Below are positions 1-64,000 of a stretch of 64,000 nt of DNA, in pieces. Where the stretch lies: the NCBI GenBank assembly GCA_963692915.1, contig OY843584.1:1152001-1216000 (forward strand), in the 5' to 3' direction. The DNA is from Cenarchaeum sp. GTDB lineage: Archaea; Thermoproteota; Nitrososphaeria; Nitrososphaerales; Nitrosopumilaceae. The notes beneath the pieces are model-generated. The model saw only the letters and a list, made by a program, of their open reading frames with translations. It had not been told where the DNA came from and made no database searches. Every line of letters begins with the position of its first letter. The first letter of the stretch is position 1. The translations under genes and the position numbers were made by a program.

Positions 1-1
1 C

Positions 2-1282
2 GTGGCCGAGGGCGACTATGACCTCGAGACCGAGCTCGCCGAGGTCGAGGGCGGCGATGCGATAAGGATGTACCAGAGGTGGCCGGTTCGCAAGGCGCGG
101 CCATACAAGGATCGCCACAACCCGACGATACCGCTGATCACCGGCCAGCGCGTCATCGACACGTTCTTTCCCATAGTAAAGGGCGGCACGGGCTCGATAC
201 CCGGCGCGTTTGGGACTGGCAAGACAGTCACGCTGCACCAGATAGCAAAGTGGGCCGACTCGCAGGTCGTAGTCTATATCGGGTGCGGCGAGCGCGGCAA
301 CGAGATGACCGAGGTTCTCGTGGAGTTTCCGCACCTAAAGGATCCGCGCACGGGCAAGCCGCTAATGGACAGGACGGTCCTCGTTGCCAACACGAGCAAC
401 ATGCCAGTCGCCGCGCGCGAGGCGAGCATATACACGGGCGTCACGATCGCCGAGTACTATCGCGACATGGGCAACGACGTCGTCCTAGTCGCCGACTCGA
501 CGAGCCGCTGGGCAGAGGCCCTCAGGGAGATGAGCGGCCGACTCGAGGAGATGCCTGCCGAGGAGGGATATCCGTCATACCTGGCCTCGAGGCTAGCCGA
601 GTTCTACGAGAGGGCCGGCCGCGTGCGCGCACTCGGCGGTCCGGACAGGGACGGCTCAGTCACTCTAGTGGGCGCCGTCTCGCCGTCCGGAGGCGACTTT
701 ACAGAGCCCGTGACGACGCACACGATGCGCTTCATCAAGACGTTCTGGGCGCTTGACGCAAAGCTCGCATACTCGCGCCACTATCCGTCGATAAACTGGA
801 TGAACAGCTATTCGGGATACCTCGGCGACATATCGACGTGGTGGGAAAAGGAGGTCAGCGAGGGATGGCCCGCGCTGCGCCAGGAGGCATACGGCATACT
901 CCAGCGCGAGGACACGCTAAAGGAGATAGTCAGGCTGCTCGGCACAGAGGCCCTCCCTGACGAGGAGAAGCTCATACTAGAGATCGCGCGCATGATAAAG
1001 ATAGGCATACTCCAGCAGAACTCCTTTGACGAGGTCGACACCTATTGCAATCCCAAAAAGCAGTACATGCTCCTAAAGATAATGATCGCGTTCTATGAGC
1101 GCAGCAAGCGCGCACTAGTCGACGGGGCCGGCATTGCCGATATCCGATCTCTTCCGGTGATATCGTCGATACTAAAGGCAAGGATGGAGATAAAGGATGA
1201 CGAGATGCCAAAGCTAGAGGCCATCCTTGGGACGATGGAGAAAGAGTTTGAGCAGATTCACACGGGGGCAAAGGCGGCATGA
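2..1282 (+). CDS. atpA: A/V-type ATP synthase subunit A (5'-truncated by window edge)
   Basis: Walker [29 protein letters not shown] and [10 protein letters not shown] motifs. Confidence 0.98.
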
Positions 1283-2664
1283 GCCAGTCCGGCGGCGTCC
1301 AGTACAGCAAGATAGCCGAGATAAAGGGTCCGCTAGTCATAGTCGAAGGTGTCGAGAACGCCGCCTTTGACGAGCTAGTCGAGATAACTGCCGGTGATGA
1401 GCGCAGGCTCGGAAAGGTTCTCGAGGTCGGAAACGGCAAGGCAGTCGTGCAGGTCTTTGAGGGCACGACAGGCCTCTCGGTCGCCGAGACGAGGGCAAAG
1501 TTTGTCGGGCGCGCCATGGAGATGCCCGTCTCGCGCGAGGTTCTGGGCCGCGTCTTTGACGGGCTCGGAAGGCCAAAGGACGGCCTGCCTGATCCCGTAG
1601 CTGACAAGTTTATTGACATTAACGGTGAGCCGATGAACCCCGAGCAGCGCGAGTACCCCAAGGACTTTATCCAGACTGGCGTCTCGGTCATCGACGGGAT
1701 GATCACGCTTGTTCGCGGACAAAAGCTCCCGATATTTTCGGGCTCGGGCATATCGCACAACATACTTGCCGCGCAGATTGCGCGCCAGGCCACGGTGCGC
1801 GGCACGGGCGAGGAGTTTGCCGTAGTCTTTGCTGCAATCGGCGTCCAGTACAGCGAGGCCGAGTACTTTAGAAAGAGCCTCGAGGACTCGGGCGCGCTAA
1901 AGCGCAGCGTCCTGTTCCTAAACCTCGCCGACGATCCCGCAATAGAGCGAATCATCACGCCCCGCGTCGCGCTGACTGTCGCCGAGCACCTGGCATTCGA
2001 GCTGGGCATGCACGTGCTAGTCATACTTACTGACATGACAAACTATGCCGAGGCGCTCAGGGAGATAAGCGCGGCGCGCGAGGAGGTGCCCGGCCGCAAG
2101 GGATACCCCGGATACCTATACACTGACCTCTCGACGATATACGAGAGGGCCGGCAAGCTCAACGGCAAGCAGGGCAGCGTGACGCAGGTGCCCATACTCT
2201 CAATGCCCTCAGATGACATCACGCACCCGATACCCGACCTGACCGGATACATCACGGAGGGCCAGATAGTCCTGGGCCGTGACCTCTTTAGGCAGGGCGT
2301 CTATCCGCCGGTAAACATACTCATGAGCCTGAGCCGCCTGATGAAGGACGGGATCGGCGCAGACCGCACGCGCGATGACCACCAGGAGATATCAAACCAG
2401 AACTATGACGCGTACTCGCGCTCACAGGAGGTTCGCGCGCTCGCCGGCATCGTCGGCAAGGCCGGCCTGACTGACATTGACCTAAAGTACATGGATGTCG
2501 GCGAGGTCTTTGAGAAGGAGTTTTTGAGCCAGGGCGTCGACGAGAACCGCACGATAGAGGAGACGCTGAGCATACTCTGGAAGGTCGTCTCGATGCTCCC
2601 GAGAACCGAGCTCACAAAGGTCAAGGACAAGTTCATCGACGAGCACTACGGCGGGGGAAAGTGA
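1279..2664 (+). CDS. atpB: A/V-type ATP synthase subunit B
   Basis: [25 protein letters not shown] and [15 protein letters not shown] motifs; ATGA overlap with atpA. Confidence 0.98.
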
Positions 2665-2668
2665 CGCA

Positions 2669-3301
2669 ATGTCCTTTGGCCAGAGCGTCGCAGTCACAAA
2701 GATAGAGCTTTTGAAGTACAAGCGCTCAAGCCAGGTCGCAACGATGGTGCAAAAGATACTCGATGACAAGAGAAAGGTCCTCCTAAAGAACATCGAGGAG
2801 ATGATCGACGAGGCGATGAAGGCGCGCGGCGGCATCTGGGAGCCGCTCCAGGACATTTACACGTCAGTCAACGAGTCATACCTCGCGCTAGGCACGCACA
2901 CTGTCGACTCGGTCGCCGAGTCAACGCCGGCCGTCATGGAAGTCGACGTCAGCGTTCGCCGCATAGTTGACGTAAAGGTGCCCACGCTAAACGTCACTGA
3001 AAAGGACACAAAGTCCGCACCCTACGGGTTTGCCGACACAAACGCATCGATGGATCGCGCTACAAAGCAGATAAAGGAGCTCCTCCCGAGAATCTGCAAG
3101 GCCGCCGAGTATGAAAACTCGATATTCAGCCTCGCCAAGGCGCTCGAAAAGACGCAAAAGCTCCTCAACGCCCTAGAGAACGTCATAATCCCGCAGTACC
3201 AGCAGCGCATAAAGTTCATCATGTCGGTTCTCGAGGAGCGCGAGCGCGAAGAGTTTGCCAAGCTCAAAAAGGTAAAGGCGGCAATGGAGAGGCGCAAGTG
3301 A
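2669..3301 (+). CDS. atpD: A/V-type ATP synthase subunit D
   Basis: TKIEL N-terminus, NALENVIIP and LEEREREEF motifs; operon position. Confidence 0.95.
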   Translation: MSFGQSVAVTKIELLKYKRSSQVATMVQKILDDKRKVLLKNIEEMIDEAMKARGGIWEPLQDIYTSVNESYLALGTHTVDSVAESTPAVMEVDVSVRRIVDVKVPTLNVTEKDTKSAPYGFADTNASMDRATKQIKELLPRICKAAEYENSIFSLAKALEKTQKLLNALENVIIPQYQQRIKFIMSVLEEREREEFAKLKKVKAAMERRK

Positions 3302-3303
3302 CC

Positions 3304-3435
3304 ATGGCGCGCGACGCCATAGCGGGGATGCTCGGCGAGGCCGGCAAGGCACTAGAGGCCGAGCACGGCGCGCTGCGCACCGAGATCGAGTCTGGCCTCG
3401 AGGGCCTCAAAAAGAAGGCGCTGTCAGGGGCATGA
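3304..3435 (+). CDS. 43-aa helical protein at end of atp operon (not in ORF track)
   Basis: ATG 3 nt after atpD stop; MARDAIAGMLGEAGKALEAEHGALRTEIESGLEGLKKKALSGA; host-like codons. Confidence 0.6.
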   Translation: MARDAIAGMLGEAGKALEAEHGALRTEIESGLEGLKKKALSGA

Positions 3436-3786
3436 TCGGCGTGCGGCGCACGGAATCGCGTGCCGCAGTCGAGCACCGTCTTTTTATAATGACGGCGGCT
3501 AGTACAGATAGGTTAAAGTACGGTACGCCTAAAAGGCAGGCGTGAGAGTCACGGAGGACACAAGCATCGTCAGATCCTGCCGCAGTTCGATGTGGAACAG
3601 ACTGGCAAGTTGGCAGATTTGGAGAATATCGAGCGTGGGCATTAGACCAACAGCGGAGACGAAGGCGCAATGATGTCAAGACAGGCATCAAATATAACAA
3701 AATGGTCATCGAGAAGTACGAAAACGCCGCACGTAAATCGTTTGACAAACCTCAAGGCCACGCTAGAAAGCGCACACAACAACAAG

Positions 3787-4779
3787 ATGTTTGTAGACAC
3801 GACATCCGTAAAGACTCCAAGAAAGAAACCCACCCACATAGACCTGTTCTCCGGCGCCGGCGGAAACATGGAGGGGTTGAGACAGGCAGGATTTAGCACA
3901 ATATTGTCAGCGGAAATAGATGATGACGCGTCTGACACTATAGAGAGCAATTTTCCCAAGACACGGCACATTAGAGGCGACATTACCAAAGTGCCCAATT
4001 CCCAAATCAAAAAAAACATAGGTAAGAAAAACATCGATGTGCTTTCTGCTGGATTTCCATGCCAGGGATTTTCAATTGCCGGATTTCAGGACATAGATGA
4101 CAAACGCAATATCTTGTATCGAGAAGTGGTAAGATTTGTTCGGTTAGCACAACCAAAGTATGTCGTGCTTGAAAATGTTCCAGGAATAATAAGCATGAAT
4201 GACGGGAAATTTGTTGCTGACATAAAAAGATCATTTACAAAAATTGGATATCCAAATATGTCTGTCCTAATACTCGAGTCAGCCACATATGGCGTACCAC
4301 AAATAAGACCACGAGCAATTTTTATGGCAAACAGACTAGGCAAAAAAAACCCATATCCGCTCCCCATATTATCTCCAGACAATTACAGGCCAATTGAATC
4401 AGCAATTGGAGATCTTGAGAAAAAAAAGAGGGAGAAACGCACCAATCACGAATGGACGGCACACCGACCAGACATGATAAAACGGATAGCGCGTATACCT
4501 CCCGGAGGATCACTCTATGAGACTTATGTAGACTGCGCAAAGCGCCAATATGTAGGAGTTCCCTCAATGACGATAAAAGAAAATCATGGAGGAACTCACA
4601 TACACTACAAGCTTGATCGCATGATCTCGGCAAGAGAGATGGCCAGATTACAGAGTTTCCCAGACAGCTTCAAGTTTTCAGGCAGGATGAAACGAGTCAT
4701 GTGGCAGATTGGGAATGCGGCGCCGCCACTTTTGTTTAAGCACATAGGCAAGTCAATAATCAGCCAAATCAAAACATAG
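3787..4779 (+). CDS. DNA (cytosine-5)-methyltransferase of a type II R-M system
   Basis: DLFSGAGG (I), GFPCQGFS (IV), ENVPG (VI), QIRPR (VIII), REMARLQSFP (IX), IGNAAPP (X); AT-rich; start uncertain (3670-3787). Confidence 0.95.
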   Translation: MFVDTTSVKTPRKKPTHIDLFSGAGGNMEGLRQAGFSTILSAEIDDDASDTIESNFPKTRHIRGDITKVPNSQIKKNIGKKNIDVLSAGFPCQGFSIAGFQDIDDKRNILYREVVRFVRLAQPKYVVLENVPGIISMNDGKFVADIKRSFTKIGYPNMSVLILESATYGVPQIRPRAIFMANRLGKKNPYPLPILSPDNYRPIESAIGDLEKKKREKRTNHEWTAHRPDMIKRIARIPPGGSLYETYVDCAKRQYVGVPSMTIKENHGGTHIHYKLDRMISAREMARLQSFPDSFKFSGRMKRVMWQIGNAAPPLLFKHIGKSIISQIKT

Positions 4780-4786
4780 AAACAAG

Positions 4787-5527
4787 TTAGCGTTCCTTAA
4801 TGAATCGATTGAGTGCGTTACGCCATTTAGCGAAATCATACCATCCACAGCCATGACACCCACGTTCATCAAATTTTGAGAATGAGCCCCAGTTTTCATC
4901 ACCTTTGTAAAAGAACGATATGCCAAATGGCGTACCACGCTTATTGGTCCTAACACATCGTTCACAGGCTCGACTTTTGAGCAGATTAACACTCATGCTG
5001 CTATGAATACCTTTGAACAGTTGAAACCTTTGTTTAATTTGCGCATTAGTCATATCACTCTTATCAATATCTCCATATCCCGGAGGCCATCTTATCATGG
5101 GAAGTTTATGATCAATGGTAAAATCTTTGGGATGTTTTTTCGTTTGATCTATCACATCTCTATATTTACAGCATTTTAAAATTTGTTTTTGTAGCTTTGG
5201 TGATAGACTGCTAGAAGGGTGCTGTAGGACAAATTCTCCAGTCCACCTGTCATGAAAAAATAATTGAGCGCATTTTTTGCAATGACGACGTTCATACTGA
5301 AGTTGCAATCCAGGACGACTGCGCGTACCTTTTTTTAGACCCATAATGCCGCCACTTCCAGCAATCTGACTGCTTCCAATAGAACGATAGGCGTGGTTTC
5401 GACAGTGCCATTTTTTATCACGAAGTATCAGGTATGTTGACTGCAGTTTACTACGTTTCTGAAAAGAGCGCTCATACTCTGATATGCTGACGTCCATCGA
5501 TGAATCCAATAACAAAGCTGGACACAT
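4787..5527 (-). CDS. Putative type II restriction endonuclease, HNH/Zn type (NspI/NspHI-like by recollection)
   Basis: Convergent with the C5 MTase, same AT-rich composition; IDHKLP...NLLKSRACERC HNH-like core; several Cys/His pairs. Confidence 0.75.
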   Translation of the reverse strand: MCPALLLDSSMDVSISEYERSFQKRSKLQSTYLILRDKKWHCRNHAYRSIGSSQIAGSGGIMGLKKGTRSRPGLQLQYERRHCKKCAQLFFHDRWTGEFVLQHPSSSLSPKLQKQILKCCKYRDVIDQTKKHPKDFTIDHKLPMIRWPPGYGDIDKSDMTNAQIKQRFQLFKGIHSSMSVNLLKSRACERCVRTNKRGTPFGISFFYKGDENWGSFSKFDERGCHGCGWYDFAKWRNALNRFIKER

Positions 5528-5818
5528 ATGACCTATTTAAAATAGAGGCCAGTAAAAGACACAGCAGGCGGCAGGATCAGGAAGCAGAGATGTGTCACAG
5601 GGCTCAAGGGGCAAAAGTGATCACTCGTGCCGTAATCAAGAGTGGGCACCAAGCCAGTGCATAGCAAAGACCAAAAGATCGCCCGAATCAACGATTTATT
5701 ACCGTTTCCTCATGAATTCACATGTGCGCGATAGACCCAGTGGGGTCAATACGGCCACGGTGTATGCTCCTGCATGACCAGCATACCTAAATCCATGCCA
5801 TCGTGGGACGGCGGCAGA

Positions 5819-6682
5819 ATGAAGGTCGCCGTCTTTGCAAGCTGCACCGAGGATGAGATCACAGTAGACGGGAGGACGAGCGTGACGCAGGGCGGACCAG
5901 GCACATATTGCAGCATCATGGCGCGCCGGATGCGCGCAGACGTCGAGCTCCACACAAGAATGCCGCCTAGCGCTAGCGCTCGCGGCGTCCTCGAGGAAGA
6001 GGGCATATCGATACACGGCACGCCGGCGTCAAGCATCATGCGCTTTGCGCTTGACGTCCATGGGCGCGAGCGCACGGTTCGCCTCCTTGATGCCGGAGAG
6101 CTCATCGAGTACGCCGGAGGACTGGGAGTCGACGGGGCGATCATAACTCCGGCGTGCGGTGAGATGTCACAAGAGACGTTTGGCGCGATAAAGGCCGACG
6201 CGCCGTTTGTGTTCTTGGATCCGCAAGGGTTCCTCAGGAGAGCCGGCGCAGACGGCGTTATCACGCTGGCGCGCACCGAGATGGACCTGCAGGGCGTCTC
6301 GGCGATAAAGGTAGACGACGACGAGCTGGCCGCGCTCACGGGAGGCAAAAGTGTCGGCGCACTAGCCGACGCCGGAGTCGAGCACGTCCTTCACACGTCC
6401 GGGCCGGACATATTGATGGTGTCAGGAGGCCGCGAGTACCGCCTTAGGCTGCCAAACCGCAGCGTCGCAGACACGACCGGAGTCGGCGACATGTTCTCGG
6501 CGTCCTTTTGCGTCACGATGCTCAAGGAGCGCGACGCGCTGTGGGCGTTCTGCTTTGCGTGCGGGGCCGCGCACGCCGCACTAGACACGGGCGCAACAGG
6601 CACCAAAAAGATCCCCTCGCGGCGCTCAGTCGAGACTAGCGCGGCGTACTTTTACAACACTGTCGAGTTTTCAAGCGCATAG
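5819..6682 (+). CDS. PfkB/ribokinase-family carbohydrate kinase
   Basis: GGPGTY N-terminal signature, LDPQG and DTTGVGD C-terminal signature. Confidence 0.88.
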   Translation: MKVAVFASCTEDEITVDGRTSVTQGGPGTYCSIMARRMRADVELHTRMPPSASARGVLEEEGISIHGTPASSIMRFALDVHGRERTVRLLDAGELIEYAGGLGVDGAIITPACGEMSQETFGAIKADAPFVFLDPQGFLRRAGADGVITLARTEMDLQGVSAIKVDDDELAALTGGKSVGALADAGVEHVLHTSGPDILMVSGGREYRLRLPNRSVADTTGVGDMFSASFCVTMLKERDALWAFCFACGAAHAALDTGATGTKKIPSRRSVETSAAYFYNTVEFSSA

Positions 6683-6703
6683 GTAGTGCGCGCATCGCGG
6701 CGA

Positions 6704-7225
6704 TCACGGAGCCTTTTCTCCGGCATTCCCATGCCGCCTTGCCATGAGGAGGCCGCGCGAGCGCATCGCCTTGCGAAAGAGCACAAACCCAAGGGCCGTC
6801 GTTATCGCGCCAAAGAGTATGTTGGGGAGGCTCGACTCGCCTGCAGACGTGGCCATGAGCGTGAACACTAGTCCCATGAGCATCATGAGCACGCCGAGGC
6901 CGGCGAACGTGACGAGGACTAGGGGCAGCTGCTTAGGAGCCTCGCCGAGTGACTTGTCAGGTATCACGCCCTTCTTTACTGCGTCATGGCACACGTCGCA
7001 ATAGTGGCCCTGCTTTTTGTCGCGCCATGCCGACTTTAGGTAATAGAACTCTAGTTCGCACAGGTCGCATGTCTTTTTTGGCAGCGTGATGCGCGCGTTC
7101 TTGTCAAAGTCATCCCCCAGGTGCAGCATGCACTCCTTGCAATAGTAGCCCGGAACGCGCCACATGCGGTGAAACCTGTATTTTTTGAAGCCGAGCGTGC
7201 GCCCGCAGCCGGCGCATGCGGTCAT
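6704..7225 (-). CDS. Cys-rich (4x CxxC) Zn-finger protein with two C-terminal TM helices
   Basis: CAGC, CKEC, CDLC, CDVC followed by two hydrophobic stretches; ATGA overlap with the dur3 stop. Confidence 0.8.
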   Translation of the reverse strand: MTACAGCGRTLGFKKYRFHRMWRVPGYYCKECMLHLGDDFDKNARITLPKKTCDLCELEFYYLKSAWRDKKQGHYCDVCHDAVKKGVIPDKSLGEAPKQLPLVLVTFAGLGVLMMLMGLVFTLMATSAGESSLPNILFGAITTALGFVLFRKAMRSRGLLMARRHGNAGEKAP

Positions 7226-9219
7226 GCCGATTCTGTGTCAGCGGCAGGCTTGCGTCGGCGCGCGACGCTCGCGATTCCATGCCGCGCCTCGATGAGCGGC
7301 AGGCCGATGATAAAGAACGATGCGATTGACACCCATGCGACAGCAATGCCGACCCACAGGTGGTAGAACGCAATGTCAAAGACATATCCCGAAAAGAATA
7401 GCGGGAGTGGCCATCCGACGATTAGGACGAGCGTCATTATGCCGCCGCCCTTTAGGCTAAACTTGAACGCACGGTTTAGCGAGGCCTCGTCTTGCGCGAG
7501 GGACTTCTCGTGTGCGTCGATCTCTTCTTTTGACATGTCGACGAGCTTTATCTTTTCGCGTATCGATGACCACTCAAAGTCCGTCTTGCGCACGAGGCTC
7601 CCGATTATGGCTATTGCGCCTCCGGTGAGTATGCCCGCAATGTTGCCAAACAGCATCGAATAGTTGTGGCCCAGGCTGTCAAGGGAGACCACACCGCCAT
7701 AGTCTGGCAGCGACGAGGCCACGCCCACCCATGTCGTGAGCGCCACGGCAAGGCCCGCTATGGCGCCGGCCGTGGCGGCGTACTTGTTTGTGCGCTTCCA
7801 GGTTATCGTCAGGGCTATCGGTATGACCGCCGAGCCGATCAGGACGCCCATCGCAAGGTAGACGAAACCCAGGCTCAGGCCCATCCCGAGGAGAATGACG
7901 GCCAAGCCGCCCATCCCGATGCCAAATCCGACTATGGCCGCCCGCGAGACGCGCAATAGCTGCTTGCCTGTCGCGTTGGGGTTCTTGTACGTGCGGTACA
8001 CGTCATACGTGATGAGCGACGAGACGGCGATCAGCTCGGCCGAGCCGGCTGACGTGACTGCCATAAAGAGCATCGTGAGAACCATGATCGCGCCGACCTC
8101 GCCCATGAGCACAGAGGCTGCCGCCGGCACCGTGAGGCCGAGCTGGACCTGCTCGGGCGTGAGGTCGACACCAAGCGCGACGGCAGTGAGCCCCATCGTT
8201 GTTGCGAGCGTAAACGGTATTGCAAACCAGCACAGGCCGCCGAGGAGGAACCCCTTGACAGTCGAGCGCGGCTGCGCGGCGATCGCGCGCTGCCAGTAGG
8301 CCTGGTCCACAAAGACTGTCCCAAAGTTTCCGACAATGTTGATTATTCCGAATATGAGGCCGCCGACTGAGGCCATCGTGAGGTACATGCCTGCGGCGTT
8401 GCCCTCGACGGGGCGAAGCTGTGCGGCCTCGACTAGCTTGTCGTACATTCCCTCTATGCCGCCAGTGATTGGGCTCACAAAGTACACCGTGCCGACAAAT
8501 ATGAGTATGACGATAAATATGATAATCGTGTGCATATAGTCGGCGATAAACGTGGCCTTTAGCCCACCGACGAGCGTGTAGATCATCACGCCAATAGGAA
8601 TTAAAAATGCCGCAAGCGATATGTTCATGCCGGTAAGACCATTGACGACTGCGGCACCGCCGAGAAGGAGCATTGCAGTGACTATCATGTTGGTCATTAG
8701 CGCAAACACGAGAAAGACCCTGTGCGCGCCATCACCAAAGCGTGCGCGTATGATCTCGAGGAACGTGTGCGCGTTGGGAGCCTTGCGCTTTAGCTCTATT
8801 GCAAGGATTCCAAAGAGGAGAACCTGGATTGATGCGCCGGCCGCATACCAGAACGGGCCGCTAACGCCATACTGGTACGCAACAGTTGATGACTGGAGAA
8901 GCGTCGCTGCCCATGTCCACGCCGACACGATTGCTGCGGCCGTGAGGCCAGTCTTTATGACGCGGCCTGCCGTGTTGAACCACTCTGACGTCTGCTTTAC
9001 GCCGAGGTACTTTTCCTCGACCTTTATCTCCAGCGATATGACAACTGCAAAGACCGCACCGAGTCCAACTACGATAAACCAGCCGACTGACTCGTCGAGA
9101 ACCTCGCCGATCTTGAACTCGCCCTCAATGACGCCGGCTCCATAGGCTTCGCCGACACCTAGGGCGGCAGCTGCAAGGGCGGCAATAGAGATTGCTGCAA
9201 GGGGGACCAGTCTTTGCAC
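7222..9219 (-). CDS. dur3: Urea active transporter, DUR3 / sodium:solute symporter family
   Basis: SAWTWAATLLQSS, GNFGTVFVDQAYWQRAIAA and many TM helices; adjacent to urease; GTG start at 9219 chosen because TTTATA lies about 25 nt upstream. Confidence 0.93.
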   Translation of the reverse strand: MQRLVPLAAISIAALAAAALGVGEAYGAGVIEGEFKIGEVLDESVGWFIVVGLGAVFAVVISLEIKVEEKYLGVKQTSEWFNTAGRVIKTGLTAAAIVSAWTWAATLLQSSTVAYQYGVSGPFWYAAGASIQVLLFGILAIELKRKAPNAHTFLEIIRARFGDGAHRVFLVFALMTNMIVTAMLLLGGAAVVNGLTGMNISLAAFLIPIGVMIYTLVGGLKATFIADYMHTIIIFIVILIFVGTVYFVSPITGGIEGMYDKLVEAAQLRPVEGNAAGMYLTMASVGGLIFGIINIVGNFGTVFVDQAYWQRAIAAQPRSTVKGFLLGGLCWFAIPFTLATTMGLTAVALGVDLTPEQVQLGLTVPAAASVLMGEVGAIMVLTMLFMAVTSAGSAELIAVSSLITYDVYRTYKNPNATGKQLLRVSRAAIVGFGIGMGGLAVILLGMGLSLGFVYLAMGVLIGSAVIPIALTITWKRTNKYAATAGAIAGLAVALTTWVGVASSLPDYGGVVSLDSLGHNYSMLFGNIAGILTGGAIAIIGSLVRKTDFEWSSIREKIKLVDMSKEEIDAHEKSLAQDEASLNRAFKFSLKGGGIMTLVLIVGWPLPLFFSGYVFDIAFYHLWVGIAVAWVSIASFFIIGLPLIEARHGIASVARRRKPAADTESA

Positions 9220-9242
9220 TGATTTAATTACGGCATGCTTGG

Positions 9243-9257
9243 CTATAAACATTATAG
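9243..9257. promoter_or_regulatory. dur3 TATA box embedded in a perfect inverted repeat CTATAA-ACA-TTATAG
   Basis: Palindrome seen directly; minus-strand TTTATA about 25 nt from the GTG. Confidence 0.5.
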
Positions 9258-9304
9258 ATAGAATTATAAGGTCAATTGGACATAATAGGCGCGCCAGACA
9301 CGCC

Positions 9305-11014
9305 CTAGAAGAGGCTGTAGAGTCGACCGAGCGGCACGGTTCGCGCAGGCTCGGCGCTGGCGATCCGGCCATCAACGCGCACTTTGTACGTCTCGGCGTT
9401 GACCTCGATCTTTGGCGTCAGCGAGTTGTGAACCATGTCGGCCTTGCCTATCTTGCGGCAGTTGGAGACTGGAACCATTCTCTTTTTCGTGCCAAGCCTT
9501 GACTGGAGGCCAGACTCGTGGGCCGCAGCGGACACAAAGGCTAGCGACGTGGAGCTTCTCGCGCCGCCGAGCGCGCCGAACATCGGACGGTACCTCACCG
9601 GCTCGGTGTTGGGTATAGACGCGTTGGGATCCCCCATGAGCGAATATGCGATGAGGCCACCCTTTATGACGAGCTTTGGCCTGATGCCAAAGAACTGTGG
9701 TGACCACAGGACAATGTCAGCAAGCTTGCCGCGCTCTAGTGATCCTACGTATGAGGATATGCCATGCGCAATTGCTGGATTGATCGTTATCTTTGCGAGA
9801 TAGCGCATTATGCGCGCATTGTCAGCGTTGCCATCACCTGCGAGCGGACCGGTCGCGTCCTTCATCTTGGATGCAGTCTGCCAGTTTCGCACCGTCACCT
9901 CGCCGACTCGACCCATGGCCTGGCTGTCTGAGGACATCATGCTTATTGCACCAATGTCATGGAGGACATCTTCGGCTGCAATCGTCTCTCCACGTATGCG
10001 CGACTCGGCAAACGCGACATCTTCCACCACTGACGGGTTGAGGTGGTGGCAGACCATCATCATGTCAAGGTGTTCGGCAAGCGTGTTTACGGTAAACGGT
10101 CGCGTTGGGTTTGTCGATGACGGCAAGACATTGGGCTCGCCGGCGATCTTGATAATGTCAGGCGCATGTCCCCCGCCGGCGCCTTCTGTGTGGTACGTGT
10201 GTATGGTGCGGCCTGCAATGGCGGCTATTGTGTCATCGACATAGCCGCACTCGTTGAGCGTGTCCGTGTGGATCGCGACCTGCACGTCTGCCTTGTCCGC
10301 AACGCGCAGTGCCGCATCAATAGTTGCCGGAGTCGTGCCCCAGTCCTCATGGAGCTTTAGGCCGCACGCGCCGGCCCGCACCTGTGCCATGAGGGTCTCT
10401 TCGCGCGAGTCGTTGCCCTTTGCGAGAAACCCGACATTCACGGGGAGCGCATCGGCGGCCTCTAGCATCCTGTGTATGTTCCACTCGCCCGGCGTGCACG
10501 TTGTGGCGCACGTCCCGTCAGCCGGCCCTGTCCCTCCGCCGATCATAGTAGTCGTGCCGGCGCATATTGCGTGCGTGGCCTGCTGCGGCGAGACAAAGTG
10601 GATGTGGCTGTCTATTGTGCCCGGCGTGCAGATCGCGTGCTCGCCGGCGATGACCTCCGTGCTAGAGGAGACGACCATGTCAACTGCGTCCATTGTTCCC
10701 GGATTGCCCGCGTTTCCGACGCCGGCGATCAGGCCGTCCTTTATCCCAATGTCGGCCTTTATGATCCCAAGGACGGGATCCATCACGATCGCGTTAGTTA
10801 TGACGAGGTCAAGGGAACCCTCGCGAGGCGTACCGCTAGCCTGACCCATGCCATCGCGCGCGCTCTTGCCACCGCCAAAGACAATCTCGTCACCGTGGCG
10901 CAGCAGATCGCGCTCGACGCTTGCGATGAGCGACGTGTCAGCAAGCCTTATTCTGTCGCCAGCCGTAGGCCCGTAGAGGTCAACGTACCTGTTGCGCGCA
11001 ATCTCAAGCGTCAT
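9305..11014 (-). CDS. ureC: Urease subunit alpha
   Basis: Ni-ligand motifs intact: [44 protein letters not shown]. Confidence 0.99.
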
Positions 11015-11378
11015 GTGTCATGCCCCCAAATCCTGACGCACAGGCGCGCCGCATCGCATCCTCGCGCCGCTCCTCAAGGTCGCCGTTGACGAGTCCAGAG
11101 AACCCCCAGACGGTGCGCGTGCCGCCATACTCGACGAGCTCTACGTCTATCGTCTCGCCAGGCTCAAATCGGATCGACGTGCCGGCCGGTATGTTTAGGT
11201 GCATGCCATATGCGTCAGGACGCGCAAACACTAGTGCCCTGTTTGCCTCAAAAAAGTGCGCGTGCGAGCCGACCTGTATCGGGCGATCACCAGAGTTTGT
11301 GACGGCCATGCGCGTCGTTCTCCTTGACTCGTTGGCGAGTATTGGCTCATCAGATATAATGTACTCTCCCGGTATCAT
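11004..11378 (-). CDS. ureB: Urease subunit beta
   Basis: [20 protein letters not shown] and [12 protein letters not shown] motifs. Confidence 0.98.
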
Positions 11379-11385
11379 ACGCGCA

Positions 11386-11688
11386 TCACACCACCGGATC
11401 GTGGACGCTCACGAGCTTTGTGCCGTCCTCAAACGTGGCCTCCACGTGGACTGATCGTATAAGCTCGGGCACTCCCGGAAGGACGTCATCACGCGAGAGA
11501 ACGTGTCGGGCCGAGCTCACCAGCTCTGGAACGCTCCGGCCATCACGCGCGCCCTCGAGTATGTGATCAGATATCAGCGCGACGGCCTCGGGATGGTTGA
11601 GGCGCAGTCCGCGCGCCTTGCGGCGCATGGCAAGCTGTGCTGCCATGAACACATGGAGCTTGTCCTCGTCTCTCGGCGTGAGCATCAT
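11386..11688 (-). CDS. ureA: Urease subunit gamma
   Basis: [19 protein letters not shown] and [16 protein letters not shown] motifs. Confidence 0.98.
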
Positions 11689-11700
11689 GGGCCGCTCGTG

Positions 11701-11729
11701 GGCGCCAATCTATTTTAATAGTTCGCGCC
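11701..11729. promoter_or_regulatory. Bidirectional promoter ureA/ureE
   Basis: Single AT-rich palindrome CTATT-TT-AATAG (11710-11721) flanked by GGCGC/GCGCC, roughly equidistant from both starts. Confidence 0.6.
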
Positions 11730-11747
11730 ATGCGTGGGCGTGTCACG

Positions 11748-12215
11748 ATGGTCGGGGAGTGGACGATAGAGCGCAACGCTGGAGCCGATCCCCACGACGG
11801 TGACGGCAGTCTAGAGAGGCTGGCTCTCACGCGAACCGAGCTTGCGCGCTCGCGCGTGAGGAGGACAGCAGCGCGCGGGACAGACGTGGCCATATCCCTT
11901 GGAGCCGGCGTCCACCTCCACCGCGGCGACGTTCTTGCGTGTGGCGGCTTGCGCGTCCTCGTCGAACAGTCCCCCGAGAGCGTCATTGCAGCAAAGATTC
12001 CGGCAGGCGCCGGCGCGGGTGTCCTCATGGGCCACATTATAGGCAACATGCACCGGCCGATATCTATAGACGGCTCGACTGTGCGCTTTCCAATACAGGC
12101 CGACTCGGAGCTCGAGACGTTTGGGCGCCTCCTCGGCGCAGTCGACGGCGTGGAGATGACAGTCGAGGAGGCCGTCTTTGAGCCGCACGCGGGGGCAGAC
12201 ACGCATGGGCACTGA
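11748..12215 (+). CDS. ureE: Urease accessory protein UreE
   Basis: GHIIGNMHRP Ni-binding motif, short His tail, locus context. Confidence 0.9.
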   Translation: MVGEWTIERNAGADPHDGDGSLERLALTRTELARSRVRRTAARGTDVAISLGAGVHLHRGDVLACGGLRVLVEQSPESVIAAKIPAGAGAGVLMGHIIGNMHRPISIDGSTVRFPIQADSELETFGRLLGAVDGVEMTVEEAVFEPHAGADTHGH

Positions 12216-12903
12216 GGCGCACATTGAGGACCTGGCCCTCCTCCAGGTATCTGACTCGTTCTTTCCGGCAGGCCTCTATGCGACATCAAGCGGGCTTGAG
12301 ACGCTAGTTGCGCGCGGCGATGTCTCCGGGCGCGAGGCCCTAGAGGAGATCGTGCGGCTGCAGATCTCCCAGCAGGTCGGCCCGTCAGACTGTGTGGCCG
12401 CAATAGAGGCGCACCGCCTCGCCGGAGCCGGCGGGGCCGAGGCCGTGCGCGAGACTGACATGATGGCCATGGCCCTAAAGCCGGTCAGGGAGGCCAGGGA
12501 GGCGTCTGCAAGATCCGGCGCTCAGACCCTGCGTGCCGCACGCGAGATGAGCGATGCCGCCGTGCTCGGGCGCTACGCGGAGATGGTCCGCCTAGCCGAG
12601 ACGCCGGGGTCATATCCTGTTGCCCTCGGCGTGTCATGCCTTGCGCTAGGAATAGGCGCGCCGAGGGCTGCGCTCTCGCTCCTCTACGGGTTCTCTGTGA
12701 GCGTCATCGGCGCAGCACTACGGCTTGGGATCATAGACCACCTCGAGGGTCAGCGCACGCTCGGGGCGCTGCGGCCAGACATTGCGCGTGCCGTGGAGCG
12801 CGCGAGTGCGATGCGGACCGTGGACATGTGGCAGTTCACGCCACACCTTGACATATGCCAGATGGATCACGAGAGGGTCGATACGAGGATGTTTGCGACA
12901 TGA
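12205..12903 (+). CDS. ureF: Urease accessory protein UreF
   Basis: LQVSDSFFPAGLYATSSGLE and C-terminal HERVDTRMFAT. Confidence 0.93.
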   Translation: MGTEAHIEDLALLQVSDSFFPAGLYATSSGLETLVARGDVSGREALEEIVRLQISQQVGPSDCVAAIEAHRLAGAGGAEAVRETDMMAMALKPVREAREASARSGAQTLRAAREMSDAAVLGRYAEMVRLAETPGSYPVALGVSCLALGIGAPRAALSLLYGFSVSVIGAALRLGIIDHLEGQRTLGALRPDIARAVERASAMRTVDMWQFTPHLDICQMDHERVDTRMFAT

Positions 12904-13550
12904 GTGAGACTCGCAGGATTGCGCGCGTCGGGATTGGCGGGCCGGTCGGCTCGGGCAAGAGCATGCTAATCGAGCGCGTCGTTCCCATCCTAGCGCGCAG
13001 GGGATACAGCGTGAGCATCATATCAAATGACGTCATATCAAAGGAGGATGCCGACCGCATGCGCGAAAACCTCGCCACGAGGCGCGGCCTCCTGCCCGAG
13101 AACCTCGTCATTGGGCTCGCCACGGGCGGCTGCCCTCACACTGCAGTGCGCGAGGACCCCTCGATGAACCTTGCTGTCATCGAGGATCTCGAGCGCGACC
13201 ATCCTGGCCTTGACCTGATAATAATAGAGAGTGGTGGTGACAACATAACGACGACGTTCAGCCCGATACTTGCGGACTATTTCATATACATTATCGACGT
13301 TGCCGGCGGCGACAAGTATCCCAGAAAGGGCGGACTTGGCATAGAGACGTGCGACCTGCTCGTGATCAACAAGGTTGACCTTGCAGCCGGGGTCCACGCC
13401 GATCTTGACGTCATGCGCGCAGACGCGAAAAGGACGAGGGGTACAAGGCCGTTTATATTCACAAACTGCATGACTGATGAGGGCATAGCCGACGTGGCCG
13501 GCAGGATAGTGTCTGATGTCCTCTTTGATGCGCCGCCGGGGGCGCAGTAG
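12900..13550 (+). CDS. ureG: Urease accessory GTPase UreG
   Basis: GGPVGSGKS, GGCPHTAVRED, ESGGDN and NKVD motifs. Confidence 0.97.
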   Translation: MSETRRIARVGIGGPVGSGKSMLIERVVPILARRGYSVSIISNDVISKEDADRMRENLATRRGLLPENLVIGLATGGCPHTAVREDPSMNLAVIEDLERDHPGLDLIIIESGGDNITTTFSPILADYFIYIIDVAGGDKYPRKGGLGIETCDLLVINKVDLAAGVHADLDVMRADAKRTRGTRPFIFTNCMTDEGIADVAGRIVSDVLFDAPPGAQ

Positions 13551-13551
13551 C

Positions 13552-14385
13552 GTGGGGCACACCGCATCATGCGCGGGCCTCCTCGCCGTCTCCCTTGAGC
13601 GCCGGCATGGGGGTCGAACCGTTATTGCGTCACAGGAGAGCCGCGCGCCGCTCCTCTCGCAGCGTGCAATGTATGCTGATGCGCAGTTTGGCGGACTCGC
13701 AAGCGTGTGCATGATGTCATCATCAGGCGGCATCGTGCAGGGCGATGCGCACACGACGCGCATAGCGCTAGGGGTCGGCGCGCAGGCCCGCATCACGGCC
13801 CAGGGGGCAACTCGCGTCTATGGCATGGACTCGGGCAGCGCGACGCACAACGTGGACGTGAGCGTCGGCGAGGGCGCATACCTCGAGATGCTGCCCGGTC
13901 AGCTCATCCCGTATGCGCACTCACGCTATGCGCAGTCCACCGAGTGCGTAATCGACGACTCGGCGACTGTCATCTGCTCGGAGATAGTCACGCCGGGGCG
14001 CGTTGCCATGGGCGAGTCGTTCATGTATGACGCGTGCCACCTGTCCATGGCAGTGCGCAGCCAGGACGGTCGCCTTCGCCTTGCTGATGCAGCACGCCTC
14101 GAACCACGCGAGGGCGACATTGCCATAACCGGCGCGCTAGGCGGCAAGACTGTGGCCGGCAGCGCATACATACTCGCAGCCAAGCCGCTCGCCTCGGAGA
14201 TGTGTGAGTCCATAGCCGGCATGCGCGTCACCGAGGGCGTCTCGTGCGCCGCGAGTCCCATCCATGGTGGCGACGGCCTCACCGTGCGCATGCTCGCAGA
14301 CCGGCCCGAGGACATCGTGCGCACGATACGCGGCATTGCATCCACGCTTCGCCACCTTGCGCTCTGCGAGCCGCCTACCCCATGA
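13552..14385 (+). CDS. ureD: Urease accessory protein UreD
   Basis: SSGGIVQGD, TAQGATRVY and EIVTPGRVAMGESF motifs. Confidence 0.92.
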   Translation: MGHTASCAGLLAVSLERRHGGRTVIASQESRAPLLSQRAMYADAQFGGLASVCMMSSSGGIVQGDAHTTRIALGVGAQARITAQGATRVYGMDSGSATHNVDVSVGEGAYLEMLPGQLIPYAHSRYAQSTECVIDDSATVICSEIVTPGRVAMGESFMYDACHLSMAVRSQDGRLRLADAARLEPREGDIAITGALGGKTVAGSAYILAAKPLASEMCESIAGMRVTEGVSCAASPIHGGDGLTVRMLADRPEDIVRTIRGIASTLRHLALCEPPTP

Positions 14386-14734
14386 CGATGCGGTCACCAG
14401 AGACTGACATGACAGAGCCTCCGGCATCCCGCACTGCCCGCTTTAGCGCCCTGTCCATCGTCGCGACGATCCCGCCGTTGCGGCGCACGTGCCCGACTAT
14501 TGCCGCATCGGCATATTGACCCCCTCCAAGGTCGACTGTCCTGCGCGAGTCCATTGCCTCAAGGGCGCGTGCTGCGCCATGGCTCGAGTCGCGCAGCCTG
14601 CGCAGCTCGGCGACTACGGCGTCGGGGACGACAAATGAGACATCGCCGATCTCCTCGGTGAGTGAGTCGATGTTGAGTATGCGCACGCTGTGGATGTGAA
14701 CAAGAAAGCTCGTGTCACAGAGAACGTCAGCCAA
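14375..14734 (-). CDS. PIN-domain nuclease (Fcf1/Utp24-like)
   Basis: LCDTSFL, VVAEL, ADAAI and VATMDRALK motifs; usual position downstream of aIF2-gamma. Confidence 0.85.
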   Translation of the reverse strand: MADVLCDTSFLVHIHSVRILNIDSLTEEIGDVSFVVPDAVVAELRRLRDSSHGAARALEAMDSRRTVDLGGGQYADAAIVGHVRRNGGIVATMDRALKRAVRDAGGSVMSVSGDRIVMG

Positions 14735-16010
14735 CCGTGCCAGCACCTATGAGGCGCCACCTGTCGGCCATCTTGCGGCTGATCGCGACACTGCGACCCC
14801 CAAGAAGGCAGACGCTCCGGCGAAATTCCACTGTTACGCGGTTGCCCTTGGCCGACTTTACCTGGCACAGGGCCGGCGCGGTTCCGACGCTCAGGCGCAG
14901 CATCTCGCCTGCCTTTATCGGGGAGATCTTTGTGTCAGTCTCGCCGACTGCCACATCAAAGAGGCTGACCTCCATTGTGGCCCCCGAGACGTTCTCCGGA
15001 AGCGAGCCGGGCACGCCGATGACCGAGCCGGTCAGGCTGTCACCGGCCGTCATTGCCGGATCGAGCCTAGTGCCTATTGCCACGAGGCCTCCGGGCCTAA
15101 CCTCCTCGACACGCCCCGCACCGGTTCCAAGCGAGACTATTGTAGTCGTGAGCGGGTCATGGCGTCCCTTGCGCTCGTCTAGCACACCGGGCCGAATCTC
15201 GATCTCGTCACCGACGCGCAGCGAGCCCTGCGTGAGGCTGCCGCCGATGACGCCTCCGGAGATTCCGCCAATGTCAGTGCCCGGCCTATTGACGTCAAAT
15301 GAGCGCAGGACGTGCATTATGGATTGCTCAGAGGGGTCGCGCTCCGGGGTCGGGATCGTCTCGTCGATCGAGGTGATGAGCGCATTAGTGTTGAGCGAGG
15401 ACTGGGCAGAGACGGGAAGTATCGGCGCAGACTCCCTCCCGCTGCCCTTGAGGAACGCGGCTATGGCGTCATGGTTCTCGATGGCCTGCTCGTACGTGAG
15501 GAGGTCGACCTTGTTCTGAACCACGACGATCTGCTTTATGCCGAGTATGTCAAGGGCTAGGAGGTGCTCCTCGGTCTGGAGCTGCGGAACCTTTTGGTTG
15601 GCCGCAACTACGAGGAGCGACCCGTCCATGAGGGCTGCGCCTGAGAGCATGTTTGCCATGAGGCTCTCGTGGCCGGGGCTGTCGACAAAGCTCACGACGC
15701 GCGAGAGCTCGGACTCTGAGCCGCACTCGGGGCATTTTGGCGACGTCGAATGCCCAAGCGGCGGCTCGCACGATGCGCACTTGTAGAATGCCGCATCCGT
15801 ATAGCCGACGCGTATCGTGATCCCGCGACGCAGCTCCTGGCTGTGAACGCTCGTCCAGCGGCCTGTGAGCGACTGGATTAGCGTGGTCTTGCCGTGGTCG
15901 ACGTGACCTGCGGTGCCAATGTTGACGCATGGCTGCCTTCCGTGTTTTTTGACGTACCAGTCAGGCAACGTGTCGTTCCAGCTCAACGAGGCCGGATCGC
16001 GTGCGTTCAT
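14727..16010 (-). CDS. eif2g: Translation initiation factor 2 subunit gamma
   Basis: GHVDHGKTT, RGITIRVGY, Zn ribbon, DSPGHE and NKVD motifs. Confidence 0.97.
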   Translation of the reverse strand: MNARDPASLSWNDTLPDWYVKKHGRQPCVNIGTAGHVDHGKTTLIQSLTGRWTSVHSQELRRGITIRVGYTDAAFYKCASCEPPLGHSTSPKCPECGSESELSRVVSFVDSPGHESLMANMLSGAALMDGSLLVVAANQKVPQLQTEEHLLALDILGIKQIVVVQNKVDLLTYEQAIENHDAIAAFLKGSGRESAPILPVSAQSSLNTNALITSIDETIPTPERDPSEQSIMHVLRSFDVNRPGTDIGGISGGVIGGSLTQGSLRVGDEIEIRPGVLDERKGRHDPLTTTIVSLGTGAGRVEEVRPGGLVAIGTRLDPAMTAGDSLTGSVIGVPGSLPENVSGATMEVSLFDVAVGETDTKISPIKAGEMLRLSVGTAPALCQVKSAKGNRVTVEFRRSVCLLGGRSVAISRKMADRWRLIGAGTVG

Positions 16011-16013
16011 ATG

Positions 16014-16487
16014 TTAAGCTTTTTGCTTTTTGGGGCCGTCTGCGGCTCCCGCACCCACGTCGTCCTTTGCCGACTCCGCTGGCGCGTCGCCTGAGCCCTC
16101 GCCGGCGCTAGCTCCAGGGCTGTCCCCGGCGGCCTTTGGATCCTCAAGCTTGCCGTCATACAGGCAGTTCACCTGAAAGACCTCCTCAGTTATCTCGCGT
16201 CCGCGCACTAGCTTGCGCACGCGCTGGCCGCGTCGCGCATGCGGAAGGCCAACGCCGCGCGAGAGCATGACATACTTGCGCGAGCCTCCATGGACGTCAC
16301 CGCGCATGGGAACGCCAGACTTGTCGCTGCCCCCTGTTATCGTGATCTTGCCGGCAAGACCGGCGGCGGCCGCATCAAGCTCGGTGCCGATGGCAGCGCC
16401 TATGAGCTGGTTGGCCTCGGCATCCTTTAGCTCGTGAGTCGTGGAGCGTCCCCGCGTGTCCGATATGGCTAGCTTGAATGTCGCCAA
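16014..16487 (-). CDS. rps6e: 30S ribosomal protein S6e
   Basis: ITGGSDKSGVPMRGDV and RVRKLVRG motifs; likely TTG start. Confidence 0.95.
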   Translation of the reverse strand: MATFKLAISDTRGRSTTHELKDAEANQLIGAAIGTELDAAAAGLAGKITITGGSDKSGVPMRGDVHGGSRKYVMLSRGVGLPHARRGQRVRKLVRGREITEEVFQVNCLYDGKLEDPKAAGDSPGASAGEGSGDAPAESAKDDVGAGAADGPKKQKA

Positions 16488-16552
16488 GTGCGCACGAGGC
16501 ACGTGCCTTGGTTAATTAACCTTGTGAGCGAGTCAGGCCGACGCGCGCACGC

Positions 16553-18766
16553 CTACCCTATCGTGTATGTTGCCAGATCTGAGCTAGCAGAGTCAGCAGC
16601 GCGTATCGTGTACACGCCCGGATACTGGTCACGCGGAACGATCCACTCGCCGCTAAATGCGCCCTCCGCAGTAGAGCGCGCAATTTGTGCAAAGATAATC
16701 TCGCCGTTGTCGTGTGTCACCGTTATGTCCACGGGCTCACCCCCAGCGGCGCCTTCACCACGTATGGTGACTGTCTTGCCAGTCGCTGCCGGAGTCTCGC
16801 TGATCTGCATCTGGATTCCCGAGGTGACCTCGATGACAACGTCAAATGACGTTGTTGCCGACTGTGTCCCGCTGCGCGCCATGAGCGTCCACGTGCCCTG
16901 CTCGGGGCTTGAGCGCACAAAGAATGATCCCGTGAACTTTTTTCCTTCTGTCGTGAACGTCTCGAGCGTTCTTACCTCCTCGCCAGATGGGTTGATCATG
17001 ACAATCTCGACGAGCGACTGGGAATTTTCGCTCACGCCCAAAACCGTGACCAGCTCGCCTGGCGTGTAGAGATCCTTTGTAGTCGAGATCGTCATCGTTC
17101 CAGCATTGTTCTGGAGCCCCACGGTGAACGTGCTCTCAGCCGAGTTGTTCCCATAGTAGGCAATCGCGGCGTATATCCCGCGAGTAAAGTTGGAAAGATC
17201 GAACATTTGCACATAGTTGCCCTCAACGTCAAGGGAGATCTTGATGCGCTTCTCCTCCTGCTTCTTTGCCGGATGCACCATAACGAGCGTCGCGTCTGAC
17301 TCGCTGCGTCCTGACACCGATATCGTCGCCGTCTCGCCGAATGCATAGTTGAGCTTGTCCATCTTTACGATAAACGGAATCTCAGGCCTCGCACCCAGGC
17401 CCACATATGAGAACGCCTCCTCGATTCCCTGCGAGAGGAGCATGACGTATGTCCCTTTGGAGTATTGTGTCTCCGTTGAAATCTCAAAGGCCACGCTGCC
17501 CGAGTCATCCACGACGATAATGTCCTCATAGACTGAGGTTCCCTGCGGGTTCTCGAGGATCACTGCAAGGTCGAGGTTTGGCTGTGCCGTGCCCCTAAAC
17601 TCGAGCGTATCGCCAGGGTTGTACATGAACTTGCGCGGCTGTATGCTTATTGGCAGGCCCGATTCGAGATCCCAGCTCTGGCTGACCGTCGAGCTTCCGT
17701 CGTATATGACTGCAGTGTAGCGCCCTGGACTCCAGCTTGACTGCGTGTTGATGGTGCGCGACCACGTGCCTTCAGGGCCGACCTGGAGCGTATTGACCGA
17801 TATCGCATAGTCAAGCGGGTGCTTTAGCGTCACAAGGAGCGATGTGCCGGGCTGAGCCGTGCCGGACAGGTTCACCTCCTTGCCACCGAGGATCATCTGC
17901 GCGACGTCGGCGGCGGTGAGCGGTTGCTCGATGCTGTCGTTTATGACCGTGACTGCCCCGACTGACCGCTCGCGAGGCTCGTCGATCCGCACGGGCTTTT
18001 GCAACGTGTTGCCCATGTCATCAGACAGCGCAAAGTCAACCCTGGTCGCCGGTGCGGTAAGCGGCACTGTTGTCGTGTACACAAACCGGCCCGACTCACC
18101 GGTCTCTATGGAGCCGAGGTCAGTCGAGCCGAGCGAGAGCGAGAGCGTGCTGTTGGCCCCAAAGCCGTCACCGACGACTCGTATCGCTGAGCCCTGGTGT
18201 GGTCCACTTGGAATCACCCTAAACTGCGACGTGCCGTCGATTATGCCGGCCGGCAGCGCATCCGGGACATCCGGAGCGCCGGGCCCCTCGCCTGTCCCAT
18301 TGTCATCACCGGCCCCTGGTGGCGGTGGAGGCGGAGGCGCCTGGCCTGGCGCGACCTTGCCCTGGTCAAGCGTGTTGCCGGCCGCGTCTAGGGCGCGCCA
18401 GTTTATCCCATCGGCTGCAGCAGATGTCTCGACGCCAAACTGAGCAGACTCGCCGGCCATCGGCGTCACTGATGCTCTAAACGAGAGGAGCGCCTCGGCC
18501 TGGCGCGAGCCAGTCCAGCCGGCGCCAGTCTTGAAGGACTCAAAGGAGTTCCCTGCGGCAAGCCACATGTCGACTGAGGCGACTGGCACGCTGCCCGAGT
18601 TTACCATCGTGATGATTACCGTGTTGCCAAGGGAGTGCCCCGTCACTGACACGCCTGCGTCCTGCGCGAGCGCTGATCCGCCGACCATCGCAATGGCCAC
18701 AATGAGCGTGCCAAGTACTGCCCCATGCCGCATGCGCGCCGTCTGGCGCGCCTCTAAATTAACCAT
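16553..18766 (-). CDS. Large secreted beta-rich (Ig-like repeat) protein
   Basis: Signal peptide ending ALA-Q, poly-Pro linker, repeated YxxG(D/E)xxxxxG...GxYxxx modules. Confidence 0.75.
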   Translation of the reverse strand: MVNLEARQTARMRHGAVLGTLIVAIAMVGGSALAQDAGVSVTGHSLGNTVIITMVNSGSVPVASVDMWLAAGNSFESFKTGAGWTGSRQAEALLSFRASVTPMAGESAQFGVETSAAADGINWRALDAAGNTLDQGKVAPGQAPPPPPPPGAGDDNGTGEGPGAPDVPDALPAGIIDGTSQFRVIPSGPHQGSAIRVVGDGFGANSTLSLSLGSTDLGSIETGESGRFVYTTTVPLTAPATRVDFALSDDMGNTLQKPVRIDEPRERSVGAVTVINDSIEQPLTAADVAQMILGGKEVNLSGTAQPGTSLLVTLKHPLDYAISVNTLQVGPEGTWSRTINTQSSWSPGRYTAVIYDGSSTVSQSWDLESGLPISIQPRKFMYNPGDTLEFRGTAQPNLDLAVILENPQGTSVYEDIIVVDDSGSVAFEISTETQYSKGTYVMLLSQGIEEAFSYVGLGARPEIPFIVKMDKLNYAFGETATISVSGRSESDATLVMVHPAKKQEEKRIKISLDVEGNYVQMFDLSNFTRGIYAAIAYYGNNSAESTFTVGLQNNAGTMTISTTKDLYTPGELVTVLGVSENSQSLVEIVMINPSGEEVRTLETFTTEGKKFTGSFFVRSSPEQGTWTLMARSGTQSATTSFDVVIEVTSGIQMQISETPAATGKTVTIRGEGAAGGEPVDITVTHDNGEIIFAQIARSTAEGAFSGEWIVPRDQYPGVYTIRAADSASSDLATYTIG

Positions 18767-18784
18767 GCTCCCACGGCGTGCGCA

Positions 18785-20869
18785 TCACACGCCGATCCTG
18801 TCGAGCTCGCCGCGCGCGGCAATGTTTTCGTACTGGCGTATCCTCTCGGCTATGAGCCTGTAGAGGGACCGAAAGTTGTCACGTGTCTTGTCTGACAAAA
18901 AGTCGGCCTCGTCGAGCGCAATCTTTTCGCAGATATAGCGCGTGATCTCCTCGTTCTCAAAGGTGCCCCAGTTGTCCTCCCTGTGATCCTCCCAGATCGA
19001 GTGGAGGCTCTCAATCATCCCATCCTTGCTGCGTGCGGCAATGTCCTCTGGTGTCAGGTTGCCGTACCCCTCTGAGCGCAGCTTTATCTCGTATGTCTGG
19101 TTTACCGCATGGAGATAGTCTTCAGTTGTCATATAGTCCTCTATTGAACGCATCGTGCCGCCCTCGCGCTCGAAGAATATCATCTGGACCTGCGAGAACT
19201 TGTTGGCCACGAGCTGCGAGGAGATCTGCTTTGACTCGTCGCTGTTGTCAAGGAGGACAAACGTCCTGTACCCATGGTTCTTGTAAAAGACGGCTAGCGG
19301 CATGACAGAGTTCTTGTTGAACGCAGCAACTATGTTGAGCGGGTTCATCGATATGTTCGGATCCTTGAGAAACTTGTCAAACGCGTTGAGGTACATGCAA
19401 TCAGACATCGTCTCGACGATGATGACAGGCCTCGAGTTGGTCCCTATCTCCCTGTCTACTATCGAGTCGACGAGCCCCCGCGAGAGGCCATAGAGTATGG
19501 GCGTGAGCGTGTTGTCATCGGCGTTCCAGTAGTCATAGAATATACGGCTCAGGTGCTTGCGCTTGTCGAGCTCAACGACTAGGAGGTTGCCCGGCGTGTA
19601 GTCAAATATCATGAACGGCGAGTGCGTCGCGTAGAGGACCTGGTTTGAGCCCGCAAGCGACTTGAGGAGGTCAGATATCCCGCGCTGCTGCGTGGGGTGC
19701 AGGTTGCGCGCCGGCTCGTCTAGGAGGAGTATGGCCTCCTTTAGCTCGGCCCGCTGGGTCTCGGCGGCAAAGTTGACGATAAACGAGAACGTCCACTTGA
19801 ATCCCTCGGCGCGCCTGTTGAGGAGTCCCGTGTTGGTGACTGTGCCGTCACGGTGAATGTCAGAGATCACGACGCTGATGATGTTGCCCGGCTGGTAGCG
19901 CAGGTCCACGCGTATTGGGTCGCCGCGCCATGCGGGGTTTAGCCTCTCGGTCAGGCGGTTGCTCGCAGTTGTCAGGAACTTTATGACCTTGGAGGGGCTG
20001 TCGCGCATGTCGTCAAGCTCCTCTATCGCAAGCTCAGAAAGGTAAAAGAGGTTTCGCACAGTCTCGGCCTTGTCAAACTCCTCGACATACTCTATTCCCG
20101 AGCGCGCCTGTGGATCCTTGATCTTTGTGTACTCGTTGAGGTCAATGTTGCCGTATATCTTTTTGTAGTCAGAAAAGTAGACAAAGCGCGGATGGAGCTC
20201 GCTGGCGATAAAGTTCTTTAGCGCCTCCAGGTCCGACGTGCCGCTCAGCAGGCTAGAGAACTGGTTCTCAGGACTCGAGTAGAGCTTGTCCCACTCTGCA
20301 ACGACGCGCGATTCGTCGCTTGAGAGCATATGAAAACGGTTGCTGAATTCGGCCATGAGCGTGTCAAACTCGGCCTGGGTTCGCGGCGGCGCGCGCGAGA
20401 ACGCCGACGTGTCAAGCTGTATGCGAATGTGATTTGGTATCGTGTCGAGGAACGCCATTATTTTGCCGATAAAGTTCTCCCATGAGTTGAGAGCCTTGTT
20501 CTCCGTGTCGCTTATCTCAAGATCCCCAAAGTCGTACTGAACCCCGTCGCTCTTGTTGGTCCGGTACACGCGGACGCGCTCTATCTCGCGAATTGCGGGG
20601 AACATCTCCCTGATCATTATGGTTTCCTTGGCACTTAGCTCAAACTCGCCCTCGGCGAGCGTGACTTCGGACTTTAGCTCCTCGGACATCTCGTCGCACA
20701 GGTCAAGCTCGGAGACCTTCTCGTCCCTGTTGAGGAGCGTGAGGGCCTGCAGGATCGTCGTCTTGCCGCTCTCGTTGCGACCCACAAAGGCGGCGAGGTC
20801 ACCGACATTGATCTCCCCAGAATCGTGTATGCAGCGATACGCCCTGACTCGGAACTTGCGGAGCCTCAT
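18785..20869 (-). CDS. ABC/AAA ATPase + TOPRIM protein, OLD-nuclease-like
   Basis: GRNESGKT, LLLDEPARNLHP, ATHSPF, then IIVETMSD / LLDNSD TOPRIM-like motifs. Confidence 0.8.
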   Translation of the reverse strand: MRLRKFRVRAYRCIHDSGEINVGDLAAFVGRNESGKTTILQALTLLNRDEKVSELDLCDEMSEELKSEVTLAEGEFELSAKETIMIREMFPAIREIERVRVYRTNKSDGVQYDFGDLEISDTENKALNSWENFIGKIMAFLDTIPNHIRIQLDTSAFSRAPPRTQAEFDTLMAEFSNRFHMLSSDESRVVAEWDKLYSSPENQFSSLLSGTSDLEALKNFIASELHPRFVYFSDYKKIYGNIDLNEYTKIKDPQARSGIEYVEEFDKAETVRNLFYLSELAIEELDDMRDSPSKVIKFLTTASNRLTERLNPAWRGDPIRVDLRYQPGNIISVVISDIHRDGTVTNTGLLNRRAEGFKWTFSFIVNFAAETQRAELKEAILLLDEPARNLHPTQQRGISDLLKSLAGSNQVLYATHSPFMIFDYTPGNLLVVELDKRKHLSRIFYDYWNADDNTLTPILYGLSRGLVDSIVDREIGTNSRPVIIVETMSDCMYLNAFDKFLKDPNISMNPLNIVAAFNKNSVMPLAVFYKNHGYRTFVLLDNSDESKQISSQLVANKFSQVQMIFFEREGGTMRSIEDYMTTEDYLHAVNQTYEIKLRSEGYGNLTPEDIAARSKDGMIESLHSIWEDHREDNWGTFENEEITRYICEKIALDEADFLSDKTRDNFRSLYRLIAERIRQYENIAARGELDRIGV

Positions 20870-20983
20870 TTGGGACACCCTTGCGCAACGCGTGATTTAA
20901 CCCGTTGGTCATATTTGGCTACATTATGGCGTAAATTTTGTTAAATAGATATAAGGGAAACTTGGCGAGGCGTGCCTAGAATC

Positions 20984-21421
20984 ATGGCCTCACGCGTCAG
21001 CGCCACGCTCGTCTTTATCCTCCCTGCAGTCGCCTCAGTTGCCCTCGGCGGCGTGGTCATGGCCCAGATTCTCCAGGAACCCGGTCGCGGGGGCACAGAT
21101 GCCTCTGAGCACGTCACGATAGTGGGTCTCGAGGACGCATACGTGGCGCCGGTGGCCGTGAGTGCCCACGTGCATGTAACGCACAACGCTTTTGACTGCG
21201 GCGACCTAGACATCAGGGTCAGCGAACGCCAGACGGGGAGGATAGTGGGCAACAGCGGGTTCTTTGGACAGTGCTTTGCGAGCACCAACACGATGATACC
21301 CGTCGACGGGGCATTCTCCATAAATGTCGCCGAGGCCGGAACGTACGAGATGACAGCCACCATCAGGGATGCGCAGGGAAGAAACAGCGCTAGCACAACA
21401 GGGGTGTTTACGGTAAGCTGA
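20984..21421 (+). CDS. Hypothetical membrane-anchored exported protein
   Basis: N-terminal hydrophobic helix, beta-rich domain with two Cys; divergent TATA region upstream. Confidence 0.65.
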   Translation: MASRVSATLVFILPAVASVALGGVVMAQILQEPGRGGTDASEHVTIVGLEDAYVAPVAVSAHVHVTHNAFDCGDLDIRVSERQTGRIVGNSGFFGQCFASTNTMIPVDGAFSINVAEAGTYEMTATIRDAQGRNSASTTGVFTVS

Positions 21422-21447
21422 CCGGCATGGCAGGCGTGGTGGAATAA

Positions 21448-21597
21448 GTGGCCAGGGAGACCAAGGCCGAGCGCATCAAGAGGGCAAAGGCCGAGCTCGA
21501 GTCACTAGAGGAGAAGAAGCGCGTCCTTGAGGAGACAAGGCACAGGACAAGCAAGCAGAGGGTCGCAGAATCACACGCCGGAGACAGTGCAGAGTAG
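21448..21597 (+). CDS. 49-aa charged coiled-coil peptide (not in ORF track)
   Basis: GTG...TAG open frame MARETKAERIKRAKAELESLEEKKRVLEETRH..., ending 1 nt before the next ATG. Confidence 0.55.
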   Translation: MARETKAERIKRAKAELESLEEKKRVLEETRHRTSKQRVAESHAGDSAE

Positions 21598-21598
21598 G

Positions 21599-22423
21599 AT
21601 GGCAAACAGGGGCACACTGCCATTAGATCGCGAGACGGAGCTGAGAGAAAAGATGAACGAGCTCGAGATGCTAAAGGAGAAAAAGCGCATACTTGACAAG
21701 AATGACCAAGCCCGCACGGCAAGCAGTGGAACGCATGTCAAAAAGGCCACAAAGAAAAAGGCAAAGGCCAAGCCAAAGGCGGCAAAAAATGCTCCTGTGA
21801 AAAAGTCGCCAGTGGCCAAAAAGGTGCCAAAGAAAAAAGCCGTGCCAAAAAAGCCAAAGGCGCCAGTCAAAAAGTCCCCCGTGAAAAAGGCCACAAAGAA
21901 AAAAGAGGCGGCAAAAAAGCCAAAGGCGGCCAAGCGAGACGACAAGCCAAAGCGAACAAGGCGAAGGTCACGCATGGAGCCGATCGAGCTAACAGATGAG
22001 GAGCAGATTGAGGACGCCATAACTGACGAGGAGATTGCAAACTTTCAGGTCGGCAAGGCAAACATGGAGCAGCTAATCAACAAGGTGTGTGAGATACTCT
22101 CAGGCGGACCTTCAGGCGGGACGCTCCAGTCTGACGTGTGGAGACGCCTAAAGCTCACGCTGAGCGACGGGTTTAGGCTGGCCCTAAAGCTCGAGTGGCT
22201 TGGCCTCATAACGCGCGAGAAGGTTCTCGAGAACGGCAGATGGACGTACAGGCTCATACTAAAGAGGACGCCAATTAGCACTCGGTCAATAGTCGACGCG
22301 CCATGCCTAACATGCAAGGTCGAGCAGAAATGCACGCCAGAGGGAGAGGTCAGCCCGCACACGTGTGACCTCATCAGGGACTGGGTCATCGCCGAGTCAA
22401 AGAGGTCACGCAGGAGGGGATGA
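21599..22423 (+). CDS. Transcription factor E beta (RPC34/hRPC39-like) with Lys-rich N-terminal extension
   Basis: wHTH (LQSDVWRRLKL...LEWLGLITREKV...RWTYRL) plus C-terminal PCLTC-x5-C-x10-C Fe-S motif. Confidence 0.78.
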   Translation: MANRGTLPLDRETELREKMNELEMLKEKKRILDKNDQARTASSGTHVKKATKKKAKAKPKAAKNAPVKKSPVAKKVPKKKAVPKKPKAPVKKSPVKKATKKKEAAKKPKAAKRDDKPKRTRRRSRMEPIELTDEEQIEDAITDEEIANFQVGKANMEQLINKVCEILSGGPSGGTLQSDVWRRLKLTLSDGFRLALKLEWLGLITREKVLENGRWTYRLILKRTPISTRSIVDAPCLTCKVEQKCTPEGEVSPHTCDLIRDWVIAESKRSRRRG

Positions 22424-23013
22424 GACCCCACGAGGCGCGACGCGACGCTTACAGGCGGCTTGCGCGCGAGCAGGGGTACCGCAGCCGCTCGGCATACAAG
22501 CTAAAGGAGCTCAACAAGGCGTACAGGGTGATCGGGGCAGGCTTTGGCGTCCTAGATGTCGGTTGCGCGCCGGGTGGCTGGACGCAAGTCGCCGTGCAGC
22601 TCGCCGGCAACCGCGGGCGCGTCATGGGAATCGACAAGTCGCACACCGAGGAGGTTCCCGGAGCACACGTCTGCAGGCGCGACGTCGCAGACGACGGGAT
22701 CGCCGAGGAGGTTCTCGCTCACTTTGGGCAAAAGATCAACGCGATGGTCTGCGACCTCTCCCCGCAGGTGAGCGGCAACTGGGCAGTCGACCATGCCAGG
22801 CAGGTCGCGCTCAACTATGATGCTGTGCGCATACTAGGCCGCGTCCTGGACAGAAAGGGCAACGCGGTGTTCAAGGTGTTCGATGGTGAATACTCGGCAG
22901 AGTTTTGCACATACATGAAAAAGAGATTTGCGCGCACAAAGATTACAAAGCCAATGGCAAGCCGAAAGACGAGCAGCGAGACGTATATCGTGTGCCTCGG
23001 GTACCTCCACTAG
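22420..23013 (+). CDS. rlmE: 23S rRNA Um2552 methyltransferase RlmE/FtsJ
   Basis: GYRSRSAYKL, DVGCAPGGW, VFKVF and SRKTSSETY (K-D-K-E tetrad). Confidence 0.95.
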   Translation: MRPHEARRDAYRRLAREQGYRSRSAYKLKELNKAYRVIGAGFGVLDVGCAPGGWTQVAVQLAGNRGRVMGIDKSHTEEVPGAHVCRRDVADDGIAEEVLAHFGQKINAMVCDLSPQVSGNWAVDHARQVALNYDAVRILGRVLDRKGNAVFKVFDGEYSAEFCTYMKKRFARTKITKPMASRKTSSETYIVCLGYLH

Positions 23014-24185
23014 AGCAGAGCGAGTATCTCAGGCATCGTCGCATCAGTCCGAAACCCTGTCGTGTCAAGCGATGTTGGCGATGCAGAGTGGCCCGCGCGG
23101 CCCAACATCTCTATAATCCTCTCTAGGCGCGGCGGCGACCGGCGTGCGCGCGAGGCGATCTCGTCTATCGTGTAATAGCATGGCGGCATGGCCGACTCGG
23201 CAGCAGCCCGCTCCATTATGCGCGCGCATGACCGGTCGACTGTGTGCGTGGCGCACTCGGCGAGCATTGCAGACGAAAACTCTGCGTCAAACATCGGTCC
23301 TGTCCAGAGCGGGCCGGCCACGTGTGGCGCAGCGCCACACTCACACTGGCCGTGGCCTTCGAGTACGCCACGCCTGCCGCACGCGTCACAGTGGAATATT
23401 CGCCCGTGCGCCTCGCGCGTGTCAGGGCGGTTTGCGGCCTCGAGGTAGACCCTGTAATAGTGCATGTCGCTCTCGCAAAAGATCGGCGTGAGCGTCATGT
23501 CGAGTCGCGCCGCCACTGCCATGGCGCATCCGGCGATCAGGCGCAGAGCCGTCTCGCGCGCATGCGGCGTGCGGCGTATGGGCACCCCACCGTAGCGGCG
23601 CGCGCACGCGGCCGGAAAGAGTCCATGAAGAACCTGCAGGTCCGTGGCCGTCAGCGAGAGCATGCCGCCGTGCGCAGTTGCCCTGATCGCGCAGTCAAGG
23701 TATCGCGCCGGCGAGCCAAACGGGTCAACGTCTACGACGAGTCCGCGCATGCCCTTCCTAGCGCGCGCCGAGAGAAAACGGCACGCCTCGTCCTCAGACG
23801 TCTCTACGCGCTCCGAGCAGTCGTTGAGGGCTGCCGAGCGGGTGGCGAGGTCTAGCGCAACGGGGTTTAGATCGTTGAGCATTACATGGATCGAAGGGTC
23901 AGCCTCGTTGGCAAGCCGAACGCCGCGCGCGCCGACTCCGGCAAGACCCTCGAGGACAAGAAGCTCGCCTGCGTGCGACCTCGCGCGCGCAGCGCACGCG
24001 AGAACCGAGATGTCGCGGTTTAGGCGCGCGCGCGGGTTGTAGAACGCCGGCTCGTGCGGCGGCGAGGCAGCCGAGAGCGACTCGCGCGGAACGAGGAGGC
24101 GCGTCGTGCCCTCGACAGTCTCGGTCATCTCGGCAGTCTCGGTCATCTCGGCAGTCTCTGTGTCGCCCAACGGCATCGCACCCAT
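23010..24185 (-). CDS. trm1: tRNA (guanine26-N2)-dimethyltransferase
   Basis: FYNPRARLNRD, DVDPFGSP, TATD, Zn finger, GPLWTG and GFRTDA; start uncertain (several ATGs). Confidence 0.95.
   Translation of the reverse strand: MGAMPLGDTETAEMTETAEMTETVEGTTRLLVPRESLSAASPPHEPAFYNPRARLNRDISVLACAARARSHAGELLVLEGLAGVGARGVRLANEADPSIHVMLNDLNPVALDLATRSAALNDCSERVETSEDEACRFLSARARKGMRGLVVDVDPFGSPARYLDCAIRATAHGGMLSLTATDLQVLHGLFPAACARRYGGVPIRRTPHARETALRLIAGCAMAVAARLDMTLTPIFCESDMHYYRVYLEAANRPDTREAHGRIFHCDACGRRGVLEGHGQCECGAAPHVAGPLWTGPMFDAEFSSAMLAECATHTVDRSCARIMERAAAESAMPPCYYTIDEIASRARRSPPRLERIIEMLGRAGHSASPTSLDTTGFRTDATMPEILALL
24116..24158. repeat. 18-bp tandem repeat (2.4 copies) in the trm1 5' end
   Basis: CAGTCTCGGTCATCTCGG x2 + CAGTCTC, encoding TETAEM units on the minus strand. 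Confidence 0.9.
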
Positions 24186-24296
24186 ACGGGGCGTGTCTTA
24201 AGCATTGTATGGCCCGCGCGTGTGGCGCACGCGCGACGTGGCAGAGCGCGCACGAGTCCCATATGGCTTTATACGGAGATCTCTGGCGTGCGCGCG

Positions 24297-25025
24297 ATGC
24301 TCGTGTGCGGTGTTGATGACGCCGGCCGTGGCCCTGTAATGGGTCCACTAGTGATAGCCGGAGTCACGATCGAAAAACGACACCTCCCGCGACTGTCACG
24401 CCTCGGCGTGCGCGACTCCAAGGAGCTCACTCCGGCGCGGCGCGAAGAGCTGTATGACGAGATCGTGGACGTGGCCGTCGATCACCATGTCTCGCGCATA
24501 CAACCACGCACGATAGACAAGCACGTCAAGCGCCACGAGCTCAACCTTGTTGAGGCGATCCACATGGCGCGCGTCATATCAGGGCTAATGCCACACACGG
24601 CATACGTCGACGCGTGTGACGTCGATGCCAAAAGGTTTGGCAAGATGGTCTCAAGCCTTCTAAAAGATGGCTGTGCCGCAAGAGTAAGACCATATCACAG
24701 GGCAGACAAGAGATTTCCCATAGTGTCAGCCGCGTCGATCATCGCAAAGGTCGAGCGTGATCGCGCAGTCGCAAGGATTCGCAAGATCCACAGCATCGGC
24801 AGCGGTTACCCCGCAGACCCCGCATGCGTCAGGTTCCTAAAGCGACACGCGAGGAAAAACGACGCGCCGCCAAGGTTTGCGCGCGCCACATGGATGACGG
24901 TTCGTCGCATATACGGGCTCAGCGAGCCTGAGCCACGGCGAGCGCGTGGTCGCGGTCATAGGGCTCAAGTCCCATTGATTGGAGCACGTCAAGCTCGCCG
25001 GAAACCTTTGCAAGCTCGTCGCTGA
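24297..25025 (+). CDS. rnhB: Ribonuclease HII
   Basis: GVDDAGRGPVMGP, RDSKEL, VSAASIIAKVERD and GSGYP motifs. Confidence 0.95.
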   Translation: MLVCGVDDAGRGPVMGPLVIAGVTIEKRHLPRLSRLGVRDSKELTPARREELYDEIVDVAVDHHVSRIQPRTIDKHVKRHELNLVEAIHMARVISGLMPHTAYVDACDVDAKRFGKMVSSLLKDGCAARVRPYHRADKRFPIVSAASIIAKVERDRAVARIRKIHSIGSGYPADPACVRFLKRHARKNDAPPRFARATWMTVRRIYGLSEPEPRRARGRGHRAQVPLIGARQARRKPLQARR

Positions 25026-25593
25026 TCACCGACGCCGGTGTGCGTGTCACGTCAATGCTGCGCGCCTTTATGACAAGGATGAGCCAGCCGTGATCGCGCA
25101 GGTGTGCGCGGCAGTTGGCCAGGGCAATCTCGGTCTGGTCAGGCTGTGCGATATCCGAGTACACGACATCAACCTTGCCATAGACTGAAAAGTACTCTCG
25201 TGGTTGGCGTGCATCCTGCATCACTGGTGTGACGTTTGTGCGGTGCGAGGCGACGCGGTCGAGGAGCTCGCGCGCGACGCGGCTGGCGTGCTCGACGGCG
25301 AACACGCGGCCAGTGGCGCCCACAATGTCCGAGACGTGGCTGACCGTCGTGCCCGTTGAGGCTCCAAGGTACAGGACAGACGAGCCGCGCACGATCGGAA
25401 CCGGCTCAAGGCCCTTTAGTATCGCCGCGGCGAGCTTGCTGCGGTGCGGATCCCACACGCGCCATTCAGTCTCCCCGCGCAGCACGAGATCCTCCCCATA
25501 GACGCGCCTGCCGCGCGCGAGGTTTGGCGTCGCGAGGCGGCGCTGGCCGTCATGCTCTATTGTCGCGTGAGCCTCGTCTGTCCTTTTTGTCAA
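24919..25593 (-). CDS. flpA: Fibrillarin-like rRNA/tRNA 2'-O-methyltransferase
   Basis: WDPHRSKLAAA, LYLGASTGTTVSHVSD and DIAQPDQ; likely TTG start inside the nop5 3' end. Confidence 0.96.
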   Translation of the reverse strand: MTKRTDEAHATIEHDGQRRLATPNLARGRRVYGEDLVLRGETEWRVWDPHRSKLAAAILKGLEPVPIVRGSSVLYLGASTGTTVSHVSDIVGATGRVFAVEHASRVARELLDRVASHRTNVTPVMQDARQPREYFSVYGKVDVVYSDIAQPDQTEIALANCRAHLRDHGWLILVIKARSIDVTRTPASVISDELAKVSGELDVLQSMGLEPYDRDHALAVAQAR

Positions 25594-26884
25594 ATCTCCT
25601 CCGTGGCCCCCTAGAGCCCTTTTTGCCCTGGCCCCGTGACCCCTCTTGTCGCTCGCGGCCGTCGCGACGTCCGCGACTGTCGCGGCGCGGCGGACCGCCA
25701 TGCCTAGAGCCCCCATGGCGTGGGGCACCCTGGCGCGCGCCATGATCCCCAGAGCGCGCACCCTCGCGAGGCTCGGGGCGCGGAACAGTGCCGATCTCCC
25801 TGACACGCACGTTGAGCTTTTCAAGGAGCGTCTCGTTGAGGCCGCCGCCGTAGACGTCAACGCGCGCGGCGATTGCTGCCTTTGAGGCTATCGCGCGCGC
25901 CATCCGCCCGCGCTGCCAGCGCGGCGCAGCATGAACCAGCGCGTGCTGAAAGAGCAGGCCGTGCTTTGGCGGCAGCGCGCCAGTCTTTAGCGATCGAAAG
26001 AGCGCCTTCTCGGCGCCGAGAACCTGTATGCTGCTAGCCGGCATCGTCGCAAGCCTCGTGAGGCTACCGGCCCGCGATATCACGCGCGCGCCAATGAGCG
26101 CGCCGAGTATTGCAGACGTGTTTGGCGCAACGCTTTCCATCTCGGCGTTCACGTGGGCCTCGAGCTCGTGGCGGTGCGCCGACAGGTGCAGTATGTGCTC
26201 GGCTAGATCACGAACCATGGACAGGCTTCCGGCCGCAATCTCGCCACCGCGGCTCTTTGGCGCCATGAGAAGAACCATCTCGGCAACAGACTTGTCGAGT
26301 CCGGCCTCGATGAGTGACTCGCCTGATATGCCAGCACGATCGCCGATGCGCGCGACGCGCGCGTATGGCGCAATGCCATCGATGACGTTCTCTAGCTCGG
26401 GAAAGTGGAGGCCATACCACTCGCGCAACCGCGAGTTGTGCCCGTTGAGTGCCCTGTCGGCCTCATCCATCGCGCGAATCGCCTGGATAATGTGCGCGTC
26501 TGGACTCTGCGAGGCCTCACTCACTTTTGCCGAGGACAGGCCCATCGCAAAGTCGCGCAGCTTTGAGGCCGCATCCTCCTCGCCAGACGCAAATCCCGCC
26601 TCCACAAGTATCGCTATCTTGTCAGCCTGTATCTTTGAGACCTCGGACTCCTCAAGGGCGCGCGCCTCCACGGACCGTGCGCGAAGCGCGTCAAGCAGTG
26701 CCTCGTCATTCACCGTGACGCCCGAGTCAAGTGACTCGGCGTGTGCCACGAGCGCGTCGATCTCGCCCTCGCCGCGCCTGATCGCCATGTACTCGGCGGC
26801 CGCATCGGCGAACGGGAAAGAGGCCACGCGCCTCGAGCCGTCGAGGGCCACGATTCCAAGCTCGGTGAGCACGATTGACTGCAT
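25550..26884 (-). CDS. nop5: Nop5 (Nop56/58) box C/D RNP protein
   Basis: LREWYGLHFPEL, IQVLGAEKALF and PKHGLLFQH; Arg/Gly-rich tail. Confidence 0.96.
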   Translation of the reverse strand: MQSIVLTELGIVALDGSRRVASFPFADAAAEYMAIRRGEGEIDALVAHAESLDSGVTVNDEALLDALRARSVEARALEESEVSKIQADKIAILVEAGFASGEEDAASKLRDFAMGLSSAKVSEASQSPDAHIIQAIRAMDEADRALNGHNSRLREWYGLHFPELENVIDGIAPYARVARIGDRAGISGESLIEAGLDKSVAEMVLLMAPKSRGGEIAAGSLSMVRDLAEHILHLSAHRHELEAHVNAEMESVAPNTSAILGALIGARVISRAGSLTRLATMPASSIQVLGAEKALFRSLKTGALPPKHGLLFQHALVHAAPRWQRGRMARAIASKAAIAARVDVYGGGLNETLLEKLNVRVREIGTVPRPEPREGARSGDHGARQGAPRHGGSRHGGPPRRDSRGRRDGRERQEGSRGQGKKGSRGPRRRFDKKDRRGSRDNRA

Positions 26885-27086
26885 GCGTGGCGCGCCGCGC
26901 CGGCTCGGTTAAAAATGCTGTTTGGGAGACGCAAGCCCAGGCAGGGCGGCGAACTGCCCCGCACATGTGCAGCCATGACGATGAAAACATCATGTTTTAA
27001 TATGATGTATGATTTAATCACTAGAAAACCAATTTTTAAGTGTCCAAAAACAGAGTATTAATATAATATAATTGATATGTGTGGCC

Positions 27087-28274
27087 ATGCCAAGAACCAC
27101 ATGGGACACGAGCGGGTTCACAGAGCCCAACGGTCGGTTTGTGAGCACACAGGCCGGAATCAAGGCATTCGTCCCCAGTCCGCTCCCAGTGAAATGGACG
27201 GCGCACGGACAGCTCCTCAACATGTACGTAAGGGCCGAGAAGGCCATGAGCTCCCTAAACACGGTTGCAAACATGATTGGCGTGTCAGACCTTTTGACAG
27301 CGCTCTATATACGAAACGAGGCCGTTCAAAGCTCCATAATAGAGGGCACGCTGGCAAGCTTGGATGACCTGTTGCAGTATGAGGCGGCCAAACACATCGA
27401 TGCAGAGGAGGCAGATCGTCTAAGCATGGCAGAAGTCTCCAATTGCGTAAAGGCCATGGAAGAGTCAATGGAGGAGGTTACGAAAACTGGTGAAATCGAC
27501 ATCGACCTGGTAAAAACAGCACATCGCACACTATGGCTCAGAGTTCGCGGACAGGAGATGAATATTGGCACATTAAGGAAGGGGCAAAATGCCATAAAAA
27601 ACGGAAGAGGGGACATTGTGTTTGTGCCGCCTCCGCCTGATCATGCAGAATCCCTCATGGAAGGGCTCATTAGTTTTATGTCGGTTAAACAGCCTGAAAT
27701 TCCAACCCTTATTCAATGCGCCATGGCACACTATCAGTTCGAGGCAATTCACCCATTTGGGGACGGGAATGGACGTGTGGGCCGTATGCTCATACCGCTC
27801 ATACTTGCCAAAAATGGTGAACTTGGCAAGCCATTGTTACAGCTTGGAGAATATCTTGCGGCAAATAGGTCAGAGTACTATATGCGTCTGGAAATGGTAA
27901 GCCAGAAATCAGATTGGGACGGGTGGTGTATGCTGTTCATGCGGGCATTTGCTGAACAGGCCGAAGCGACCACAAGGAGCATTATGGCCATGGCCGAGAT
28001 TCAAGATAGATATGCCAAAATGGTCTCAGGAACCGGCCGTTCCATAGCAGCGCGCATACTAGAACTGCTGTTCTCAAACCCCTACATCACCACGCGGCGT
28101 GTGCAAGGGGACCTCAGGGTGTCACATACCGGTGCCGCGCGCGGCATAGCACGGCTAGAAAAGATGGGCATCCTCACAAAAATCTCGGGCACGCGACGCA
28201 GACGCGTCTGGGTCGCCACGGAGATCATCAACACTATGCGCAGTGCCGTGCCCACAGGCACGACACGCGTGTAA
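27087..28274 (+). CDS. Fic-family protein (class II, C-terminal HTH)
   Basis: HPFGDGNGRVGR active site; N-terminal inhibitory SSIIEG motif; AT-richer than flanks. Confidence 0.93.
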   Translation: MPRTTWDTSGFTEPNGRFVSTQAGIKAFVPSPLPVKWTAHGQLLNMYVRAEKAMSSLNTVANMIGVSDLLTALYIRNEAVQSSIIEGTLASLDDLLQYEAAKHIDAEEADRLSMAEVSNCVKAMEESMEEVTKTGEIDIDLVKTAHRTLWLRVRGQEMNIGTLRKGQNAIKNGRGDIVFVPPPPDHAESLMEGLISFMSVKQPEIPTLIQCAMAHYQFEAIHPFGDGNGRVGRMLIPLILAKNGELGKPLLQLGEYLAANRSEYYMRLEMVSQKSDWDGWCMLFMRAFAEQAEATTRSIMAMAEIQDRYAKMVSGTGRSIAARILELLFSNPYITTRRVQGDLRVSHTGAARGIARLEKMGILTKISGTRRRRVWVATEIINTMRSAVPTGTTRV

Positions 28275-28307
28275 CCGTTATATCGCAACGTCGGCGGCAG
28301 GGGTGCG

Positions 28308-29216
28308 ATGGCAGCATCATTGGAGACGCGCGTGGGTCCGCTCACGCTCTCGTCACCGACAATGCTCGCCTCGGGCATACTCGGCATATCAACAGACGTG
28401 TTTGCGCGCATACTCGGAGCCGGAGCCGGCGCGATAGTCACAAAGTCGCTCAGCACCGAGGCCTGGGAGGGCTATGCAAACCCCACGGTCATAGGGGCAG
28501 CCGGCGGCGGGTGGCTGAACGCAGTGGGCCTCTCAAACCCTGGTGCTGCCGAGTTTGCCGCGATGCTGCGCGCCTCACCAGACACGCCGGCGATCGTCAG
28601 CCTGGTAGGCTCTTCGGAGGCGGACTTTGAGCGCATGGTCGCCGAGTTTGACGGCTGCAACGTCATCGCGTACGAGCTAAACCTGTCGTGCCCGCACGTC
28701 GCCAAGGTCGGCCTCGAGGTCGGCGATGACGTTGAGCTAGTCGGCAGGATCGTCGAGTCCACGCGGCGCGCATCGCGCGTGCCCGTCATCGCAAAGGTCG
28801 GACTCGGAACCGCCGACTATATGGAGACAGTCAGGGCAGCAGTAGACGCGGGAGCCGGCGCAATAACTGCAATAAACACGATACGCGCGATGGCCATAGA
28901 CGCCGAGGCCGCACGACCGGTCCTGAGCAACAGGTTTGGCGGACTGTCAGGCACGCCGATAAAGCCAGTCGCGCTCCGCTGCGTCTACGAGATAGCATCA
29001 CGCCACGATGTTCCAGTTATCGGGTGCGGTGGAGTCTCGACGTGGGAGGATGCCGTCGAGTTTATCCTAGCCGGCGCGTGCGCAGTCCAGGTCGGCAGCG
29101 CGCTAGCAGGCGGCAATGTCAAGGTATTTGGCGAGATCAACTCTGGAATTGCGCAGTACATGGACCGCAAGGGTCACACGTCAGTGTCAGGAATGGTGGG
29201 AATTGCAAGGCGATAA
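28308..29216 (+). CDS. pyrD: Dihydroorotate dehydrogenase catalytic subunit
   Basis: NAVGLSNPG, ELNLSCPHV, GGLSG and VIGCGGV motifs. Confidence 0.96.
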   Translation: MAASLETRVGPLTLSSPTMLASGILGISTDVFARILGAGAGAIVTKSLSTEAWEGYANPTVIGAAGGGWLNAVGLSNPGAAEFAAMLRASPDTPAIVSLVGSSEADFERMVAEFDGCNVIAYELNLSCPHVAKVGLEVGDDVELVGRIVESTRRASRVPVIAKVGLGTADYMETVRAAVDAGAGAITAINTIRAMAIDAEAARPVLSNRFGGLSGTPIKPVALRCVYEIASRHDVPVIGCGGVSTWEDAVEFILAGACAVQVGSALAGGNVKVFGEINSGIAQYMDRKGHTSVSGMVGIARR

Positions 29217-30012
29217 CGCGCCGTCGATGAGGACGATAGTCTCAGTCCGTGACGAGACGCCGACGGTGCGCACACTAGAGTTCGCCGACGGTGCGCTTGC
29301 CGGTGCGCTTGCCGGCCAGTTTGTCATGGTATGGATTCCCGGCGAGGGCGAGCTGCCAATGAGCATCATGGTCTCCGAGACTGCAGGCCACGCCGCACTG
29401 ACCGTGCGCACACATGGCCCGTCCTCTCGCGCCCTCTACTCGACTCCCGTCGGCGGTCTTGTCGGCATCCGCGGGCCGTATGGCAACTCGTTTGGGATTC
29501 GCGGACGCAACGTCCTCCTCGCCGGCGGAGGCACGGGCCTGGTGCCGCTCATGCGCCTCATCGCACAGTCGCCACCTGATGCGCGCATAACGCTGGCGAT
29601 GGGGGCGCGCACGGCCGAGGAGGTCTTTTTTGAGGAGATCGCCGCGCGCCTTGCCGGCCCGAGGAGCCTCGAGGTCGTCGTGGCCACCGATGACGGGACG
29701 CGCGGGGAGGCCGGAACCGTCGTCGACGCCGTGAGGCGCATCCTCGAGTCTGGCTCCTTTGACTCGGCACACACGTGCGGGCCGGAGCCCATGATGAGTG
29801 GCGTCGTCGATGCGGCCCGCTCAAAGGGCGTCTTTGTGCAGGCGAGCATCGAGCGCGTCATGAAGTGCGGCGTCGGCATATGCGGGAGCTGCGCAATGGA
29901 CGCAAGCCTCGTGTGCTGCGACGGAACCGTCCTCGACGGGGAGCGCCTAGCGGATAGCGGCGAGTTTGGGCGCATATACCGCTCAAAGTCAGGCGTGCGC
30001 ACGCCCTACTAG
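29203..30012 (+). CDS. pyrK: Dihydroorotate dehydrogenase electron-transfer subunit
   Basis: GQFVMVW, RGPYGNSF, CGPEPMM and MKCGVGICGSC 2Fe-2S motif. Confidence 0.94.
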   Translation: MQGDNAPSMRTIVSVRDETPTVRTLEFADGALAGALAGQFVMVWIPGEGELPMSIMVSETAGHAALTVRTHGPSSRALYSTPVGGLVGIRGPYGNSFGIRGRNVLLAGGGTGLVPLMRLIAQSPPDARITLAMGARTAEEVFFEEIAARLAGPRSLEVVVATDDGTRGEAGTVVDAVRRILESGSFDSAHTCGPEPMMSGVVDAARSKGVFVQASIERVMKCGVGICGSCAMDASLVCCDGTVLDGERLADSGEFGRIYRSKSGVRTPY

Positions 30013-30214
30013 GGCACAGTCGCCGATCTCGGGCTGCGCTTCCCGCCACGCACAGATCCGGCGCCCGGACGCGCGATCTAGGCGATCTTGCGCACGGTAT
30101 CATGCAATACAGGCTCCAAAACACCCGATATGAGGCGGTTTTACGGCGTTTTGCCCCCGCAAGACCCGCAAGACTTAAAATAATTCATGTGTGCCCTTGA
30201 TGATGACACCAAGG

Positions 30215-31942
30215 ATGGGCCACCCCAAAATTGTCCTCACGGCCGACCGTACGCTCATGTCCCCCTACAGGAACATATCGCTTGCCACGTTCTTTGGCTG
30301 CGCACCGGCCCTTGACCCCCACAGGGACAAGGGGAGCTTTTGGTACAAGGTCCTAGGCAACCAGGTCACGCCTCGCATACTCTTTGACTTTATCTGCAAC
30401 CCCATCCCCAACACGAACGGTGTGGCGGACTTTGCGCCATATGGCCTGCGCAAGATCGAGGCCGGCCTCCTCAGGGACGGTTATGCGCGCAAGGACGTTG
30501 TAGTCGCGCACCCGGACCACGTCGAAAAGTTCATCGGGCCGGAGACTGAGGTCGTCGGAACCTACGAGATGGATCCACTCGGCATGGGTCCGGTCACGAT
30601 GACGTTCACGTACGGCAGAAAGCAGATCTCATATGATGAGTTTTACTGCGCGGATCTGCACAAGAGCATAAACGACGCCAAGAAAAAGAACAAGAGCAAC
30701 GCAAAGGTCATCGCCGGCGCGTCAGGCACATGGCAGTACAACTATGATCCCGAAAAGATAAAAGAGTACGGCCTGTACGCCATACTTGAAGGCGAGCTCG
30801 GAGGGATTGCCCCGGAGGTTGACGGCCATGCCGGCAGGTTCTTTGACCACCTAATCGCCGGTGACTTTGAGAACATGGACCCTTTCAAAAAGAATGACCG
30901 CTTCAAGGTCAACATAAAGGAGTTCAGCCGCAACGGCAAAAATATCCATGGCAGGTTTGTCAACTTTTGGGACAGGCCAGATATCGATGACATACCGGAC
31001 ATCGTTGAGCCTAGCATGCACGGCATGGTCGAGGTTATGCGCGGGTGCGGTCGCGGGTGCAAGTTCTGCGACGTCACGCTCCGATCGCTTCGCTACTATC
31101 CGCCAGAGAAGGTAAAGCGCGAGATTGAGGTCAACATCAAAAAGGGCGGCTCGCGCTCGGCGTGGATACACAGTGACGACATATTCGTGTATGGGATGGA
31201 TCCCACAACGACGAAGAACATGGCTCCAAACAGGGAGGCACTCGAGGAGCTCTTTGAGGCCATAATGTCAACTGGCGTCAATCACACAAACCCAACGCAC
31301 GGCACGCTCGCCGGCGCGATAGCCGACGAGAGGCTACTGCCAAACATATCAAAGACCATAAGGTCATCGGCCTCAAACCTGACGGGAATACAGTGCGGCT
31401 TTGAGACTGGCAGCCTGAGGCTCATCGAGAAATACGCCGACCGCAAGCTCGCCCCGTATGCGCCTTCTGAGTGGCACTGGGTCGTAAAGGAGGGCGTAAA
31501 GACGCTCAACGAGAACTATTGGATACCCGCATTCACGCTCATCATGGGCCTTGACAACGACGAGACGCCTGAGGACTCGTGGGAGACCATACGCCTCCTC
31601 AGCGAGCTCGAGCGCGAGCAGCCTGACTCGATGTTCACGGCCACGCCGCTGACATTCGTCCCCATAGGCCTCCTCGAAAAGTCCGAGTTCTTTAACATCG
31701 GCAACGAGCTTGATCCCGCGCAGCTAGGCGTCATGTACAAGACCTGGCAGCACAACTTCAAGTATGGCATACAAAAGTTCATGACAAAGACGGGCGGCGG
31801 GACGATTCTCAAAAAGGTGTTCTTTAACGGGATTGCGCGCACGCTTGGCGGCACACCGCTAAAGGCCATGGAGCGCTATGCGCGCCGAAACAGCCGCGAG
31901 CACGAGCGTGTCATCGAAAAGATAAGGTCGAATTACCTCTAG
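30215..31942 (+). CDS. Radical SAM protein (B12-binding-like N-terminal domain)
   Basis: RGCGRGCKFC CxxxCxxC motif; APYGLRKIEA and DPLGMGP conserved archaeal motifs. Confidence 0.88.
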   Translation: MGHPKIVLTADRTLMSPYRNISLATFFGCAPALDPHRDKGSFWYKVLGNQVTPRILFDFICNPIPNTNGVADFAPYGLRKIEAGLLRDGYARKDVVVAHPDHVEKFIGPETEVVGTYEMDPLGMGPVTMTFTYGRKQISYDEFYCADLHKSINDAKKKNKSNAKVIAGASGTWQYNYDPEKIKEYGLYAILEGELGGIAPEVDGHAGRFFDHLIAGDFENMDPFKKNDRFKVNIKEFSRNGKNIHGRFVNFWDRPDIDDIPDIVEPSMHGMVEVMRGCGRGCKFCDVTLRSLRYYPPEKVKREIEVNIKKGGSRSAWIHSDDIFVYGMDPTTTKNMAPNREALEELFEAIMSTGVNHTNPTHGTLAGAIADERLLPNISKTIRSSASNLTGIQCGFETGSLRLIEKYADRKLAPYAPSEWHWVVKEGVKTLNENYWIPAFTLIMGLDNDETPEDSWETIRLLSELEREQPDSMFTATPLTFVPIGLLEKSEFFNIGNELDPAQLGVMYKTWQHNFKYGIQKFMTKTGGGTILKKVFFNGIARTLGGTPLKAMERYARRNSREHERVIEKIRSNYL

Positions 31943-31954
31943 CTGGTGCCTGGG

Positions 31955-33922
31955 CTAGTCCGAACCGGCGCGCTTGTCGAGTATGTTGCCGAGGCGCGTT
32001 ACGTCACTGGGCATATAGAGGTCAACGAGCCAGTCGATGGCCACGCGCAGGCGCTTCTCGGCGCTAGGAAGGCGCGAGAGGTAATAGTTGCGCCAGAGGA
32101 GCCAGGCGAGAACACCCTTTAGCCTGATCCCAAAGAGGAGCGCGACGCCGTCGCGTTTTCCGATCATAGCCATTGAACCGGCTGACTCGTAGTCAAAGCG
32201 CCGCGGCGTGCGTCCTCCCTTTAGCGCCGCAGTTATGTTGCGCGCTGCAACAGACGCCTGGCGTATGGCGTTCTGCGCAGTCGGCGGGTACGGCCTGTCG
32301 GTCCGTGAGTTAAGGAGGTGCGCACAGTCGCCTAGCGCATGGACCTCGGGGTGACCGGCGAGCTGCAGCCACTCGTTGACCATGACGCGCCCGCCTGATC
32401 CGTGCTCGGCATCAAGGGACGCTATGACTGGCGATGCCTTCACGCCGCCGGCCCAGACTGTCGTCATGCACGGTATGACCGTCCCGTCGCTAAGCGTCGC
32501 CGAGTCAGGCCCTGCCGAGGCGAGCTTTACGCCCTTTAGTATCTCGATTCCGCGCCGCGCCATGGCTCGCTCGGCATATTCGCCGAGGTCGCCGATCTCC
32601 GGCAGTATGCGGCCCGAGGAGACGAGGATGACCCTAATGGCATCTGGCTCGATGTTGCGATAATAGCGCTCGGCTGACTCGGTCACAAAGTCCTGGATCG
32701 CGCCAGCCGTCTCTACACCAGAAAATCCGCCGCCGACTATGATGAACGTCGCCATGCGTGACTGCGCGGCCACGTCATCCTCCTGGTCTGCGCTCTCTAG
32801 CATCATGATTAGGCGGTTGCGCAACGAGAGCGCATCCTCTAGCGTCTTTATTGTGAGCGCGTTCTCCTCAACGCTCTTGTTTCCGTAATAGTTGGTCTCG
32901 CCTCCGAGTGCGAGGACGAGGTGGTCATAGCTCATCTCGACGGCCTTGCCGTCCATCCTGCGCCTGATCGTTGCGGTTCGCGCGTCAAGGTCGATCGACT
33001 CGACGCTTGCGTGATAGTAGCGTGCGCGCCGGCAGAATGTCCTTATCGGCGTCGATATGTGGCGCGGCTCGACATGGCCCGTGGCCATCTCGGCGAGTAA
33101 CGGCGTGCTAAGGAAAAAGTTGTCCTCGCTTACGATCGTGATGCCCGTGTCAACAGAGTCCTCAAACTCGCGCTGGAGCCGGCGCAGCACGCCAACGCCG
33201 GCATATCCACCGCCGAGTATGAGTATGCGGCGCAGGAGCGGCGAGCCGCTCCCGTGCATGCGTGCCACATGCTGCGCGTACGTCGCCCTCTTGGAGAACT
33301 CGATGTCACATCGGTGGCAGCGATAGTTGGCGCCAAATCGGCGCGTCAGTGCCGAGGAGATGAACCCGACGGCGAGTCCCCATATCACGTGCGATATCGC
33401 CGAGTCCGTCAGGACTACGGCAGCGTCAAGCTGCGTGGCTGCCATTGAGGGCATGTCAGCGGCAAGGCTCGCGGCGGCTGGCGCAATAACTGCCATCGAG
33501 ACTGGAATTGCAAAGGCGACGAGGACCACGAGACCCACGATGATCCCGTACGCGACGCCGTTGCGAATGCGCGAGAGGCTTATTCCAAACACCCTATAGA
33601 GGACGACTCCGGCGACTATGCCGATCGAGGTCGCCACGAGAATGTGGAACGCGAGTCCGACTATCGGCTCGCCGGAGCCAACTATGCGCGCGATGACGAG
33701 GAGGAGGCGCACATAGTCGTTGCCGCCTATACTCGTGGCGTATATCTGCGAGGCGTGCATGAGAATCGCGCCTACTAGTGAGCCGGCCACGACAAAGGCG
33801 ACCTCGCGGCGAAGCGAATAGTTGACGCGCGGCTCATCTAGCGTGCTGTGCACCGCCGGAGTGCCGGCCGTCTCTCCTGTCACACTGGTCGGTGCGGCGA
33901 GGGGCAATATGTGGGTGCGCAT
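31955..33922 (-). CDS. Type II NADH dehydrogenase-like flavoprotein fused to an N-terminal 4-TM domain and C2H2 finger
   Basis: LGGGYAG and VGGGFSGVE dinucleotide folds, WAGG, ALGDCA, PPTAQNA; CHRC-x12-H-x4-H; start approximate. Confidence 0.85.
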   Translation of the reverse strand: MRTHILPLAAPTSVTGETAGTPAVHSTLDEPRVNYSLRREVAFVVAGSLVGAILMHASQIYATSIGGNDYVRLLLVIARIVGSGEPIVGLAFHILVATSIGIVAGVVLYRVFGISLSRIRNGVAYGIIVGLVVLVAFAIPVSMAVIAPAAASLAADMPSMAATQLDAAVVLTDSAISHVIWGLAVGFISSALTRRFGANYRCHRCDIEFSKRATYAQHVARMHGSGSPLLRRILILGGGYAGVGVLRRLQREFEDSVDTGITIVSEDNFFLSTPLLAEMATGHVEPRHISTPIRTFCRRARYYHASVESIDLDARTATIRRRMDGKAVEMSYDHLVLALGGETNYYGNKSVEENALTIKTLEDALSLRNRLIMMLESADQEDDVAAQSRMATFIIVGGGFSGVETAGAIQDFVTESAERYYRNIEPDAIRVILVSSGRILPEIGDLGEYAERAMARRGIEILKGVKLASAGPDSATLSDGTVIPCMTTVWAGGVKASPVIASLDAEHGSGGRVMVNEWLQLAGHPEVHALGDCAHLLNSRTDRPYPPTAQNAIRQASVAARNITAALKGGRTPRRFDYESAGSMAMIGKRDGVALLFGIRLKGVLAWLLWRNYYLSRLPSAEKRLRVAIDWLVDLYMPSDVTRLGNILDKRAGSD

Positions 33923-33974
33923 TGAGCCGGCTCTCAATAGTGTTAAATCTAGACCTCGCAGGAGGGGTGCAGAC

Positions 33975-35171
33975 ATGGGAGAGTTTGACGAGTTTGCCGA
34001 GGCCCTCCTGGACCAGCTCTCCGTGGAGGTCTCCGAGGAGCGCGAGATGGAGAGGCTCGCCGGCGACATAGCCGGCGATGCGGACTTTGATGTCTCATTT
34101 GAGCCCCTCGATGCCCTCGCCGAGTCCACGCTAGGCGAGATGGTGGGCCTCGCCGAGGGAGTCACGGGCCTCAAGGTCGCCGACGCGCTTCGCGTGGAGA
34201 TAACGGGGCTAGATGACTTTAAGGCCCTCAAGGCAAAAAAGGTCTACGCGCAGGGTGACGCGCGCGAGCACGTCAGGCGCCTCTTTGCGGCAGTCGCAGC
34301 GCAGGACACGGGTGCCATAGCGAGCCTGGCAAAGGACGACACGGCGCGCTTTCTAGTCTACTCGACATACGCAAAGGCGTATCTCTCAAAGATATCTACG
34401 ACGTACGGCGACTATATGGACTCGACGATACACCTCAACTCGTTCATACTCGCGCGCTATCCGCAGATAATACTGTACAGGCAGGGCAAGCCGTACGCCG
34501 CGCGCCATGGCGCAGTCAGGTCAGGATACATCGGTGCCGTAAAGATGACAATCCTCGAGGAGGCGATCCACTCGATGCAGGAGCCGCTCCATAAAGCCAA
34601 CGAGGCTGCAGTCTCCAATGTCAATGCGCTAAACGAGGAGCTCGCCGCGTCGATCATTGCACTCGATGACCCTACTGCGGCAAGCCTGTCAGAGTACCTA
34701 AAGCTGCCGCCCGTGCCCGAGGACTTTGCGGCCGCAAGGCGCGCAAACCTGTTTTTCACGCTAAATCCGGACAACTTTGTCGCGCGCGTCCTCGGGCCTG
34801 ACGTCATGACATACAGCAGGGTCGAGGTGGATCCAAAGATAGGCGAGATGGTTCCCGGTCTGGCCGACATATACGCAAGGTGGCTCGGCCCCATACAGGC
34901 CCACCATGCGGCGTTCACCGTAATGGAGGGCATGGCCGAGTTTGCAGTCAGGGAGGCCCTATCGGGGGATGCGGACTTTGGCATGTACCTGCAGACGTTC
35001 ATGGGGACCGACATGACGTCATATGGCGTGCGAAAGAGCATCGGGCGCGACTTTGTCGCCGCGGCACACAAGGGCATCGGGCAGGGCGCCTTTGGCGAGA
35101 TGCTGCGCCGCACGCCGACGACAAGGGACCTAAAGGATCCCTCGGCGTGGCTAGAGGCCGCACGCGCATAG
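33975..35171 (+). CDS. Conserved hypothetical protein, zincin-like metallohydrolase motifs
   Basis: LEEAIHSMQ (HExxH variant), downstream MEGMAEF; GGAGG upstream. Confidence 0.65.
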   Translation: MGEFDEFAEALLDQLSVEVSEEREMERLAGDIAGDADFDVSFEPLDALAESTLGEMVGLAEGVTGLKVADALRVEITGLDDFKALKAKKVYAQGDAREHVRRLFAAVAAQDTGAIASLAKDDTARFLVYSTYAKAYLSKISTTYGDYMDSTIHLNSFILARYPQIILYRQGKPYAARHGAVRSGYIGAVKMTILEEAIHSMQEPLHKANEAAVSNVNALNEELAASIIALDDPTAASLSEYLKLPPVPEDFAAARRANLFFTLNPDNFVARVLGPDVMTYSRVEVDPKIGEMVPGLADIYARWLGPIQAHHAAFTVMEGMAEFAVREALSGDADFGMYLQTFMGTDMTSYGVRKSIGRDFVAAAHKGIGQGAFGEMLRRTPTTRDLKDPSAWLEAARA

Positions 35172-35175
35172 CGCC

Positions 35176-35988
35176 ATGCCCGCGTTTGACCCGTTTCTAG
35201 CCGAGTGGTCGTCGTTTGCGACTGATGCGCGCTATAGCCTCATCGAGCGTGGCCTAAAGATGGCTCAGCTTCTCGAGTATCCGGAACTTGACATATCTGC
35301 ATATGTCGCCAAGCTTGCAGCAATGCGCGAGTCATTCAGGCTAGACATGGGCTACGCGACTGACACGCCGTCGGTGATCGGCGCGCTCAACTCGCACGTC
35401 TTTGGGACGTGCGCGTTTAGGGGTGATTTTGAGGATCACTATGACCCGCGCAACAACTTTCTCAACGAGGTCATCGACCGGCGGGTCGGAATCGCCATAA
35501 CTGTTTCGATGGTCTACGCCGAGATAGCGCGTGGAGCGCGCCTCGAGATGAGACTCATCAGCTTTCCCGGTCGTGTCCTCGTCGGCCACGGCACTACGGT
35601 AATCGACGCTGTCGCCGGCGGGCGCATACTCGGCCAAGACGACCTGCGCGCGCTCCTAAAGGCCACCGTCGGCCCGAACGCCGAGCCCGCCGAGGACATC
35701 CTCGTGGGCGCAACTCCAGAGAGAATGCTCGTGCGCCTTACGCGAAACCTAAAGCACTCGTACATGCACTCATACGCGCACGACAAGGCCCTGCGCTGTG
35801 CACGCATGGCCCTAGTCCTGGCGCCAGACTCAGCTGAGGACATGAGGGATGCCGGCCTCCTCGAGGCGCGTCTCCAGGATCGCCAGGGTGCCATAGAGCA
35901 CCTTGGACGTTACCTCGAGATGAACCCCAATGGGGACGACGTCGACCACGTCCTGGAGATTATACGCCAGATGCGCTCTAGTCGATGA
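35176..35988 (+). CDS. SirB1-like transglutaminase-fold + TPR protein
   Basis: FRGDFEDHYDPRNNFLNEVIDRRVG, FPG, RLTRNLK and a C-terminal TPR. Confidence 0.85.
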   Translation: MPAFDPFLAEWSSFATDARYSLIERGLKMAQLLEYPELDISAYVAKLAAMRESFRLDMGYATDTPSVIGALNSHVFGTCAFRGDFEDHYDPRNNFLNEVIDRRVGIAITVSMVYAEIARGARLEMRLISFPGRVLVGHGTTVIDAVAGGRILGQDDLRALLKATVGPNAEPAEDILVGATPERMLVRLTRNLKHSYMHSYAHDKALRCARMALVLAPDSAEDMRDAGLLEARLQDRQGAIEHLGRYLEMNPNGDDVDHVLEIIRQMRSSR

Positions 35989-36148
35989 TGGACTCGACAT
36001 CGCTGCCACTCTTTATCATCGAGATCTCGTGGCGCGCGATCTTGTTGCGCATTGCGTGCTTTAGCCTGTCGACCTCTGCGCGCAGCGTGGCGACCTCATC
36101 CTCGAGGCGCGCGACGCGGTTGTAGATGGTCTCAGATGACTCGCTCAT
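35978..36148 (-). CDS. 56-aa coiled-coil protein (not in ORF track)
   Basis: MSESSETIYNRVARLEDEVATLRAEVDRLKHAMRNKIARHEISMIK...; TTTAAG box about 25 nt upstream. Confidence 0.7.
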   Translation of the reverse strand: MSESSETIYNRVARLEDEVATLRAEVDRLKHAMRNKIARHEISMIKSGSDVESIID

Positions 36149-36206
36149 TTCAGCATCCCCTCACCAAATTTACTTAAAAAGGTATGTCCGGCCCCACACG
36201 TGAAGC

Positions 36207-36368
36207 CTAGAGCTCAAACTCCTTGTTGCACGAGGGGCACTTTGCGCGCTCCTCGCCGGGAGGGCCAATTATCTGGATTCGCCCTATCGTCTTGCACTCG
36301 CGGCACATGCCCGTCGTCACGTTGCGTGGGCGCGTGCGGACTATCTTTTGGCTCTTTCTGCGCCCCAT
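36207..36368 (-). CDS. 53-aa basic Zn-ribbon protein, Elf1-like architecture (not in ORF track)
   Basis: MGRRKSQK...CREC...CPSC; TTAATA box upstream. Confidence 0.7.
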   Translation of the reverse strand: MGRRKSQKIVRTRPRNVTTGMCRECKTIGRIQIIGPPGEERAKCPSCNKEFEL

Positions 36369-36425
36369 CTCGCGTGGTGGGGAGTCGCGCGCACTATTAA
36401 GTCTAATTGCCGTAGCGCACTTTGG

Positions 36426-36512
36426 TGGCGCGGAGAGAGGGATTCGAACCCTCGTGCTCTTGCGAGCATGGGATTAGCAATCCCACGCCCTACCAGGCTA
36501 GGCGATCTCCGC
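36426..36512 (-). tRNA. tRNA-Ser(GCT)
   Basis: Cloverleaf GCGGAGA/TCTCCGC, anticodon loop TT-GCT-AA, long variable arm, TTCGAAT, encoded CCA. Confidence 0.96.
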
Positions 36513-36737
36513 ACGTGCGACGCGCGCACAGTCACGCGTATTAAACTGATGCGCACCGGGAGCAGCGCAGGGGCTATTGCCGTCTGGTGTTCACCATCCC
36601 TGCCCATGTAACACACGCCGTGCCGTCGGGGGCAGCACCCTCCACGGTTCCCACGGCGCAGATAGGTCGGCTTGCAAGACGTCCATGCGGCACGCACGGC
36701 GCAGGGTTTAATATCAAATTCGCGCGAGCGCGGGGCA

Positions 36738-37772
36738 ATGGCTCGCAAGGCAGCAGTGATGCGGGGGGATGGCATAGGCCCTGAGGTCGTCGATGCCATG
36801 CTATCTGTCCTGCGCGAATGCAACACGGGGATCGAGCTTGTCATGTGCGAGGCCGGCTCGGAGCAGTGGGAGAAAAATTCGCGACGCGACGCGACGTACA
36901 TACCGGATGCGACGATGGAAGAGCTAAAGCGCACAGATGCGTGCTTTAAGGGTCCGACGACGACTCTGCCCGTGCCGGGCGCACCGCGAAGCGTCGCAGT
37001 AACACTACGCCAAGAGTTTGAGCTGTACGCCAACATTAGGCCATGCTCGACATACGAGAGGATCACGCCGGGTCGCCACCTCGAGTGCGTCTGCTTTCGC
37101 GAGGCCACAGAAGGCCTCTATTCTGGCGTCGAGGCCCAGGTCGGGCCGGACGCGGCAATTGCGATAAGAAAGGTGACAAGGGCGGGATGTGCACGTCTTG
37201 CCGATGCGGCGTTTGCGTGGGCAAGGGATCGTGGCATGAAAAAGGCAGTCGCCATCACAAAGAGGAACATACTAAAGCGCACTGACGGCATCTTTTGGGA
37301 AGAGGTTCAGAGAGCCGCCTCAGAGTCTGCCGGCGTCAACGTCTCTGAAGTGTATATCGACAACATGGCCCAGCAGCTCGTCGTGGCGCCCGAACAGTTT
37401 AACGGGGCGGTTCTGCTTAGCACAAACCTCTTCATGGACATCATATCAGAGCTCGTCTCTGGCCTCGTCGGCTCGATAGGGCTCATACACTCGGCGAACA
37501 TGGGTGACTCGTACGCAATGTTTGAGGCGGCCCACGGCTCGGCGCCAGACATCGCCGGCCAGGGAAGGGCAAATCCGGCCGCGACGATACTGTCAGGCGC
37601 ATGGATGGCCGAGCACCTCGGCGAGGCCGAGATCGGACGCGCCATAAGGGAGTCGACTGCCAAGGTCATCAACGAAGGCAAGGCCGTGACTGCAGACATT
37701 GGCGGCTCAGCTGGTACCTCGCAGATGGCTGCAGCCATTGCGGCCGGTGCGGTCTCATCGCTGCGCCGCTAA
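36738..37772 (+). CDS. Isocitrate/isopropylmalate dehydrogenase family
   Basis: GDGIGPEV, LYANIRP, REATEGLY, NLFMDIISE and FEAAHGSAPDIAG motifs. Confidence 0.92.
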   Translation: MARKAAVMRGDGIGPEVVDAMLSVLRECNTGIELVMCEAGSEQWEKNSRRDATYIPDATMEELKRTDACFKGPTTTLPVPGAPRSVAVTLRQEFELYANIRPCSTYERITPGRHLECVCFREATEGLYSGVEAQVGPDAAIAIRKVTRAGCARLADAAFAWARDRGMKKAVAITKRNILKRTDGIFWEEVQRAASESAGVNVSEVYIDNMAQQLVVAPEQFNGAVLLSTNLFMDIISELVSGLVGSIGLIHSANMGDSYAMFEAAHGSAPDIAGQGRANPAATILSGAWMAEHLGEAEIGRAIRESTAKVINEGKAVTADIGGSAGTSQMAAAIAAGAVSSLRR

Positions 37773-37801
37773 AACGGCGATTGCTGTCGGCTAGACCACC
37801 C

Positions 37802-38326
37802 TTATGCCCGCGAGGCCTCGATTAGGAGGAGGGTCTCAAAGAACATCTTTTTTGTCATGACCGTGCGCGTCAAGAGGCCTGCCTCGTGCGCCAGGCCGAC
37901 GAGCTCCTCGGGGTGCGAGAGCGATGACGTGACAAAGAGAAAGCGCCCGCCGCGCGCAATTCTCGGGATCGCCGAGCGCATTATGCGCAGCGGAACCTCG
38001 ACGCCGTCGCGCCCACCATCAGTCGCGTGAACCTCGACGGAGTCCGACTCGACATACGGCATGTTACATATGACAAGCTCAAAGTCCCCTTGCAGCGCGT
38101 CAGCACCGTCGCAGCAGACGCGGTTTTTCGCGCGAAATGTCTGCGTGCGCAACGCGCCGAGGTTGATGTCAGTCGAGATGACGAGCTCAAATGAGCGCTC
38201 TAGGACGCGCGTCAGGTATCCGGATCCCGATCCTATCTCAAGGGCGCGGCGGCCGGACGCGGCGGCGAGGCCGTCCTCGAGGAGGAACGTGTCCTCAGCG
38301 CGCGCGTACTCGCGCTCAGCGCCCAA
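37802..38326 (-). CDS. HemK2/Mtq2-like release-factor methyltransferase
   Basis: AEDTFLL, LEIGSGSG, NMPY (NPPY variant) and GGRDG; in the ksgA operon. Confidence 0.82.
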   Translation of the reverse strand: MGAEREYARAEDTFLLEDGLAAASGRRALEIGSGSGYLTRVLERSFELVISTDINLGALRTQTFRAKNRVCCDGADALQGDFELVICNMPYVESDSVEVHATDGGRDGVEVPLRIMRSAIPRIARGGRFLFVTSSLSHPEELVGLAHEAGLLTRTVMTKKMFFETLLLIEASRA

Positions 38327-39035
38327 GTGACTGCGCGATGCGGACAATCTCTCCACCGTCGAGCTCCTCGATCCTCCCGTCGCCGTCTCCCGTGCGCGGT
38401 GCTGCACCGAGTATTTGCAGCGCGCGGCGGAGCGTCTTGCGCCTGTACGAAAAGAGCGAGTTTATCGCATGGATGGTCTGCGTGTCGAGCGTCGCGCGGC
38501 GGCGCAGCGAGAGTATGACCGAGTCAACGCGCGGAGGCGGCTCAAAGCTGTCACGGCCAACGCCGGCGACGCGCGATATGCCAAATGCCGCATTGGCTAT
38601 AACGCTTATCGCGCGCCGGTCGCATGCGCGCTCTGGGCAGAGCTTGTCGGCAAACTCGCGCTGCACGATGACGGCTCCGCGCGCAAAGCGGCGCTGTGCC
38701 ATCCACTCAAAGGCACGACGGCTCTGTGAGTACGGGAGGCTAGAGACAAAGACGTCAAACTCGCCATCGCCAGAGAACGCGTCTGCGCAGCGCAGCTCGA
38801 GGTTCTGCGTGTGCCCAAGGCGGTCACAGACGCCGGCGTGGAGGCGCGAGTCAGACTCGACTGATATGACGCGTGAGGCGGCCTCACAGAGGAGCGGGAC
38901 GAGTGCGCCTGTGCCCGTGCCGGCCTCATATACCGTGTCAGAGCCGCCCACGCCGGCAGCCGAGACGACTAGCGCTGCGGCCTCGGAGGAAGCCAAAAAG
39001 TGCTGGCCCGCCTCAGCGCGCCTGCTGCGCGTCAT
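38316..39035 (-). CDS. ksgA: 16S rRNA dimethyladenosine transferase KsgA/Dim1
   Basis: GQHFL, EAGTGTGAL, SSLPY, FEPPPRVDS and FSYRRKTL motifs. Confidence 0.92.
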   Translation of the reverse strand: MTRSRRAEAGQHFLASSEAAALVVSAAGVGGSDTVYEAGTGTGALVPLLCEAASRVISVESDSRLHAGVCDRLGHTQNLELRCADAFSGDGEFDVFVSSLPYSQSRRAFEWMAQRRFARGAVIVQREFADKLCPERACDRRAISVIANAAFGISRVAGVGRDSFEPPPRVDSVILSLRRRATLDTQTIHAINSLFSYRRKTLRRALQILGAAPRTGDGDGRIEELDGGEIVRIAQSLGR

Positions 39036-39598
39036 CGCTTGACAAAGATGCTCATGCGCGCGACGCCTGTTATCTCGTCCATGACACGCTGCACGACGCG
39101 CGTGATGGGATCCTTGAGTCCCGCGCGCTCCTCGACGTCCTCATAGCTCTCAAACGGGCGTCTTGTGCGCTCGTCGATGATCGTCTTTAGGAGCTTTTTG
39201 CCCACACCGGGTATTATCTCGAGGGCGTGCGTGCGTGGCGTGAGTGGCTCTGCCCTGTTGATGTACATGACAAAGCGCTCTTCGCTGTCCTCGACTATCT
39301 CGCGCACGATGCGTGGGATCGACTCTTTTGCGCCGCTAGGTATCCGCTCGTACTCTAGCTTGCCGAGGACGGACTCGATCTTTGATCGACTCTCCTTGCT
39401 AACGTCAATCCTCTCGCCGACCTCAAAGGACGTGCCCTCGTTGCCGAGAACCTCAAGGAGCGTAAACTTGCTCTCGCCGATCGTCGTCAGTATGATCCCC
39501 TTTTTGCCGCGAACCGTCATCGAGCGCTGGCGCGTGCGAAAGTCAAGCACGCGCACCATCTCCTCATACTTTTTTGGGACAGGGGCGGACAATACCAC
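39032..39598 (-). CDS. DUF655 putative RNA-binding protein
   Basis: IGESKFTLLE, HALEIIPGVGKK (HhH), PFESYED; rpl21e-rpo4-DUF655-ksgA order. Confidence 0.9.
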   Translation of the reverse strand: MVLSAPVPKKYEEMVRVLDFRTRQRSMTVRGKKGIILTTIGESKFTLLEVLGNEGTSFEVGERIDVSKESRSKIESVLGKLEYERIPSGAKESIPRIVREIVEDSEERFVMYINRAEPLTPRTHALEIIPGVGKKLLKTIIDERTRRPFESYEDVEERAGLKDPITRVVQRVMDEITGVARMSIFVKR

Positions 39599-39609
39599 AT
39601 TACCCTAGG

Positions 39610-39936
39610 TCAGGACTTCTCCTTGATTATGGAGATTATCTTTTCAAGTGTCTCGGTAAGGATTAGCTTTTTCCAGCCGAACGTGAACGAACGCAGCTCA
39701 GCCATCGAGGACGGGAGAATGTTGACGATCTCCACTGCCTCCTCCTCGGTCAGTCCACACTCCTTGACCATACGCTGCCGCATCTTTTTGGCCTCCACTC
39801 CATCGATCGAGACGAACTTTGTCGCATAGTCGCGCGTCCAGTTCTGTATCTGATCCATCGAGTCAGGATCTGCCTTGCCAAGCAGATCCTTGACTTCTGC
39901 TAGTGTGATCGGCTGCTTTTTTCGTATCTCCTCCAA
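39610..39936 (-). CDS. rpo4: RNA polymerase subunit Rpo4 (F)
   Basis: ITLAEVKDLL and EEEAVEIVNILP motifs; operon position. Confidence 0.9.
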   Translation of the reverse strand: MEEIRKKQPITLAEVKDLLGKADPDSMDQIQNWTRDYATKFVSIDGVEAKKMRQRMVKECGLTEEEAVEIVNILPSSMAELRSFTFGWKKLILTETLEKIISIIKEKS

Positions 39937-39937
39937 C

Positions 39938-40240
39938 TTATAGCACCCCAAACGGCTTTACGTGATCAAGCCTAGTTATCAGCGTCTTTGACTTGTTTCC
40001 TAGCTTTACGTCGAGTGAGAGCGTGCGTCTGCCCACGTTGCGGACGAGGCCGACCTTGCCGTGGTAGCGGCGGTGCGGCAGGCCCTTGTGCTGCGAAGGG
40101 TCGATGATAACGAGTGCCCTCTGACCTACGGCGTACTCGCGCAGGAGGAACGAGACGCCCCTGATGGCCCTCTTGGTCATGATCGAGCGCGACTTGTGTC
40201 GGAATCCGTGCGAGCGACCCGACGGCTTTTTGGTGGTCAT
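39938..40240 (-). CDS. rpl21e: 50S ribosomal protein L21e
   Basis: SHGFRHKSR and IDPSQHKGLPHRRYHGKVG motifs. Confidence 0.96.
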   Translation of the reverse strand: MTTKKPSGRSHGFRHKSRSIMTKRAIRGVSFLLREYAVGQRALVIIDPSQHKGLPHRRYHGKVGLVRNVGRRTLSLDVKLGNKSKTLITRLDHVKPFGVL

Positions 40241-40281
40241 TACAGGACGCTCGCGCGGCTGCCTATTTTTAACACTTTTGG

Positions 40282-41481
40282 CTATTTGGCGGTCTCTTGC
40301 TGGCTCGAATCGCCTAATTCTGCCTCCGGCGCCGACACGTCAACTGAGGCCTCGGTCGTCGCCGCATCGTCGGCTCCTGGCTCGGGCACGTCAGTCGGAC
40401 CCTCGACCCTGGGCTCGTCGGTGGCCTCAGGCGCAGGAGCGGCCTTTTTTGTTCTCTTGACGACCGGCTTGGCTGCAGGCTTTGCGGCAACTGCCTTTTT
40501 GGTCTTTTTGGCTCCTGCCTCCTCGGGGTCGATCACTCCGGCCGCTCCGAGCGCAAAGAGAACCTCCTCCTCGGGGTGGTGTGGGCTGTCGACCATGCGC
40601 GCAATTCTCTTCTTGCCGGATTTCTTAAAGTAGACTCGGTATGTGCTGGTGTGAGCCACGACGTTGCCGCCGACGGGGCGTGTTGGATCGCCAAAAAAGA
40701 CATCTGGTGATGCCATGACCTGGTTTGTCGCTATCGCAGCACAGTTGTACGTCTCGGCGATGCGTGAGAGCAGGTGGACAAAGTGGTTGAGCTTTTGTTG
40801 CCTGGCTGCCAGAGTACCCCGTCCTAGGTACTCTGACCTAAAGAGACCCACAGCCGAGTCTGCCACTATGAGCTTTATGTTGTTGTCTTTTATCAGGTTG
40901 CTCGCCTCTTCTAGTATGAGCGTCTGGTGTGCGCTATTGTAGGCGCGCGCAACTATGATGTTCTCGAGAACCTTTTCGGGATCCATTCCGTGCGCATTGG
41001 CGATCGTGACTATGCGCTCCGGACGGAAGGTGTGCTCAGAGTCGATGTAGAGCACGGTGCCCTGCAAGCCGCCCTCCTCAGGAGACTTTTGAACCATAAC
41101 GCACATTGTGTGGCAGAACTGTGTCTTGCCACAGCCAAACTCGCCATACACCTCGGTGAGCGCCTGCGTCTCGATGCCGCCCTCAAAGAGCGTGTCAAGG
41201 CAGTTCGTGCCAGTGGTGATCTTGCCAATCTCTTGCCTCCTCTTGTAGATTTCCGAGGCGTTCTCAAAGCTCTGTGCTATGAGGCCAGCGTCGGCAAGCT
41301 GCACGCGTGCCTTGTTGACTATCTTTTCGGCCGTGTCGCGATCCATGCCGGTGATCTCGGTGATCTCGACCGGACCCCTGACCACGAGGTCCATCATGTT
41401 GTGAACCCCGGCGTCGGTGAGTTTCTTCGTGGTGACCGGCCCGACCCCCGTGAGGTTCTCGAGCTTGTACTCGGCTTCCAT
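40282..41481 (-). CDS. radA: DNA recombinase RadA
   Basis: N-terminal HhH, GEFGCGKTQ, FRPERI, YLGRGTLAARQQ and GGNVVAH; low-complexity tail. Confidence 0.97.
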   Translation of the reverse strand: MEAEYKLENLTGVGPVTTKKLTDAGVHNMMDLVVRGPVEITEITGMDRDTAEKIVNKARVQLADAGLIAQSFENASEIYKRRQEIGKITTGTNCLDTLFEGGIETQALTEVYGEFGCGKTQFCHTMCVMVQKSPEEGGLQGTVLYIDSEHTFRPERIVTIANAHGMDPEKVLENIIVARAYNSAHQTLILEEASNLIKDNNIKLIVADSAVGLFRSEYLGRGTLAARQQKLNHFVHLLSRIAETYNCAAIATNQVMASPDVFFGDPTRPVGGNVVAHTSTYRVYFKKSGKKRIARMVDSPHHPEEEVLFALGAAGVIDPEEAGAKKTKKAVAAKPAAKPVVKRTKKAAPAPEATDEPRVEGPTDVPEPGADDAATTEASVDVSAPEAELGDSSQQETAK

Positions 41482-41667
41482 GGCAGAGGGGTCAGTACGG
41501 TACTATAAAGGGATTTACCTGAATGACGGATTTCGGCGCAGTTTCTCGTGAAGGCAAATTTCCTATTTTCTATATAGATAAATTACACCCATACTAGGCA
41601 GCAGAACGCGCACGCGCGGCGAGATCCCGTAAAGACTTTTTTAGAGCGCCCCGGCGAGACGCTTCAG

Positions 41668-42297
41668 ATGGCAGACGTCATTGCAAGGATCGACGAGCTC
41701 ATCGAGAGAAAGAGCCTGCTAAAGCACCCGTTCTACCAAAAGTGGTCCGAGGGCTCACTTGACATCGAGTCACTTGCCGGATACTCTAAAGAGTACTATC
41801 AGCTCGCGCGCGCGGTTCCGGACTTTGTTGGCTCGATAGTCAACAACGCGCCGTCTGGCACCGACACTGCAGAGATGGTCAGCGTCATGGACGAGGAGCG
41901 TGAGCACATACCGATGTGGGAGAGGTTTGCCGCATCGCTTGGTGCAGGGCACGAGTCACTCGGAGCTGGAAGACCAAAGACGGTCAAGGCAGTCAGCGCC
42001 CTAGGTGACCTCATGGGAACATTTGAGAGTGGCGCAAGCGCAATGTATGCGCTTGAAAAAGAGATACCAAAGATCAGCCACACAAAGCTTGACGGACTAG
42101 CAGAATTTTACGGCATAACGTCAACAGACGCAACAGAGTACCTAAGGGTTCACACAGAGGCGGACATACGCCACGCCGCAGTCTGGAGCCGCATAGTGTC
42201 AGGGTCGGCAAGCCCCGAGACGGTGGTCACCGTGGCCGACGCGTCACTCGATGCGCAAAACCTGCTCCTTGACAGTTGCTACGAGGCATACTGCTAG
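41668..42297 (+). CDS. TenA/PqqC/CADD heme-oxygenase-like diiron protein
   Basis: LLKHPFYQKW, EExxH, YALE and HTEADIRH metal-ligand pattern. Confidence 0.82.
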   Translation: MADVIARIDELIERKSLLKHPFYQKWSEGSLDIESLAGYSKEYYQLARAVPDFVGSIVNNAPSGTDTAEMVSVMDEEREHIPMWERFAASLGAGHESLGAGRPKTVKAVSALGDLMGTFESGASAMYALEKEIPKISHTKLDGLAEFYGITSTDATEYLRVHTEADIRHAAVWSRIVSGSASPETVVTVADASLDAQNLLLDSCYEAYC

Positions 42298-42807
42298 CCC
42301 GTTGTGGCGTTTCACTCAATCCGCCACAATTTCCAGTCTGCAAAACCATCACGCTGGCGCGGATCTTGTGACATTCCACCTAGTCGGCAATTTTTGGATT
42401 GCTTAATGTCGTGCGCCAAATGTGCGCAAGTCCTAGCGCAAGGCACCCGGGGCACCGCTGCAGGTTGTGCCCGCCCATGGTCTTGCGCGCAGCCGAACTG
42501 CTCCATACGCCCTCGAGTTCGTCCCGTGTGCCATGCCCTTCGTGCCTGTCGTGCTCCAACAGGGTCGTTGCCCTGGCGTCTTTGTATAATGGGCATGGCC
42601 GCCCATGGGGGTGCTGATGGGCCAGTGTGAGGCGTGTACGCCCATTGGCGCGCACGACCCCTAACGGCCGAGGCGCATGGCGTCACCAGCATACCTGCGC
42701 ATTTCCGCCATGACCCATACGATCCCATGAGCGGGGGACACGTGGCGAGCCATGGGCGTTTGCGCGCGTGTAACATTTTATAGCAGCGCAGCAGCGCGCC
42801 GGATCGT

Positions 42808-42881
42808 GGGCCCGTAACTCAGCTTGGTAGAGTAACCGGCTCATAACCGGTGAGCCACGGGATCGAAGCCCATCGGGCCCA
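42808..42881 (+). tRNA. tRNA with CAT anticodon, probably tRNA-Ile2 (agmatidine)
   Basis: GGGCCCG/CGGGCCC acceptor, loop CT-CAT-AA, discriminator A; TTTTATA promoter at about 42776; identity inferred from the acceptor stem. Confidence 0.9.
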
Positions 42882-42915
42882 CCTTCGTTAGTTTTAAAGC
42901 GAGCCGTGTGCGCGC

Positions 42916-42984
42916 GCAGCCGGCCGCGATGAGGAATCAGAGTTAACCTGAACTGACTGATGAAAAGGCATTTGACCGAGCTGC
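42916..42984 (+). ncRNA. Dual-guide box C/D sRNA
   Basis: C GCGATGA 42926, D' CTGA 42948, C' CTGATGA 42957, D CCGA 42976, terminal stem GCAGC/GCTGC, own TTTTAAA box at 42892; guides complementary to 23S H69/H71 consensus. Confidence 0.8.
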
Positions 42985-42990
42985 CAACGA

Positions 42991-43593
42991 CTATGTGCGC
43001 GTGCGTGCGCGTATCTCGCCCATGACACCATCATCAATCCTGCCGCTCGAGTGGAGCGCGTCGGCAAGCTCTAGTATTGTCGCAACGCTCCGGAGCTCGA
43101 CGCCCTCGCTTCGCAGTGCATCGCCGGCTCCCTCGAGGCGGTCAACTAGGACGATCGCGCCGCTGACGCCGGCGCCGGCCTCGCGAAGTGCGGCGACTGC
43201 GTGCAGGACAGAGCCTCCCGTCGTGGCCACATCATCAACAACCAGGACGCGATCTCCAGATGACACAATGCCCTCTACGGCACGCGAGGTTCCGTGGCCC
43301 TTTGCTGCCTTGCGGACATAGGCCAGCGGCTTTGCTGACTCGATGGCCAGGGCAGACGCAAAGACGAGGCCTCCGGTGGGTATGGAGGCAAGCGAGTCAA
43401 ATGAGCCAAGGCCTCCGAGGGCCTCGATCTCCCCGAGGAGCGCATCGACCATGCGCCTGAATGTCACAGGCGAACCGGGCACGGCACGCATGTCAACATA
43501 GTAGGGGCTCCTCTTGCCGCTAGAGAGCTCAAAGTCGCCGAACTTTAGCGCGCCGAGCCCGTGGAGCGACTCGGCGAACTCTCTAGGCCTCAC
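42991..43593 (-). CDS. pyrE: Orotate phosphoribosyltransferase
   Basis: FELSSGKRSPYYVD, RKAAKGHG and VVDDVATTGGS (PRPP) motifs. Confidence 0.95.
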   Translation of the reverse strand: MRPREFAESLHGLGALKFGDFELSSGKRSPYYVDMRAVPGSPVTFRRMVDALLGEIEALGGLGSFDSLASIPTGGLVFASALAIESAKPLAYVRKAAKGHGTSRAVEGIVSSGDRVLVVDDVATTGGSVLHAVAALREAGAGVSGAIVLVDRLEGAGDALRSEGVELRSVATILELADALHSSGRIDDGVMGEIRARTRT

Positions 43594-43647
43594 GCGTGGC
43601 CCGGAGCGCGACGGTTTTATTTTAGTTTGCGCGCGGTCCGGCCGCAG

Positions 43648-44727
43648 ATGCCCGAGATATGGCTCAACTACGGCTCCACGGACACGGTTCTTGACATAAG
43701 GGCCGAGAACCTCGGCGACTCTGTCGGCGCGGCCGGCACTGCCCTGCCGGCCGAGAGCCTCGGCGAGAGGCTAGAGGCCCTCGAGGCCAGAATGCCCCCG
43801 CGCATCGTCATGCTCAATGCGACGCGCGCGACTGCCTCTACCATCGGGGCGCTGCGCGAGCTGTGCGAGTCAAAGTCTACGCCGTTTCCGAGCATTCTCG
43901 CCGAGCGCGCACTAGCCGCGCAGGCCAGGGCCGTTCTGCCCGAGGGCATCGATGTCGCCGAGTTTGATCCTGCCGGCGGGATCGGCGGCGGGATTGCGTT
44001 TCTAGCCGAGGCCGAGCTCGACGGCCTCTTTGGATACGAGACTGTCGCAACAAGGCTCCTGCGACGGTTTGGCGGCGAGTCTATGCACAGGGCATACACA
44101 AGGCGCGCGGGCAACTCGCCGGTTCCCGGACAGGACACGCCATGCATGGAGGAGGCAAAGTCGTTTGCCGCAGGCCTCGACGCTACTGCCATAGAGGTCA
44201 TCGGCGGCGGTGGCGGCATTGGCGAGATTGCCATAGGCAATCCCGCCGAGACTGCAGGTGCAGCAGCGCCCCTCGGCAAGGTGCGCGCTTTGGAATCGTC
44301 GAACCGCGCGATGATCCTGAGCACGGGAAACGCGCACAGCGGCGCGACGCTCTCAAGGGCGCTCCACTCGCTGTGGAGCTGCGCACAGGCAGTGCCCGGC
44401 GGTGGCCTCGTCGTCCTCCTCGCCGAGTGCTCCGGTGGCCTAGGCTCCGAGACCCTGCGCAGGTTCGTCGAGGGACGCATGACCGTCGAGCGCACAAAGC
44501 GACCGCCCACATACATGGATGGCATGGAGGATCTCCTCTACCTAGCCGAAGCGCGCGAGCGCATGGCCGTCGCGCTAGTCTCGACTATTCCTGACCTCTA
44601 TACTAGGAGGCTCTGGATGTCGTCGATCGACTCGACAAAGCTCGCACTCGAGCACATACTAAAGAAGGGACCGCGCCAAAAGGTCGCAGTCATCGCAGAC
44701 GGCGCGCACACGCTCCTTAGCACCTAG
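43648..44727 (+). CDS. Divergent LarA (lactate racemase)-fold protein
   Basis: MPEIWLNYG N-terminus and GGLVVLLAECSGGLG motif resemble LarA; catalytic motifs not evident. Confidence 0.55.
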   Translation: MPEIWLNYGSTDTVLDIRAENLGDSVGAAGTALPAESLGERLEALEARMPPRIVMLNATRATASTIGALRELCESKSTPFPSILAERALAAQARAVLPEGIDVAEFDPAGGIGGGIAFLAEAELDGLFGYETVATRLLRRFGGESMHRAYTRRAGNSPVPGQDTPCMEEAKSFAAGLDATAIEVIGGGGGIGEIAIGNPAETAGAAAPLGKVRALESSNRAMILSTGNAHSGATLSRALHSLWSCAQAVPGGGLVVLLAECSGGLGSETLRRFVEGRMTVERTKRPPTYMDGMEDLLYLAEARERMAVALVSTIPDLYTRRLWMSSIDSTKLALEHILKKGPRQKVAVIADGAHTLLST

Positions 44728-44759
44728 GTCACGCGGGTCGCCGTCTGTCCAGGCTCCCC

Positions 44760-45863
44760 CTAAATGAGACCCGTGAGGGGCACCAGAATCGCGTCCGGGA
44801 GGGGCGCGCACAGGAACGCCATGACCGCCATTGCCGCAAATGCGGCCTTTCTTCCGGCAGGCAGGGGCGAGACGTCATCGAGCGGCTCGGCGCCGGGGCT
44901 CCTCATCGAGAGCACCACGATGAGTATGGCCATCGGATAGTAGCCGAGTGCGGCGAGAACTGCGATGCTGCCGTACGTCGCATATCGGTGCGCCTTGCGC
45001 CCGAGAAGAACCCTTGCCATGTGGCCGCCGTCGAGCTGCCATGCTGGCAGCATGTTGAGAAACGTGATGAAAAACCCAACCCACGCCGCAAATATGACCG
45101 GCGTGACTATGATCGTCATGCCGTCGCCACCGTTGCCAAACGCCTCAAGGGCAGCATACATCAGTAGTGGCTGGCCGAGCATCCATGGGTCGAGCTCCAT
45201 CAGTCTGGCTTCCTCGTTCGTTATCGCCGGCGCAGTCGCCGCGCCGGCGACCATGACGATGATTGCGACGGCGAGGCCGGCGATCGGGCCGGCGATCGCG
45301 ACATCAAAGAGTATCCTCCTGTTCACCGTCACGCCGCGTGACTGGATAAATGCGCCAAACGTCGGTATGCCGATGATCGGCAGGCCGGGTATAAAGTATG
45401 GCCATGTCGTCCGGAGGCGGTGGTGCCATGATGCGGCCAGGTGCCCAAGCTCGTGCGTTCCGAGTATGCCAAGGAGTGCCAGCGTGTACACTATGGCAAC
45501 CGTTATGGGATCGCCGATATGGGCAATCTCGTTTGTCGCCTGAGCCTTGTGAGCGCCATCAACCATGACAAAGGCGACGACGACGGCAAAGAGTGCGCGC
45601 GGAACCCACGGTGACGTGAAAAAGAAGCCCTGCGAGCGCTGTTCTACGCGCTGGGCCAGTATGTTCGTCTGTCCTGCGCCTGACTCGACCCTGCAGACGA
45701 CATCGGTCCCGTCTAGCATGCGCGTCAGGCTCACAAACTTCTCCTCAATGTCGCTCTCGGCGACGCTGATTCTCACAATCCCGTTCTCTTCGGAGACCGA
45801 GTCGACAGTCATCAGCGAGGAGACCATGTCTACCACATCCTGGGCACTCGGGCTCCTCACCAC
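44760..45863 (-). CDS. Site-2 protease, peptidase M50
   Basis: HELGH, GTFGA-like PTFGAFI, AGPIAG and NMLPAWQLDGGH motifs. Confidence 0.93.
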   Translation of the reverse strand: MVRSPSAQDVVDMVSSLMTVDSVSEENGIVRISVAESDIEEKFVSLTRMLDGTDVVCRVESGAGQTNILAQRVEQRSQGFFFTSPWVPRALFAVVVAFVMVDGAHKAQATNEIAHIGDPITVAIVYTLALLGILGTHELGHLAASWHHRLRTTWPYFIPGLPIIGIPTFGAFIQSRGVTVNRRILFDVAIAGPIAGLAVAIIVMVAGAATAPAITNEEARLMELDPWMLGQPLLMYAALEAFGNGGDGMTIIVTPVIFAAWVGFFITFLNMLPAWQLDGGHMARVLLGRKAHRYATYGSIAVLAALGYYPMAILIVVLSMRSPGAEPLDDVSPLPAGRKAAFAAMAVMAFLCAPLPDAILVPLTGLI

Positions 45864-46124
45864 AGTGAGCCCCGCGCGCGTGCGGCAATTAATGGCTTTT
45901 GGGCAGCTCACACGGCTACGCGCGGCCAGGGGCACGATATGGGGTTTCCCGCTGGGCACCAGCAGACCCCCATGGCCCGGGAGCCAGATCGCCGGAGGGC
46001 AGCAGGGCATTGCCACGGTGACGCCCGCCGTCAGGGCAGTCCGGCGGGCAGGTGGATGCGGATCCGCAGGACTGCCGAATTGCCTTCATACTTTAAATAA
46101 GGACATTCTGGGGGCGGTTTGAAA

Positions 46125-46427
46125 ATGAAGCGCGCAATGCCTGTTATCCTGACCCTAGTGGCGCTTTCGATCGCATCCTTTGCAGGAACCGCGCACGCAC
46201 AGGGCGCAGGCGAGGACTCTACTGGATTAAAGCTCTTTGGCGCAGGCCTAGCCTTTGGCCTGGCCGCCTTTGGGGCCGGAATCGGCCTCGGGCAGGTGGG
46301 CGCAGCGGGTCTGGCCGTCATTAGCGAAAACCCCGCTCTCCAGTCAAAGGTCTTCATATTCGTCGGCATGGTCGAGTCAATCGCGATATACGGCATCGTC
46401 ATGATGTTCATCATACTCGGCCAATAG
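46125..46427 (+). CDS. atpK: A-type ATP synthase proteolipid subunit c/K with signal peptide
   Basis: AHA-Q signal peptide, GAGIGLGQVGAAG hairpin, ion-binding Glu in GMVESIAIYG; TTTAAATA box upstream. Confidence 0.93.
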   Translation: MKRAMPVILTLVALSIASFAGTAHAQGAGEDSTGLKLFGAGLAFGLAAFGAGIGLGQVGAAGLAVISENPALQSKVFIFVGMVESIAIYGIVMMFIILGQ

Positions 46428-46544
46428 GCCAGTCCAACTTTTGCCCACCAGATCTTTGATTCTCGGCACGATTTTTCCCACAGGCGAGACCTAGCCTCCC
46501 GCGCCGATTTGTTCCAGATCGCCCATTATGACGTGCTGCGCGCC

Positions 46545-47009
46545 CTAGCTCCGGTACTGGAGCCTCTCGTTGTCGAGAATGCGGTCACAGTAGCGGCACT
46601 TTAGGACGCGGCCGTCCCTGTCGATGACGTCCATGACTGACTCGATGGGCTCGCCGCTGTTGGTGACACAGTCGGGGTTTGTGCACATGAATATGCGCCC
46701 AATGGCATCAGGCAGCGAGGCTCGCCTCTTTTCGACTAGGCGATACGAGCGCACTATATTGACAGTCGCCCGGGGGGCGATGACTGCGAGCTTGCTCGTG
46801 TCATCGTCCTTGAGGAGGACGCCCTCGACCTTTATGATGTCCTTTTTGCCGTGCTTTGCGCTAGGCACGTTGAGCGCGACGGTGACCGTGTCGCCGTTCT
46901 TGCCGTCGATGCCCAGGGCAGAGGCGACGCGCAGTCCCCTGCCGGCATCGATATGGTCGATCACGGTGCCCTCGCGGATGCGCCTCACGGTCAGCTCTGA
47001 CTCGTCCAT
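46545..47009 (-). CDS. pyrI: Aspartate carbamoyltransferase regulatory chain
   Basis: GTVIDHI, KKDIIKVE, CTNPDC and CRYC Zn site. Confidence 0.96.
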   Translation of the reverse strand: MDESELTVRRIREGTVIDHIDAGRGLRVASALGIDGKNGDTVTVALNVPSAKHGKKDIIKVEGVLLKDDDTSKLAVIAPRATVNIVRSYRLVEKRRASLPDAIGRIFMCTNPDCVTNSGEPIESVMDVIDRDGRVLKCRYCDRILDNERLQYRS

Positions 47010-47048
47010 GGCAAGAGTTTGTATAAGTGCCCGTATATATGGTGCGCC

Positions 47049-47975
47049 ATGAGCCTGCATGGGAGAGACGTCATATCGGTTCGTGACCTGGGTCGCGAAG
47101 GTCTCGAGGACGTCTTTGCGGCAACGGATCGCATCATGGAGATGCCCGACGCGCAGCGCCGCCTCCTCTGCGCAGGCAAGTCGCTAGGATACCTTTTCTT
47201 TGAGCCGAGCACAAGGACGCGCCTGAGCTTTGAGGCCGCAATGGCATCTGTCGGCGGGACGTCACTTGGCATATCGGACTCGGCATCCTCGTCTGCGCAA
47301 AAAGGCGAGTCGCTCTCCGACATGGTTCGCATAATGTCGATATATTCGGACGCCCTGGTCTTGCGCCACTCACTTGACGGCTCGAGCAGGTTTGCCGCCG
47401 AGGTCTCTGAGCGCCCTGTCATCAACGGCGGCAGCGGAACCGAGGAGCACCCCACGCAGGCGATACAGGACCTCTACACCATGCGCCGCGAGCGCGGCAG
47501 GATTGACGGGCTCACCGTTGGCATCGTCGGTGATCTAAAGTACGGCCGGACAGTCTACTCGCTCCTCCACGCGCTTGGCAACTATGACGTAAAGGTTCAC
47601 CTAGTCTCCCCCGAGTCGCTGCGCATACGGTCAGACTCTGTATACGAGATACGCCAAAAGATGGATCTCGCCGAGTCGACTAGCCTCAATGACTGCATCG
47701 ACGCACTAGACGTCGTGTACGTCACGCGCGTGCAGCGTGAGCGCTTTCCGGACAGTGAAGAGTACCAAAAGGTTCGCGGTAGCTATGTCATCGGCACGGA
47801 CATGCTCCAAAAGATGAAGAGCGAGGCGATCATCATGCACCCCCTCCCGCGCCTCGACGAGATAGCCACAGAGGTCGACTCGTCGCCGGCGGCGCGCTAC
47901 TTTGAGCAGGCGCGCTATGGCATGCACACGCGCGCGGCCCTCCTCGCGCTGATTCTCGGCGACTGGAAGGCCTAG
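47049..47975 (+). CDS. pyrB: Aspartate carbamoyltransferase catalytic chain
   Basis: FFEPSTRTRLSFE, HPTQ, GDLKYGRTV and MHPLPR motifs. Confidence 0.98.
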   Translation: MSLHGRDVISVRDLGREGLEDVFAATDRIMEMPDAQRRLLCAGKSLGYLFFEPSTRTRLSFEAAMASVGGTSLGISDSASSSAQKGESLSDMVRIMSIYSDALVLRHSLDGSSRFAAEVSERPVINGGSGTEEHPTQAIQDLYTMRRERGRIDGLTVGIVGDLKYGRTVYSLLHALGNYDVKVHLVSPESLRIRSDSVYEIRQKMDLAESTSLNDCIDALDVVYVTRVQRERFPDSEEYQKVRGSYVIGTDMLQKMKSEAIIMHPLPRLDEIATEVDSSPAARYFEQARYGMHTRAALLALILGDWKA

Positions 47976-48281
47976 GCGAACAGACTCCCCGCATGACTGA
48001 GGCTACCGCATATGTCAAGATGCCGCACCGGCTTGTGCCCGAACGTGCAGGGTGCAGTCAGCCCGAGATGGCCCGGAGTGCGACACGGCTCTTGGGGTCG
48101 GCAAGGGCTTGCTCGCATGATGGCATCAGGGGCGCGTTCGCCTGTCTTCTGCCACGTTCGTACAGTCATGTAAGCGGGGACGTCTAGAGGCGCCGAGACA
48201 AGCGGGGTGGGCAAGATGCGACAGTTTAGGCTGGAGATCGTAGGCGCCAATCACGCCTGATGGATCCAAAAACAGTTAAAA

Positions 48282-48440
48282 ATGGAGCCTGACAACACCC
48301 CCACGTTGGATGACGACGAGAGGATGAAGAAGGCGAGGGAAAGGGTCGCCAAGATGGAGCTGGGCGGTCCAAAGTTTGCGTCACTGGAAGAATACATGCG
48401 CGGACAGGCACCTGACTATAAACCCGAAAAGCAGGAGTGA
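48282..48440 (+). CDS. 52-aa charged peptide (not in ORF track)
   Basis: MEPDNTPTLDDDERMKKARERVAKMELGGPKFASLEEYMRGQAPDYKPEKQE; stop overlaps the GTG of the next gene. Confidence 0.45.
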   Translation: MEPDNTPTLDDDERMKKARERVAKMELGGPKFASLEEYMRGQAPDYKPEKQE

Positions 48441-49072
48441 CAATGGCGCCAGAGTCAGACTCGAACGACAGATCTGATGAACTGCTCTCTGATGAACTAA
48501 AAGACACCATTGAGTCACACCGGTGGTCCTTAACGAACCTAATTTCAAAAGCAAAATCACACCTCTCCACAGGTGCGCTAGTGTTAAGCATAGTAATTAG
48601 TGGGATGTTGGGGTTTTCCGGATTTTTTGGCGGTGACTCAAACAGATTTCAAAGCTTGGAAGAGCTGCAAGTAGGGACAGGATATATTGTGGTACTCCTC
48701 GGGGTTGGATGCCTTGTAATAATTTCACTGTCCATACGTAATTCTGTGAACGCCCTAAGAGTAATCGACACTGCAAGTCCACTCACATACAAGAACTTTG
48801 CAAGGGATATGGACGGAACCGGAGATATTGATGAAGGTGTGGTAGAGGCATTAGCAACACTGCCCAAAAAAGATCTATACAAAAAGATTCACAAAGCGCA
48901 CATTAGAATACTAAAGAACCTAGAGATAGTCGGAGCAAGAATGGCCAAACATACAAGAAAGGGTCAACGATACCTCATGGTTGGCCTATGGCTTGGAGTC
49001 GCAGCGGCAATAGTCGTTTTGACTACGCCAGCCATGGCGCACATATGCACATATCTGCCAATGTGCACATAA
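48437..49072 (+). CDS. AT-rich 3-TM membrane protein, Pycsar-effector/DUF5706-like topology
   Basis: Helix-KA-TM1, TM2, soluble loop, basic helix-TM3; composition differs from flanks. Confidence 0.6.
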   Translation: MTMAPESDSNDRSDELLSDELKDTIESHRWSLTNLISKAKSHLSTGALVLSIVISGMLGFSGFFGGDSNRFQSLEELQVGTGYIVVLLGVGCLVIISLSIRNSVNALRVIDTASPLTYKNFARDMDGTGDIDEGVVEALATLPKKDLYKKIHKAHIRILKNLEIVGARMAKHTRKGQRYLMVGLWLGVAAAIVVLTTPAMAHICTYLPMCT

Positions 49073-49143
49073 CAAGACATAAAATGAACGGCGGGAAGGC
49101 ATGATCGCAATATGCAGAACGCGTTGGTCTACTTGATCGCACA

Positions 49144-52100
49144 CTACCTGCCCGCATCTCGCGTGGTCGGCGTATAGACGACTGTCGGTGTGACCGACGT
49201 ACCGCCAAAGTCGCCGTGCATGAGGGCAAACCCCATGGCCCCCGAGAGGCGCAGTGCGCGCACAAACTCACCAGAGGCACCATCTGCGACCCCCACGGCT
49301 GCCTCACCGTTGACAAGCCACTCGGCGGCCACAATGTCCCCGCTCACCGGCTCGTCGATAGTCACCAAGGTGACAGTCGCCGATGCCGTGTGCGCCGATG
49401 TGACTGTCGGTGGGCTGGTGTCGATCTCTATTGCGCCAGAGGCGCCCTGCACCACAGTCACCATCGCGCCTGTCGAGCCGTCAATCGCAGTGACCTCAAA
49501 GGTGAACGGGCCGGAGGCCGCACCACCCACCACCCTGTGCACGTACGTCCAAGTCTGCCGATAGTCCTCTGGCGCGTCGACCATTGTGTGCGCAGCGCCG
49601 CCGAGGACGGAGATTGTCGGGTCTGCGCTGATGCTAGCCGGCTCGTTGAGCGTTGCCGTGATGACAATGTCGTGGCCTGGACCTGCTATGCGCGCGCCCT
49701 GGCCGCCCCGCTGCACCTTTGGCGTCTGCGTGCTGTCGTCATCGTCCTCCACCACAATGGCCGAGACGGCAACGGTGAGCGCAGTAGTCTCGGTGCCGGC
49801 CGGAATTGTTCCAGAGACTGCAGTCGACATGCGCGGCAGGTACGCCTGGCACACCGGCTCCACAGTGTCGCTGTGCAGGCATGTTCGCTCTGTCTCAAAG
49901 TTTGGCGTGCCGACCGGAACGTATCGCACAGTAGGAGTGGCGTCTGCTGGCTGAGCCGAGGTGGCCGGAAGTGTGAGGGACATGCTCATACCGTCATCAG
50001 AGAGGTCATGGGATGCAAACACTAGGTGACGCGCGACGTCACCGGTCGCATCTGGAAACGTCGATGGCGTCAGGTCTATTATCCAGCTCGACGGCGTGGA
50101 TTCGGCAAATCCCAGCAGCCGTTCTGTGAACGTGACTGTCATCGTTGTTGGTGACGTGAGCGCCGCTGTAAATGCCGGAACGGTGTTCGTGCCAAATCGA
50201 AACGGAATATTCACAAGCTGCGGGTTGTCAGCCGGTGTCAGGTCACCGGCAACATGCCTCTTTAGCGTCGTGGGGATGGTGACCGTGTGCGACGGAGCCG
50301 ATGGTCTTGTCGCATCGAGCTGGATTGAGATGTACGATCCATCAGCCTCGGCGGCGCTGACGGTTCCGTCAAACGCAGCTCCTATGGCGGCGTCGGACGG
50401 CAGCGCGCCGCGCTCAGGCATCACGCGCAGCGTCCCCCACGGACCGTCCGTGCGCGAGGCCGGATGCGGCGGGTCAGCAAGCGTCCGGCGATCAGGGGCG
50501 TTGCCTGGAAAGTAGACTAGCACGCGCGAGGCGTCCGGTGAGGCATCAGACGGGATGATGCGCAGTGACACGGACTCTTGCGAGCCGGCAAACGCAGAGC
50601 CGTCTGAGCCCATTATCGTCGGCGGCAGGCGGACAGAGTACGCGACATCGCCTCTGGCCTCGTACGTGCTGCCACGCTCATCGACGAGCGAGACGACTAG
50701 CGTGCGCGGGCCGTCAGGTGCGACCCTGTTGGCTATGGGAAGCGGCGGGATCGGCAGGCATTGGGGCGGGAGGCTGCCCTGTGCAGAGCACGCGGGATCC
50801 TCGGGCATGTCCGGCGGCGCCTCGCCCCGCACGACGTCAAGCGAGGAGGGCACCGAGGAGTGGTCGACATCGGCACCAAAGAGGACGCGAATCTCGCCAT
50901 ATGCGGCAAACTCGGCACTCACCACACGGGGCGGGCCGGCCACCGGCACGGTCACCGGCGAGGCCAGCGCGTTTGCGGGCTGCGCGGTGTCCACTATGGA
51001 GAGCCGTCGTATCGTGTCAGCCGGCGCGTACCTTATCGACACCCCCTCGCCGAGCGTCGCGTGATCGGTGGCAGTCGCACCTAGCGTGACTGTGCGTCGC
51101 GCAAGGTCCACCATAACTGATGATGGCACGATTCCCCCGGGGCTCGACTCGGAGACGAGGCGCCAGTCATCTGCAATGGGGGCAGACTTGCCTTGCGCGA
51201 GCATGACGGCCTCGCTGAACGTGACTATATAGGATGGCGCAGACTCGTCAAACGGGTCAGCACGGTGCGCCGTAAACTCTGGGAGCGCACCGTCTGTGGC
51301 CAGTGTGTCAAAGACACGAAGTGGCAGGTGGCCTGTTCTCGACAGGCTGTCAGAGACATCAGAGTATATCACGCGCGGCTTCTGGCCGGTCGAGTCTAGC
51401 GCACTGTGTGTTATGGTCATCGTTGTGACCGGCGAGCCCTGTGGTATCGTGTGCGCAGAGCTCGCAGTGACCATCGACGTCCCGACATGTATGGCATCAA
51501 TTGCGCCATCGACAATGTTGTCATCGTCGTGATCCATGGACCAGTCACCAATCTCGATCGTTCCGGACACTGCAGGAGTGAACGTGACGACTGTCATAGT
51601 CGCCGTCGCCGTCCGTGCGCTGAACGGGACAGTGTACGTGGCCTGGCGCGTGAGCGCCTCGCCTAACGTGTTGGGAGTTGGGGACGCCGCGTCGCGCACG
51701 CCAGTCGAGAACGTCAGCATTGGCGAGCCCTCCCTGCGCTGCGGCACGACGTACGCCACAAGCTCGCGACCCTCGGACTCTACGCCGGTGATCATGTACG
51801 GCGCCGAGATGGCGACCCAGTCCAGTGACGCGCTGCCCAGCGGCTCGCTGAACGTGGCGGTGACCTGGAGGCCATACGCGTCAAACCCGTGGGACACCAG
51901 GGTAGGCGGCGCGCCATCACGGGCCATCACGGGCAGCGCGCCAGTCGAGCCCACGCGCAGCGTGCTGTCCTGCCCGCCGCTCAGGCCACCAGAGGCAGGA
52001 GCGGTGTACGACACCTCTGGCGTCGAGGCAGTCGAGCCAAGCTCGCCATGGAATATCGTGAGCGTCGAGCGTGGTGACTGGCCGGGGATGGCAAGGGATT

Positions 52101-53028
52101 CAGAGCCGACCGTGCCGACTCCCGTGACGTCAATGTCTGGCGCCGACGAGCCACGCTCGCCAATGCCCCATTCGCCAAGCGCGGTGGTTCCCGAGACCGG
52201 CCTGTCAAACGTGATGACAGTAGACGTCCTCGTCGACGTCTCTGCCGTAAAGGCGATCGACGCGGCGTATGACGCCGAGACCGTCTGCGCGGCCGGCGCG
52301 TTGCCGGCTCTGTCCCTGATCTTGGATGGCAGCCTTATCGTGTGCTCTACGCCCTGGGTCGCATCAGAGGCTAGCGTGAGCGTGATCCTTGACTGACCCA
52401 GCTGGACGACGTGCGGAGCCGAGCCGTCAAGCTCCACGTCAACTGTGCCCACAGTGACGCCGTACTCGTAGCGATAGACGCGCTGGGAGAACTGCAGGGC
52501 CTCATCAAAGGCGAGCACGATCGTGTCAGCCGCCGTGAACTGTGCAGTTGCAGTGGGTCGCGTGACGTCGATGGTCGGCAGGAGAAGGCCGACGTTCTCT
52601 GGAAGGTTCTGCGCAGGCGTGATGGTCATACCCTGCTCGCCGGGCAGCGTTATCGTGAACGTGAACGCCGAGCCTGCAGTTGGCATCAGACTCCCGGCGA
52701 CGACATAATCATGATACCATGTCGAGTCGTTGCCATCACGATCGTACATCGTCGCATCCGTGACGCCGGTGATCTTGCCTCCGGCGATCGTTATCGTCGG
52801 TGGCGAGTCGATTCCCGCATCAAGCCTCAGGTATGTGCGGATCGTGTCGCCAATGCCGGCGTATGACTTGTAGGGGCCGATCTTTTCGAGGCCCACTCGC
52901 GGCGGAACTGGATCAAGAACCGAGAACGTCAGCGATATCGCACTCGGCTCGGCGTGCGCACCACCATGCGCAAGGGTGGCGAGGAGCGCGGCGGCCATGA
53001 CACACACAACTGTAATGCTGCCATTCAT
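49144..53028 (-). CDS. Large secreted repetitive surface protein (Ig/SbsA-like repeats), possibly C-terminally truncated
   Basis: Signal peptide AHA-E; repeats FxAxTxTxTxxVTFxxPVSG..(E/D)W and TPxVxY. Confidence 0.78.
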   Translation of the reverse strand: MNGSITVVCVMAAALLATLAHGGAHAEPSAISLTFSVLDPVPPRVGLEKIGPYKSYAGIGDTIRTYLRLDAGIDSPPTITIAGGKITGVTDATMYDRDGNDSTWYHDYVVAGSLMPTAGSAFTFTITLPGEQGMTITPAQNLPENVGLLLPTIDVTRPTATAQFTAADTIVLAFDEALQFSQRVYRYEYGVTVGTVDVELDGSAPHVVQLGQSRITLTLASDATQGVEHTIRLPSKIRDRAGNAPAAQTVSASYAASIAFTAETSTRTSTVITFDRPVSGTTALGEWGIGERGSSAPDIDVTGVGTVGSESLAIPGQSPRSTLTIFHGELGSTASTPEVSYTAPASGGLSGGQDSTLRVGSTGALPVMARDGAPPTLVSHGFDAYGLQVTATFSEPLGSASLDWVAISAPYMITGVESEGRELVAYVVPQRREGSPMLTFSTGVRDAASPTPNTLGEALTRQATYTVPFSARTATATMTVVTFTPAVSGTIEIGDWSMDHDDDNIVDGAIDAIHVGTSMVTASSAHTIPQGSPVTTMTITHSALDSTGQKPRVIYSDVSDSLSRTGHLPLRVFDTLATDGALPEFTAHRADPFDESAPSYIVTFSEAVMLAQGKSAPIADDWRLVSESSPGGIVPSSVMVDLARRTVTLGATATDHATLGEGVSIRYAPADTIRRLSIVDTAQPANALASPVTVPVAGPPRVVSAEFAAYGEIRVLFGADVDHSSVPSSLDVVRGEAPPDMPEDPACSAQGSLPPQCLPIPPLPIANRVAPDGPRTLVVSLVDERGSTYEARGDVAYSVRLPPTIMGSDGSAFAGSQESVSLRIIPSDASPDASRVLVYFPGNAPDRRTLADPPHPASRTDGPWGTLRVMPERGALPSDAAIGAAFDGTVSAAEADGSYISIQLDATRPSAPSHTVTIPTTLKRHVAGDLTPADNPQLVNIPFRFGTNTVPAFTAALTSPTTMTVTFTERLLGFAESTPSSWIIDLTPSTFPDATGDVARHLVFASHDLSDDGMSMSLTLPATSAQPADATPTVRYVPVGTPNFETERTCLHSDTVEPVCQAYLPRMSTAVSGTIPAGTETTALTVAVSAIVVEDDDDSTQTPKVQRGGQGARIAGPGHDIVITATLNEPASISADPTISVLGGAAHTMVDAPEDYRQTWTYVHRVVGGAASGPFTFEVTAIDGSTGAMVTVVQGASGAIEIDTSPPTVTSAHTASATVTLVTIDEPVSGDIVAAEWLVNGEAAVGVADGASGEFVRALRLSGAMGFALMHGDFGGTSVTPTVVYTPTTRDAGR

Positions 53029-53092
53029 CGTGACGCAAGAGTCCTTTTGCGCTTTTTAGTGTAATTGCGCCGTGCGCACGTCGACGTCACGG

Positions 53093-55840
53093 CTATTTCC
53101 CGCTGTCGGCCCATCGCCCCAGTGCGCCTCGCCGCTGCCCAATTGCGCGAACCGCAAGGAGCGGCGTGGCGACGGCGATGACGGCGATGAGCGGGGCGGC
53201 GAGCTCGGCATAGGACACCTCGGTCGGCGGCGGCAGAGGCGCATCGCGCAGGAGAGTCGATGCGGGCGCAGATATCTCGACGACTCCTATGCGTGCGGCC
53301 CCCGGCGCGGCATACCAGATGTTTCCCTCCGAGTCGACTGCGGTGAACTGGGCCTGCGCGTTTGGCGTCGGGAGCGCGATGCTGACGAGCTCACCAGAGG
53401 CGTCGTTGTGGAGCCCAAGCGCATCGACTGTGTGCTGCGCAAACCACGCGTTGCGGTGCCTGTCAAAGGAGACCGAGTTGGGCAGCGCGCCTGCGTCAGG
53501 GGCCATGACACGCGTAAATGTTCCAAGGAGCGGATCGAGGCGCGCAACGCCCCCTCCCTCGGCGTGCTCAGAGACCCACAGCCCGCCGCGCGGCCCGAAC
53601 GTGAGCGTCTCGGCGGTCCGCAGCGGCGGGTCGGGGGAAAACTCGGCGATCTCGCCGCTTGCCATGTCAATGCGGCCGACCTTGCCTCCGGTCAGCTCGG
53701 CAAACCACATCCCGCCGTGCGGTCCCTCGGCGAGGCCAAACGGCCGTGACTCGGGCGTCGGCGAAGTATGCGCGACGAACTCGCGCGTTGCCGGATCGTG
53801 CTCGAGGACTGTATTCCAGTTGGGCACGCTCACCCAGACAGTGCCGTCGCGCGCAGCATGTATCCACGTCGGCGTGGCTCGCAAGCCGTCAGACCCGAGG
53901 CCGTCGGGGATCTCTGTTGTGCTTATCGCGCGCGTCTGCGCGTCGATCGACCCAATGAGGGCCGACCGGCTGTCGGCAAACCAGACCGTCCGGTCATCGC
54001 CCACGCTAACGATCAGCGATCCGGTTCCCTCAAACTCGTGCGCGGCAAACTCGCCGGTCTGGCGATCCAGGCTCCAGACGCGCGGCATCGACGGGTCGCT
54101 GATCCAGATCGTCTGGCCACCGTGTGCGATATGGAGCGGAACTGCGCCCTCTGGCATGACATGCTCGGTGATCTTTATGCCGAGCTCGGAGGCCAGGGGT
54201 CGCGCAAAGGTGCTGATGCGAACCGACTCGTTTGCCGCACCAGACCTGATCGCCTCGACGTCAATGTCCCACGCGCCCCAGAACCCAAGGGTGAGCTCGC
54301 CGGTGTACACGCCGCCGTCGGCCTCGACCTTGACCTCGATGGGCGCGATCGCGCGCTGTGGGCTAGAGACCTTTACGCGAACCTCCTCGAGGTCATCGAG
54401 CGGCTCGCCGTCGGTGCCCGTGACGCCCACGCTGATCGTGTTGGGGCCGGCGGCGAGCGGCCAGAGCGAGACGCCAAAGGCCGCGCGCGCCGAGAACTCG
54501 GTCACATCGAGGCCAACGGGCGCCGGCGGGGCATAGTCTGTGGCTTCGCCTCCCGGAAGTGTCGTGTTGGTGAGGAGCGCCACGGCGGCCAGGAGGGCCA
54601 CGCCGAGAGTCGCCTCTAGGCGCAGGGAGCGCGTGAGGCGCATGACGGCGCGCCGGGCCCCGCGCGCGATAACTGACGAGTTGTATGCGCCGATTGCCAC
54701 CATGGTCGCGGCGATGGCGATCTTTGCGGCAAGGATCGCCCCGTATGTGGAGCCCGCGATGGCCATGACGCTGTCCTCAAGGAGCCACATCAATAGCGGT
54801 CCGGTTATGGCCGCCACGCCGACGCACGTGACAAATATTGCCGAGAGCGTCGGTATGGCCACCAGTGCGGCCTCGTCGGCCCGCTCGCCGAGGCGCCTGA
54901 GGGCAGGCATGACGGCGAGAAGGAGGTATGCGACGCCGCCAATCCAGACACCGGCGATCACATTGTGCGCATAGTCTAGCATGGCGGCGCCTTCACTGCT
55001 CGCCGAGCCGTGGCCGACCATAGTCATCGTGGCCGCAAGGGCCATGCCGAGTGCCGCAAAGGCCGCAACCCACGGCCTGCTCGGCCCCCCGCGCCGCTCG
55101 GCGACAAACCATGCGCCAAGCAGCGCCACAGTTATCACCGTCCTTGCTGCGATCGTACCGCCAAACGTCGTGCCCAGCGCGTCGATGACAGAGGCCTCGA
55201 GGCGAAACGACTGCGCGGCGAGCATGAAAACGTTGGAGGCCAGGACCATGATCGCACCGGCGCCGACTAGCGCCATAAAGCGCGAGCGATGAACCGACTC
55301 GGCCTCGCGCGCAAGGCCCAGCGCACGCCATGTCGAGGCGGTGATGAGCATCGCGACGGCAGCCCCGATAATGACGCTCTGCCCGATGAGTCCGGGCAGG
55401 CGCGCTGCGGCCTCTGGAACAAAGACCTGCGCGGCGGGCGCGACGGACTCGGCAGCGGCCGCGTCGATCGTGGCGCCGCCGACTGCAAAGATGAACGCGC
55501 CGCCAACGAGGTGCCCGTCAATTCGCGACAGGACACTGCTAGCAACGGTGTAAACACCGTCATCTAGCGGCGACGTCGTGACCCTCAGGGACACGTCGCC
55601 CTCGTGGTACGCCGTGTCCCCATTGTCAACCCTGCTGCCTGTCGAGTCGTACACCTTGAGCGAGCTAAAGTCGAGCTCGACTCCCTCAGAGTACCACACC
55701 GTCACGTGATCGGTGCCCAGCGGGGCACTAGAGAGGCGCTGCGGCATCGTCTCCTCGATGAACGGGTGTGCCCATGCCGACGGGGACATGAGGGTGAGGA
55801 TGGCGAGTGCGGCCAGCGCAATGACTGCCCTGTGAACCAT
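53093..55840 (-). CDS. CopC-CopD copper uptake protein fused to an Ig-like domain and a Vgb-like beta-propeller
   Basis: AWA-HP mature N-terminus, SRIDGH, CopD TMs (GH, HNVIAGVWIGG), propeller repeats (GGMWFAE, GNIWY), C-terminal TM. Confidence 0.85.
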   Translation of the reverse strand: MVHRAVIALAALAILTLMSPSAWAHPFIEETMPQRLSSAPLGTDHVTVWYSEGVELDFSSLKVYDSTGSRVDNGDTAYHEGDVSLRVTTSPLDDGVYTVASSVLSRIDGHLVGGAFIFAVGGATIDAAAAESVAPAAQVFVPEAAARLPGLIGQSVIIGAAVAMLITASTWRALGLAREAESVHRSRFMALVGAGAIMVLASNVFMLAAQSFRLEASVIDALGTTFGGTIAARTVITVALLGAWFVAERRGGPSRPWVAAFAALGMALAATMTMVGHGSASSEGAAMLDYAHNVIAGVWIGGVAYLLLAVMPALRRLGERADEAALVAIPTLSAIFVTCVGVAAITGPLLMWLLEDSVMAIAGSTYGAILAAKIAIAATMVAIGAYNSSVIARGARRAVMRLTRSLRLEATLGVALLAAVALLTNTTLPGGEATDYAPPAPVGLDVTEFSARAAFGVSLWPLAAGPNTISVGVTGTDGEPLDDLEEVRVKVSSPQRAIAPIEVKVEADGGVYTGELTLGFWGAWDIDVEAIRSGAANESVRISTFARPLASELGIKITEHVMPEGAVPLHIAHGGQTIWISDPSMPRVWSLDRQTGEFAAHEFEGTGSLIVSVGDDRTVWFADSRSALIGSIDAQTRAISTTEIPDGLGSDGLRATPTWIHAARDGTVWVSVPNWNTVLEHDPATREFVAHTSPTPESRPFGLAEGPHGGMWFAELTGGKVGRIDMASGEIAEFSPDPPLRTAETLTFGPRGGLWVSEHAEGGGVARLDPLLGTFTRVMAPDAGALPNSVSFDRHRNAWFAQHTVDALGLHNDASGELVSIALPTPNAQAQFTAVDSEGNIWYAAPGAARIGVVEISAPASTLLRDAPLPPPTEVSYAELAAPLIAVIAVATPLLAVRAIGQRRGALGRWADSGK

Positions 55841-55891
55841 GCGTCGGCACGCGAGATCAGGCAATTTAAAGAGTGGGCCGCGCGGTGCGCC

Positions 55892-56575
55892 TCACAGGCC
55901 AAATTCTGACTTTATGTTGCGATACAGCAGGCGCATGTTCTCGTTGACTGCATGAATCCTTGTCGCAGACTCGGCGCCGATGGCCTCGGCGTCGGCCCTT
56001 GATATTCCCCCCCTTGCGCGCGATGCGGCATCAAGCCAAGAGCGAACCATGCCGGGTCCGACCTCTAGGTGAAACTGGACGCCAAGCGCGCGGCCGATGC
56101 AGAACGCCTGGTTCTCGTATGACGCCGAGTGCGCGAGGCGTGTCGCGCCATCGGGCAGGTCAAACGTGTCATTGTGCCAGTGGAACGCCGCAAAGGGGCT
56201 CTTGAATCCGGCCATGATGCCGTCTTGCGTGTCTGGCACCAGGTCGCCATAGAATCCAATCTCGGGTTTTGGGCCGCGCCAGACGCGCGCGCCGAGCGCA
56301 CGGGCCAGGAGCTGTGAGCCAAAGCATATCCCGATGACCGGAGTGTCGCGATCGACGCACGAGCGCATGAGCGACTCCTCCTCGCGCAGGTACGCCAGGT
56401 CGTCGTTTGCGCCCTCGGGGGCGCCGAGTGCCACGAGGAGCTCAAAGCCCTCGTGCGGGATGCTGCCGAGGCGCGCATCGACTGTGTGGAGCTCAAAGCC
56501 GTCATCCTCAAGGAGGCTGCCGAGGAGTCCGGGACCCTCAAGCGGCGAGTTTTGGAGTACGAGTGCCCGTGTCAT
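55892..56575 (-). CDS. Class I glutamine amidotransferase-like protein
   Basis: GICFGSQLLA, HWHNDTF and QFHLE triad. Confidence 0.9.
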   Translation of the reverse strand: MTRALVLQNSPLEGPGLLGSLLEDDGFELHTVDARLGSIPHEGFELLVALGAPEGANDDLAYLREEESLMRSCVDRDTPVIGICFGSQLLARALGARVWRGPKPEIGFYGDLVPDTQDGIMAGFKSPFAAFHWHNDTFDLPDGATRLAHSASYENQAFCIGRALGVQFHLEVGPGMVRSWLDAASRARGGISRADAEAIGAESATRIHAVNENMRLLYRNIKSEFGL

Positions 56576-56587
56576 CGCGGCGAGACC

Positions 56588-57862
56588 CTAGGGCCATATG
56601 CCGCGGTGCTCAAAGGCCTCGACGACCCTGCCCACGGCGAGAACCATGGCGGCCTTGCGCATGTCAATCTTGTGCTTTTTGGAGAGCGCGTGAGTGTCGT
56701 TGAATCCGCGCACAATGTGCTCCTCCATCTTTTTTGCGACCTCGTCAAAGGTCCAATAGTAGCCCATGTTGTTCTGGACCCACTCCATGTACGATATGCA
56801 CACGCCGCCCGAGTTTGCGAGTATGTCCGGCACGACCATTATCTTTTTGGAGTGTATGACGGGATCCGCCTCGGGCAGCGTCGGGCCGTTGGCCGCCTCG
56901 CCTATTATCTTGCAGCGCAGGCGTGATGCGAGCTTTGCGTCGATCTGGTTCTCTAGTGCTGCAGGTATGAGAATGTCGCACTTTAGCGTAAGGAGATCTT
57001 CTGTCGATATCTTTTTGCTGCCCGGAAATCCGACGACTGTTCCTTTCTTTGCCTTCCAGTCCTCGATCTTTGCCATCTTTGCGCCGCGCGGGATTGATAT
57101 CGAGCCGCGAGAGTCGCTTGCGCCAATGACAGTCGCGCCCTGCTTTTCAAGATACTCGCCGGCAAACGTTGCGGCGTTTCCAAATCCCTGCAGGACGACA
57201 GTCGCGCCGCGCATTTTTACCTTGAGAACCTTTGCGGCCTCACGCACACAGTATGCCGTGCCAAGACCCGTGGCGACGTTGCGCGCAAGGGAGCCGCCCA
57301 TCGGGATCGGCTTGCCCGTTATGACCCCAGGCAGCCGGCGGTTGCCGTTCATCTTTGAGAACGTGTCCATTATCTGCGTCATCTCGCGGCCAGTCGTGTA
57401 CACGTCAGGTGCGGGGATGTCCTTTTCCGGGCCGATGACCTCGGATATCGCGTAGGCGAACCCGCGCGTCAGGCGTTCCATCTCGCCGGCGCTGAGCTTT
57501 TCCTTTTTCGGGTTTACGAATATTGCGCCCTTGCCGCCGCCGAGCGGGACGTCAACGACTGCGCACTTCCACGTCATCCACGACGAGAGTGCCATGACCT
57601 CGCGCTCCATGTACTCCGCGCCGCCGGCCGGATCAAAGTACCTGATGCCGCCCTTGTACGGACCCCTGTCGTTGTTGTGCTGCGAGCGAAATCCGACAAA
57701 GACGCGAATCTTGCCGTTGTCCATGCGAACCGGTATCTTTACGCGCACCAGTCGGTTTGGCATCGCAAGGTATTCGCGAAGGCCCTTGTCATTTATCCCA
57801 AGGATGTCGCACGCGTCATTGACCTGTTTGGTCGCGTTCTCAAAGGGGTCAGCACCGGCCAT
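56588..57862 (-). CDS. gdhA: Glutamate dehydrogenase
   Basis: GPYKGGIRY, MTWKC, GGGKG, DIPAPDV, QGFGN, EAANGP and PDILANSGG; real start at 57862. Confidence 0.96.
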   Translation of the reverse strand: MAGADPFENATKQVNDACDILGINDKGLREYLAMPNRLVRVKIPVRMDNGKIRVFVGFRSQHNNDRGPYKGGIRYFDPAGGAEYMEREVMALSSWMTWKCAVVDVPLGGGKGAIFVNPKKEKLSAGEMERLTRGFAYAISEVIGPEKDIPAPDVYTTGREMTQIMDTFSKMNGNRRLPGVITGKPIPMGGSLARNVATGLGTAYCVREAAKVLKVKMRGATVVLQGFGNAATFAGEYLEKQGATVIGASDSRGSISIPRGAKMAKIEDWKAKKGTVVGFPGSKKISTEDLLTLKCDILIPAALENQIDAKLASRLRCKIIGEAANGPTLPEADPVIHSKKIMVVPDILANSGGVCISYMEWVQNNMGYYWTFDEVAKKMEEHIVRGFNDTHALSKKHKIDMRKAAMVLAVGRVVEAFEHRGIWP

Positions 57863-58048
57863 GCCCACAGGCACGCCATAGGGGTCGCGCATATTTAAGT
57901 CTGACATGGATGCTGTGGCATTGCCCTGTGCGAAAAGTAGTGGACTGGGCAGGAATGCTCGTCGGGCGCAGATCCGTGCAGCTTGCGTGTCGCGCCCACG
58001 CCTGCGGCGCTTAGGCTTAAATTGACAAGATTTGGCCATTGCCCCATT

Positions 58049-58768
58049 ATGATGGGATCGCGGGGATATGACATGACCCCCACAATGTACTCGCCAGACG
58101 GCCGCATATACCAGGTCGAGTATGCGATCGAGACCGTAAAGCGCGGCACGCTCGCCGTAGGCATAAAGTGCGATGCGGGCATCGTCATGGCAGTCGAGGA
58201 GAAGCCGCGAGCGCTGCAGGCAAACGACATCACCCAAAAGATATTCAGGGTCGACGGGCACATCGGCGTTGCTGCGGCCGGATACATTCCCGACGCGCGC
58301 GTCCAGGTCGACAACGCAAGGATGTTCTCGCAGGGCAATCGCCTGACATATGACGAGTCCGTCGAGGTCGAGACGGTCGCAAAGCACCTCGCCGACCAGT
58401 GCCACCAGTTTACGCAGTATTCGGGGGTGCGGCCCTACGGCGTTGCGCTCATCGTCGCCGGCGTGGACCAAAAGGGCCAGTCGATATACGTGACTGACCC
58501 GAGCGGGACGTATGTCCAGTACGCCGCAGTCGCCATAGGGGCCGGTGCCGAGGAGGTCAATGACTTTTTGGAAAAGCACTATTCGCCGTCGATGAGCATG
58601 GAGGACGCCTCTGCACTCGCAGTCGCCGCAATCAACCTAAAGTCCGAGACGCCAGACGGGACTGACCACATAAAGATGGCCCGCATCGTCAACGGCGGCG
58701 AGCTTGCCAGGGTCGAGAACGGCGAGCTCGGCAGTCACGCCGAGGCATCCAGACGCTTTGGGCGCTAG
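58049..58768 (+). CDS. psmA: Proteasome subunit alpha
   Basis: YDMTPTMYSPDGRIYQVEYA, RPYGVALIVAG and TDPSG motifs. Confidence 0.97.
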   Translation: MMGSRGYDMTPTMYSPDGRIYQVEYAIETVKRGTLAVGIKCDAGIVMAVEEKPRALQANDITQKIFRVDGHIGVAAAGYIPDARVQVDNARMFSQGNRLTYDESVEVETVAKHLADQCHQFTQYSGVRPYGVALIVAGVDQKGQSIYVTDPSGTYVQYAAVAIGAGAEEVNDFLEKHYSPSMSMEDASALAVAAINLKSETPDGTDHIKMARIVNGGELARVENGELGSHAEASRRFGR

Positions 58769-58807
58769 GGCACAGGTTCAAATTATGCGCCGCGCATGGG
58801 CGGCTCG

Positions 58808-59497
58808 ATGGGACTCGGTGGGGAATGGAACGGCGTAATCGACGCGCTGCGCGAGATCATACCGGTATATGACAGGGTGAATCGCGCAATATCGCTGGGA
58901 ACCGCCGAGCCCAACAGGAAGCGCGGCCTGGCCGGTCGCATCAACGCCGGCGACTCTGTGCTAGATGCGGGCTCGGGCTTTGGCAACATGTCGCGCGTCG
59001 CACTAGAGGAGTGCGGTGGCAAGATGACGCTCACTCTCCATGACGCGCTAGTTCCCATGCTTCGCGCCGCCGGTGGGCGCCTCGGCGAACCGGTTGGGCG
59101 CTCGTGCGGCGTCTTTGAGGCTATGCCCTATCGTGACGCACAGTTTGACGTTGTCATGTGCGGCTATTCACTGCGCGATGCGATAAGCCTAAGGACTGCA
59201 ATATCCGAGATTCACCGCGTCCTGCGCAAGGGCGGGCGCCTCGTCATCGTCGACCTCGGCAAGCCCGACTCGGCGATCCTGCGCGCCGGCGTCGGCGCGT
59301 ACCTGAGGGCGATTCTGCCAGTCGTTGCGTTCTGCGCCGGTGGGCGCCTCGGCCTGCGCTTTGGCGCGCTATATGGGACGTACACGAGGTGGCCGCGCAA
59401 CTCGGAGCTGCGCAGGCTCCTCCTCGAGCACTTTGGGCGCGTCGAGTTTGAGACGGGTCTCATGGGAGGCGCGATCATGGTCGCAGCGCACAAATGA
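58808..59497 (+). CDS. UbiE/MenG-family SAM methyltransferase
   Basis: YDRVNRAISLG, LDAGSGFG and EIHRVLRKGG motifs. Confidence 0.85.
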   Translation: MGLGGEWNGVIDALREIIPVYDRVNRAISLGTAEPNRKRGLAGRINAGDSVLDAGSGFGNMSRVALEECGGKMTLTLHDALVPMLRAAGGRLGEPVGRSCGVFEAMPYRDAQFDVVMCGYSLRDAISLRTAISEIHRVLRKGGRLVIVDLGKPDSAILRAGVGAYLRAILPVVAFCAGGRLGLRFGALYGTYTRWPRNSELRRLLLEHFGRVEFETGLMGGAIMVAAHK

Positions 59498-60660
59498 ACC
59501 GCGCGATCGCCCTAGTCAACGCGACTGGCATACTCATCGGCATAGCGTATGGCATGCACGGGCCAATACTGCCCGTCTTTGCAAGCACGACTATCGGCGC
59601 GTCATACGCCGAGTTGGGCCTCATCGGCCTTGCAAACTTTGTGCCATACATGTTTGTGCCACTCCTCGTCGGCCTCCTCCTCGACAGGTTCAACAGCGCG
59701 CGCCTCCTTCTCGTCGGCATCGTCATAAACGCAACGGCGCTGTACCTGCTCTCGATTGCCGAGTCCGTGCCCGAGATAATGGCATACCGCGCAATGACCG
59801 GAGTCGCACACGCGTTCTTTTGGCCGCCGAGTGAGGCCATACTCTCAAAGTTCTCCCCCGGCGGGAGCCGTGTTGCGAACATATCGAGGTTCACCGGCCT
59901 CTTTGTCGGCGGCTTTACCATCGGCCCGCTAATCGCCTCGTTCATGCTAGCCGGAGCCGAGGGTGACGGCGAGGCGTACAGGACCGTCTTTGCCGTCGCG
60001 GCGTATGTGCTAGCCGCTGCGATGATCACGTCGATTCCGCTCTCGCGCGCTGACACGCGCGAAAAGATCCAAAAGTGGTCATTCGTCGCGTTTCGCCGGA
60101 TTGCAAAGTTTCCAGAGGTCATCACGATGCTCCTCTACCTCACGGCGGCCTTTGGCATGATACTCACGATATACCCCGCGTTCCTCCACGAGCGCGGGAT
60201 CGGCGACATTGGGATCGGCATCCTCTTTTTCGTGTTTGGCGTCTCGCGCATAGTCTCGCTCTTTACGGCCGGCCGGCTCGCGCAGAGGAGGGGCCTCACC
60301 ATGAGCACGGTGACAGCATCGATCGCCGGTGCGCTCCTCCTGTCGTTCTTTGCTGATGGCATGGTCGCCTTTGCCGTCTCGATGGTACTCATGGGGTTTG
60401 GCTTTAGCATATTCTTCCCGCTCACGCTTGACATCGTCCTTGGCAAGGCGGGGCGCGGCGAGGAGGGCAGCATGATAGGCGTGTATGAGACGATATTTGG
60501 AATCGGCTGGGCCGCCGGACCCATCGCAGCAGGCCTCATATCGCAATACTGGGGCGGTGCGGCGCCCTATTTGGCGTTCTTTGCCGTCGGTGTCGCCGTG
60601 ACTGCAATGTCCGTCATTCGTCGGCGCCAGCTCGAGCCGTCTAGGCGCGCGAACCCTTAA
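59494..60660 (+). CDS. MFS transporter
   Basis: About 12 TM helices; GLLLDRFN motif-A-like loop. Confidence 0.9.
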   Translation: MNRAIALVNATGILIGIAYGMHGPILPVFASTTIGASYAELGLIGLANFVPYMFVPLLVGLLLDRFNSARLLLVGIVINATALYLLSIAESVPEIMAYRAMTGVAHAFFWPPSEAILSKFSPGGSRVANISRFTGLFVGGFTIGPLIASFMLAGAEGDGEAYRTVFAVAAYVLAAAMITSIPLSRADTREKIQKWSFVAFRRIAKFPEVITMLLYLTAAFGMILTIYPAFLHERGIGDIGIGILFFVFGVSRIVSLFTAGRLAQRRGLTMSTVTASIAGALLLSFFADGMVAFAVSMVLMGFGFSIFFPLTLDIVLGKAGRGEEGSMIGVYETIFGIGWAAGPIAAGLISQYWGGAAPYLAFFAVGVAVTAMSVIRRRQLEPSRRANP

Positions 60661-60688
60661 TTTGGGAGGGCGCCGGAGGCGTGGACGC

Positions 60689-61012
60689 ATGGAGGGCATT
60701 GTGCTCAACATTGGCGGGAGCGAGTGGGTTCTCATCGCGTTCGTCGCTCTCATCGTTCTCCTTGGAACGAACAGGCTGCCCGGCGTGGCGCGCCGGCTCG
60801 GAAAGCTAGCCGGCGAGTATGACAAGGCCAAAACGGAGATCCGCGGCCACGCCGAGGGCATGGGCGGCATGAGGCCGACGGGGCCGATGGGCACAGAGGC
60901 CGAAAAGCTTGACGCAATGGCCGCAACACTTGGCATAGAGCGCAACGGGCGGACTGATGAGGAGATGCGCAGGCTCATCTCCGAGGGCGTCGGCGGCAAG
61001 GCCGGCGCCTAG
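60689..61012 (+). CDS. tatA: Twin-arginine translocase TatA/E
   Basis: GGSEWVLIAFVALIVLLG-x3-LP-x2-ARRLGK pattern. Confidence 0.88.
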   Translation: MEGIVLNIGGSEWVLIAFVALIVLLGTNRLPGVARRLGKLAGEYDKAKTEIRGHAEGMGGMRPTGPMGTEAEKLDAMAATLGIERNGRTDEEMRRLISEGVGGKAGA

Positions 61013-61785
61013 GGCAGGTACTTGCCAGACTCTAGTCTGCCCTTTGCAAACTCGTAATACTCGGGGGCGACCTCAAAGCCGACATAGCGCCTCTTCATCA
61101 GGTTCGCGATGACTGCGACCTGTCCCGAGCCGAGGAACGGATCCATGACCACGTCACCTTCGATGCTAGAGTGCTCGAGCATCTTTTCGACTAGCTCGCG
61201 CGGGAGCTTTGTTGGCGTCTTTTGCCTGCCCGTCCAGTATTCGCGCTTTATCTCCCACACGTCCTCCTTGTCGCGATAGTGCGCGCTGTGCCCGTCATCG
61301 GTCCGGTCACGCGGCCCGAATCGCGCAAATGGGTAAAAGCGGCGCTTTGATGCGCTCTTGCAGACATAGAGGCAGTGATAGTGCGACGTGACGAACTTTT
61401 TTTTCGTAACTACGCCAAACTGGTACTTCCATATGATATGGTTTACCGTCACAAACCCCGTCTCATCGAGCGCAGTTAGCACGTCCTTTAGCCTGTTCCA
61501 CCCCGAAAAGACGTACATGCTTGCAGTGTCGGCCATGACGCGGTGCGCCAGCGCCATCCATGACCGCGTAAACCCCAGATAGTCAGCCGCACTGACCTCG
61601 CTGTACCCCCTCATCACGCGCGAGTCGGTCCTGTTATAGTTGGCCCGCGAGGGCGCAAAGTCTATCGCAAACGGCGGATCCGTGATCACAAGGTCAACGC
61701 ACGAGTCGGGCAGATCGGCCATTCCGCGGTTGCACTCAATGTTGCGTATATGGGACTTGATTGCAGCGTGCGGGCGGCGTGCCAT
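61009..61785 (-). CDS. Orphan beta-class N4-C/N6-A DNA methyltransferase
   Basis: TDPPF before DPFLGSG, PTKLP; host-like GC; no partner nuclease. Confidence 0.9.
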   Translation of the reverse strand: MARRPHAAIKSHIRNIECNRGMADLPDSCVDLVITDPPFAIDFAPSRANYNRTDSRVMRGYSEVSAADYLGFTRSWMALAHRVMADTASMYVFSGWNRLKDVLTALDETGFVTVNHIIWKYQFGVVTKKKFVTSHYHCLYVCKSASKRRFYPFARFGPRDRTDDGHSAHYRDKEDVWEIKREYWTGRQKTPTKLPRELVEKMLEHSSIEGDVVMDPFLGSGQVAVIANLMKRRYVGFEVAPEYYEFAKGRLESGKYLP

Positions 61786-61865
61786 GCGTGGCGTGCGGGC
61801 GGCGTGCGCTATATCAACTAGGCGCGGACATCGTGCCTTTCCGCCTTTTCTTTCCGGGATCGCGC

Positions 61866-62054
61866 CTACTTTAGTGCGCGAGCCTTCCTTTTGACCGCGG
61901 TGAGCTCCTCACGAAGATGCCTCTTTAGGAGACGTTCGTGTGCCTTTTTGTGGGCACGGAACGCCTTCATCAGGGTCCTGCTGGAGCCAGCCCGCTTGGC
62001 CGCCGCATTGTACCGTTTGTGTATCGCGGCGACCTGGCCAGTGTAGCTTGCCAT
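61866..62054 (-). CDS. Small basic (Lys/Arg/His-rich) helical protein
   Basis: 62-aa ORF with TTTTAT box about 25 nt upstream. Confidence 0.7.
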   Translation of the reverse strand: MASYTGQVAAIHKRYNAAAKRAGSSRTLMKAFRAHKKAHERLLKRHLREELTAVKRKARALK

Positions 62055-62212
62055 GGATCGCGTGTGAGACCATTTCGGATAAAAATGTAGAATTGAGCAA
62101 AATCGACCCTGGGCAAATTAAAGCTGACTAGATGTAGGTTTCGTGACCGTGCCGATGGCAGTATTGCGCGCCTCACGACACACCAATATGTCCACGCAAG
62201 TGGGACTGCTGC

Positions 62213-64000
62213 ATGGCCTATGACTGTCCGGCATGCGGAGACGAGCTCAGCATTCATCGTTCTGCCAACGGCGCGATAGTCACGTGCGATGCGTGCGGCC
62301 TGGAGGAGACCATCTCGCCGGCGGGCCGCGATGACGAGATATACCTAGATGTCTGCGTTCGCCATGACGAGGGCAAGACGGGCAAGCGAGAGGACGACTG
62401 GCGAGGTCGTGCCGAGGGTACCGGTGAGGCCAGGGATCACGCCGAGATTGACTCGATGATCGGCGATGCTGACCCGCCCGATGAGGTCAGGAAAGCGCTA
62501 CACTCACGGCGCGCGTACCTTGCGCAGTACAGGCTGATGACCCAGGAGGATCCCGCGGCCGGATCTGACGTTGGCGAATCTGGCATTGACGTGCGCATCG
62601 CCGAGCGCGTGCGAGAGCGTGGGATAGGGACGTTCCACCAGTACCAGTCTGAGGCCATAGACCGCATACTGCGCGGCCGGAGCGTCGTCATAGAGGCGCC
62701 GACGGCATTTGGCAAGACTGAGGCGTTCCTTGTCCCCATTGCACACCTTGCCGCCTCGATGAACCGTGGCGCGATTCGCGCGATATTCGTCTATCCCACA
62801 AAGGCCCTTGCGCGCGACCAGCTCCCAAAGGTCTCATCCATTGCAGTGGCAGCCGGAATGCGCGCGGCAATATTTGACGGTGACGCAAATGACGCCGAGC
62901 GCAAGGCGATCATTGCAGATCCACCCGAGATGCTAATTACTAACTTTGACCTCCTCCACCACCAGATGTTCCGTCACGGGGGTCTGGCGGATCTCCTGCG
63001 CACGGCAAGATTTCTCGTAGTCGATGAGGCTCATGAGTACACTGGCGTGTTCGGCTCCAACGTGCACCACATTATCGCGCGCCTAAAGAGGCTGACCGGT
63101 CCCCTCCAATGCGTTGCCGCATCGGCAACGCTGAGCAACTCGCAAGAGTTTTGCTCGAGCCTCTTTGGCCAAGAGATGGACGTCGTCGTTGGGAAGGGGC
63201 GTCGTGCCGCAGTCGACTTTGCGATCATGGGCTCCGTCAGGATTCCAAAGCGCCGACTCATGGTCAGCCTCGCAAAGAGGATGAAATCGGCACGGCGCAA
63301 GACGATGATATTTGGCAACTCGCACCGCAACACCGAGCTAGTCGGAGCCGAGGCCGCAAACAGGATAAAGATAGACATACATCGCGGAGGCATGGACGCC
63401 GGGCGACTACGTGACATCGAGGCGAGGTTTCGCACCGGCGAGCTTGACGCGATTTCGTGCACGTCAACGCTCGAGCTCGGCGTCGACATTGGCGATGTCG
63501 ACTGTGTCATATCCGAGGCGATCCCCTTTAGGAGGTTTATGCAGAGGATAGGCAGGGCGGGGCGCTCAGGCAGGCGCGGGTGCGCGTTCCTTGTCCTCGG
63601 GGCTGACCCAATATCGCAATACTATATGGCGCACCCCGAGGACTATGAGCAAGACGAGGAGACGCCTCACATTGATGCCTCAAACGTGTATGTCGAGGAG
63701 CACCAAACGGCGGCGATGGCCTCGGACATGGCGCTCACGAACGCCGAGGAGGAGGCGTTCGGCGGGGCGATAGGGCGCTGCATAAAGGACGGGCTGCTCG
63801 GGCGCACCAGAGGAGCGCTCCACCTGACTGCCAAGGGGATGCGCAAGCTCGGGCGCGAGTACAGCATTCGCGGGATCGGCGGCTCGGTCACGATACACAT
63901 GGGAGGAAGAAGGGTCGGCCACCGCGAGATGCCGATCGCGCTAACGGAGCTGCACACGGATGCGGTATACATGATGGGCGGCAGGTCACATGTGGTCAAG
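62213..64000 (+). CDS. DEAH-box SF2 helicase (MrfA/Hrq1-like) with N-terminal Zn ribbon; 3'-truncated by window, absent from ORF track
   Basis: Frame read from ATG 62213 with no stop seen: CPAC..CDAC, APTAFGKT, YPTKALARDQ, VDEAH, SATL, TSTLELGVDIGD, QRIGRAGR. Confidence 0.9.
   Translation, partial: MAYDCPACGDELSIHRSANGAIVTCDACGLEETISPAGRDDEIYLDVCVRHDEGKTGKREDDWRGRAEGTGEARDHAEIDSMIGDADPPDEVRKALHSRRAYLAQYRLMTQEDPAAGSDVGESGIDVRIAERVRERGIGTFHQYQSEAIDRILRGRSVVIEAPTAFGKTEAFLVPIAHLAASMNRGAIRAIFVYPTKALARDQLPKVSSIAVAAGMRAAIFDGDANDAERKAIIADPPEMLITNFDLLHHQMFRHGGLADLLRTARFLVVDEAHEYTGVFGSNVHHIIARLKRLTGPLQCVAASATLSNSQEFCSSLFGQEMDVVVGKGRRAAVDFAIMGSVRIPKRRLMVSLAKRMKSARRKTMIFGNSHRNTELVGAEAANRIKIDIHRGGMDAGRLRDIEARFRTGELDAISCTSTLELGVDIGDVDCVISEAIPFRRFMQRIGRAGRSGRRGCAFLVLGADPISQYYMAHPEDYEQDEETPHIDASNVYVEEHQTAAMASDMALTNAEEEAFGGAIGRCIKDGLLGRTRGALHLTAKGMRKLGREYSIRGIGGSVTIHMGGRRVGHREMPIALTELHTDAVYMMGGRSHVVK

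Follow-up and report, generated by a model that had tools for sequence, protein, structure and literature searches.

We report a dual-guide box C/D sRNA gene on the plus strand of a 64,000-nt stretch of the Cenarchaeum sp. genome (contig OY843584.1, positions 1,152,001 to 1,216,000; hereafter the window), at positions 42921-42986. Its product very probably works on nascent 23S rRNA as a canonical archaeal C/D sRNP, clamping the loop of helix 69 (H69) and helix 71 (H71) and methylating two adenosines, A2007 and A2032, the equivalents of E. coli A1913 and A1938. This reading builds on features observed in the genome and its relatives, namely the anatomy of the gene, the complementarity of its guides to rRNA, their conservation, the covariation of a terminal stem, a promoter motif and the genes for the sRNP proteins. 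By its sequence, the gene appears to be the Nitrososphaeria member of a guide family that is spread across the phylum and whose H71 guide is nearly invariant. The guide family is known, and the sRNA is not a new kind of element; what is new is a thaumarchaeal member with a retargeted D' guide.

Gene structure and box layout

The host genome is a single contig of 1,644,826 bp with 59.4% G+C. The bounds of the sRNA gene (66 nt) were set by a covariance model, R1, built only from the relatives of the window sRNA; the model scores the window locus at 75.5 bits (E=3.3e-18; genome coordinates G000:C1:1194921-1194986). All parts of the gene lie on the plus strand. The 5' half of a terminal stem, GGCCGC (42922-42927), is followed by a single G and the C box AUGAGGA (42929-42935), which has a G at position 5 of the consensus RUGAUGA. 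The D' guide, AUCAGAGUUAAC (12 nt, 42936-42947), leads into the D' box CUGA (42948-42951), a 5-nt loop of ACUGA and the C' box CUGAUGA (42957-42963). The D guide, AAAGGCAUUUGA (12 nt, 42964-42975), ends at the D box CCGA (42976-42979; consensus CUGA), and the 3' half of the terminal stem, GCUGCC (42980-42985), closes the structure. Both spacers are exactly 12 nt long. The C box and the D box are each one base off consensus, with the GA dinucleotides of the kink-turn intact; the U-to-C change in the D box is unusual. The preliminary description had recognized a dual-guide box C/D sRNA with a complete C/D'/C'/D layout, and we find the same: all four boxes are present in the sequence, as are two 12-nt guides complementary to the host 23S rRNA.

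A strict scan of the genome (1.64 Mb, both strands) for C/D'/C'/D boxes with 11-13-nt spacers and a box-adjacent stem returned two matches to the architecture, and rRNA-complementary guides occurred only in the window sRNA. The same scan of the reversed genome and of three shuffles gave 0 matches each, which excludes a chance origin of the C/D architecture together with its rRNA guides. A relaxed genome-wide scan yielded 7 rRNA-guided candidates against 2-9 in four control sequences; these candidates are noise and hence give no estimate of the total number of sRNAs in this genome. One of them lies outside the window at C1:1521436-1521501 (+), an AT-rich, C/D-like candidate with AUGAUGU ... CUGA, a stem and 9 pairs to 23S at about position 954, and it comes from this relaxed scan, whose match count does not exceed that of the controls.

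No Rfam family reaches its gathering threshold at the sRNA locus, and eukaryotic families were not prominent among the Rfam matches there. When a 401-nt region was reported by E-value, 8 of the 12 sub-threshold matches were C/D-box families overlapping 42922-42999. Rfam C/D matches fall at 42925-42981, and the best sub-threshold match, sR17, reaches 26.6 bits, short of its gathering score of 36. The sR17, sR14, sR49, sR1, sR33 and sR11 families resemble the window sRNA in box layout and length, a likeness that resides in the boxes and not in the guides. With all scores below the gathering score, the window sRNA is a member of no Rfam C/D family. Elsewhere in the window, at 10570-10862 (+), Rfam returned a full-length match to 5_ureB_sRNA (RF02514; 65.7 bits, gathering score 40). 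We take this family to be the antisense RNA of a bacterial ureB gene, and the match most likely simply marks the gene for the urease beta subunit.

Guide pairing with 23S rRNA

The genome encodes one 23S rRNA (C1:399806-402793) and one 16S rRNA. The preliminary description had placed both guides on the H69-H71 stretch of 23S rRNA, and alignment to the host's own 23S bears this out. Counting from the D' box, positions 3-11 of the D' guide form 9 contiguous Watson-Crick pairs with 23S 2005-2013 (UAACUCUGA) in the H69 loop, leaving guide positions 1 and 2 beside the box unpaired. Positions 2-11 of the D guide, counted from the D box, form 10 contiguous Watson-Crick pairs with 23S 2029-2038 (CAAAUGCCUU) in H71. 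The predicted duplex energies are -11.8 kcal/mol (D') and -14.8 kcal/mol (D). Dennis et al. ask nine base pairs of an archaeal sRNA guide and place the targets of double guides within 100 nt of each other (PMC4644070); the window sRNA falls within both the nine-base-pair and the double-guide criteria.

For E. coli numbering, positions 1990-2050 of the host 23S were aligned without gaps to positions 1896-1956 of rrlH (MG1655, annotated at 2904 nt), an offset of 94. In these coordinates the D' guide covers E. coli 1911-1919. The N+5 rule points to host A2007 for the D' guide, which is E. coli A1913, the second A of the UAAC of the H69 loop, and to host A2032 for the D guide, which is E. coli A1938, the third A before U1939 in H71. 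The two predicted targets lie 25 nt apart, and a Watson-Crick U-A pair occupies N+5 in both guides. The assignment of A1913 and A1938 in the preliminary description is therefore correct for the window sRNA by the gapless rrlH alignment; it does not carry over to relatives for A1913, where the register is not conserved (see below). The 23S of E. coli K-12 AG100 (L495, locus 1159-4023) was rejected for numbering: it is 2865 nt long and would put the H71 adenosine at 1899. This annotation is 39 nt shorter than MG1655 rrlH, and the missing bases lie upstream of H71.

Among tRNAs as guide targets, none had more than 6 contiguous pairs. Elsewhere in the genome the two target words occur at chance frequency only and never together. 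The 34-nt target stretch is letter-identical in all 36 genomes in which the pattern was found (61 were scanned); the other 25 gave no match, probably through unassembled rRNA. Because the target stretch never varies, covariation between guide and target is uninformative.

Conservation and distribution

A blastn search with the 75-nt region against 60 relatives recovered full-length homologs from 35 of the 36 remaining genomes of the family and from several further families of the order, giving a set of 44 homologous loci with the window included. The alignment of these loci (A1) shows little or no variation in the guide cores, at the positions of the box GA dinucleotides and in most of the stem. 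R1 matches 135 of the 151 genomes sampled from the class, one of which (G174) is flagged as unpublished; without it the count is 134 of 150. Within the same sample the model matches 109 of the 111 genomes that are at least 90% complete and 80 of 80 within the family. Matches extend to 95 of the 151 genomes of a phylum sample and to 75 of the 131 that fall outside the family. With the GA of the boxes invariant in all 44 homologs and R1 recovered so widely in the class, the expectation of the preliminary description that the boxes are conserved in relatives is borne out.

Most genomes carry a single match. Three genomes (G178, G260 and G320) carry two strong R1 matches each, on different contigs or 5.5 kb apart, and these may represent duplicated genes or assembly redundancy. 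In one further locus (L041:1500-1576, genome G039), the C' box and the start of the D guide are duplicated internally (GUGAUGUUAAGGUA then UGAUGUUAAGGCA), and the RNA is 77 nt long.

The D' guide falls into two types, one directed to the loop of H69 and one to its stem. Alignment A2, a hand-picked subset of the phylum-wide R1 matches plus the window, has 42 rows, of which 25 have a loop-type D' guide and 12 a stem-type one; 4 are ambiguous and 1 has neither type. Among the matches listed, the loop-type dual guide occurs in Nitrosopumilaceae, Nitrososphaeraceae, Nitrosotalea, Nitrosocosmicus, Conexivisphaera, Methanomethylicus and Infirmifilum. A loop-type pattern scan of named public records found the boxes in register in at least 102 records, that is, in 102 of 120 among the matches listed, and the remaining 18 are mostly bacterial chance matches. 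The stem-type guide was found in Desulfurococcales, Acidilobaceae, Pyrodictiaceae and Aeropyrum, with boxes in at least 41 records (41 of 120 among the matches listed). A match labelled 'Archaeoglobus' in the stem-type scan is without a D box and was set aside as a chance match. A scan with the 36-nt target itself returned, among the matches listed, almost exclusively Thermoproteota records and a few bacterial-labelled MAG contigs, with no Asgard or Euryarchaeota record among them. Overall, the D' guide appears from these sequences always to lie on H69, at a site that depends on the lineage: the loop here, and the 5' stem in Sulfolobus and Ignicoccus.

Relation to known guides

Dennis et al. 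2015 named helices 68, 69 and 71 as methylation hotspots, with dense predicted sites around E. coli A1912 (A2178 in their alignment) (PMC4644070). Both sites of the window sRNA have earlier crenarchaeal predictions, with Sac-sR113 and Iho-sR91 assigned to A2179 (= E. coli 1913) and Sac-sR125 and Iho-sR109 to A2204 (= 1938) (PMC4644070 supplement 1, where the Sac-sR113 target is printed 'A21779'). The preliminary description had called the sites eukaryote-type, an overstatement in view of these crenarchaeal predictions. It had also stressed that one sRNA would install two neighbouring marks; the two targets stand, and the arrangement is the norm in archaea: double guides make up 262 of the 489 sRNAs of Dennis et al. 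(PMC4644070).

Sac-sR125 of Sulfolobus acidocaldarius and Iho-sR109 of Ignicoccus hospitalis carry the same D guide core as the window, AAGGCAUUUG, one nucleotide from the D box (PMC4644070). They share its register, with N+5 on the third A of CAAAUG in H71 and A2204 (= A1938) as the predicted target, and they are alike in size, in dual-guide layout and in having a D' guide on H69. Their D' guide, of the UACCCCCG / UACUCCCG type, is directed to the 5' stem of H69, with G2172 as the listed target, whereas the D' guide of the window reaches the H69 loop about 7 nt downstream; a G2172-type guide is absent from the window sRNA. The boxes AUGAGGA and CCGA also differ from those of the two crenarchaeal sRNAs. 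In the phylum sample, R1 retrieves, at full length, a locus in which the published Sac-sR125 sequence is present without a single difference; it scores 31.4 bits (E about 4e-5 per genome), much of that score stemming from the boxes and the shared D guide.

The H69-loop guide of the window has its counterpart in a second pair. Sac-sR113 and Iho-sR91 carry the same guide, UCAGAGUUA, 2 nt before the box, with A2179 (= A1913) as the listed target; there it occupies the D position, as opposed to the D' position in the window (PMC4644070). A second guide, to G2211, is given for Iho-sR91 and none for Sac-sR113, and both genes are separate from the gene for the H71 guide. In the literature searched, with subscription journals and genome-browser tracks outside its scope, no paper was found on box C/D sRNAs or on 2'-O-methylation of rRNA in Nitrososphaeria, and the terms 'Thaumarchaeota' and 'Nitrosopumilus' do not occur in the text of the review by Breuer et al. 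2021 (PMC7994747).

The comparison with yeast is one of position. We take Am2256 and Am2281 of yeast 25S rRNA to be the E. coli 1913 and 1938 nucleotides, and pseudouridines 2258 and 2260 presumably correspond to 1915 and 1917. The spacing fits this equivalence (2281 - 2256 = 25 = 1938 - 1913), and positional identity of both adenosines is likely. In yeast, Am2256 is assigned to snR63, the two pseudouridines to snR191, and Am2280/Am2281 to snR13 (Sloan et al., PMC5699541). The snR63 and snR13 modifications are 2'-O-methylations of H69 and H71 adenosines 25 nt apart, like the predicted targets of the window sRNA; yeast uses two separate snoRNAs for them, in contrast to the single sRNA in the window.

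Register of the D' guide and the object of selection

The D-guide register is identical in all 44 homologs of A1, whereas that of the D' guide varies. Among the 43 homologs with a recognizable D' box, the D' spacer is 13 nt in 33, 12 nt in 9 (like the window) and 11 nt in 1, and spacers of 12 and 13 nt both occur within the genus of the window. A 13-nt spacer shifts the strict N+5 target to E. coli A1912. In the wider survey of named public records, the guide core stands 3 nt away from the D' box in 76 of the 102 box-bearing sRNAs among the matches listed, and 2 nt away in 12. Since pairing with the H69 loop is kept while the D' register shifts, the exact H69 nucleotide is not what selection conserves.

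This pattern raises the possibility, on balance an unlikely one, that the sRNA is mainly an assembly chaperone. Selection would then act on the ability to pair with the H69 loop and H71 at once and so hold domain IV in a folding-competent state, and methylation, at least on the H69 side, would be secondary, variable or partial. The pairing segments are nearly invariant, yet the D' spacer is either 12 or 13 nt long, which shifts the predicted target from A1913 to A1912; other lineages have their D' guide on the H69 stem (the 12 stem-type rows of A2 and the box-bearing stem-type records above), and a chaperone role has been proposed for double guides in general (PMC4644070). Such a role is nonetheless compatible with methylation. 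A Watson-Crick pair at N+5 is kept in both guides, the genome retains fibrillarin, and the D-guide register is fixed in every homolog, as expected if methylation of A1938 matters. The natural 12/13-nt polymorphism between close relatives could test both how strict the N+5 rule is and whether selection acts on the methyl group or on the pairing.

It is very unlikely, in our assessment, that the H69 target in this organism is A2006 (E. coli A1912) or both adenosines, through a ruler looser than N+5 or another D' register. A1912 is the nucleotide indicated by the register of most relatives and by the density of predicted sites around it, and yeast snR13 modifies the adjacent A2280 and A2281 from one guide (PMC5699541). 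In the window, however, the sole D' box at a workable distance is the CUGA at 42948-42951, which gives the canonical 12-nt spacer. A second CUGA (42953-42956) was tried as the D' box and rejected: it directly adjoins the C' box without a loop, and the spacer would be 17 nt long.

Terminal stem and kink-turn

The box-adjacent stem GGCCGC/GCUGCC forms 5 of 6 possible pairs, with one C.U mismatch. The two halves covary in relatives, where they appear as GACGAC/GUCGUC, GGUGCC/GGCACC, GGCGUC/GACGCC and GCGGC/GCCGC. Across the 43 distinct rows of A1, 80.1% of the cells of the stem and kink-turn pairs are paired, and double-sided changes occupy 30 cells, compared with 10.3 in column shuffles (0 of 500 shuffles reach 30). 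Compensatory change is seen in 6 of the 9 stem and kink-turn pairs, and changes on both sides in 5 of the 7 stem pairs (43 distinct homologs). Slid stem registers all score far below the box-adjacent one.

The preliminary description had drawn a different stem of 5 bp, GCAGC (42916-42920) with GCUGC (42980-42984). The complementarity is present, but this is not the conserved stem, and the 5' end of the RNA was mis-assigned with it. As a functional stem it was rejected: its 5' arm precedes both the conserved region and the likely transcription start, and even the nearest relatives do not keep it. The conserved stem is GGCCGC (42922-42927) with GCUGCC (42980-42985).

Within the kink-turn, U10, G11, A12 and G14 of A1 (C box) are invariant in the 44 homologs, as is the GA of both the C box and the D box. 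The G at position 5 of the C box (42933) faces the C at position 2 of the D box (42977), so that a G-C pair is possible. The corresponding columns of A1 (13/68) hold A-U in 29, G-C in 5, G-U in 3 and other combinations in 6 of the 43 distinct rows. In canonical C/D boxes this kink-turn position is U.U; in the sRNA family it is Watson-Crick or wobble, and in the genus of the window, changes in both boxes have replaced A-U with G-C. A separate set of loci (L107, L115, L129, L131 and L159, among them a record titled Methanomethylicus) combines the C box AUGAUCG or AUGACCG with the D box GAUA or GAAA. This group keeps the stem and both guides, and it looks like a lineage-specific kink-turn variant.

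Promoter and genomic neighbourhood

Upstream of the gene, sequence and conservation mark a putative promoter at 42888-42898 (+), a BRE-like TTAG followed by the TATA box TTTTAAA (TTAGTTTTAAA); the TATA box itself is at 42892-42898 (+), 23 nt before the first G of the stem. The preliminary description had given the sRNA a TTTTAAA box of its own, and relatives corroborate it. The heptamer TTT[TA]AA[AT] starts at -31 to -27 of the sRNA in 29 of 43 homologous loci, a TATA-like heptamer is found nowhere else within 70 nt upstream of the sRNA loci, and the motif is retained in GC-rich relatives too (L004, L005, L027, L037 and L038). From the usual archaeal distance between TATA box and start, transcription would begin at about 42921-42922, the first bases of the conserved stem. 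A conserved motif at a fixed distance argues that the sRNA has its own promoter, from which it would be transcribed. Of the 6 sequencing runs listed for the locus, none is on record as RNA. On the 3' side, no T-run terminator is found beyond the gene in this GC-rich genome.

The gene was described as lying between a tRNA(CAT) and pyrE, and so it does. The upstream neighbour, which is not part of the sRNA, is tRNA-Met(CAT) at 42808-42883 (+), identified by ARAGORN and Rfam, and the sRNA begins 38 nt past it. The only other tRNA in the window is tRNA-Ser(GCT) at 36426-36512 (-). Downstream, pyrE (orotate phosphoribosyltransferase; TIGR00336, 131.4 bits against a cut-off of 106.8) is convergent at 42991-43593 (-), with its stop codon 5 nt beyond the 3' stem. 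The preliminary description had suggested looking for the sRNA at the same position in relatives. There, 22 of 44 homologous loci have a same-strand tRNA-Met whose end is less than 120 nt upstream, and 20 of 44 have pyrE no more than 200 nt downstream; synteny is thus shared in part, and the sRNA is kept where it is lost. The tRNA-sRNA-pyrE arrangement is a family-level habit and no requirement. That the locus is no independent RNA gene at all, and is instead a tRNA-Met trailer, a cis element of the pyrE 3' end or a chance motif, is suggested by its tight spacing to both neighbours, and is scarcely credible for a sequence that is conserved without synteny, has its own promoter motif at a fixed position and a covarying stem, is found across the phylum and gave 0 matches in control scans.

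sRNP proteins and proposed mechanism

The genes for the core proteins of a C/D sRNP are present. Fibrillarin (PF01269, 263.8 bits; 24925-25563 by Pfam match coordinates) and Nop5 (Nop domain, PF01798, 206.6 bits; 25802-26470 by Pfam match coordinates) are both on the minus strand of the window, about 17 kb upstream of the sRNA, in agreement with the preliminary description, which had noted both genes in the same window. L7Ae (PF01248, 99.3 bits) is encoded outside the window, at genome positions 257822-258097.

By analogy with the established archaeal C/D sRNP, we propose the following course of events. The sRNA (42921-42986) would be transcribed from its own TATA promoter, and L7Ae would bind it at two places, the C/D kink-turn and the C'/D' motif, on which Nop5 and fibrillarin would next assemble. 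The two guides would pair simultaneously with stretches of nascent 23S rRNA 25 nt apart, the loop of H69 and the 5' strand of H71. Fibrillarin would then 2'-O-methylate the nucleotide opposite the fifth guide position upstream of each D-type box, that is, A2007 and A2032.

Significance

A broader evolutionary reading can be put forward as a conjecture, and we regard it as quite unlikely. The double guide to the H69 loop and H71 would be an ancient, single-copy core guide of TACK/Thermoproteota, retained even by mesophiles, in which sRNAs are generally few. Selection would act on a clamp on the B2a-bridge region during assembly of the large subunit and not on any one methylated adenosine, and snR63 and snR13 would descend from this guide after its split into separate genes. 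If true, this reading would explain the 12/13-nt register polymorphism.

Finally, the picture of archaeal rRNA modification is unchanged by this gene, the sites, the hotspot and a homologous guide having already been described in Crenarchaeota. What it adds is the annotation, well bounded and class-wide, of a guide RNA for methylation in ammonia-oxidizing and related archaea, one that no Rfam family covers. With it come two predicted ribose methylations at the subunit interface, one in H71 and the other in the loop of H69, which contacts the decoding centre.
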